Assembly: GCA_048939245.1 (NCBI GenBank)
Contig: JBHLPR010000029.1
Location: forward strand, 1-27,081
DNA: 27,081 bases
Origin: Promethearchaeota archaeon
Lineage (GTDB): Archaea; Asgardarchaeota; Hermodarchaeia; Hermodarchaeales; Hermodarchaeaceae
Reading direction: 5' to 3'
Shown: one piece after another, positions 1 through 27,081 of the stretch
Layout of the letters: the number at the start of each line of letters is the position of its first letter
Position numbering within the stretch: position 1 is the stretch's first letter
Program-made: the position numbers and the translations under genes
The notes under the pieces: model-generated
Databases searched by the model: none
Told to the model about the DNA's origin: nothing
Seen by the model: only the letters and a program-made list of their open reading frames with translations

Positions 1-155
1 GTAAAGCCGTCCTAGCTGTCCTTCGCAATAATATGGAGGCTTCACAAGTAAATATGTCAAATTTCCAAGAAGCCATTACCTCAACACAACCAAGCATCAC
101 CCAAGTAACCTTAGATCGGTTCACGCAATTTGCTAATCGGTTTCTTGGACAATAA
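1..155 (+). CDS. 3' end (partial) of a CDC48/VCP-like AAA+ ATPase
   Basis: Frame from base 3 reads KAVLAVLRNNMEASQVNMSNFQEAITSTQPSITQVTLDRFTQFANRFLGQ* (TAA 153-155). This resembles the AAA lid and C-terminal 'A..ALR...V...F.EA....PSIT' pattern of CDC48/Vps4-type ATPases. Not in the ORF track. Confidence 0.7.
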   Translation, partial: KAVLAVLRNNMEASQVNMSNFQEAITSTQPSITQVTLDRFTQFANRFLGQ

Positions 156-206
156 TCAAATAATGAAGATGGCAACAATAAATCAAAGAAAAGAAGGATA
201 ATTGCA

Positions 207-1055
207 TTGACCTGGGAACTCGAACCAACCGAAAAATTAACCATCGCAAAGAGCATCCTCCCCAAAGCCGACGAAACCTTACTCCTCGTAGCGAAAGCAA
301 AGATTGCCAAAGGTGTCCGGGCTGGTGGTGAACCCATAATGGTGAAAGGCCAAGATGGTCATTTCATTTTAACTACCTACCGGGCAGCGTTTGTTGCGGA
401 AGTTGAGGGTCTTCCCCCAACTGAGGCCTATAAAGGCGAACTCGAAAAAGCCTTGAAACACAGCAAAGTCTTTTTTAATGTTCCCTTGGTTTATCTTCCC
501 GAACTTCAAGAACATCCCGAGAGCTATTTCAAATGGAAAAAACACATGAATCTAGTAATTGAACGCTCCGATGGAGTACAAGAAGTAGTGTACATCAAAG
601 CCACAGGAGAACTGTTGGATTTTCAGCGCACGAGCCATGATTTCTTCAAGAACTGCTTCACTGGCCCTATCGACTTTTTCACTTTATTAGAAAGTGGGGT
701 CAAACACGAAGCAACAACTGAAAAAGCCATTTATGATCTTATCGGTAAGCGTATCAATCAACAAATGACTGCGGTACCCGAAAGTATGCTTCATAGCTAC
801 AAGAAAAAAGCACAATCTCGGTTTACTGCTTTCGTATCTTTTCTCGGGAAAAAGGGACAAGGCGGATATTATGATGCAGTTGCACGAACCATTGCTCTTC
901 GCGGGGATCATGTTCACATTTCACTGGACTGGATTGCTCACTCAACAAACACAACAATACAACAGAAAACCCTGCAATTCATTGAAGAATGGCGAACTAA
1001 AGAAGAGGCAAAAGCGGAGCGTCTCGGAGACCGCTATGAAATCACTGGATTTTAA
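207..1055 (+). CDS. hypothetical protein, possible N-terminal PH-like/GRAM-like domain
   Basis: 282-aa ORF, TTG start after AAGGA. The segment 'GHFILTTYRAAFV' resembles the G-x-L-x-L-T-x-x-R-x-x-F signature of PH-like domains; the domain call is tentative. Confidence 0.6.
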   Translation: MTWELEPTEKLTIAKSILPKADETLLLVAKAKIAKGVRAGGEPIMVKGQDGHFILTTYRAAFVAEVEGLPPTEAYKGELEKALKHSKVFFNVPLVYLPELQEHPESYFKWKKHMNLVIERSDGVQEVVYIKATGELLDFQRTSHDFFKNCFTGPIDFFTLLESGVKHEATTEKAIYDLIGKRINQQMTAVPESMLHSYKKKAQSRFTAFVSFLGKKGQGGYYDAVARTIALRGDHVHISLDWIAHSTNTTIQQKTLQFIEEWRTKEEAKAERLGDRYEITGF

Positions 1056-1117
1056 CCTTCCACCAATAGTTATTTGAAGTTAGAAGTATTCGCACATATG
1101 AGAAGGAGGCTTTCATC

Positions 1118-2380
1118 GTGGCAAAAACTGTCTGTTTAATGGCATCTGACCCCCACTTGGGACCACATCCCAGTATCCCAATCGGTGATGTTGGTAGCCA
1201 AAATTATTGGACACAAATGATTCAAGCACCCCACAAGGATCGGGGCGCTCAAGCAATCCGGGCCATCCGACGGCTCACACGTCTCGCAGCGTTTGGTGGA
1301 TTTTCTACTGGGAAAACCATCACACGAAAACTTCTCTCTGGCACAGAGATTCAAGAATCTGATTCCAGGTTACCTATGTTTATCTATCATCCACCGGATT
1401 TGGAACGGGATATGGAACAAATCGAGATCCTTGAAAAGGATGCAAAAATCTTTGTCCCCCCTGACTGGCTTTGTTGTGCGTATGGCGAAGAATTCAACAA
1501 TGGTAATCGCGAATTCAAAGTCTATGAAGTCTGGGAACCGAGTGAAACACCCTATTCGATAGAGACCTTTCCATCACCTTTGATTAAGACAGGTTGGCGC
1601 GGTCAGGGCTTCAAAGCCAACATTGTTTACATTTACACAGGCCGCGTACATGTCTATGCGAATACCGGAGTGACCCAAACATCCGATTTAGCACGTCTTA
1701 CTTGGACCGGGAAATCGTGGCGACGAGAAGAATTTGATATCCCAGTGAAGTCAGGTGTGGGTAAGGAAGCAAAAACCATTTATCAAAGATCAGTTCGCCT
1801 TCAGGAACCGTATGGGCTTCTTTTCGCCTTCGTGGTGGACAATGCTCGTGAACTCATTGAAATGCTTCATGAACAACGCATTCCTATGAATTCACAAGAA
1901 CTCGTTGAATACCTTAAGACGTTGATCGATAATGTGATGCGTGACAAATTTTCTGAACATGAATTCATGAGCGCATTACGTGATGAGGCAGAAATTCGTG
2001 ACGAGGTACGCCAAATTGTTGCAAAAGCATTCAACCGACTTGGATTGAACCTCGTTTCTCTTTCAGCAGGGGTCCTTTCCATCGAAGAGAAGTTGTGGGA
2101 TCGCTTCTTTTACTGGCGAGTAGCTGGTGTCCATCCTGCTCAAGTACTTTGGGCTGAGAAATCAGTAGAAATCGCTGAAAAGACTGGACAAGCCCCTACA
2201 TTACCTGCGACTATTCCCACCGGTCCGCTAGCAGAAGCTGAACGCAAGCTCCGTGAACGCGTACCAGCTAAGTCTTCTCGTCGAGAACGTGAAAAAGCTG
2301 CTATTAAAGAAAAATCAACCAAATCTACATCAAAGGAAGAAATTAAGGAAGAATCAACAGAACCTGAAGACGACGATTAG
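1118..2380 (+). CDS. SPFH/band 7 domain protein (YdjI-like, soluble) with charged C-terminal tail
   Basis: GTG start with AGGAGG RBS. Pattern 'YGLLFAFVVDNARELIEML...LIDNVMRDKF...IRDEVRQIVAKAFNRLGLNLVSLS' fits the SPFH core. No obvious TM helix; K/E-rich tail. Confidence 0.65.
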   Translation: MAKTVCLMASDPHLGPHPSIPIGDVGSQNYWTQMIQAPHKDRGAQAIRAIRRLTRLAAFGGFSTGKTITRKLLSGTEIQESDSRLPMFIYHPPDLERDMEQIEILEKDAKIFVPPDWLCCAYGEEFNNGNREFKVYEVWEPSETPYSIETFPSPLIKTGWRGQGFKANIVYIYTGRVHVYANTGVTQTSDLARLTWTGKSWRREEFDIPVKSGVGKEAKTIYQRSVRLQEPYGLLFAFVVDNARELIEMLHEQRIPMNSQELVEYLKTLIDNVMRDKFSEHEFMSALRDEAEIRDEVRQIVAKAFNRLGLNLVSLSAGVLSIEEKLWDRFFYWRVAGVHPAQVLWAEKSVEIAEKTGQAPTLPATIPTGPLAEAERKLRERVPAKSSRREREKAAIKEKSTKSTSKEEIKEESTEPEDDD

Positions 2381-2421
2381 CACCCAAGATAGAAAGTGAA
2401 CTGAACAAGGAAGACCTCAAT

Positions 2422-2979
2422 ATGACCTCTGAAGAAGTTACTCCGCCCAAAAAACTTCCACTCTTTTCCGGACCGCTTATCCCTATTATATATCTCCGAC
2501 TTGTAGAGGCATTATCCGTTGAGCACGCAGGCAATCCTACAGCTATTGAGGCGGCACTTCACTCTCTTGGAAAGACGATGGCTACTCCCCTATTAATGGG
2601 GCTAGTAAGTCGTTATGGAGAGTCACAGAAGGAATTCTTTCCCAATTCTCCAGATCTTTTTCTAAATCGGGTCGACGAATACCTTGCTCGGAATTGGGAA
2701 CTTGCCACCGGAAATCTACCGGACTCGATGGAATTCACCGACGATAGAACGCTCCTTCTTCGAACAGAGTCCTGTCCCATCTGCTCTCAGGATACTTTCG
2801 AAGCGGAAATGGACTTACGATATTGTGAGATCGTCTCGGGGATGCTTGAAGGGCTTCTTCAAAGCTGGATTGAGAATCTTAAGGTTCCTTTCATTGCCCG
2901 TGTAACTCAAATCGCCGGACGCCTACAAGGCGATCCCCAGTGTGTTTTTCAGATTCGTTTTACAGATGAAACGAGCTAG
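2422..2979 (+). CDS. V4R-domain (4-vinyl reductase / Bet3-TRAPP-like fold) protein
   Basis: Motifs CPIC, YCEIVSGMLEG and GDPQCVFQI typical of V4R domains; 185 aa. Confidence 0.8.
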   Translation: MTSEEVTPPKKLPLFSGPLIPIIYLRLVEALSVEHAGNPTAIEAALHSLGKTMATPLLMGLVSRYGESQKEFFPNSPDLFLNRVDEYLARNWELATGNLPDSMEFTDDRTLLLRTESCPICSQDTFEAEMDLRYCEIVSGMLEGLLQSWIENLKVPFIARVTQIAGRLQGDPQCVFQIRFTDETS

Positions 2980-3003
2980 ATGTATCATTACTTCTGTGTG
3001 CAA

Positions 3004-4836
3004 TCAACTTAATTTGGTAACTTTCTCAAGCTCAGGAATAACCCATTCTAGTCCTTGTTCAGTCAGTCGGCTTTTGGTTGGGATCCCGCGTGCATCCCAA
3101 CCACGTTTTTGATAATACCAGGAGAGCATCTTTTCATACCCCGCCATGTCTAATTTGGTACCTGATAACGGACCACATGTTAGAGGATCCTTAAACCAAC
3201 GAGCGGGGGGATAGTCCATTGATCGTTCCCAGTCACCATTTTGTTCGCGTACACCATAGGCCCGCACTAATGAATAGACGCGATCCGCTAGGGTCCAAAA
3301 GTCATCCAGGGTCCATTTCAGACCTGTAGCGGCAACAAAATACTTAGGATACCATTCCAGGTCGAATCCTATTTCAATCCAGGGGAAACGGCATCCTACA
3401 AGTTGTTCAAACAGTCCACCACGAATTCGTTGAAGTTCAATGACCTTATCCACTTTGCTTTCATCATAAGATTCGCGACCCACATCTACTTCATAGGTGA
3501 TAATCCAACTCTCTTTATGATGTGCTCCAATTGAACACACCCCAAACGCCAAGGCCATACCAGGTGCGGCATGACAATCATAACCTGAGATTTCTAAGCC
3601 CTTAATCTGCATGGCAAAATCAATGCTGTTCTTTCCTAATTGCTTGGCAAAGGCGCGTGTGCCTTCCGCGAGTTTCTGACCTAAATTGCCTCTCCGAAAA
3701 GCAATATCTGAGATTAGCTGTTTTGTAGCGTGAAAATCGCCCCAATCTAACTTCTCATCCAGAATTCCCTTTTCAGAAGCCTCCATTGCAAAGCCAATGG
3801 TGTTTCCTAAAGAAATCGTATCAAGCCCATATTCATCTGCTAATCGATTTAACGTAGCTACTTCACGTAAGTCACGCATACCAATATTTGATCCTAGAAG
3901 CGCAACATTCTCATAATCCAGTTCAGCCGACTTGCCCTCCGAATCTTTGATACAGTGGCCACACTGCATGGTACAATGAGGGCAGCCATGGGTGTTCTCT
4001 TTCATTTTCTCCAGAGTGTCTCCGTTCAGGGCTTCGGCATGTTCAAACTGTCCTTCTTTGAAGTTGTAACTGGGAAGAACACTATATTCTTGACACCACG
4101 TGTGAATCAGCATCGTCCCTTGGGTCATCCAGTGGTCGTAACTTGGCTTCTCACGAATGTCTTTGAAGCCGTCACGGCCAAGTTGACGAAAAGTTTGGGG
4201 GTCCGCAATCTCTGGGCTCGAAGTACCTTTCGCCACTAGGGCTTTCAAGTTCTTGGAACCCATTACAGCTCCTATCCCAGGACGTCCTCCAGCCCGTCCC
4301 ATCATTGAACGTACCACTGCATATTTCACCAGATTCTCCCCACCCTGACCAATCATCAAAGTCCCGATATTCTTTCCATGTTCATCCTCAAGCTTTTGTT
4401 CGGCTTCAAAAGCTCCCTTTCCCCACAATGAATCAGCATCGAGAATACTTACTTCAGCATCTTCGATCAGAATATAGGAGGGGTTCTCGGCCTTTCCTTC
4501 GATTATGACAAAGTCATAGCCTGATCGCCGGAGTTGGGAACCAAAATGCGATCCCAAGTTTCCGTCGCCATAAATGCCCGTTAACGGGCTTTTGGACGCG
4601 ACTACGGTCTTTCCCACATTTGGCATCGAAAGGCCTGAAAGTGGTCCCACTGCGGCAATGAATTTATTCCCTGGTGAAAGTGGTTCTGTTCCATGTGGAA
4701 CCTCGTCCCATAAGGTTTTGATGGCAAATCCTCGGCCACCTACAAACTGCAAAGCCAGCTCTTTCGGATATGCTTCTGTAGTAGCCTTCTTATTCGTGAG
4801 GTTAACGCGTAATAACTGTCCAGTCCAGCCCTTCAT
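3004..4836 (-). CDS. aor: tungsten-containing aldehyde:ferredoxin oxidoreductase family protein
   Basis: 610 aa; GWTGQLLRVNLT N-terminus, KSPLTG, GRAGGRPGIGAVMGSKNLKA, CxxCxxxC (CPHCTMQC), DEYGLDTIS, YYQKRGWD..GIP. Confidence 0.95.
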   Translation of the reverse strand: MKGWTGQLLRVNLTNKKATTEAYPKELALQFVGGRGFAIKTLWDEVPHGTEPLSPGNKFIAAVGPLSGLSMPNVGKTVVASKSPLTGIYGDGNLGSHFGSQLRRSGYDFVIIEGKAENPSYILIEDAEVSILDADSLWGKGAFEAEQKLEDEHGKNIGTLMIGQGGENLVKYAVVRSMMGRAGGRPGIGAVMGSKNLKALVAKGTSSPEIADPQTFRQLGRDGFKDIREKPSYDHWMTQGTMLIHTWCQEYSVLPSYNFKEGQFEHAEALNGDTLEKMKENTHGCPHCTMQCGHCIKDSEGKSAELDYENVALLGSNIGMRDLREVATLNRLADEYGLDTISLGNTIGFAMEASEKGILDEKLDWGDFHATKQLISDIAFRRGNLGQKLAEGTRAFAKQLGKNSIDFAMQIKGLEISGYDCHAAPGMALAFGVCSIGAHHKESWIITYEVDVGRESYDESKVDKVIELQRIRGGLFEQLVGCRFPWIEIGFDLEWYPKYFVAATGLKWTLDDFWTLADRVYSLVRAYGVREQNGDWERSMDYPPARWFKDPLTCGPLSGTKLDMAGYEKMLSWYYQKRGWDARGIPTKSRLTEQGLEWVIPELEKVTKLS

Positions 4837-4987
4837 ATCAACACCGCATAAACTGAATCTTGCACTCAGTCAGGTGAGATTCCACAAATAGCTTTCGCAG
4901 AAACACACACCTAGAAAAACAGGAGAAAATTCTGTTTCACTGCTTGAAGCATAGACATTTATGAAAGGGAAACTCCAAATCACAATC

Positions 4988-5431
4988 ATGAGTAAATCAT
5001 CTGCTGATTGTGCCTTTTGTAAAATCGCCGCAAAACAGCTTCCTGCAAACATTGTCTATGAGGATGATGAGATTCTCGCTTTTCTTGACATCCGTCCAAT
5101 CAATCCCGGTCACACACTGGTCATTCCAAAGGAACATTCTGCAAGTTTAAAAGAACTTGATTTAAAACTTGGTGGTCGCTTATTCCAAGTCGCAGGACGT
5201 ATCGCTGCTGCGCTCCGCAAATCTGGAATTCGATGTGAAGGAATCAACGTCTGGCTTGCAGATGGGAAAGCCGCATTCCAAGAAGTCCCCCATATTCACA
5301 TCCACGTTATACCCCGATTCGAAGGGGATGGGCTGCGTCTCCAGACTGGACCCGATTATGGAACAACACCACCACTTGAAGAAATGCAAAAACAAGCAAC
5401 CGAAATCCGCAAAGCGCTCAAATCCCTGTAA
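4988..5431 (+). CDS. HIT family nucleotide hydrolase
   Basis: CAFCKI, FLDIRPINPGHTLVIPKEH and QEVPHIHIHVIPR histidine triad. ATG 4988 fits the family N-terminus better than 4961. Confidence 0.95.
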   Translation: MSKSSADCAFCKIAAKQLPANIVYEDDEILAFLDIRPINPGHTLVIPKEHSASLKELDLKLGGRLFQVAGRIAAALRKSGIRCEGINVWLADGKAAFQEVPHIHIHVIPRFEGDGLRLQTGPDYGTTPPLEEMQKQATEIRKALKSL

Positions 5432-5512
5432 CCGGAAGAATATGCCCTGAAACGAAGGCTCAAATACTCGAAACATTGGATTAACCATCACATAGAGAAG
5501 GTCCTGATATCC

Positions 5513-7144
5513 ATGAAAACACGTGGAGCATTGTTCCTCGTTACTTCAATACTCATGGTTGGACTAGCAACTTCGCCCTTTTTCACTGCTCAAACACCTC
5601 TCAAGATTAAGGCAACACCTCTCGCCCTCGGTGATCCTTGGAGTGTGCTGTGGATGCACCCCAATTACTATTATGGGTTTACTGCCATTGCAACTACCGC
5701 TAGTGCGGTCTTTATCGCGGGGACGATATGTAATGCAGGACCGGCAATGATTGATATCTTCGATAATAATATCATTCTTCTGAAATACACAAATGAAGGA
5801 GAACTCCTTTGGAATAAAAGTTGGGCTACCTCACACGATAACTCTGCTCCCTCATACGATGAAGTTCCATATGCTCTCGCACTATCGGTAGATGCACTTT
5901 ATCTAGCAGGGGAAACAACGACTGGTCCCTACGGCACCAATGGGCTGCTTATTAAATTAGATTTCGAGGGGAATCAACTCTGGAACATCTCATTTGGAAA
6001 TTTCTACACTGAAGAGTTTACATGCATTGGGATTGGAAGTGATGGAGTTTATGTTGGCGGTATCTTATGGAGAACAGGTACAGATGGTGATGCATTAATT
6101 GCGAAATTTGATTTTAATGGAAATGAGCTTTGGTCAGAAGTTTGGGATATGGCCGCTGTTGACCAAGCATACGGAGTTGCAGTTGGGTCAGATGGAGTAT
6201 ATCTTGTAGGTGATTTTGGACCTACATTGGATGGGACATCGAATAATGCCTTTCTTGCCAAATACTCCTTCACCGGTGTCCAGATGTGGAACAGTACCTG
6301 GGGTGGTTTACAAAAAGATCTTGCCCGTGCTGTGACTGTAAATGATACCAGTGTATATGTTACCGGTTCTACTAATTCTTTCAGCCCTATCTCATCGGGG
6401 GCATTGTTTCTACGGAAATACAACAGCACAAACAGCTTGTTATGGGAAGTGATTGATACTACTGGATTAGATCATGAAGGAATCGGACTCTCCGCTAGTG
6501 AGGATACGACCTATGTTGGGAGTAAATATGGGGACCCTGCTGCGGGATATCAGGTCAATCTTCTTAATTTTAATGCTACGGGGGAACTCAATTGGAAACG
6601 TGCATGGGGTGGAGCTGGGAATTGCCAACCTTATGGATATGCTCCTAGCGATGATGGCTACTATTTCGCTGGGTCTACACGTGGCTGGCTTACTCCATTA
6701 ACTAATGGTTTTTTCGTGAAGTATGGGGCAGATGGTGAGGTGAGTCCTGGTCCAGTGGAATTATTCGAACCCACCTTCCTCAACCCATACGGCTCTCTCA
6801 TCCTTTCCTGGACTCAAGCCTTTGATCCTAATAGCACCATCGATGGCTATGAGTTACAAATGGATTCAACACCGTTCTTTAACATCCCTGACAGAACCTG
6901 GAACGTTAATACCACGAACCTTGTTCTTTCAAATCATCCACCTGGAACATACTATTTCCGACTCCGCGCTCGAGACCACACTCCTCTCTTTGGTCCCTGG
7001 AGCAATCTAATTGAGGTCACAATAAGCCTTGTTCCACCTGCCCTTTTCAATCCCTGGCTAGCCCCATTAGTACTCGTACTCGGCATTTTAGTAGTAGTCG
7101 CGATAACACTCTGGATTTTCATTCGCCAAAGGCGCTTTCAATGA
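5513..7144 (+). CDS. secreted, membrane-anchored beta-propeller repeat protein with a fibronectin type III-like domain
   Basis: N-terminal signal peptide; about 7 repeats of 'xYxxGxT...xxLxKYxxxGxxxWxxxWG'; FN3-like 'LSWT...IDGYELQ...GTYYFRLRARD...GPWS'; C-terminal TM followed by RQRR. Confidence 0.85.
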   Translation: MKTRGALFLVTSILMVGLATSPFFTAQTPLKIKATPLALGDPWSVLWMHPNYYYGFTAIATTASAVFIAGTICNAGPAMIDIFDNNIILLKYTNEGELLWNKSWATSHDNSAPSYDEVPYALALSVDALYLAGETTTGPYGTNGLLIKLDFEGNQLWNISFGNFYTEEFTCIGIGSDGVYVGGILWRTGTDGDALIAKFDFNGNELWSEVWDMAAVDQAYGVAVGSDGVYLVGDFGPTLDGTSNNAFLAKYSFTGVQMWNSTWGGLQKDLARAVTVNDTSVYVTGSTNSFSPISSGALFLRKYNSTNSLLWEVIDTTGLDHEGIGLSASEDTTYVGSKYGDPAAGYQVNLLNFNATGELNWKRAWGGAGNCQPYGYAPSDDGYYFAGSTRGWLTPLTNGFFVKYGADGEVSPGPVELFEPTFLNPYGSLILSWTQAFDPNSTIDGYELQMDSTPFFNIPDRTWNVNTTNLVLSNHPPGTYYFRLRARDHTPLFGPWSNLIEVTISLVPPALFNPWLAPLVLVLGILVVVAITLWIFIRQRRFQ

Positions 7145-7227
7145 ATGTGACAGATTAATTGAATATACACTGCCTCAAAGGTTCACAGTCAGTTTCGAGA
7201 CCTTACTTATTTTTAGAATCCCATTGA

Positions 7228-7779
7228 TCATACTTTTGGGAGTATCCGCTTTCCACGGGGAATAATGAAGGGTACCGCTTCTCGGTATGTACCATATGTA
7301 TCGCCAAAGCGTCGTAACAGTTCAACTTCCTCATACCCAAGTAAGGCGAGTTGAAGGGGTGTAAAGAGAATGGCAATAATCAGAAAGGGTACAAAGTCAA
7401 ACATTAAAGCAAATGCTGGAGTTGCTAGAATAAAGCCTAATGTCTGGGGATGACGGCAATAAGAATATGCTCCCTCGGTCACAAGCGTTGAAGTACGCCT
7501 ACTAAGACCAATCTCACCACCTTGTGCCCGATCCCAGCCCAGAGATATTACTCCCCACACAATAAACATAATCGCAAAAATAAGTAGAATCATCCCACCT
7601 AATAACTCAATAAGCCGCCACGGATTCAACAGACTAGCTCCAGGAAGCAATTGCCATGGAATCTGCGGGAGATACCAAGTCAAGAGAATCGCGATAGCAA
7701 CTATCACAAAGTAGAGAATATTCGGTAAAATGACAATTATCGCCTGTCTTTTTGATATACGCCGTATTGATTCAGCCAT
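7228..7779 (-). CDS. isoprenylcysteine carboxyl methyltransferase / PEMT family membrane protein
   Basis: Hydrophobic helices plus 'LVTEGAYSYCRHPQTLG' and 'EEVELLRRFGDTYGTYREAVPFIIP'. Confidence 0.9.
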   Translation of the reverse strand: MAESIRRISKRQAIIVILPNILYFVIVAIAILLTWYLPQIPWQLLPGASLLNPWRLIELLGGMILLIFAIMFIVWGVISLGWDRAQGGEIGLSRRTSTLVTEGAYSYCRHPQTLGFILATPAFALMFDFVPFLIIAILFTPLQLALLGYEEVELLRRFGDTYGTYREAVPFIIPRGKRILPKV

Positions 7780-7940
7780 AAAGGGTCCTCCGCTATTTTA
7801 GTCTGGAAGCGGATTTAGAAGCGCTTAGTTATCAGTTATATCTGCGACGAGTAAATAAATCCCTGCAATAAACATACCCTCAGTCGATTGATGACGAATG
7901 GTCACTCTCAAAGTATCCAACTCACTTGAGGAATCACCCT

Positions 7941-8663
7941 ATGGACAACCGTGCCAAAGCTGCAGAACTGATACGAACCGCAAAACACCTTGTTGCCCTT
8001 ACAGGTGCCGGTATTTCCCAGGAATCCAATGTCCCCACCTTCCGAGGAAAAGACGGTCTTTGGAAACACTATAACGTGATGGACCTTGCCACCCCCCAGG
8101 CTTTCAACCGGAATCCCGAACTTGTTTGGGAATGGTATGCTTGGCGTCAAAACCTAATAGCGCAATGTAACCCCAATCCCGCCCACTACACACTAGTGAA
8201 ATGGGAAAAAAATCAAATTCTCAAATCACTGATTACCCAAAACGTTGATGGTCTCCACCGAAAAGCAGGCTCAACCAAGGTACTTGAAGTCCACGGTAAT
8301 ATCTGGTCACTCAAATGCACCCAATGCTCCTATCATGCTCAGATTACACAACCTGCCCAAAGCCTTCCCCGCTGTCCCAAATGTAAAGTGAACCTCCGCC
8401 CTGATGTGGTCTGGTTCGGTGAAAGTCTGCCATCCCAAATCATGATTCAAGTATACACGGAACTTCACAACGCAGATGCTATTTTAGTAATCGGTACCTC
8501 CGCCTTGGTTCAGCCCGCTGCCTCATTTCCCTTTCTCGTTAAACGTCAAGGTGGATGCATTCTTGAAATTAACATTGAGGAAACCCTTCTCACATCTGCC
8601 GTTGATATTCACTTATCCGGAAAAGCAGCTGAAATCCTTTCCCAACTCGATCAGCTTCTCTGA
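7941..8663 (+). CDS. cobB: NAD-dependent protein deacylase (sirtuin, class III)
   Basis: GAGISQESNVPTFRG, TQNVDGLH, VHG, two CxxC pairs, RPDVVWFGE, GTSALVQPAA. ATG 7941 is the likely start. Confidence 0.95.
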   Translation: MDNRAKAAELIRTAKHLVALTGAGISQESNVPTFRGKDGLWKHYNVMDLATPQAFNRNPELVWEWYAWRQNLIAQCNPNPAHYTLVKWEKNQILKSLITQNVDGLHRKAGSTKVLEVHGNIWSLKCTQCSYHAQITQPAQSLPRCPKCKVNLRPDVVWFGESLPSQIMIQVYTELHNADAILVIGTSALVQPAASFPFLVKRQGGCILEINIEETLLTSAVDIHLSGKAAEILSQLDQLL

Positions 8664-8733
8664 TTTTGCAGGAAAACCCTTCTCATTCATTACCTCTGTA
8701 TTCTAAGAGCAATTAGCTTGTCAGCAGCTTTAC

Positions 8734-11700
8734 CTACCTATCAACATTTCGTTGGTTTCTCTGCTTTTCTCGCCTTCGACGAATCAAGCGTACTGAAATC
8801 ACAATTAGGATAACGATTACAATAAGTAACAGGAATATGGATGGCAGATTCAACACAATGAGGTTCCAAATATAATAAACAGGGTCAATCGGTATCTCAC
8901 TCGATCTGAATATAGTGATTTCAACACCACTAATTATAATCCCCTCCTCATAGCCTGTAATTACATATGTTCGCTGGAAATTCGAAGCAGTAATGGCTCC
9001 AGGTGTAATAAATTCCAAGGCTGGGTGGTCTCCAAAAACGGATGGGCCTTCAGAATCTGGCGGTCGCGTAATGACAGCTATCCATTCTGTATCGATGTCT
9101 TTTTCGGTGCTCCAATTTAAAGATAAACGAGGAATTTCCCTGAATAACGGAATATCAACTTCTCCAGTGTTATGGAATAAAGTACCAATATAGAGAATCT
9201 CATAATTCTCGACTCCAATGTTGTTATAAGGATTCGCATCCTCTGGGTGATTTATTGTTACGCGGATGCATACATCCATTTCTTCGGTTATATGGAAGGG
9301 TGCAAGGAACGTTGTAATGCCATTTCCTGGGACGTTAAATGGTCCTGATTCTGCTATTTTGGTCCATTCTTTCTGCCCAATTCCCCACCCGCTCCATTCA
9401 AACAGCACAGTTGTGCCATGCGCATCTTCCGGAGAAATATTACGCACATCAGCTTCAATCATATAAAGGCTGGGAGGAATCAATTCAAATGTACCCACAG
9501 GAATTTGTGAAAGAATGCTCTTTACACGGATACACGGATTATTCCACCTAGGATTTGCATCGCTTCCGGATCCCGCAGGATTTAGATACCAAGTTGATTC
9601 ATCCCACTGAGAATAAATTACTAAGTCAGGTCGATTATCCCAACGACCGAATGCAACGCTTGCGCACCGATCGGATTGATGTGCAACAATGGTCTCTTGA
9701 GGCGCACTCCCAAAAGGAACAGAGATTACCTCATCAAAAGATGAGGTCTGAATATCAAATATATATAATTCTCTGAAAACTCCGAAATCAATCTTCACCT
9801 CTTCTTGTGGATTGAAATTCTCTCCATGTATAACTATGTCTGTTCCAGTCACTCCATCTTCAGGTGTAGCAGTTATCCACGCTTTTTGTGAGCATACAAC
9901 TATTTCATCCTGAAAAGGGATGAAATCTTTATGAGTCACTGTAATAGTCAGCGCCTCACTTTGCAATGGAACAATAGTACACTCTGCTACTCCCTCTCTA
10001 TTTGTATAAAACACATCATGCACAGTGGTTCCGTGCACACAGACTTTTGCTGATTGAACTCGTTGCTGAGTATCTTGAGAGGTTACTGTCACCCAGAATG
10101 ACTGGGGACCACCAAATCCAATCTGATCATTATAGCTTACCACAAGCTCTTGCGGTTTTTGAGTATAGATAGCTAATTCGGGGTCTCCAAAGAGATGATA
10201 CATTTCAAAGGTCAATTGCGAAAGGATTGCCTCTTGTGTAAAGGCGTTGAAACACATCATTTTGCCAAACCACATCATCTGGCCAAGGGTCAACCGCTCG
10301 CCCGCAGAATATTCTTCGTCAAAGCCATCCCATAATGCATCAATCATACCCGTAAGAAAGAATTTGTTTGATCGTAATTCAGATAACCGCGTTGCACCAA
10401 TCGCGGCAATTGCCCCTTTATTGTTGCCTAATCGAGTGATCTCTTCACAGAATGCATCAACATTTGGGTTAAACCCTTCTTCGTAAAAGCCTGAATATGG
10501 TTGTGTTGTTGATTCATTATCAGTTTCTCCATCAAACCATCCTGTATTGCACGCTAAGCTCAAGACAAGGGGCCATTCATGATACCCTACCATAACATCA
10601 ACAAAATCCTCTGTATAAAAAGCTGGGTCCCACCACCCGTCAAATTCTGGTGAAGTTCCATAAAAGCTATAATAATTTTGTGCATTCCCATGGCCGTAAT
10701 AATAAACGAGGGTATTTCCCGCAGCTATCTTCGTCTTCACTTCGTCAACAGCAGTTTCTGTGAAAGTATTCTTCGCAATATCTAAACTGGTTAGATATTC
10801 ATTGATATAGTTCATCGTATCAAAATGGCTGAAGTCATTACCAGCGAGTGATGTTATTGTCCGGTAAAAGTTAGGATCAGTTGGTGGGGATTTTTCGTAA
10901 TCAATGATCTTGTTCTTCATTGTTAAAACATCGGAGATCGAGTCGACAGATAGACGACCATAATGGATATCGGGGACATAATCAGGGCCATCAACGGTGA
11001 AGTAAGGTAAGTCCGTCCCGATGCCTGCTAAATGCATTTCATGCCACATCCCATAATGTGGAGGGATGTGATCGGAATCTCCCACAAATAGCACATAAGA
11101 TGGAGCAGGATTCCAATTATCATAAGCGAATTTAATATAGTCCGTCAGGTCGTCAACCTTTTCTTGGTAAGTATCACTCCCTGGCTTGAATATTTCTTCA
11201 ACAGTAGTGATTTTTGTAAGGTACCCTTTCTGTTGCTTCCAATCAGCTAGCTCCTGAACAGCATTCTTGAATTCGTCGGTCGTAATAATGAGATAGTCTG
11301 CAGCTTCTACCGCTTGTGCGGGTTCCGATTTTCGTAGCGGCATTGGAACTGAAGGGAAGGAGATACTCTGATAATTCAATACAGTGTGCTCCAATAATGT
11401 CTCAAAGGCTGGGGATACAAGTCTTGTATCTACTGGAGCAATTGGAGTATTCTGAAAATTTAGACCAATTCGTATTTCTGAAAATATTTTGCAACTATTA
11501 GTCAGACCATTGAATTGAACGGGTAGGATATTAAGAGCTACCACACGATGTCCTCGAATAATGATTGGATTATTGTGTTGTCCCCCTGAAAGATACGCTA
11601 CTCTTGTAGGAAACCATAAACTCGAACCAGGAAAATAGGTTGTGAGGTTTTGTTGGAACGATGGGGGATTAAAATCAGGATGATCAAAATGTGGTCCCTG

Positions 11701-12234
11701 ATGTGGTCTAACAACTGTGTTGTACTGAATATGTTCCTCGTAATTGATTGAGGTGATCTGGATGTTGGTTCCGTATGGGACCTGAATTAGACGGGTGATG
11801 ACGGGCACTTCAGGATTTCCTATTTCTGTTAAAAATCCACTAAATGGGATTTGTAATTCATCAAAGGGGAGCGGGGGTTTCCCCACAAAGACAGGAAAAT
11901 CCCATACTCCGGGAATAATGGTTTTTACTTGCAGTTGTGCTGGTTGCGCTACTGTAACATATGATTGGGGAGGAGAATCTGAAGGATATCCGCCAATGAG
12001 GGGAATCCATGTGCTTCCATTGGGTAATTTCCTGAATAGGCTATCCTTAGTTTCAGCTAGCTTGACTTCAGTGATATTTGGTTGGGCCGTGTCAAAGTAC
12101 CTCTGAGAGAATAGTTGAGGGATTTGGATACGGAGACCTGCTGGTGATAGAACCATCGCGATTATAATTATTAAAACGAAGGCAATTGCTTTTCTTTCCT
12201 TATTCCCGATCAACAGAAACCCTTCATTCTTCAT
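8734..12234 (-). CDS. C25 (gingipain-like) cysteine peptidase with propeptide, Ig-like domains and C-terminal membrane anchor
   Basis: Signal/anchor helix; propeptide 'IGNPEVPVITRLIQVP'; C25 core 'DYLIIT..F...LADWKQQKG', 'YVLFVGD', 'PDIHYGRL'; catalytic His (YYGHG) and Cys (SLACNTGWFD); 'YHLFGDPEL'; C-terminal TM followed by RRRR. Confidence 0.92.
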   Translation of the reverse strand: MKNEGFLLIGNKERKAIAFVLIIIIAMVLSPAGLRIQIPQLFSQRYFDTAQPNITEVKLAETKDSLFRKLPNGSTWIPLIGGYPSDSPPQSYVTVAQPAQLQVKTIIPGVWDFPVFVGKPPLPFDELQIPFSGFLTEIGNPEVPVITRLIQVPYGTNIQITSINYEEHIQYNTVVRPHQGPHFDHPDFNPPSFQQNLTTYFPGSSLWFPTRVAYLSGGQHNNPIIIRGHRVVALNILPVQFNGLTNSCKIFSEIRIGLNFQNTPIAPVDTRLVSPAFETLLEHTVLNYQSISFPSVPMPLRKSEPAQAVEAADYLIITTDEFKNAVQELADWKQQKGYLTKITTVEEIFKPGSDTYQEKVDDLTDYIKFAYDNWNPAPSYVLFVGDSDHIPPHYGMWHEMHLAGIGTDLPYFTVDGPDYVPDIHYGRLSVDSISDVLTMKNKIIDYEKSPPTDPNFYRTITSLAGNDFSHFDTMNYINEYLTSLDIAKNTFTETAVDEVKTKIAAGNTLVYYYGHGNAQNYYSFYGTSPEFDGWWDPAFYTEDFVDVMVGYHEWPLVLSLACNTGWFDGETDNESTTQPYSGFYEEGFNPNVDAFCEEITRLGNNKGAIAAIGATRLSELRSNKFFLTGMIDALWDGFDEEYSAGERLTLGQMMWFGKMMCFNAFTQEAILSQLTFEMYHLFGDPELAIYTQKPQELVVSYNDQIGFGGPQSFWVTVTSQDTQQRVQSAKVCVHGTTVHDVFYTNREGVAECTIVPLQSEALTITVTHKDFIPFQDEIVVCSQKAWITATPEDGVTGTDIVIHGENFNPQEEVKIDFGVFRELYIFDIQTSSFDEVISVPFGSAPQETIVAHQSDRCASVAFGRWDNRPDLVIYSQWDESTWYLNPAGSGSDANPRWNNPCIRVKSILSQIPVGTFELIPPSLYMIEADVRNISPEDAHGTTVLFEWSGWGIGQKEWTKIAESGPFNVPGNGITTFLAPFHITEEMDVCIRVTINHPEDANPYNNIGVENYEILYIGTLFHNTGEVDIPLFREIPRLSLNWSTEKDIDTEWIAVITRPPDSEGPSVFGDHPALEFITPGAITASNFQRTYVITGYEEGIIISGVEITIFRSSEIPIDPVYYIWNLIVLNLPSIFLLLIVIVILIVISVRLIRRRREKQRNQRNVDR

Positions 12235-12302
12235 ATTGTAATCTTTCTCTAGAATATATCTTTGTAGTTATCCTCGGAAATGGATAACATAATATGCTGA
12301 CC

Positions 12303-12346
12303 AAAAAAATAGGAGGTGGAGGGCATTTGCATCACAAATCCCTCCT
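12303..12346 (-). terminator. hairpin plus T7 tract downstream of the 42-aa ORF
   Basis: On +, ggaggg(c)atttg 12318-12329 / loop catca / caaatccctcc 12335-12345, next to A7 at 12303-12309, which is a T-tract on the minus strand. Confidence 0.6.
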
Positions 12347-12378
12347 CGGGATATTCATCATCCTTTAATGTGTACAAG

Positions 12379-12507
12379 CTAGCTTGATTTCGGTGGTTTA
12401 AACCACGTGATTATCAGAAATATCAAGATGATAATTAACATTATGAGAATGAAGACTTCGCCCCAGCTTGTCCAAGCTACAGGCGGTGGTTGCCAGGGTG
12501 TTCCCAT
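12379..12507 (-). CDS. 42-aa single-transmembrane peptide (not in ORF track)
   Basis: MGTPWQPPPVAWTSWGEVFILIMLIIILIFLIITWFKPPKSS*; AGGAGG RBS 7 nt upstream of ATG; strongly hydrophobic core followed by K residues; own hairpin/T-tract. Confidence 0.75.
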   Translation of the reverse strand: MGTPWQPPPVAWTSWGEVFILIMLIIILIFLIITWFKPPKSS

Positions 12508-12625
12508 GGTTATCCCTCCTGTGCTTCTAATACTCAAATTCCTTAAAAGGTTTAGCTTTAGCGGGCTCCTAAATATTTAGTTGAGCGAGGTGCAAATCTT
12601 CGTGAAAACTATTGTCTTTTAACGA

Positions 12626-12711
12626 TTTTTTGCATCTTCTGATGCAAAAAACCTCTTTTTCCTTATCACTTCTCGGTATTTTTGTACCTTTCAGCTCCCA
12701 TCGAATAATAT
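12626..12711 (+). promoter_or_regulatory. conserved promoter unit 1: palindrome TTTGCA-N8-TGCAAA plus atttttgYac-N6-gctcccatcgaataatat
   Basis: 11-bp inverted repeat 12626-12636/12641-12651; the 18-mer gctcccatcgaataatat at 12694-12711 is identical to 13217-13234; same spacing in both units. Confidence 0.75.
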
Positions 12712-12788
12712 CAAACAGACGCATATTCTCAATTGTGCTGGGATTCTTACCCAGGATTCCGGTAACACCACAATTGGAGGTATTTGAG

Positions 12789-12929
12789 ATGGTCGAATCC
12801 AAACATAAGCGCAAGAATTTAGCAGAAATGTCGGCAACTGAGCGTGCTGTGGCTGGCTGCCGAAACCCTCATCCAGTAGCTAAGCCACGAACCCGCTATG
12901 CAGTTATGCTGGTTCTCAGCCGACACTAG
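12789..12929 (+). CDS. 46-aa basic peptide, paralog 1 (ERAVxGxxNP family)
   Basis: MVESKHKRKNLAEMSATERAVAGCRNPHPVAKPRTRYAVMLVLSRH*; GGAGGT RBS 12776-12781; homologous to 13288-13410. It is the C-terminal part of track ORF 12612..12929. Confidence 0.8.
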   Translation: MVESKHKRKNLAEMSATERAVAGCRNPHPVAKPRTRYAVMLVLSRH

Positions 12930-12987
12930 ACTGTGAGGAATCCCCATGGTGAAGAAACGATCCCCAGAACCTCCTTGCAGTCTTATC

Positions 12988-13112
12988 AATCGGGCCTACA
13001 CACCCTCCATTCGTGCTCCTTTCCGTTGTTGGGGGATTGGCGTAATAGCAATCCGGCAACGGGTGGACTCACCCTTTGGCTTTTCAACTATGGAGCTTTT
13101 GTGGGCCCGGTT
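12988..13112 (+). ncRNA. putative ~125-nt structured RNA element 1 (3' of peptide 1)
   Basis: 13-bp closing helix aatcgggcctaca/tgtgggcccggtt (2 G-U); nested ctccat/atggag, ccgttgtt/ggcaacgg and ggattg/caatcc; T8 tract at 13147-13154. Strand inferred from G-U pairs and gene orientation. Confidence 0.55.
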
Positions 13113-13151
13113 TATCCACTTCTAAAATCTTGTGATGGTGAAATTCTTTTT

Positions 13152-13234
13152 TTTGCACCCCTCAGTGCAAATGTTGGCAGACTCTCCCTCTTTTTGTTAG
13201 ATTTTTGCACTTATTGGCTCCCATCGAATAATAT
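13152..13234 (+). promoter_or_regulatory. conserved promoter unit 2
   Basis: tttgca-cccctcag-tgcaaa 13152-13171; atttttgcac 13201-13210; gctcccatcgaataatat 13217-13234; spacing identical to unit 1. Confidence 0.75.
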
Positions 13235-13287
13235 GCAATTCTAGAGTTAGGTATCATTGTCTCGCATCAGCGGGACGGTGAAATGAA

Positions 13288-13410
13288 ATGGCTCAGAAAA
13301 AGAAAATTGGTAAAATGGCTGTTGCCGAACGTGCTGTGACCGGCGCTAAAAACCCCAAGGGCACCCCCCGAGATCGAATTAACTTTGCTATCGTAACTTC
13401 ACGACGCTAA
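13288..13410 (+). CDS. 40-aa basic peptide, paralog 2 (not in ORF track)
   Basis: MAQKKKIGKMAVAERAVTGAKNPKGTPRDRINFAIVTSRR*; GGTGA RBS 13277-13281; aligns without gaps to peptide 1 over about 32 residues. Confidence 0.8.
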   Translation: MAQKKKIGKMAVAERAVTGAKNPKGTPRDRINFAIVTSRR

Positions 13411-13467
13411 TCATGCTTACTAGGGATCGACACTCAAACTGTGACACGGATTATAACCACTGACTGA

Positions 13468-13600
13468 AGCCGGGTCTTCATGGTAACCGGATAAAACTCC
13501 GAATCCGTTGTCCAAAAAGGTCCATTGCCACCCACACAAACGGACCGGGAAGTGCCGAAATGGAGGGGAAGAAAATCCTGAAGACCCGGCTGATTTTTTT
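13468..13600 (+). ncRNA. putative ~124-nt structured RNA element 2 plus T-tract
   Basis: Perfect 13-bp inverted repeat agccgggtcttca 13468-13480 / tgaagacccggct 13579-13591; inner ctcc/ggag and tccgtt/aacgga; T7 at 13594-13600. Confidence 0.55.
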
Positions 13601-13811
13601 CGATGAACCTTGAGCGACAAAAATGCAAATTATCTCCCAAAATGATTGCAAAGGAATTCATATGACGTATATCTTACTGAATTCGTGACAATGGAAAGAA
13701 TGCATTCACAACTCCTTGTTTTGTTTGTCTAATAATATGCTCTAAAAAACGACATAACCTCCTAAGAGTAACTTATTTGACTCAAAACTCAATACACTAG
13801 CAGGCTTTACA

Positions 13812-14567
13812 ATGAGAGGTTCCACAAAAATAACTGCAGTACTCCTCGGATTTTCATTTCTGTTATTTCATCTTTCTCTTATTCAATGTGTTTCTGCATC
13901 ATATCCTGTTGGCTTAATACTCAAGTATCATATTTCCGATGATTTTCAAGGAGACTGGGATGAACAATTCACAATTCTCGAGGAAGCACCTGAATGTGGT
14001 CAGTCTATTCTGTTCATCGAGTTCTCATCGACTCTCGAGAATTCCCTCCATGGTCATCTCTATCTTAATACATCATCTTGGAATCTCATCCACGTGGATG
14101 GAACAGTAGCGGATTCACCTCTCCAACCTCCTTTATGGGTTGATACCTCCACATGGCACATTGGTGATACTATCCACCTCCCCACATATTCAGGTACATA
14201 CCTTGTTTCTTCTGAATATGTTTCCCTTTCATTTGGCACCTTTCTCTGTTGGCGAATCCAATCAGTAGCTTGGTTTTCTATTGACGACGATTATCAACAA
14301 TGTACCCAAAATTGGTACTTCCACTACTCGGAGGGCATTTTAATCAAATACACCTATGAGCTCCTGCCATCTCAGCACGCCATCTACTCACATAAAAGCA
14401 CACGTGAACTCTCAACAACTAATTTTCTTCAATATGGAATCCTTTCAGTCGAAGAACAAATCCAACTATCTACACAGACCTTGGGTTTCTCCGTCGTTCT
14501 CCTGATCATTCTTCTTGGAAGCATATTCTTATACCAATACCATCGGCAATCAAGGAAAGCCCTCTGA
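13812..14567 (+). CDS. hypothetical secreted protein with C-terminal membrane anchor
   Basis: Signal peptide, beta-rich body ('SFGTFLCWRI', 'WYFHYSEGILIKY'), C-terminal TM and basic tail. Confidence 0.8.
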   Translation: MRGSTKITAVLLGFSFLLFHLSLIQCVSASYPVGLILKYHISDDFQGDWDEQFTILEEAPECGQSILFIEFSSTLENSLHGHLYLNTSSWNLIHVDGTVADSPLQPPLWVDTSTWHIGDTIHLPTYSGTYLVSSEYVSLSFGTFLCWRIQSVAWFSIDDDYQQCTQNWYFHYSEGILIKYTYELLPSQHAIYSHKSTRELSTTNFLQYGILSVEEQIQLSTQTLGFSVVLLIILLGSIFLYQYHRQSRKAL

Positions 14568-14599
14568 AATTACAACTTATATAGATAATCTAAGAAAAC

Positions 14600-15385
14600 A
14601 TGCAAATGGTGCCCATTATGAGCCTAGTCCAATCCAAAGACACTCTTCAAAAACGGAAAAAGAAGTTTGCCAAGGGCTTCCTCCTGGGTAATGTAAACAT
14701 GGTAATGGTTATGTTCAAAACAGACCCTGCTATCCTCAAAAGGATTATTCCTCCCCCTCTAACACCCACACCTGATTCGCTGGGAATGGCCTATGTTGCC
14801 GAATTTCTAAGACCTAATTTCATCCAACCTTATAATGAGGCAGCACTCTTTGTTCAGGCTCAGTACAACAATGAACGCGGAAACTACTGCCTTGCAATGC
14901 CGGTCGACAACGACCTCGCCATGGCCGCAGGACGCGAAGTCTATGGATTTCCCAAAAAAATTGCTGATAAAATCACCCTTACACGCAAAGGAAATTCAAT
15001 TCATGGTCTCTGTATTCGCCACGAGATCCCTATCATCGAAATCAAAGCCACCATGCAAACACCCTTCCCCGAAAAATTTACTTCAACTCCTAACTTTCTC
15101 ATCAAAGCTTTTCCTGGCCTTGACGGAGTGTCGGTAGATGATAATCCACGTCTCATCCGCCTACTAAACCAAATTGAATATGGACCCATCGAAATCGGTC
15201 CTGGGGAACTCCAGCTCAATAAATCACCTGATGACCCACTCTACGAAATTCCAGTCCTTGAAGTTACCACCGCCGCTTATACAACACAGACAAATATCTG
15301 GTTAAAAACCGGTGAAACCCTCAAAGAACTCAACCCCGATGACTACTATCCCTATTTCTTCAATAAATATGACTGGGATCTTTGA
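14600..15385 (+). CDS. acetoacetate decarboxylase family protein
   Basis: 'FKTDPAILKRIIPPPL', 'PYNEAALFV', 'AMAAGREVYGFPKK' (Schiff-base Lys motif). The start may be a downstream ATG. Confidence 0.9.
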   Translation: MQMVPIMSLVQSKDTLQKRKKKFAKGFLLGNVNMVMVMFKTDPAILKRIIPPPLTPTPDSLGMAYVAEFLRPNFIQPYNEAALFVQAQYNNERGNYCLAMPVDNDLAMAAGREVYGFPKKIADKITLTRKGNSIHGLCIRHEIPIIEIKATMQTPFPEKFTSTPNFLIKAFPGLDGVSVDDNPRLIRLLNQIEYGPIEIGPGELQLNKSPDDPLYEIPVLEVTTAAYTTQTNIWLKTGETLKELNPDDYYPYFFNKYDWDL

Positions 15386-15392
15386 AACATCA

Positions 15393-16370
15393 TCAGGCAT
15401 CAAGTTGTTTGAAGAGCTGTTCAAAGTAATCATCAATTGGACTCCGAAACACCCTTGTCGGATACCCATAGATAGCATTTGCAGAAACAGCCTCAGATGT
15501 CTGTCGAATCGTTTCGATAATCTCACTCGCCTCGCGCATATGCTCAACCACAAAAACACAAAAAATCTCCGGCTCAAACGCCGACGCATATGCATACCAA
15601 AATTTCACCGGATAATAGTCCTGTAAAATCTTCACAATTTTGGATCTTTGTTGTGTTCCTTCTTCATGTCGAATAATGATTACAAAAGCCGTATATCCTC
15701 CCGCATTCAAATTCCATTGTACAGTAATTTTAAAACAGACCTCACTAGGTCGACTCCCACCCCTCGGCTCCCAATTAATATAGATATTTGGTTCCGATCC
15801 ATTCTCACCAATTAACTCGCCGATTATCTTTCGGATCCGACGAGGCGTTAACCGCGTCTGTTTAGACATATCACTAATCGACATTCGTGCATCCTGATGT
15901 AAACAGCGAAGAACCTTCAGATCTGATTTAGATAACTCACAACGTTTACCCGGCTCAGTGAGTATCGTATGGAATTCCACTCCTTCTACTCCTGGAATCT
16001 GCCGTAAAAACGTACCAATCTCTTGAAGTCCCATAGCCCCGGCATAACTTCCGAAACAAAGAATACTCCCATCGGTCAAAATGCTCGCTGAACCTACCAA
16101 TCTATGTGCTCCTAAGGAGTCTAGGAATGCATCGGATGGAATCGGATCCTGGGTTCGGATGATTGCTACCCAATCTTCCATACCTAACATTGCATTTGTC
16201 GGTAGTAACTGCCCCCCTCGAATGATTCCATCACTATTCAGCTTCTGAATCCGCTTCTTAATCGCATTCACCGAAAGGCTGAGTTTCTTCGCAATCGCCT
16301 GATATGAAGCTCGGTAATTAACCGATAACTCGAAGATTATGTTCTTGTCTACGATATCCATCGACACCAC
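15393..16370 (-). CDS. Lrp/AsnC-family regulator with two tandem HTH-effector modules
   Basis: 'MDIVDKNIIFELSVNYRASYQAIAKKLSLSVNAIKKRIQKL' and a second HTH 'DLKVLRCLHQDARMSISDMSKQTRLTPRRIRK'. Confidence 0.9.
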   Translation of the reverse strand: MVSMDIVDKNIIFELSVNYRASYQAIAKKLSLSVNAIKKRIQKLNSDGIIRGGQLLPTNAMLGMEDWVAIIRTQDPIPSDAFLDSLGAHRLVGSASILTDGSILCFGSYAGAMGLQEIGTFLRQIPGVEGVEFHTILTEPGKRCELSKSDLKVLRCLHQDARMSISDMSKQTRLTPRRIRKIIGELIGENGSEPNIYINWEPRGGSRPSEVCFKITVQWNLNAGGYTAFVIIIRHEEGTQQRSKIVKILQDYYPVKFWYAYASAFEPEIFCVFVVEHMREASEIIETIRQTSEAVSANAIYGYPTRVFRSPIDDYFEQLFKQLDA

Positions 16371-16635
16371 TCATTGCCTTTTACAGCTAAATAGAAGGTA
16401 GTTTGGGTGATATCCTACCATTTTAGCTTACACATGCCTTATCTCAAAGGTCTGAATCCACATTCTTTACAGTACTATCGCATAAAAATATAAACTGCCA
16501 CAAAAATCAACCACTTTGTAATAGCATACTAGCGATTTTGTACAAATAATTTTTGAGTCAATCAACCCATATTAAACAGACAGTTATTCACCAAACCAAA
16601 TAATAATCCACATGTTAAGATAGTGGTGACCTAAT

Positions 16636-17604
16636 TTGGATGAGATTGATAAAGGGATTCTACTTGAATTAGCTGATAACTGTAGAATCTCTTATCAAGA
16701 TCTGGCTACCCAACTCGGCATTACCGTGAACGCTATAAAAAAACGATTTGACAAGTTAGTTGAAAGCGGAGTTATCTGCGGGTTCACTATTTATCCCAGC
16801 CTTGCTATGTTAGAAGCAGATAATTTGGTTGCCCGGATTTATCCAGAAATCCAACCACAATCTGATGAGCTTCTTGATTTAATTGGGTCCAATAGGATGG
16901 TTAGAACTGGCAGTTATCTCGCCGATGGCTCAGTTCTTTGCTTTGCCGATTATCAGGGGAGTATGGGTTTGGCAGAACTTGGAAAATTCCTCAGAGGAAT
17001 ATCTAGTGTTAAGCAGGTTGACCTCCATACAGTAATCTGTGAGAAGGGGAGTAGATGTGAGCTCACGGCTGATGATCTAAGAGTTCTACGTGAACTTAAA
17101 ACCGATGCCCGAATGCCTCTCTCTGAAATTGCTCGAAACACAGGCTTAACTCCCCGACGAGTGCGAAAGAATCTTCTGAAACTTTTCGGTGAGAGTGGCT
17201 CCGGATGGGAAATTGCAGTTGATGAGCAATCGTTTGGTGATCAGCGCACCCGTCAAGCCTGTATGTATTCACGAGTCCTATGGAATCTAAATGCAGGAGG
17301 CGCCACATTTTTCATAATCAGGATATTTTGGAAAGAGGACACAGCAAGCCCACACGAAGTCGTGGCCTGGCTACGTAAACATTTCCCACTTGAATTTTGG
17401 TATGCATATGTTTCAGCTACAGCTCCTGAAATCTATACCGTGTTCATGGTAGAACATCTACGAGATTCCAAACCTATTGCCAGAAAGGTTGGACACCAAC
17501 CTTTTACAGAATCCATTGAGCCGATTTTCGGCTATCCCAGCAAACGCTTCAAAAATATACGCGACTATTTCCTCGAAGAAAAATTTGCCACATTGGATAA
17601 GTAA
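16636..17604 (+). CDS. Lrp/AsnC-family regulator with two tandem HTH-effector modules (paralog of 15393-16370)
   Basis: 'MDEIDKGILLELADNCRISYQDLATQLGITVNAIKKRFDKL' and 'DLRVLRELKTDARMPLSEIARNTGLTPRRVRK'; shares WNLNAGG, FWYAY, VEH and GYP with its neighbour. Confidence 0.9.
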   Translation: MDEIDKGILLELADNCRISYQDLATQLGITVNAIKKRFDKLVESGVICGFTIYPSLAMLEADNLVARIYPEIQPQSDELLDLIGSNRMVRTGSYLADGSVLCFADYQGSMGLAELGKFLRGISSVKQVDLHTVICEKGSRCELTADDLRVLRELKTDARMPLSEIARNTGLTPRRVRKNLLKLFGESGSGWEIAVDEQSFGDQRTRQACMYSRVLWNLNAGGATFFIIRIFWKEDTASPHEVVAWLRKHFPLEFWYAYVSATAPEIYTVFMVEHLRDSKPIARKVGHQPFTESIEPIFGYPSKRFKNIRDYFLEEKFATLDK

Positions 17605-17764
17605 GCATCGGTAACTTTTTCCATCTCGTGAACTAGGCTATCTAAAATCTAACGCAGAACAGCCTCATTTATCGCATTCTAAAACGCTTCTCAAAAAGAG
17701 GTAAATTGTAATCTTGAATATCAAAGATTAATAAAAGGAGATTAAAGAGAACGCAGATTATTTT

Positions 17765-17847
17765 TTTGAACCCCGCAGTATAAAATAAAGTGCTTGTGCG
17801 CTCGTTCTTTCGTTTTTTTGCACCACTTTGTTGCCATCAATTGATAT
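17765..17847 (+). promoter_or_regulatory. third, diverged copy of the conserved promoter unit
   Basis: tttgaa-ccccgcag-tataaa 17765-17784; ttttttgcac 17814-17823; N6; gttgccatcaattgatat 17830-17847 (13/18 match to the 18-mer); spacings identical to units 1 and 2. Confidence 0.6.
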
Positions 17848-17923
17848 GTAAAAATGATACTTGTTGAGGTGAATCCCACGGAAATGGGTTCGTGGCGTTT
17901 ACAAGAAACGGAATCGGATCACA

Positions 17924-18235
17924 ATGACAGAACAAATAAACCAGAACCTAAGTAATTTCAAAACTTCAAAGAATGGTAGGGCATCCTCGAAGGCTATTAC
18001 TCGACATATTAACCGGATTCTCTCCGTATTACAAAGAGGGACTAGTCGAATTTTCGATCTTGGAGGGGGTCTCGCAGCCCTGTTCACAATTATGGATATG
18101 TGCTTTGTCTGGTATGGTGCATTCTACGGTGGTGGGGCTATCGTTGTCGGCGACACTCTCTTGATGTTACAACTTGAACTTGTGATTATCGGTCCCTTAG
18201 CCTTAGTTTGGATTCTTGCTAAATTCCGTGGATGA
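17924..18235 (+). CDS. small hypothetical membrane protein (2 TM, basic N-terminus)
   Basis: 103-aa ORF with two hydrophobic segments, downstream of promoter copy 3; no clear RBS. Confidence 0.5.
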   Translation: MTEQINQNLSNFKTSKNGRASSKAITRHINRILSVLQRGTSRIFDLGGGLAALFTIMDMCFVWYGAFYGGGAIVVGDTLLMLQLELVIIGPLALVWILAKFRG

Positions 18236-18556
18236 ATCCAACAGAAGAATCTTTTACTCATTAGTGAACAATCCAGAACCCAGTTTTTCTCTTATTCTTG
18301 CTAACTTGCTCACAGTTAGAATATTTGCTTGCTTATATGCTACGGAAAAGCCAGCATTACTTCTTTCAAGGAAGAACCATTCAAAAGGACATCTAGTTCT
18401 TTACCGGCATATTAGAGACTAATAGAAAGTGGAAATGCCACGCAAAAGGTCGCTGTCTACGGAATAATACTTTGGTATGCTTTCCAAGGCTACTACCTGT
18501 TGAAGGTATTCCCCAAATAAAAAATCACAACTGCACCATTCGAAGAAAGAAAGGTG

Positions 18557-18577
18557 TGAGTGCAGAAGCTGCACTCA
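18557..18577 (-). terminator. hairpin just downstream of the acyl-CoA dehydrogenase gene
   Basis: tgagtgcag-aag-ctgcactca 9-bp perfect stem, 7 nt after the stop codon, followed on the minus strand by a pyrimidine-rich run. Confidence 0.55.
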
Positions 18578-18584
18578 TCAAGCC

Positions 18585-19814
18585 CTATTTCGGTCGATCG
18601 TATGGTACAAACTCTTTACCAAGCAGCTCACGACCAATGATAAGGCGCATGACATTCATGCCGCCTTCCGCACCAATACTATAACTACGAACGCCACGAA
18701 TACCTAAGTCTAATTCACATTCCTTAGTATAGGCAAAGGCACCATGCCAGTCGGCAACTTCGTTGAGGATAGCGAAGGCATCGATGGGTGCGCGAAGTTT
18801 GGCCATAGCGGTCCAGAGTGCAACATCGAAATGATTGTATTTAGTGTTACCAGCGTAGATTTGGTCCATAATCCAGGCGGCTTTGTACATGACAAGGCGG
18901 TCGCCCATGAGTCTGCTATACCATTCAGCGAGGGGGAAGCTGATGCCCTCATATTTGCCGAGTTCTTTGCCGAAGACTTTGCGTTGACGGACATAGTTCA
19001 TTCCGATTTCTAAGCCTTCCAAAGCTGCACCAATACAGGTAGCGCCGATGATTACGCGGGCGGCAGAAAAGCCTTCCATTGAGTAGACAAAGCCCTTTTG
19101 GGGATCGCCGATGAGCCAGTGCTTGGGAATCTCAACGTTTTCCATAGCGAAACCGCCAGTGCTGATGCCCATTCGGCCCCAGTCTTCAAAGAGGGTAGGA
19201 GTTAACCCTGGAGTACCCTTTTCTATGGGGAGAATGAAGGCGGAGATTCCCCGGTGTTTCGGTGAGGCGGTTTTGTCTAGATAGCCGGTGGCAAAGTAGC
19301 GTCCTTGCATCTCGGTGGTGGATTCGCGGACACCACTAATATAGACTTTTTCACCGTTCACGACGTATTTGTCGCCTTTCTCCGCAATCGTGGTCTTAGT
19401 CGCACCCACAATATCGCTGCCTCCACCTGGTTCGGTGGTTGCGATGCCGAAGAAGTATTCGCCTGTTGCGACCTTGGGTAGAATTTCTTGTTTGGCTTCT
19501 TCGGTTCCATGCCGGGCGAATATGTAGGCCCAGCTCGCTTCAACTAAGTAGAAAACGGGAATAGCAATGCTCAAATCTGCTCGTGCTAGTTCTTCTGCTG
19601 CGATGCAGGCGAGCATGAAGTTTCCCCCAGGTCCACCATATTTTTCCGGAATTGTGATACCCAGAAGACCAAGATCCGCCATTTTCTTGATAAGTCCCTT
19701 AGGCATTTTGCCCATTTCATCCATTTCCCGTGTATACGGGCGGATTTCCTTTTGGGCAAAGTCCCGAACTGTCTCTCGGAACATCTCTTCTTCTTGCGAA
19801 AATTCAAAATCCAT
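18585..19814 (-). CDS. acyl-CoA dehydrogenase
   Basis: MDFEFSQEEEMFRETVRDFA, IPEKYGG, ATTEPGGGSD, YVVNGEKVYIS, RQRKVFGK; AGGAGG RBS. Confidence 0.95.
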   Translation of the reverse strand: MDFEFSQEEEMFRETVRDFAQKEIRPYTREMDEMGKMPKGLIKKMADLGLLGITIPEKYGGPGGNFMLACIAAEELARADLSIAIPVFYLVEASWAYIFARHGTEEAKQEILPKVATGEYFFGIATTEPGGGSDIVGATKTTIAEKGDKYVVNGEKVYISGVRESTTEMQGRYFATGYLDKTASPKHRGISAFILPIEKGTPGLTPTLFEDWGRMGISTGGFAMENVEIPKHWLIGDPQKGFVYSMEGFSAARVIIGATCIGAALEGLEIGMNYVRQRKVFGKELGKYEGISFPLAEWYSRLMGDRLVMYKAAWIMDQIYAGNTKYNHFDVALWTAMAKLRAPIDAFAILNEVADWHGAFAYTKECELDLGIRGVRSYSIGAEGGMNVMRLIIGRELLGKEFVPYDRPK

Positions 19815-19843
19815 GTATTAGCCTCCTAACATGCGAGGGTTGA

Positions 19844-19859
19844 CACCGGCAATCCGGTG
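19844..19859. promoter_or_regulatory. palindrome CACCGG-N4-CCGGTG, candidate operator
   Basis: Lies between a minus-strand TTTAATATA box (about 19865-19873) and the RBS of the acyl-CoA dehydrogenase gene. Confidence 0.45.
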
Positions 19860-19969
19860 CTTAGTATATTAAAGCCTTTGTGAATAGTGTAACTTTCTGT
19901 TGTTTTGATAATTCTAAATAAAAAAGGAGTAACAGTTATGACCATGAAACGATAGAGCCATTGAGGTGA

Positions 19970-20416
19970 TTGATTATGACAACACACAGAGACTCAAAGA
20001 CCGGCATTTATCGGGTCTGGACGGTTCGGGTATTTGTGTCGAACCAAGAAGAAGCAATTGCATTTTTCCGAGATGTATTAGAACTTCCTGTAATTTTACA
20101 TGCTCCACGGTTTGGCTGGGTAGAATTGGGTCCAGAGGACGAACGGGCAAAAATTGCATTGGTTGAACCGAATCCCGACGCGGATCCAATTATGTATGAA
20201 TGGCAATTGAATCAGATAGGACGCAGTACGGGTATTACATTTGAAACCAATGATATCGATGGATTTTATAAGAAAATGAAGGAGCGGGGAGTCCGCTTTC
20301 ATTTACTCCCTGAAGAGATGCCTTGGGGTGGTTTTATGGCTGGATTCGAGGACCCCGATGGAAATCGCTACAACATTGTTGAGGATCCCGAGCATTATAG
20401 CCGGGATTATTCTTAG
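19970..20416 (+). CDS. VOC/glyoxalase family protein
   Basis: 'VFVSNQEEAIAFFRDVLEL', 'ITFETNDIDGFYKKMKERGV', 'MPWGG..AGFEDPDGN'; GAGGTGA RBS. The true start may be ATG 19976. Confidence 0.9.
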   Translation: MIMTTHRDSKTGIYRVWTVRVFVSNQEEAIAFFRDVLELPVILHAPRFGWVELGPEDERAKIALVEPNPDADPIMYEWQLNQIGRSTGITFETNDIDGFYKKMKERGVRFHLLPEEMPWGGFMAGFEDPDGNRYNIVEDPEHYSRDYS

Positions 20417-20589
20417 TCGAAGTCGAAGATAGATCGACCTTTCGAAAACTGCATGATGAATCGGCACTGTTCGCAAATCATGAGGGTAATCTTGTGGCTT
20501 GTGAGGCCCCATTTACTGTCCATCCGGCCTTCTTCTTTTCTGAATTGTGTGTTTCCACACAGTGGACATCTTAAATGCTGTTTAGACAT
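20413..20589 (-). CDS. 58-aa zinc-ribbon protein (not in ORF track)
   Basis: MSKQHLRCPLCGNTQFRKEEGRMDSKWGLTSHKITLMICEQCRFIMQFSKGRSIFDFD*; two CxxC pairs; GGAGG RBS upstream; stop overlaps the VOC stop. Confidence 0.85.
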   Translation of the reverse strand: MSKQHLRCPLCGNTQFRKEEGRMDSKWGLTSHKITLMICEQCRFIMQFSKGRSIFDFD

Positions 20590-20732
20590 GCTTTAGTAGC
20601 CTCCAGCAAAGCTGTTTGCTATATTCTGACCTTGCGAAAGTGACTTAATTAACCTTACTTCTTTGAAGGCTTTCTGATGAAGACCATAACGTTTTTCTCA
20701 GAGAATTGTCTTCGACTTTTTTAGTGAAAAAC

Positions 20733-21908
20733 ATGACGGACAAAACACCACTTGGTCTTCCAATCCTAGACACGGCCCTAGGCGGAGGTATTCCCCGCGG
20801 TTATGTCATCTTACTTGAAGTTGATACCGGAACGCGAGCTGATGCGTTCATCTCAACCTTCTTAGCCACTGGCTTGCGGAAAGGCGAACACGCTTACATC
20901 CTGTGTACTGACTATCCTTTGCGGTTTCCGTTTGAGCAGTTGCGCCATAAGGGTATTAAAGTGGATGAACTGCTGGAATCAAAGCAGTTGATTGGAATTG
21001 ATGCGTTCACCGATGCGTTTGGGTGGGGAGAATTTGAGCCTGAGAGCGAGTTTTCGGTGCAGGACCTTGGAAATACTCGGCATATCCATGATATTATCCG
21101 CAAAGCTACCCTCGCAATGAACCCCGAAGCCAATCTTCGTGGCGTTGTCGATTCACTCACCTCGATTATTCATACGGCACAGGAACCTGATGAGGTAATC
21201 AAATCTGTGCATCAACAGGTGGGTGCCCAGAAAAATAATGGCAACATTCTTATCTACACCATAGCTCGAGAAGCCCACGAAGAAGAGGTATTACGACAAT
21301 TAGAACACATCGTGGATGGCGTTATTGCTCTCTACAAAGTTTATGACGAGGAAGGCTGGCAAATCGCATGTCAAATCGAGAAACTGCGAGGTATTGATTT
21401 CGAGCCGCAACTTTTACTATACCACGTAAAAGATGGAGAAATCACACTAACACCCTTCATTGAATTTGAAGAGGAGGAAGAGGAGGAAGAGGAGGAAGAG
21501 GAGGAAGAGGAGGAAGAGGAAACCGAAGAAGAATTAGTGGAGGAGGAAGAGGAGGAAGAGGAAACCGAAGAAGAATTAGTGGAGGAGGAAGAGGAAACCG
21601 AAGAAGAATTAGTGGAGGAGGAAGAGGAAACAATTGAGGAAAAGGCGGCACCGAGTGAGATCGAAGAAGTGGAAGATGAGGTAGAAAAAGAGTCTGATGA
21701 ACCACCTCAACCCGAAGTTAGACCTCCCCCCATCCCACCAGTTCCCGAGCCATCAGAAGCTCCTGAGTCTGAATCTGTTACGGACACATCCTCAGAAAAT
21801 TCCCGAACACCGATGGAGCCAATAATATTCGATAAACCCGAACCTTCAAAAAAACCAGACAAAACACCTTCAGAGGAACCCGATGAAGAGGACAGTTTCT
21901 TCTTCTAA
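20733..21908 (+). CDS. RecA/KaiC-like (RAD55-type) ATPase-fold protein with degenerate Walker A and long acidic/Pro-rich tail
   Basis: 'TPLGLPILDTALGGGIPRG', 'VVDSLTS', 'LEHIVDGVIAL', 'IEKLRG'; the P-loop position reads EVDTGTRAD. ATG 20733 is the likely start. Confidence 0.85.
   Translation: MTDKTPLGLPILDTALGGGIPRGYVILLEVDTGTRADAFISTFLATGLRKGEHAYILCTDYPLRFPFEQLRHKGIKVDELLESKQLIGIDAFTDAFGWGEFEPESEFSVQDLGNTRHIHDIIRKATLAMNPEANLRGVVDSLTSIIHTAQEPDEVIKSVHQQVGAQKNNGNILIYTIAREAHEEEVLRQLEHIVDGVIALYKVYDEEGWQIACQIEKLRGIDFEPQLLLYHVKDGEITLTPFIEFEEEEEEEEEEEEEEEEEETEEELVEEEEEEEETEEELVEEEEETEEELVEEEEETIEEKAAPSEIEEVEDEVEKESDEPPQPEVRPPPIPPVPEPSEAPESESVTDTSSENSRTPMEPIIFDKPEPSKKPDKTPSEEPDEEDSFFF
21468..21632 (+). 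repeat. coding tandem repeat: (gaggaggaa)n plus three 33-bp units encoding EEEEETEEELV
   Basis: gaggaggaa x5 at 21471-21515; gaggaggaagaggaaaccgaagaagaattagtg at 21507, 21549 and 21582, partial at 21615. Confidence 0.95.
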
Positions 21909-22127
21909 ACTGTAATGAACATAAAACCTCAATACCAGAAATCATTGGGAATCAAATTCCTTAAGCTCTTTCAATGGACCTCTTCGCCTTAGATTATTTT
22001 CTCTTTTCATTCCATTAGCACACTTCGCACATCTTTCCACTATATGTGAAATCGTCCAAGCGGCATGTAGTGGGTAGTGAATCTTCAAAAGTAAAGACGG
22101 GAAAGTATGTGCTAGGTGGAACTTCTA

Positions 22128-23192
22128 ATGGGGCTACCAAATACCCACGTATGTCAAGTCAACAAACCTCCGTACACCATAGATAAAACCCGGTTACACC
22201 GGTATAATCTAGCCCACTTAATTTTCAACCGTGTCTTTTCAGATTCTCAGTGGCCAGGGCACCAACGGATGATCGACGAACGCGTCCCCGAATTTATCAA
22301 TCATCCCAGACCCGGATATACCCATATCGATTTCGCTTTAGAGGAAGCCGCTTGGACCTTACACGACACATACCAAGGCACATTTGCACGAACACGGATT
22401 CCTAAATATCGCCAACCTGCTGCTGAAATTGATCATGACCTCGCAACGATTCCATTCAAACCCAAATCTCCTAGGCAAATGAGTACATATGTCAAACGAG
22501 CTGCAACGCTATATGGAGCGTCTCTAACTGGCATCTGTAAAGTCAATCCAAATTGGATCTATGCGAACACCGACATTCCCAGCAACTGTGATACTGCAAT
22601 CGTCATGGCAATTGAAATGGAGCCTGAAGGCATCGCCACCTCTCCTGCTATCCCTGCTGCAGCTGCAACAGGTGTCGGTTACTCCCGTATGGGCTTTGTT
22701 CTCGCCCTGCTTGGTGAGTTTCTTCGTAATCTCGGTTATGAAGCCATTCAATGTGCTAATGATACAGGGCTCAGTGTTCCTCTTGCCATTGATGCTGGCC
22801 TCGGGCAATTAGGACGCCATGGGCTTCTGATTACTCCCCAATATGGCTCACGAGTTCGTCTTTGTAAGGTCTTCACCAATCTCCCCCTCAAAGAGGACAA
22901 ACCAATCGAGTTTGGGGTAACCGCGTTCTGTAAGCACTGTAAACGTTGTGCTGACGCATGTGAAGTCGATGCGATTTCAACAGATGATGAGCCCACGTTC
23001 ACACCTACCTGTAAATCTAATAACCCTGGTGTTCTTAAATGGCCAGTTGATGCAGAACGCTGCTATGAGTTCTGGTGCGATAATGGCGGCGACTGCTCGA
23101 GTTGCATTGCCGCCTGTCCATATACTAAACGTAGTTTTAGTGAAGTTCCCTATGACCCGAAAGCGTTTTGGGGAGATCCTGTTCAACCCTAA
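22128..23192 (+). CDS. reductive dehalogenase-like (RdhA/QueG superfamily) cobalamin, 2x[4Fe-4S] protein
   Basis: 'AIDAGLGQLGRHGLLITPQYGSRVRLCKVFTNLPL', FCKHCKRCADACE, 'KWPVDAERCYEFW...DCSSCIAACPY', 'VNPNWIY'; no Tat signal. ATG 22128 follows AGGTGG. Confidence 0.85.
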   Translation: MGLPNTHVCQVNKPPYTIDKTRLHRYNLAHLIFNRVFSDSQWPGHQRMIDERVPEFINHPRPGYTHIDFALEEAAWTLHDTYQGTFARTRIPKYRQPAAEIDHDLATIPFKPKSPRQMSTYVKRAATLYGASLTGICKVNPNWIYANTDIPSNCDTAIVMAIEMEPEGIATSPAIPAAAATGVGYSRMGFVLALLGEFLRNLGYEAIQCANDTGLSVPLAIDAGLGQLGRHGLLITPQYGSRVRLCKVFTNLPLKEDKPIEFGVTAFCKHCKRCADACEVDAISTDDEPTFTPTCKSNNPGVLKWPVDAERCYEFWCDNGGDCSSCIAACPYTKRSFSEVPYDPKAFWGDPVQP

Positions 23193-23197
23193 TCGAG

Positions 23198-23968
23198 GTG
23201 GTGGCTCTGACAGTCTTTGATGAACTTGCCCTCATCTATGACCAATCAATAGACTGGGATACACGCCTTCAACGCGAACTACCTTTTCTCACTGCCCTCA
23301 TAAAAGATAAAAAAAATGCCCATATCCTCGACCTGGCTTGCGGAAGCGGACGCCATGCAGTGGCCTTCGCTAAGGAGCGAAATGAGGTCATCGGAATAGA
23401 TTTGAGCCCCGAAATGATAGCTGCGGCAACCCGGTATGCTGAAAAACACGAAGTCAATGTCCAATTCCAAACAAATGATATGCAGGATGTTAAAACCACT
23501 GTTACCGGCCCCTTCGATCTAATACTCTGCCTAGGCAATTCGCTTGCTCTTCTCCCCTCCATCAATGCCTTGAAAAGAACACTTAGCGGAATCCAATCTC
23601 TTCTCACCGAAGATGGCTACTTTGTCTCACAAATTCTCAACTTCGAAGAAATACGGGGTTCTAAGTTTCGCTTCTTTCCCCTTAAATCAGGGATTATAGC
23701 TACAGGAACTGAAGTGATTTTTGCACGGTTTTTTGAACCCTTTCTTGATACAGAAACTGCGACCTTGGTATTCACTGGATTCATTAAAACCGAAACCGGC
23801 TGGAAAACCAAAACCCATACCCAACAAATCCTCCAACTCAAACACCCGCTCTTAAAACAACTCCTTTCAACCACAGGGTTCACTCGTACTCAATACTACG
23901 CTGATTATCATAGAAATGAATTTTCTCCAACGAAAAGTCGTAATCTCCTAATCCTTGCTCAGAAATGA
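23198..23968 (+). CDS. class I SAM-dependent methyltransferase (glycine/sarcosine N-methyltransferase-like)
   Basis: ILDLACGSGRH, GIDLSPEMI, FDLILCLGNSL. Start uncertain, probably at about 23198-23207 near GAGGTG rather than 23168. Confidence 0.9.
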   Translation: MVALTVFDELALIYDQSIDWDTRLQRELPFLTALIKDKKNAHILDLACGSGRHAVAFAKERNEVIGIDLSPEMIAAATRYAEKHEVNVQFQTNDMQDVKTTVTGPFDLILCLGNSLALLPSINALKRTLSGIQSLLTEDGYFVSQILNFEEIRGSKFRFFPLKSGIIATGTEVIFARFFEPFLDTETATLVFTGFIKTETGWKTKTHTQQILQLKHPLLKQLLSTTGFTRTQYYADYHRNEFSPTKSRNLLILAQK

Positions 23969-24051
23969 ACTACCCGCTGGTAATTTTCACCTCGACCCTG
24001 TCGATTTTAATAGTGCTTATACTGGTAATCACATACTAACGAATTTGGAAT

Positions 24052-24498
24052 GTGATACTAGTGGAAAGAAATTCCTTAGCTCGAATCCTTATTATCCTTG
24101 GCGGTGTATTCCAACTCATTTATCTTATTTCCAACGGCTTCTTTGGCTTCATCATCTTCGTCCTCATCATACTAGGCGCTGTATTCACACCGGGTGACCC
24201 CCTTCTGAGTCTTGCAGCAATGACGATGATATCGATGTTTCTCTGTGTGTTATTAGGCTTTATTTTCATGATAATTTGGTTTGTCTTTGCCAGTAATCCG
24301 GGACGAACCAAAATCTGGTTACTCCTTACCGGACTCATTGCCCTCTTTGTATGTGGGATTGTCCCTGCTGCCCTTGCCTTCTCTCTCTTTGGCACAACTT
24401 GGCCACCAGCTTGGCTCGCAATAATTATGACCGGATGGCTTCCAGGACTCCTCGTCGTAATTGCAGGTCTAATTGCCCAGAAACCACTTGAAGCATAA
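24052..24498 (+). CDS. hypothetical integral membrane protein (about 4-5 TM)
   Basis: Almost entirely hydrophobic 148-aa ORF; start uncertain. Confidence 0.75.
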   Translation: MILVERNSLARILIILGGVFQLIYLISNGFFGFIIFVLIILGAVFTPGDPLLSLAAMTMISMFLCVLLGFIFMIIWFVFASNPGRTKIWLLLTGLIALFVCGIVPAALAFSLFGTTWPPAWLAIIMTGWLPGLLVVIAGLIAQKPLEA

Positions 24499-24577
24499 TT
24501 ACCGTGAAATCATAGAATTATTCGAAAATAGAGTAAAAGCCAAATACAACTAAAAAACGCGGATACTGCGATATTCT

Positions 24578-25174
24578 ATGAAAGGTAAAGATATCGTGCG
24601 AACAGGGTATAACAAAATCGCCAAGCGCTATAACCAGTTTCGAAATAAGTTCCACACCAAAGAAGAACTTGAACGGTTCGCTTCAATCCTTCCCAAGAAC
24701 GCTTATGTATTAGATGCAGGCTGTGGAGCAGGCATCCCTGTCGCCCAATACTTGGTCAGTAAAGGCTTCCAGGTCATAGGTATCGATATCGCACCAGGAA
24801 TGTTAGAACTCGCCCGACAACAAGTCCCAGAAGGCACCTTCATTGAAGGGGACATGACCCAACTAACTTTTCCCGACAACTCCTTTGATGGTATTGTATC
24901 CACGTTTGCCATCATCCATGTTCCGAGAGACCTGCACTCCGCAGTCTATCAAAATTTTTATCGGGTTCTCAAACCCGGTGGTATCCTCTTCTTTAGTACG
25001 GGTCCAACCGAATGGGAGGGTACAGATGAATATCTAGGAACTACAATGTATTGGAGCCATTATGATGCCGAAACATCCCTCACCTATACGAAAGACGCGG
25101 GATTCACAATCCTCTGGGAAGAGATTATTACTCGAGATGGTGAAACCCACTACTGGGTCCTTGCACAAAAATAA
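24578..25174 (+). CDS. class I SAM-dependent methyltransferase
   Basis: VLDAGCGAG, GIDIAPGML, GDMTQLTFPDNSFD, RVLKPGG. Confidence 0.93.
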   Translation: MKGKDIVRTGYNKIAKRYNQFRNKFHTKEELERFASILPKNAYVLDAGCGAGIPVAQYLVSKGFQVIGIDIAPGMLELARQQVPEGTFIEGDMTQLTFPDNSFDGIVSTFAIIHVPRDLHSAVYQNFYRVLKPGGILFFSTGPTEWEGTDEYLGTTMYWSHYDAETSLTYTKDAGFTILWEEIITRDGETHYWVLAQK

Positions 25175-25383
25175 CACAAATTACTTCTATTCATTGTTTT
25201 AATTCAGAACCTCAATCTTATCAAGAGATGATTCATTAAGCTAGCTTAGAATTAATTTATTGAGCAGTTGAATTAGCATCAATTATCACTAATCTTTAGC
25301 AACAAGTATTCAACGTTACTATGTATTTTACATTGGATTTTGCAAATATTTTTAGAATCATTTGACATAGAATTGGTTAGGCT

Positions 25384-25875
25384 ATGAGGCGAAGGGAATT
25401 GTTGAACCGGAGGCTGAATATCACCATTCTAATTGTGGTATTTGTCAGTAGTCTGTTATTATCTCCTAATCTAGTTAATGGAGCGACAATTGACAGCGTA
25501 ATGATTTGTGTATATTGCGAGGGAGATTGGACGGGAAGTTATGGTGCTGGTTTTGACATTCACCAAATTTCTGGGAACACCAGCACAACATATCAATTCA
25601 ATCGAACTAATCCAAGCTATGGTTGGGCACCAACTGCCATTGTGTCAAAAACTAGTGCCGGAAACTACAATCTCACGCTTACCATCGAAACACTGACAAG
25701 AATTGTACTCGAACATGCATCAACTACGGCGGAATTTGGCGAAGTTACTGTGGCTTGGAGTGATGAGCCTATACCGATTCCCGGATTTCCATGGCCTGCG
25801 ATTATTATTGCGTTGATCTGTACTGTGGCATTTTCTCTCAAACATCAAAAAGAAAAAAGCTCTAATTCTCCCTAA
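25384..25875 (+). CDS. small secreted protein with IPGFP C-terminal sorting signal (PGF-CTERM-like)
   Basis: Signal peptide, S/T-rich beta domain with NxS/T sequons, then PIPIPGFP, a TM helix and KHQKEK. Confidence 0.8.
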   Translation: MRRRELLNRRLNITILIVVFVSSLLLSPNLVNGATIDSVMICVYCEGDWTGSYGAGFDIHQISGNTSTTYQFNRTNPSYGWAPTAIVSKTSAGNYNLTLTIETLTRIVLEHASTTAEFGEVTVAWSDEPIPIPGFPWPAIIIALICTVAFSLKHQKEKSSNSP

Positions 25876-26043
25876 GGAAAAAAATTTGTTTTGAGTTTTA
25901 CCTGTGTTTGTCTTTAGAACTTTAACTTCTGTAATTCTCCACCATTGACTTATGTCTGTGCAATGGCACCGCCAAACCATACTCAAAAACGAACCAGTGC
26001 AGCAGATTTACTTTTAATGAACTCTGTCAAACCTAAGAAGTAG

Positions 26044-27081
26044 CTACTTTTTTGTTTTAACACGTCGCAATTCTTTCACGATAGCTGGAACAACGTCAAA
26101 GAGCGAACCCACTATGCCATAGTCACTTACTTGGAATATGGGGGCTTCGGGATCTGTATTGATGGCGACGATAATGTCACTGGTGCGCATACCGACGAGG
26201 TGTTGGATGGCACCGCTAATGCCACAAGCGATGTATAGTCTGGGGGCAATTGTGCGACCAGATTGGCCTACCTGTTGGTGGTGTTTCATCCAGCCTTGGT
26301 CAACGATGGGACGTGAGCCGCCAAGAGCGGCATTGAGTTCATCAGCGAGTTCAGCGACAACCTCTATGTTTTGAGGGTCTTTGATGCCACGACCACAACT
26401 GACGACCAAATCTGCTTCATCCACTTTTAGAGTGCCTTCTTCAACTTCGACGATAGTATCAACGATTTTCGTGCGGATGGCTGCCTTGTTGACTTTAATA
26501 TCTACGTTCTTGATTTCCCCTTTTCGTGAGGTATCCTGTTCGGGAGCTTTAAAGACGTTGGGGCGCACTGTCGCCATTTGGGGTCGAGTATAGGGGCTGA
26601 GAATGGACGCCATAATGTTCCCGCCAAAGGCAGGACGAGTTTGGACGAGCTGGCGTTTGTCGTCGATGTCAAGTCCTGTACAATCAGCTGTGAGTCCGAG
26701 AATAAGTCGCGATGCAATCCGCGGTCCAAGGTCTCGACCATTGCCGGTTGCTCCATATAAGATGATGTTGGGTTTTTCAGTGACAATGAGGGCTGCGATG
26801 ACATCAGTATACCCTTCAGTGGAGTATTGGGCGAGGAGTTCTTGGTCGGCAACATAGACAACATCGGCTCCATGCTGGATGAGTTTTTCAGGAAGGTGTC
26901 CGATGTTGTGTCCTATAAGCACGGCTCCGAGGGGTTCGCCGAGTTTATCAGCGAGTTCACGTCCCTTTCCTAAGAGTTCTAAGACAACGTTGCGAAGTTC
27001 GCCGTTGATTTGTTCAGCCCAGACCCAAACGCCTTTGTAATCAACGAACTTCGAAGGATCCACGCGTTTCCGCTCAATTGA
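26044..27081 (-). CDS. etfA: electron transfer flavoprotein alpha subunit (5' partial)
   Basis: GLTADCT, TRPAFGGNIMASI, PQMATVRP, QVGQSG, YIACGISGAIQHLVGM, AINTDPEAPIF. The frame stays open to the window edge (SIERKR-VDPSK), so the true start probably lies outside. Confidence 0.95.
   Translation of the reverse strand, partial: SIERKRVDPSKFVDYKGVWVWAEQINGELRNVVLELLGKGRELADKLGEPLGAVLIGHNIGHLPEKLIQHGADVVYVADQELLAQYSTEGYTDVIAALIVTEKPNIILYGATGNGRDLGPRIASRLILGLTADCTGLDIDDKRQLVQTRPAFGGNIMASILSPYTRPQMATVRPNVFKAPEQDTSRKGEIKNVDIKVNKAAIRTKIVDTIVEVEEGTLKVDEADLVVSCGRGIKDPQNIEVVAELADELNAALGGSRPIVDQGWMKHHQQVGQSGRTIAPRLYIACGISGAIQHLVGMRTSDIIVAINTDPEAPIFQVSDYGIVGSLFDVVPAIVKELRRVKTKK

Follow-up and report, generated by a model that had tools for sequence, protein, structure and literature searches.

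Tandem genes of a new basic microprotein family with structured 3′ RNA domains in a Hermodarchaeia (Asgard) genome

Asgard archaea are the closest prokaryotic relatives of eukaryotes, and to our knowledge almost nothing is known of their small proteins and cis-regulatory RNA. Small acid-soluble spore proteins and hibernation factors are very small, multi-copy or stress-induced, are encoded by monocistronic genes with dedicated promoters, and fold on binding nucleic acid; we know of no conserved 125-nt 3′ domain in their mRNAs. Arginine-rich-motif peptides (lambda N-boxB, Rev-RRE, Tat) bind structured RNA through a short basic helix. Type III toxin-antitoxin systems pair an endoribonuclease toxin of more than 100 aa (ToxN/CptN/TenpN) with a tandem-repeat antitoxin RNA that lies upstream. 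In type I systems such as aapA/IsoA and hok/sok, multi-copy small ORFs are carried on highly folded, probably stable mRNAs whose distant parts pair, and in aapA/IsoA long-distance 5′-3′ pairing silences the primary transcript (PMC6733600). Within archaea, the available text on the interplay of haloarchaeal 5′- and 3′-UTRs (PMC2636863) describes a 3′-UTR that affects translation at a distance, and that on Asgard SECIS (PMC11227280) a 3′-UTR element acting at a distance on translation.

The locus analysed here comes from the 2.5-Mb assembly of a Hermodarchaeia (Asgard) MAG, and the window, meaning the whole stretch of DNA that was analysed, comprises 27,081 nt of contig JBHLPR010000029.1. A sequence-only reading had proposed that it contains two peptide-plus-RNA units with the same order of parts, and the palindromes, 29-nt gaps, ORFs, spacers of 58 and 57 nt and structured elements were all found where that reading had placed them. 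The features are as follows, in window coordinates:

12628-12649, plus strand: unit 1 distal operator, TTTTGCA-N8-TGCAAAA (TGCAC-N6-GTGCA type), conserved in relatives 52-53 nt upstream of the proximal half-site
12678-12712, plus strand: unit 1 proximal half-site, BRE-like CCCATCGA and weak TATA (12705-12712); start site placed near 12734
12729-12788, plus strand: unit 1 5′ leader with a conserved 5′-terminal hairpin and the Shine-Dalgarno sequence (SD) GGAGG at 12776-12780 (fold, ortholog comparison)
12789-12929, plus strand: ORF1, 46 aa, subfamily B; dN/dS 0.13; AlphaFold (AF2) helices at 16-23 and 33-44
12928-12983, plus strand: conserved unit 1 spacer hairpin, directly after the ORF1 stop; z -3.9
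12988-13112, plus strand: unit 1 3′ domain, with closing helix, long UCCGUUG:CAACGG hairpin (13022-13063), then C/U-rich tail (covariation)
13151-13172, plus strand: unit 2 distal operator (sequence alignment with relatives)
13201-13235, plus strand: unit 2 proximal half-site, BRE-like motif and weak TATA (13228-13235); start site placed near 13257
13252-13287, plus strand: unit 2 5′ hairpin overlapping SD GGTGA (13277-13281); z -5.6; hairpin conserved, SD overlap partial
13288-13410, plus strand: ORF2, 40 aa, subfamily A; dN/dS 0.11
13351-13370, plus strand: ORF2 codons N22-R28, with proposed long-range pairing to the complementary 3′-domain stretch 13546-13568 (synonymous-recoding tests)
13468-13591, plus strand: unit 2 3′ domain, with closing helix, UCCGUUGUCC (13504-13513), GGUCC:GGACC stem, invariant loop GCCACCC and invariant GGAAGUGC block (13546-13568 region) (covariation)
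13594-13600, plus strand: unit 2 T-tract, probable terminator, conserved in subfamily A
17764-17848, plus strand: compound promoter, third copy, with no further one in the assembly; an unrelated ORF of 103 aa (17924-18235) follows (assembly scan)

The units share a 34-nt repeat of 85% identity, at 12678 and 13201 (blastn E 0.002), and both elements have 13-bp closing helices (fold z -3.5 for unit 1 and -2.5 for unit 2); leaders as well as elements fold more stably than shuffled sequences. Two of the proposed parallels held in part. A T-tract ends unit 2 (7 T), whereas unit 1 has only its C/U-rich tail; and the elements, taken to be homologous, do have in common the closing helix, a CUCC:GGAG helix and UCCGUUG, but their interiors are different folds and the models built from unit 1 and unit 2 do not match one another. 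Each unit would be transcribed as a separate monocistronic gene. Divergent from unit 1 lies the gene for a 1166-aa secreted peptidase C25 (gingipain family; 8734-12234, minus strand), a neighbour that is not conserved in relatives, and an ORF at 20706-21908 (plus strand), assigned by eye as a RecA/KaiC-like ATPase, has a very long poly-Glu acidic tail.

A peptide profile search recovered intact paralogs, 2-7 of them per genome, in 17 of the 18 family genomes; in about 380 other Asgard genomes the matches were at chance level and none was credible. Matches outside the family (E 0.005-0.035) were dismissed as chance; these contain stops or sit within long ORFs. Among 1.84 billion protein representatives searched, the matches were 20 members of the family plus a single repeat protein that is unrelated, and a cluster link to a 388-aa protein proved to be an artefact. 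We found no paper that describes the family, which agrees, as do the Pfam, NCBIfam, PDB and Rfam comparisons below, with the initial impression that it was not a known one. Both genes had been expected to be missed or miscalled by ORF calling; one caller does lengthen ORF1 to 95 aa, but both peptides are already in the protein collection, where many relatives are annotated 'hypothetical protein'. The host genome carries four copies: ORF1, ORF2, one on C79 and one on C108. The tandem of B and A types (unit 1 followed by unit 2) is kept in nine genomes, and in two others (G002 and G005) ORF2 and its promoter are gone while the unit-2 RNA is retained behind unit 1. The C108 copy (L061; G000:C108:8984-9109, minus strand) encodes a D-type peptide, and its 3′ region, with C/J-like motifs, is unlike that of all other D members, possibly through a tail swap. 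A copy with three in-frame stops (L080; G014:C6:44748-44882) is probably a pseudogene.

The peptides are 40-57 aa long and carry an invariant ER-x5-[RK]NP motif followed by a helix with a terminal SRR; all 76 members share the residues E, R, N and P, and dN/dS values of 0.11-0.13 in four subfamilies indicate purifying selection. Across the 76 members, median pI is 11.4, net charge about +9 and median GRAVY -0.79, and no transmembrane helix was found (19-residue hydropathy at most 0.53). The AF2 model, of limited confidence (pLDDT 72, pTM 0.42), is a helix-loop-helix of two helices and no strand, with an Arg-rich last helix. There was no significant family match in Pfam, NCBIfam, PHROGs, PADLOC or PDB sequences; no member matched any Pfam entry, and PF00216 (Bac_DNA_binding) was reached by 0 of 76 at E<=1. 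HU chains in the PDB align at E 0.5-0.9 over 18 residues through the short ER..RNP motif, a weak likeness to the HU/IHF DNA-binding arm (PF00216; E about 0.5); unlike that arm, the family motif is modelled as helix plus loop, not as beta ribbon, in a protein half the length. No usable match came from fold searches, in which the best Z was 3.5, Foldseek E values exceeded 4 and Atlas TM reached at most 0.54, and an ESM Atlas feature search returned no match for the peptides; neither outcome is evidence of a new fold. A likeness to the thermosome (E 1.1 only) was dropped, as was a slippery site in ORF2, which is not conserved. No fused longer form was found, in what is a weak test, and codon tables of family members show no in-frame UGA in the conserved ORF, which speaks against a SECIS-dependent selenoprotein mRNA.

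Some paralogs are predicted to be cotranscribed with partner ORFs of 26-28 aa that retain only hydrophobic residues and an RR-stop end, downstream in C type (L060, at G000:C79 from 8751, and others) and upstream in J type, with L087 and L088 among the loci concerned. Since these keep only the hydrophobic-plus-RR end, they hint that the last helix is a functional part of the peptide. The likeliest role of the protein, judging by its composition, size and copy number, is to bind nucleic acid or the ribosome. Spore and hibernation proteins share with the family their size, multiplicity or putative stress induction, monocistronic layout and dedicated promoters, and match it in neither sequence nor fold.

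The two units are preceded by the sole two perfect TTTGCA-N8-TGCAAA palindromes in the 2.5-Mb assembly (12629-12648 and 13152-13171). Aligned upstream regions reveal a compound promoter in which a TGCAC-N6-GTGCA-type operator is followed 52-53 nt on by a half-site, CCCATCGA and a weak TATA; it occurs three times in 2.5 Mb and, in the relatives examined, precedes only small genes. Other subfamilies have a canonical strong TATA and no operator. Start sites were placed 29 nt after the first TATA base, a spacing taken from the canonical promoters of paralog group C. Because the half-site adjoins a weak core promoter, the arrangement suggests that the regulator is an activator, for which archaeal Lrp/Ptr2-type regulation is a precedent. 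A divergent pair of double-HTH AsnC/Lrp-type regulator genes lies at 15393-17604 of the window, and these are candidate operator binders, such genes being frequent neighbours of peptide loci in relatives. The 103-aa ORF behind the third promoter copy has a hydrophobic C-terminal half; its homologs in G003 and G007 sit directly upstream of F-type peptide genes, so the locus at 17764-18235 may be rearranged or its peptide gene may have been lost. In four genomes (L200, L203, L204 and L205, of G004, G007, G003 and G014, respectively), the compound promoter and the same SD context precede a gene for a protein of about 80 aa with a signal-peptide-like N-terminus, which is followed by a hairpin and T-tract and is absent from the host assembly.

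With the start sites so placed, both leaders begin with a hairpin. Hairpins covering the ribosome-binding site had been proposed to repress translation of both units. For unit 2 this stands in part, the hairpin being conserved and its overlap with the SD partial, but in unit 1 the arm that covers the SD is positioned at or upstream of the predicted start site, and orthologs do not keep it. Locally, the SD of unit-1 orthologs is free, and full-length folds often pair it, non-specifically, with the C/U-rich 3′ tail; across paralogs its predicted unpaired probability ranges from 0.01 to 0.96 with varying partners, and many have a free SD and a simple hairpin only.

These folds bear on the idea of a toxin-antitoxin-like module, in which a toxic peptide would be silenced by its folded mRNA or by the 3′ RNA. 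Multi-copy small ORFs on highly folded mRNAs are found in aapA/IsoA (PMC6733600), and the unit-1-type SD is mostly paired in full-length folds, often with the 3′ tail; however, that pairing runs through a generic pyrimidine tract, and the many paralogs with a free SD and one simple hairpin speak against such a module. A classical type I toxin, as first suggested, is not supported, as no transmembrane helix was found. The family peptide is basic and soluble rather than a membrane toxin, the complementarity described below targets the coding region and not the SD, and no antisense RNA was identified (the sequence beyond the T-tract is not conserved, and the antisense-promoter scan used a bacterial model). 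Nor is the suggestion of a type III system supported, as there is no ToxN-like nuclease, no repeat array and no PADLOC match; a single element lies downstream of each of the two ORFs, and the family proteins are 40-57 aa long. Stable orthologous loci and an operator-controlled regulon are likewise unlike addiction modules, and we consider such a module quite improbable.

The 3′ elements covary. In the unit-1 region, 13 of 43 pairs are changed on both sides, and in the unit-2 element six pairs are; each score was reached by 0 of 500 shuffles, a control that relatedness inflates. G-U variants indicate that the elements are read on the plus strand. The proposal of co-regulated small-protein genes with selected RNA structure is supported. 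Every credible match of the two covariance models (R1 and R2), including weak cross-matches on other subfamilies, lies 3′ of a family ORF, and 132 other Asgard genomes contained none. The closing helix occurs in about 43 of 72 paralogs, while about 29 (about 40%) lack the element and have the same peptide core; simpler hairpins of other kinds occur in subfamilies D, F, I and J. Two helices, the closing one (GGGYCUUC:GAAGRCCC) and that of UCCGUUG, keep their sequence across subfamilies with unalignable interiors. Against Rfam 15 the best E was 0.97, far below gathering, and eight paralog loci gave no match; no tRNA or tmRNA was found, and no conserved promoter is visible in the spacer. Resemblances to cobalamin, HDV-like and T-box RNAs were dropped after inspection by eye and with Rfam, and an antisense guide to 23S rRNA was discarded, the best duplexes being scattered and off the conserved motifs (family 23S, partial sequences). 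Because the elements are read on the plus strand, lie only 3′ of family genes and are absent from about 40% of paralogs, a cis 3′ domain fits better than a separate antitoxin RNA, and the 125-nt element looks like a cis domain of the mRNA.

Elements of about 125 nt with 13-bp inverted ends might be taken for chance duplications or MITE-like repeats with terminal inverted repeats, but this is refuted by orthologous positions across genomes, G-U-tolerant covariation, dN/dS of about 0.12 and the lack of dispersed copies in the genome, and its probability is negligible. An unlikely reading makes the 3′ element the main actor, as ligand sensor, ribozyme or released trans-acting RNA, with the peptide gene as a co-transcribed partner. 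It rests on the two genomes that kept the unit-2 core after loss of ORF2 and its promoter; the invariant unpaired motifs would also suit it, as would a separate conserved, ORF-poor RNA locus on C85 that begins with a similar helix. Against it, the element has no Rfam match, is never found apart from a family ORF, contains neither a bulge-helix-bulge nor C/D boxes, and misfits the part order of HDV on inspection; no conserved gene lies downstream as a possible regulatory target. The C85 locus itself (G000:C85:9119-9499; L210:520-900) is preceded by a TATA and contains two 172-nt structured repeats, with a closing helix of 16 bp that begins GGGUCUGC. It is a candidate undescribed ncRNA, conserved in 8 of 19 family genomes and without an Rfam match.

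A further possibility, tentative and compatible with the explanation we favour below, is that the sequence-conserved helices of the 3′ domain are recognised by the peptide encoded on the same mRNA, which would result in autoregulation or a small RNP. A net charge of about +9 and the Arg-rich last helix would suit this, and helices conserved in sequence across unalignable interiors are what protein-binding sites would look like. As with arginine-rich-motif peptides, a short basic helix is found beside structured RNA, though binding here is putative and many family paralogs lack the RNA. Those paralogs keep the same peptide core, the host C108 copy combines a D-type peptide with a different tail, and the RNA outlasts ORF2 in G002 and G005. 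The peptide-RNA pair is therefore obligate in neither direction.

The unit-2 3′ domain appears to pair with its own coding sequence. In subfamily A, the codons around G-T-P are complementary to the invariant GGAAGUGC block, and for the Gly of G-T-P all members use GGC or GGT, whereas the codon of the other Gly varies freely. In subfamily D, the N-P-H-P-T codons pair over 11 bp with a different 3′ sequence, and two synonymous columns have changes on both sides (reached by 3 of 500 shuffles). Tested against synonymous recodings, the actual codons have a pairing advantage at the NP window and nowhere else: mean z is about -2 in A and D and close to 0 otherwise. The signal arises mainly with the own UTR and is largely lost with that of another subfamily (A/A -2.18, A/B -0.06, A/C 0.02, A/D -0.84). 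For 12 of 14 subfamily A members, p<0.1 for pairing of CDS and 3′ domain, values that are not independent because the sequences are related. The A-type helix shows no covariation, both of its sides being nearly invariant, and the GGAAGUGC block can also pair locally. Neither subfamily B (unit 1) nor C gave a pairing signal. Pairing is thus well supported in D, moderately supported in unit 2 and unsupported in unit 1.

The explanation we favour, to which we give about an even chance, is that the units are induced monocistronic mRNAs with protected 5′ and 3′ ends, in some of which, depending on the paralog, a 3′ domain couples folding to translation, and that they encode a nucleic-acid- or ribosome-binding protein of stress or dormancy. 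A shared regulator, bound at the full operator and at the half-site by the weak BRE/TATA, would turn on a small regulon of tiny proteins, and the closing helix and pyrimidine tail would terminate the transcript and shield it. Within the unit-2 subfamily, the invariant block would pair back onto codons N22-R28, so that the fold of the mRNA would depend on ribosome passage and could tune storage, translation or decay. The product, a helix-loop-helix protein of pI about 11, would bind to a nucleic acid, the ribosome or another large RNP in stress or dormancy and, as composition and multiplicity suggest, would act like the multi-copy spore or hibernation proteins. Among the points against this explanation is the unit-2 RNA left without ORF2 in two genomes, a retention that a purely ORF2-directed element does not need.

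The microproteins and their RNA elements are genuine new protein and RNA families, of a small-protein-on-structured-mRNA kind, whose importance is limited by their narrow range, one class-level lineage, and by the putative nature of their function. Compared with the archaeal 3′-UTR systems, as far as the available text of those reports goes (PMC2636863, PMC11227280), the family element is larger, has no Rfam match, and is directly complementary to the CDS, and the ORF has no in-frame UGA to recode. It is unusual for a 3′-UTR to pair into its own CDS, and to do so at the same codons in two subfamilies that differ in sequence. It may also be, though we think this doubtful, that the 3′ domain and the coding region of the same mRNA pair as a sensor of translation and that the basic peptide binds this domain, together forming an RNP switch; if true, this would be an Asgard-specific device for feedback or mRNA storage, complete in itself and without a described counterpart in archaea.

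Follow-up and report, generated by a model that had tools for sequence, protein, structure and literature searches.

The genes P0001 and P0002 stand in tandem and belong, as its B and A members, to a strongly basic micro-protein family that comprises four subfamilies (A, B, C, and D). We found no description of this family in the literature; its known range, as judged from genome and database surveys, does not extend beyond a single family of Asgard archaea (Hermodarchaeota-type MAGs). Comparison between species reveals each gene as a stand-alone cassette with a putative palindromic operator, a half-site, a promoter core, a 5′-UTR hairpin, a strong RBS, and a folded 3′ RNA tail. The products may be condition-specific, disordered basic proteins, with RNA or the ribosome as the most likely of the polyanionic partners on which they would fold; we give this reading a probability of about 0.4. 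The coordinates of the elements are collected in Table 1, and the term window refers throughout to the whole analysed stretch of 27,081 nucleotides.

Table 1. Elements of the two cassettes in the window, further paralogues of the same genome, and marks of the four subfamilies
Feature	Position	Strand	Details
Distal palindromic operator (putative), cassette B	12629-12648	.	TTTGCAT-N6-ATGCAAA
Proximal half-site and promoter core, cassette B (putative BRE/TATA)	12678-12711	+	TTTTTGTAC; GCTCCCATCGAATAATAT
5′-UTR hairpin of B mRNA	12740-12760	+	upstream of RBS
Micro-protein gene, subfamily B (P0001, 46 aa)	12789-12929	+	ORF; orthologues in at least 9 species
Tail B	12986-13120	+	13-bp closing helix and inner hairpins
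Distal palindromic operator (putative), cassette A	13151-13171	.	TTTTGCAC-N6-GTGCAAA
Proximal half-site and promoter core, cassette A	13200-13234	+	TTTTTGCAC; GCTCCCATCGAATAATAT
5′-UTR hairpin of A mRNA	13255-13280	+	base pairs with part of RBS GGTGA
Micro-protein gene, subfamily A (P0002, 40 aa)	13288-13410	+	ORF; orthologues 70-89% identical
Tail A	13466-13598	+	13-bp closing helix GCCGGGTCTTC.../...GAAGACCCGGC, then T-run (U-tract)
Paralogue P0003 (45 aa)	L003:1489-1626		six-frame search
Paralogue P0004 (50-53 aa)	L004:1486-1647	-	six-frame search
Subfamily A (P0002 type)			...ERAVTGAKNPKGTPRDRINFAIVTSRR
Subfamily B (P0001 type)			...ERAVAGCRNPHPVAKPRTRYAVMLVLSRR
Subfamily C			C-terminal end ...SRRGSKW
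Subfamily D			N-terminus ALFKKKGKK; start mostly GTG or TTG

Members of the family, their selection and distribution

Both ORFs lie exactly where a sequence-only reading of the window had placed them. The gapless alignment of 32 residues which it had drawn between P0001 and P0002 is correct, with 11 of the 32 positions identical when counted from the printed sequences, and their paralogy is confirmed by BLASTP (E 7e-09, 38% identity over 40 residues), whose alignment carries a single 2-residue gap near the C-terminus. The C-terminal ends are VLSRH and VTSRR, as had been claimed. Each ORF also has the RBS ascribed to it: GGAGG at 12776-12780, 8 nt 5′ of the ATG of P0001 and invariant in nine species, and GGTGA at 13277-13281, 6 nt 5′ of the ATG of P0002. 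The basic character is evident from the composition of P0001 and P0002 (K+R 10 and 11, D+E 3 and 2, pI 11.0 and 11.9, GRAVY -0.62 and -0.68, respectively). Neither protein has a signal peptide, and with a longest hydrophobic run of about eight residues neither has a TM segment. One claim proved wrong, namely that the genes are unannotated: all four paralogues of this genome were retrieved by exact look-up from a public protein collection with NCBI as the source, where they are assigned to this genome's contigs of 27,081, 12,555, and 9,375 bases, and close homologues carry the name "hypothetical protein" in public records. The micro-protein genes are not missing from public annotation. A 388-aa "representative" of the 90% cluster of P0001 is unrelated in sequence and was discarded as a clustering artefact.

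When the complete 2.5-Mb genome was searched in six frames with P0002, P0001 was recovered at E 0.003, together with two further copies on other contigs, P0003 and P0004. When a profile was run with all filters off against every ORF of 25-150 codons, exactly four family members were detected in the genome (E 6e-23 to 3e-20), and the next best ORF had E 0.56. The proteins of the four subfamilies have 40-54 residues, over which the net charge ranges from +5 to +12, and a pI of about 11-12. Their common signature begins with a Lys-rich N-terminus, continues with the core E-R-x3-G-x-(R/K/H)-N-P, and ends with a short hydrophobic stretch that runs up to S-R-(R/H). Among 44 sequences the core residues E, R, N, and P are invariant, as are, with few exceptions, G and the S-R at the end. 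The variable part of the proteins is the N-terminus, and the conserved part is the C-terminal two-thirds, including a contiguous hydrophobic stretch (YAVMLVL, FAIVT) before SRR. A single Cys is conserved in the B, C, and D subfamilies; the A type has no Cys. Downstream of the C gene we also noted a 27-aa ORF that has only the C-terminal module common to the family.

How strictly has the protein sequence been kept along the different lineages? The sequence-only reading had named two checks, dN/dS across homologs and conservation of the reading frame in relatives. The frame is kept, and the median dN/dS (Nei-Gojobori, orthologue codon alignments) is not near 1: it equals 0.14 in the A subfamily (P0002 type), 0.11 in B (P0001 type), 0.10 in C, and 0.13 in D, at a pooled pS of 0.49-0.67 in the subfamily codon alignments. 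Variable columns are distributed over the three codon positions as 19/12/39 in A and 26/22/42 in B, with the third position dominant. Such values indicate that strong purifying selection is acting on the whole conserved core. On the evidence of these codon alignments, both ORFs are real protein genes of the expressed type.

The distribution was surveyed in 400 genomes of the phylum. The Asgard family to which the window belongs (f1) had profile matches in 17 of its 18 genomes, comprising all 14 genomes of genus g1 and three of four of the sister genus g2. Among about 380 other Asgard genomes no family member was detected, except for one weak match with a stop codon. The genomes with family members are MAGs labelled Candidatus Hermodarchaeota, Candidatus Thorarchaeota, or Promethearchaeota, and within f1 they have 1-6 copies each, mostly 2-6. 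The B-then-A tandem has been retained in eight other genomes with an intergenic gap of 304-361 nt. An exhaustive HMMER search among 1.84 billion cluster representatives gave 21 matches, 19 of them true members (40-77 aa), and no fused or longer form of the family. The proteins P0020 (1452 aa, 21 repeats) and P0038 (527 aa) are repetitive, matched the profile spuriously, and are not members. There were no viral relatives in the IMG/VR contigs; on this absence together with zero PHROGs matches, a viral or mobile origin was rejected. More distant relatives may exist, because the shortness of the proteins limits the sensitivity of searches.

The gene neighbourhoods differ between subfamilies. In the window, A and B are flanked by genes of a C25 peptidase and a membrane protein; the peptidase gene is divergent, lies 0.5 kb off, and is not syntenic in other species. 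The C gene adjoins a PF00144 hydrolase gene, and the neighbours of the D gene vary by species (2-hydroxyacid dehydrogenase, MFS, or GNAT), with TnpB insertions at two D loci. No conserved neighbouring gene pointing to a partner was found at the A/B, C, and D loci, and in every genome the loci of all four subfamilies were free of modifying enzyme, transporter, and immunity genes. The last result bears on the possibility that these small genes code RiPP precursors, secreted antimicrobial peptides, or type I toxins, which the single conserved Cys of B, C, and D and the highly structured mRNAs, as in hok-type toxin genes, might bring to mind. Such an identity is extremely improbable. Besides the absence of those accessory genes from every locus, the products lack both signal peptide and TM segment, what would be the core is conserved and not hypervariable, Cys is lacking in the A type, PADLOC and PHROGs gave nothing, and viral relatives were not found. 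The sequence-only reading had also leaned away from RiPP precursors on the ground that no modifying enzyme is adjacent, and this view stands, since neither such an enzyme nor a transporter adjoins any locus and the neighbours are unrelated enzymes.

Promoters and structured RNA of the cassettes

The cassettes supply the most important context of the two genes, one which the sequence-only reading had missed, and conservation of these surroundings equals that of the genes themselves. The strict pattern TTTGCAT-N6-ATGCAAA occurs twice in the 2.5-Mb genome, both times at this locus, against 0 in the control. The position of the cassette B palindrome is conserved in 10 species, with variable half-sites. 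The cassette A palindrome has one match in the window against 0 expected and is essentially invariant in nine species. Palindrome, half-site, and core precede A and B in every species. Taken together, the A and B palindromes have the consensus TTTTG(C/A)A(C/T)-N6-(G/A)T(G/T)CAAA, followed about 30 nt downstream by the half-site TTTTG(C/A)AC, and the consensus of their promoter cores is GCTCCCATCGA(A/T)T(A/C)(A/T)TA(T/G). The exact 18-mer core GCTCCCATCGAATAATAT stands at 12694-12711 and 13217-13234; elsewhere in the genome it does not occur, even when up to two mismatches are allowed. In cassette A the end of the core lies 53-54 nt before the start codon in nine of nine species. Conservation of this promoter architecture, operator plus core, extends over 19 A and B cassettes, and the D cassettes follow it too, with GGCTCCCGTGAATATATG and with TGAAC in the half-sites. 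An unrelated membrane ORF is preceded by a third promoter of this build, and two Lrp/AsnC-type genes (15393-16370 and 16636-17604) are located 2-4 kb from the A/B locus. By analogy with what is known of archaeal promoters, the core probably represents BRE/TATA and the palindromes are candidate operator sites.

Could the micro-proteins themselves be autoregulatory DNA binders that recognise the palindromic operators before their own genes? A palindrome and a half-site are present in every A, B, and D cassette, and the half-site differs between the types (TGCAC in A vs TGAAC in D). Nevertheless, we hold this function to be distinctly improbable. No HTH, RHH, AbrB, or other DNA-binding family matched the proteins at E up to 10, and the roughly 30 residues of their conserved core fall short of the known dimeric DNA-binding folds. 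In addition, a promoter of the same build stands before the unrelated membrane ORF, and the nearby Lrp/AsnC-type genes make an ordinary transcription factor the simpler binder.

Both mRNAs have a hairpin in the 5′-UTR. The hairpin of B consists of eight pairs (RNAalifold, nine species), among which lie four pairs with compensatory changes, and the RBS is outside its helix. The hairpin of A has 10 pairs, three of them with compensatory changes, in nine species.

Downstream, the A, B, and C genes each have their own type of tail, about 125 nt long, in which the helices covary and the loops are invariant. Tail B has 34 predicted pairs, nine with compensatory changes in eight species, and tail A has 29 pairs, three with compensatory changes. 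About 60 nt of the tail A core are identical in nine species, although the synonymous sites of gene A differ at pS 0.53. Common to the A, B, and C tails are the motif (A)TCCGTTG and, in the closing helix, the sequence CGGG(T/C)CT... Rfam produced no match at the gathering score in the window, and only chance-level matches (E 0.68 or worse) in 12540-13700. As a rule, the covariance model of tail A (R1) detects one copy per genome, behind gene A, and the duplicated gene A in the genome G104 carries its own tail A. In two species (G098, G099) tail A lies directly behind tail B and gene A is absent. In the genome under study a C-type tail is found 6 nt past the stop codon of a 406-aa PF00144 (beta-lactamase family) gene (C70:5617-5778). 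A second C-type match of about 160 nt, located apart from the C gene, is found again in at least 10 relatives, the adjacency to PF00144 having been read in this genome. In the sister genus g2 a simple GC-rich hairpin is all that follows the micro-protein gene, and the D genes have two short hairpins downstream.

This arrangement raises the question of a cis-encoded RNP, in which each micro-protein would bind the RNA of about 125 nt at the end of its own mRNA, either for autoregulation or as a stable small RNP. The separate tail types of A, B, and C with their covarying helices and invariant loops, the duplicated gene A of G104 with a tail A of its own, and the conservation of the tail cores beyond the synonymous sites of the genes all speak for it. 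However, a C-type tail also stands behind the gene of the 406-aa beta-lactamase family protein, tail A occurs without gene A in G098 and G099, and genus g2 and the D subfamily have short hairpins only. For these reasons the tails are not obligate or exclusive partners of the proteins; neither protein nor tail needs the other, and the cis-encoded RNP is decidedly unlikely. It is quite improbable, too, that the family represents lineage-specific small archaeal RNPs whose paralogues are loaded co-translationally on the RNA domain of their own transcripts, with the particle as the functional unit and the module borrowed by at least one enzyme mRNA.

Another explanation places the action in the ribosome during translation. 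Here the 26-residue core would be a regulatory nascent peptide, which acts in the exit tunnel at the stop codon and controls folding or processing of the downstream RNA. The core, from ER to SRR-stop, is close to the capacity of the exit tunnel, and structured RNA is present downstream of each ORF. Even so, the explanation is very improbable: there is no downstream protein gene to regulate, genus g2 has no elaborate tails, and four paralogues with conserved basic N-termini and strong RBSs look like products made for use.

Two further ideas about the tails themselves were rejected. The tails are not guide (omega) RNAs of TnpB, because R1 finds only the gene A copy genome-wide although a TnpB element is present at L004. 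The shared 10-mer GTTGTCCAAA, which was the reason for this idea, is the end of an IS inserted into a D tail. Mimicry of rRNA, as in autoregulation of the r-protein type, was discarded as well. rRNA is absent from this genome, and the comparison used partial 16S and 23S of relatives; the best word that the tails share with these was no better than for shuffled tails. A single 15-mer tail match falls outside the rRNA.

Fold and probable partner of the micro-proteins

Searches with all four paralogues gave zero families in Pfam-A and NCBIfam at E up to 10 and zero matches in PHROGs and PADLOC at E up to 1. The profile search of PDB (177,635 sequences) returned three chance matches only, with E 0.96 or worse, and there was no usable match in the ESM Atlas. 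Over 10 residues the family sequence vtGCrNPhpt is similar to ...V(E/T)GCKNPKAV... of the group II chaperonin (thermosome), but this likeness is due to chance and not to homology. A thermosome fragment was accordingly rejected as an origin: GC(K/R)NP is a chance motif, which reached E 1.6 in the search of PDB and only 5.6 bits when compared with the thermosome of this genome.

AlphaFold2 with family alignments gave a mean pLDDT of 63 for P0002 and 57 for the D type, and thus no confident fold. In both low-confidence models the ER..G segment forms a short helix, the NP motif lies in a loop, and another helix is present at the C-terminus. Low-confidence models with short helices are the usual picture for peptides folding on a partner, such as small basic ribosomal or RNA-binding proteins.

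The partner may also be a protein. As a subunit or regulator of a protein complex, the micro-protein would add a strand or helix to its partner with the hydrophobic C-terminus, and the basic N-terminus would serve as a flexible tail. The conserved contiguous hydrophobic segment before SRR is consistent with this role, as are the lack of a predicted autonomous fold and the 27-aa ORF behind the C gene, which has the C-terminal module only. On the other hand, no conserved neighbour gene suggests a partner, and pure protein-protein adaptors seldom carry as much net charge as about +10 within 45 residues. We rate this role as unlikely, though not far-fetched.

We therefore return to the reading we prefer, condition-specific basic proteins that fold on RNA or the ribosome. 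Binding to RNA, DNA, or the ribosome had been the inference of the sequence-only reading, and it is compatible with the data. Several results count against it. No similarity to RNA-binding, DNA-binding, or ribosomal families was found at E up to 10. The restriction to a single lineage together with 2-6 paralogues per genome is unlike a core ribosomal protein and argues against that version. The hydrophobic stretch YAVMLVL/FAIVT would also suit docking onto a protein.

Under the RNA or ribosome reading, the products would have no stable fold of their own and would act by binding a polyanion, most likely RNA (the ribosome or other structured RNA). The basic N-terminus may supply affinity, and the ER...G.RNP turn with the C-terminal segment may supply specificity. 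Synthesis would be switched by a transcription factor recognising the TTTTG(C/A)AC half-sites and tuned by the 5′ hairpins, with the proteins being condition-specific and not constitutive. The 3′ tails would be lineage-specific modules of transcript ends and not obligate partners of the proteins.

Comparison with known systems

No known organisms are closer relatives of eukaryotes than the Asgard archaea, whose small proteins and non-coding RNAs have, to our knowledge, hardly been explored. The present work adds a micro-protein family that has clear limits and is under strong selection; its regulatory architecture is conserved, and its RNA elements have no counterpart in Rfam. Four peptides of 40-50 residues and three RNAs of about 125 nt provide concrete and cheap targets for studies of binding and structure, for which culture of the organism is not needed. 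If the association with RNA or the ribosome is true, the micro-proteins would be lineage-specific additions to the Asgard translation or RNA-handling machinery; if it is false, they still form a well-documented orphan family.

The E. coli protein Sra (RpsV) has 45 aa, is induced in stationary phase, and is ribosome-associated, while eL39, eL41, and eS30 are small, very basic ribosome-associated proteins of archaea and eukaryotes. The micro-proteins resemble all of these in their 40-55 residues, pI above 11, lack of an independent fold, and own strong RBS. With Sra they would also share conditional expression, which in our case is deduced from the sequence. In contrast to Sra, eL39, eL41, and eS30, to which they have no sequence similarity (Pfam, NCBIfam, and PDB empty), they belong to one archaeal family and have 2-6 paralogues per genome.

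CpxQ, SroC, and DapZ are bacterial small RNAs derived from 3′-UTRs. The cassettes are similar to small-protein mRNAs with structured 3′ ends, where a conserved RNA domain with covariation lies downstream of a short ORF and terminates at a U-tract. They differ from CpxQ, SroC, and DapZ in being archaeal and in having multi-helix tails of about 125 nt with invariant loops, one tail type being found also behind an enzyme gene.

Like the type I toxins of the hok/sok kind, the cassettes have a tiny ORF in a monocistronic transcript that is elaborately folded and bears elements on its 5′ and 3′ sides. Their products, however, are hydrophilic polycations and not membrane peptides, and PADLOC was empty.

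Many characterised micro-proteins of Haloferax and Methanosarcina are zinc-finger micro-proteins. The family described here has no homology to the micro-proteins of these genera and at most one Cys. It is nevertheless like those which were found there by Ribo-seq or proteomics (for the approach see, e.g., PMC7261190), in that they are also conserved products of sORFs of less than 50-70 codons and are restricted to their lineages.

RNA tails and hairpins apart from their genes

In the own genome a relative of the C-type tail, about 160 nt long, lies 6 nt past the stop codon of a gene coding for a 406-aa PF00144 protein. Matches of this ~160-nt kind, distant from the C gene, were found again in at least 10 relatives. 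Taken together, the placement behind the PF00144 gene and this recurrence indicate that the C-type tail is a reusable 3′-end RNA module.

The relatives G098 and G099 carry a B-like gene, with GARNP replacing GCRNP, followed by its own tail and immediately afterwards by an A-type tail; neither gene A nor the A promoter lies between the two tails. Both cassettes of the window also have an additional conserved hairpin region between stop codon and tail (after gene B, for example, GACTGTGAGG...CCTCCTTGCAGTC).

Coordinates of the features discussed in this part
Feature	Location	Strand
C-type tail relative	own genome, C70:5617-5778 (= L042:1618-1779)	
Hairpin region, cassette B	window 12930-12985	
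Hairpin region, cassette A	window 13411-13465	
Third promoter	window 17765-17847	
Membrane ORF	window 17924-18235	
HTH protein, first	window 15393-16370	-
HTH protein, second	window 16636-17604	+
ORF divergent from cassette B	window 12379-12537	-
TnpB/IS605 elements	L004:166-1419 (own genome, contig C108); L025:39-1331	
ORF behind C gene	L003:1661-1744 (own genome, contig C79)	
16S rRNA match, relative G106	L079 (contig C71:619-4212)	

A third promoter and candidate regulators

A third promoter in the window has the same build as those of cassettes A and B: an imperfect palindrome, TTTTTTGAAC-N6-GTATAAAA, then TTTTTTGCAC-N8-TGCCATCAATTGATATG. The gene behind it, a 103-aa membrane ORF without a match in the Pfam search, is unrelated to the micro-proteins, and this arrangement suggests that promoters of the cassette type form a small regulon.

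Two proteins of about 325 aa, with two AsnC/Lrp-type HTH domains apiece, are also encoded in the window. They would be either siroheme-decarboxylase-like, as a weak match to the NirDL HTH hints, or else regulators, and they are candidate binders of TTGCA..TGCAA-type palindromes.

Inserted elements and short ORFs

TnpB/IS605 elements (PF01385, PF07282, PF12323) adjoin D-type cassettes. In the own genome the IS end (GTTGTCCAAA...) sits within the D tail, the insertion point directly following GAGTCC, and in another species the IS lies immediately upstream of the D operator. Separately, the 16S rRNA match in relative G106 spans 3.6 kb, whereas the model is 1.48 kb long; this excess suggests that in the genus of G106 the rRNA gene carries large insertions or introns.

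In the 52-codon ORF divergent from cassette B, an N-terminus rich in Trp and Pro is combined with a single membrane helix rich in Ile and Leu; the ORF shows 79% identity in two relatives (L015, L072) and no match in the Pfam search. A 27-codon ORF with its own GGTGAT RBS separates the C-type gene from the tail and is present at the same position in seven other species (26 codons in one species). Its C-terminus, ...F(V/L)Y(S/A/T)L(I/V/L)x(S/T/V)RR-stop, resembles that of the micro-protein family, whose ER..G..NP core is missing here; the ORF is possibly a truncated paralogue, the fifth of the family.

Follow-up and report, generated by a model that had tools for sequence, protein, structure and literature searches.

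Bacteria possess small RNAs that are embedded in, or derived from, the 3' untranslated regions of mRNAs, such as CpxQ, SroC and DapZ, and type I toxin mRNAs, such as hok and aapA. In archaea, transcription termination needs no hairpin. The Asgard archaea are the closest prokaryotic relatives of eukaryotes, and to our knowledge almost nothing is known on regulatory RNA or microproteins in this group.

The locus described here touches on each of these subjects. It lies in the window, by which is meant the whole stretch of DNA analysed (27,081 nucleotides of an Asgard metagenome-assembled genome, G000), and contains two adjacent genes for basic microproteins, each followed by a helix-closed element (E1 and E2). 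On balance, the comparison of related sequences makes it probable that E1 and E2 are conserved folded 3'-terminal mRNA domains of the two genes, which would define and protect the transcript end and offer a recognition surface.

Organisation of the two transcription units

Two transcription units are arranged in tandem on the + strand, each composed of a 12-mer box, a short leader with a Shine-Dalgarno (SD) sequence, a small ORF, a spacer, a helix-closed element and a T-run. The features are the following.

12626..12651, no strand: palindrome TTTGCATC-N4-GATGCAAA, candidate operator 5' of unit 1 (by reading; an 11-bp hairpin in the hairpin scan)
12700..12711, + strand: promoter-like box ATCGAATAATAT of unit 1 (the same 12-mer precedes both units)
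12776-12781, + strand: SD sequence GGAGGT of ORF1
12789..12929, + strand: ORF1 (P0001), 46-residue basic microprotein, stop codon TAG (conserved at the protein level; family profile E 3e-21)
12930..12987, + strand: spacer 1, from the ORF1 stop to E1 (56-60 nt in B-type orthologues)
12988..13112, + strand: E1, 125-nt helix-closed RNA domain (folding, covariation in six orthologues, G-U pairs)
13147..13154, + strand: T-run 3' of E1, likely end of transcript 1 (overlaps the second palindrome)
13152..13171, no strand: palindrome TTTGCAC-N6-GTGCAAA, candidate operator 5' of unit 2 (kept in the orthologous loci L008, L009, L012 and L013)
13223..13234, + strand: promoter-like box ATCGAATAATAT of unit 2 (near-invariant in orthologues; pairwise identity of the box region 0.87)
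13259..13276, + strand: 5'UTR hairpin of unit 2 (abuts the SD sequence; stem kept despite sequence change)
13277-13281, + strand: SD sequence GGTGA of ORF2
13288..13410, + strand: ORF2 (P0002), 40-residue basic microprotein, stop codon TAA (conservation by codon position)
13411..13467, + strand: spacer 2, from the ORF2 stop to E2 (57-65 nt in ten orthologues; without conserved structure or promoter)
13468..13591, + strand: E2, 124-nt helix-closed RNA domain (covariation, near-invariant core)
13594..13600, + strand: T7 run 3' of E2, likely end of transcript 2 (T-rich run in ten of ten orthologues)

The spacer between stop codon and element is about 58 nt in both units, and the T-run is found 3 nt after E2 and approximately 35 nt after E1. 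Box ATCGAATAATAT may play the role of an archaeal BRE/TATA element, and termination at the T-run after E1 is likely in the light of known archaeal oligo-T termination. The palindromes at 12626-12651 and 13152-13171 sit about 50-75 nt 5' of the identical promoter boxes and look like operators of one transcription factor, the second being conserved in orthologous loci.

The whole layout of unit 2, from promoter box through 5'UTR hairpin, SD sequence, ORF, spacer and E2 to the T-run, is kept in ten orthologous loci, among which the T-rich run is weakest in the second copy of genome G014. The stem of the 5'UTR hairpin varies among orthologues between GUCUCGC/GCGGGAC and GUCCUG/CAGGAC. Eight further genomes of the genus have the tandem A/B pair (ORF2 and E2 being of the A-type, ORF1 and E1 of the B-type) in synteny. 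Neighbouring genes include a divergently transcribed 1166-residue C25 (gingipain-type) peptidase with propeptide (window 8734-12234, - strand) and two proteins of about 320 residues (15393-16370, - strand, and 16636-17604, + strand), each with two AsnC-type HTH domains and a weak match to the NirD/L-like siroheme-decarboxylase HTH.

Helices and motifs of E1 and E2

A sequence-only reading of this DNA had pointed to two elements with compensatory changes in the closing helix; on re-reading both, its description of the arms, of the three paired positions that differ and of the motifs in common proved exact. E1 has the 5' arm CGGGCCUACA and the 3' arm UGUGGGCCCG, E2 the arms CGGGUCUUCA and UGAAGACCCG, and the paired differences are C-G to U-A, U-G to U-A and A-U to U-A. 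Together with flanking bases the closing helix, P1, comprises 13 bp (E1 12988-13000/13100-13112; E2 13468-13480/13579-13591). In both elements CUCC-N2/3-UCCGUUGU lies 34-36 nt into the element, and both contain AACGG and AUGGAG. E1 has a central hairpin (13022-13063) with UCCGUUGU at 13022-13029, and in the fold of this sequence CUCCAU (13005-13010) pairs with AUGGAG (13090-13095). The near-invariant core of E2 is composed of UCCGUUGU (13504-13511), GGUCCAUUGCCACCCA (13519-13534), GGACCGGGAAGUGCC (13542-13556) and AUGGAG (13560-13565).

On the + strand both elements fold better than dinucleotide-shuffled controls (z -3.96 for E1 and -2.74 for E2), a control that the sequence-only reading had itself proposed. 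Since helices of at least 12 bp closing 60-170 nt, with G-U allowed, are common by chance (25 on the + strand of the window vs 10-16 in shuffles) and the global alignment of E1 with E2 is not significant (z 1.5), the evidence from the single sequence is weak and the comparison of orthologues decides. The 9-mer UCCGUUGUC occurs 15 times in the genome vs about 16 expected, as estimated from base composition; three of the 15 occurrences fall in 3' elements of the four family genes. Judged by their sequences, E1 and E2 are not two copies of one RNA: common to them are the closing helix, UCCGUUGU and CUCC/GGAG only, and their interiors fold differently. A G-U-tolerant pairing of 15 bp is possible between the 3' end of ORF1 (12903-12917) and the E1 central hairpin (13032-13046), with duplex energies not above those of shuffles.

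Conservation of E2 and E1 in orthologous loci

In an alignment of 12 E2 sequences P1 reaches 16 pairs, five of which have changed on both sides, a count that overstates independence because the class comprises only 19 genomes, all of them related. In the same alignment 93% of P1 cells are paired, vs 26-54% when the 3' partner is slid. One-sided changes in P1 are mostly to G-U; as these would be C-A mismatches on the other strand, they fit an RNA read from the + strand. The interior blocks UCCGUUGUCC, GGUCCAUUGCCACCCA, GGACCGGGAAGUGCC and AAAUGGAGGGGAAGG are near-invariant, so that covariation can neither support nor refute the pairing of the interior helices. In the alignment of six E1 orthologues, P1 and the central hairpin (CYGUUGYUGG.../...CAGCAACRG) covary, with many G-U pairs. 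E1 is freer in sequence than E2 and is reduced to a 77-nt hairpin in one genome; its indels of 1 and 2 nt exclude coding. Compensatory changes of the kind first noticed between the two copies are real in both larger alignments, and the G-U changes bear out the proposed + strand RNA structure.

Pairwise identities were calculated over nine orthologous units. ORF2 shows an identity of 0.92 at codon positions 1 and 2 and of 0.56 at position 3, a difference which indicates that ORF2 is a coding sequence under purifying selection. The E2 core (0.88) is conserved beyond both the third codon positions of the ORF and the 3' flank of E2 (0.31); the values for E2 P1 and for the spacer are 0.87 and 0.64, respectively. 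A covariance model of E2, a search that had been suggested with the original observation, detects the element in 12 of the 15 genomes of the genus (this one counted) and in none elsewhere, with one copy per genome except for two in G014. In G002 and G005, E2 is found with its core intact directly behind a B-like unit, without an A-type ORF and with a variant closing helix that has two mismatched pairs (L023:1138-1259 in G002, L021:355-476 in G005). The near letter-for-letter conservation and the retention where the ORF was lost suggest that the RNA part of E2 most likely has a function of its own.

Such a function could be that of a trans-acting small RNA derived from the 3'UTR, with the domains of about 125 nt being cut out or remaining as stable fragments, the ORF being a passenger, and the RNA acting by base pairing elsewhere or by sequestering a protein. 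This explanation, which we regard as possible but rather unlikely, would account for an E2 core conserved far above synonymous sites and kept invariant where ORF2 is absent. The closing helix with a U-tract is also the usual 3' end of stable small RNAs, and the unpaired C-rich stretches, CCACCC in E2 and CCUCC in E1, by reading resemble anti-SD seeds. However, the search for a target or partner gave no complementarity beyond chance to own 5'UTRs (z -0.6 to +0.9), to ORF 3' ends (z -1.9 to +0.7) or to rRNA. Moreover, sequence conservation is far lower in E1 and in the interiors of other subfamilies, a processing signal was not recognised, and a purely trans-acting RNA would not require each P1-type element to be strictly linked to a family ORF, as is described below.

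The G002 and G005 loci, in which E2 is directly preceded by a T-run and an A/T-rich stretch in place of an ORF, would also be compatible with free-standing genes of small stable RNAs that have their own promoters and are merely located beside small ORFs. Their size, the end-closing helix and the U-tail point the same way, and the sequence-only reading had been reminded of small stable RNAs by the first two. We consider this very improbable. By a reading of the spacing, the A/T-rich stretch in G002 and G005 is some 12 nt 5' of P1, a distance too short for an archaeal TATA box from which the RNA would start at P1, and all 17 P1-type repeats are linked to an ORF. In addition, no conserved promoter-like A/T-rich box was found in the spacers of the ten orthologues, whereas the box 5' of the ORF is near-invariant, which makes co-transcription of ORF and element the simplest reading. 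Of the earlier comparison with stable RNAs, the conserved RNA structure stands and the free-standing gene is not supported, the elements probably being the 3' part of ORF transcription units.

The microprotein family and its 3' tails

ORF1 and ORF2 are paralogues, with a K-rich N-terminus, the motif ERAVxGxxNP and a C-terminal SR[RH]. The motif of the whole family is ERAxxGxxNP...SR[RH], in which ER..G..NP is invariant, and the proteins are very basic. Proteins almost identical to those of G000 bear database names that put it with the Promethearchaeota/Thorarchaeota MAGs. The ORF profile matched in 18 of the 19 class genomes, which are all members of one family, with one to six copies each, and in none of the phylum's 381 other genomes; a search of 1.8 billion representative proteins with it yielded only about 17 small clusters. 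No relatives of the microprotein were found in Pfam, NCBIfam, PADLOC, PDB or the ESM Atlas, nor in viral contigs, and a full-text search gave no literature on the microprotein/tail module.

From the 19 class genomes about 65 family genes were collected. In at least eight paralogue subfamilies the gene is followed by a 3' domain of 99-140 nt, closed by CGGGUCUUC...GAAGACCCG, and then by a T-rich tail. The closing helix across subfamilies reads (C)GGGUCUUC...GAAGACCC(G), and the interiors are unrelated between subfamilies. In most subfamilies the domain lies at +50 to +65 nt, counted from the stop codon; in one of those belonging to the second genus the distance is about +95, and in the C-type it is +168 to +186. 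The C-type element, at G000:C79:8900-9023 (L028) and nine orthologous loci, is about 180 nt away from the stop. It is preceded by a conserved AUGAUGUCAC motif, from whose ATGATG a frame is open in all ten loci carrying it; in the spacer of L028 there is a short SD-led ORF of 27-31 codons, depending on the start codon. In the D-type and in several second-genus subfamilies the T-run is preceded by other conserved hairpins, without a P1 type.

The exact inverted repeat GGGTCTTC-N75-135-GAAGRCCC occurs in 17 places in the 19 class genomes, and at each of the 17 a family ORF of the same strand lies upstream. Beyond the family, 16 of 381 genomes have it, with no interior in common, which is about chance level, a handful more than the few matches of the reversed control pattern. 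A 15-mer pattern scan of genome and metagenome contigs gave only the two known loci among the matches listed, the rest being due to chance. The ORF and its RNA domain form a single unit of inheritance, and the gene family is limited to one Asgard (Thorarchaeota-type) family.

The joint inheritance through many duplications raises the question of a ribonucleoprotein acting in cis, in which the basic microprotein would bind its own mRNA tail via YCGUUGU and/or P1, with feedback on its own synthesis or a functional particle as the outcome. The very basic proteins with their invariant ER..G..NP motif and the recurrence of the YCGUUGU box in A, B, C and D-type tails can be read in its favour. The proteins of the C- and D-type are, on the other hand, nearly identical and their 3' structures very different, which argues against a simple rule of each protein binding its own tail. 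Several subfamilies lack both P1 and CGUUGU, and E2 persists without its ORF. AlphaFold models the microprotein as a low-confidence three-helix peptide (pLDDT 65) without a known RNA-binding fold, and Pfam and PDB hold no relative of it. Taken together, we hold autoregulation of this type to be unlikely.

Known RNA and DNA classes

The absence of 5S, tRNA, SRP and SECIS features, already remarked from the bare sequence, agrees with searches of Rfam and with ARAGORN and with a direct comparison to 5S rRNA. Rfam 15, whose families cover 5S, SRP, RNase P, SECIS, C/D and H/ACA sRNAs and riboswitches, gave no match anywhere in the window at gathering thresholds. When E was allowed to reach 10, positions 12600-13750 gave three chance-level matches, none of them over E1; one, the Mnt IRES on the - strand over part of E2, scored 10 bits vs a cut-off of 100. 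Neither element matches a family of this covariance-model collection. RF00001 finds the 5S rRNA of this genome at G000:C76:8-126 and one site in 17 of the 19 class genomes, never the E1/E2 locus, and the alignment of 5S rRNA with E2 (z 0.9) and E1 (z -2.1) is at chance level; a divergent 5S rRNA was rejected on these grounds. An archaeal 3'UTR SECIS element was rejected, as ORF1, ORF2 and the listed relatives have no in-frame stop and no SECIS model matched; stop codons vary among family ORFs (TAA, TAG, TGA). ARAGORN detected no tRNA or tmRNA in the window and no tRNA-Sec or tRNA-Pyl in the genome, which is incomplete. In this 2.5-Mb, 88%-complete genome ARAGORN reports about 15 tRNA genes, and 16S and 23S genes are missing, a shortfall probably due to intron-containing tRNAs and unassembled rRNA operons. 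In a relative, the match to the archaeal 16S model (1478 positions) extends over 3.6 kb (L350, G006:C71:619-4212), which means that its 16S gene contains large insertions, either introns or expansion segments.

Guide RNAs of the C/D or H/ACA type were discarded since the alignments show no conserved C/D or ACA boxes. An rRNA guide or mimic is not supported either, the longest complement to 16S/23S of relatives being 7-11 nt, as in shuffles, and the similarity not exceeding that of shuffles. The scan for intrinsic terminators (G+C-rich hairpin, loop of 3-8 nt, T-run) called neither E1 nor E2; P1 and T7 of E2 fit a terminator only with a 'loop' of 98 nt, and the T-run of E1 is about 35 nt downstream. 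A pseudoknot in E2 between the loop CAUUGCC and GGGAAGUG was dropped because variants, in a reading of the alignment, break pairs without compensation. In all A-type loci the ORF2 codons GGC ACC CCC CG (13360-13370), the synonymous sites of which are unusually conserved, are complementary at 9-11 of 11 positions to CGGGAAGUGCC of the E2 core (13545-13556). This could be a translation-sensitive long-range pairing; chance matches in the same sequences score equally, and the complement is absent in G002 and G005.

Conserved inverted repeats around a variable interior, behind tandem small ORFs, superficially recall arrays of cassettes with attC sites, and open frames run through E1 after the ORF1 TAG and through the C-type element. 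It may thus be asked whether the elements act at the DNA level (a MITE, an attC-like site or an inverted-repeat protein-binding site), are unrecognised coding sequence or are due to chance. This we consider largely refuted, with hardly any probability left. The arms CGGGUCUUC/GAAGACCCG by reading lack the RYYYAAC/GTTRRRY cores of attC sites, each ORF has its own promoter box, the loci are syntenic, and no integrase was found among the scanned neighbours. A MITE should be dispersed, yet BLAST of E1 against its own genome finds only itself, each element is syntenic across the genus and single-copy (for E2 with the exception of G014), and the interiors differ. The viral contigs hold no relatives, and one-sided changes to G-U on the + strand speak against a DNA element. 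As to coding, read-through of the ORF1 TAG into a 103-codon frame (12927-13244) across E1 was rejected, since that frame is open only in G000 and G003 and is broken at codons 1-42 in three other orthologues. The open frame of the C-type is probably not coding, because it is not the same frame from genome to genome. Indel lengths are not divisible by three, and the open frames either lack conservation or shift from one genome to another.

Proposed role of the 3' domains

According to the reading of E1 and E2 as folded 3'-terminal mRNA domains, transcription would stop in the U-tract that comes right behind P1. By clamping the domain, P1 would keep it folded and protect a very short mRNA against decay in the 3'-5' direction; P1 and the U-tract most likely both set the 3' end and protect it. 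Along with the conserved sequence of P1, the interior would serve as a surface for a trans factor, either protein or RNA, which may control the fate of the transcript or use the RNA itself. The conservation of the P1 sequence across paralogues, the near-invariant E2 core and the fact that E2 outlives its ORF show that selection goes beyond that on a generic stabilising hairpin. Counting against this reading are the T-run of E1, which is not adjacent to P1, and the subfamilies without a P1 type (the D-type and several of those in the second genus). Our statements on where the transcripts end, how they are processed and how stable they are derive from the sequences.

The same constant and variable parts could also belong to an unknown small-protein/RNA system, in which P1 and YCGUUGU form a scaffold recruiting a common factor, possibly the encoded peptide, and the interior of each paralogue is the effector or specificity part. 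A constant scaffold combined with a variable segment is known from guide and decoy RNAs. We give this proposal a small probability.

Whichever applies, the gene family is specific to its lineage and joins a very small basic protein with a complex 3' RNA domain on which selection is strong, and the closing helix has kept its sequence over many rounds of duplication. Should the tails do no more than terminate and shield short mRNAs, their complexity would be unusual among archaeal 3'-end structures; should they instead bind a factor or work in trans, they would constitute a new class of RNA and possibly also a ribonucleoprotein of a new kind. In either case the module, at about 330 nt, is compact and lends itself easily to in vitro tests.

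Comparison with described systems

With 5S rRNA and other stable RNAs of about 120 nt, E1 and E2 share the length, the end-to-end helix and the U-rich tail, but they match neither RF00001 nor any other Rfam family. They resemble intrinsic and oligo-T terminators in having a G+C-rich helix followed by a T-run (3 nt after E2), with T-rich tails in all subfamilies. In contrast to intrinsic terminators, the 'loop' is a conserved folded sequence of about 100 nt and the sequence of the helix itself is kept across paralogues.

Type I toxin mRNAs such as hok and aapA likewise have very short ORFs on highly structured, tightly controlled small transcripts, and a 5'UTR hairpin beside the SD sequence. 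The microproteins described here are, however, basic instead of hydrophobic, an antisense RNA gene is not apparent, and the long-range helix closes the 3' domain only and not the whole mRNA.

Small RNAs of the CpxQ, SroC and DapZ type are similar in that a structured and conserved mRNA 3' end carries a helix with a U-tract and is conserved above the synonymous sites of the upstream ORF. E1 and E2 differ from them in being archaeal and without sequence relation, about 125 nt long, and built as a clamp of 13-17 bp round a multi-helix interior. They also differ in that tails of the E1/E2 type are tied to one microprotein family through many duplications.
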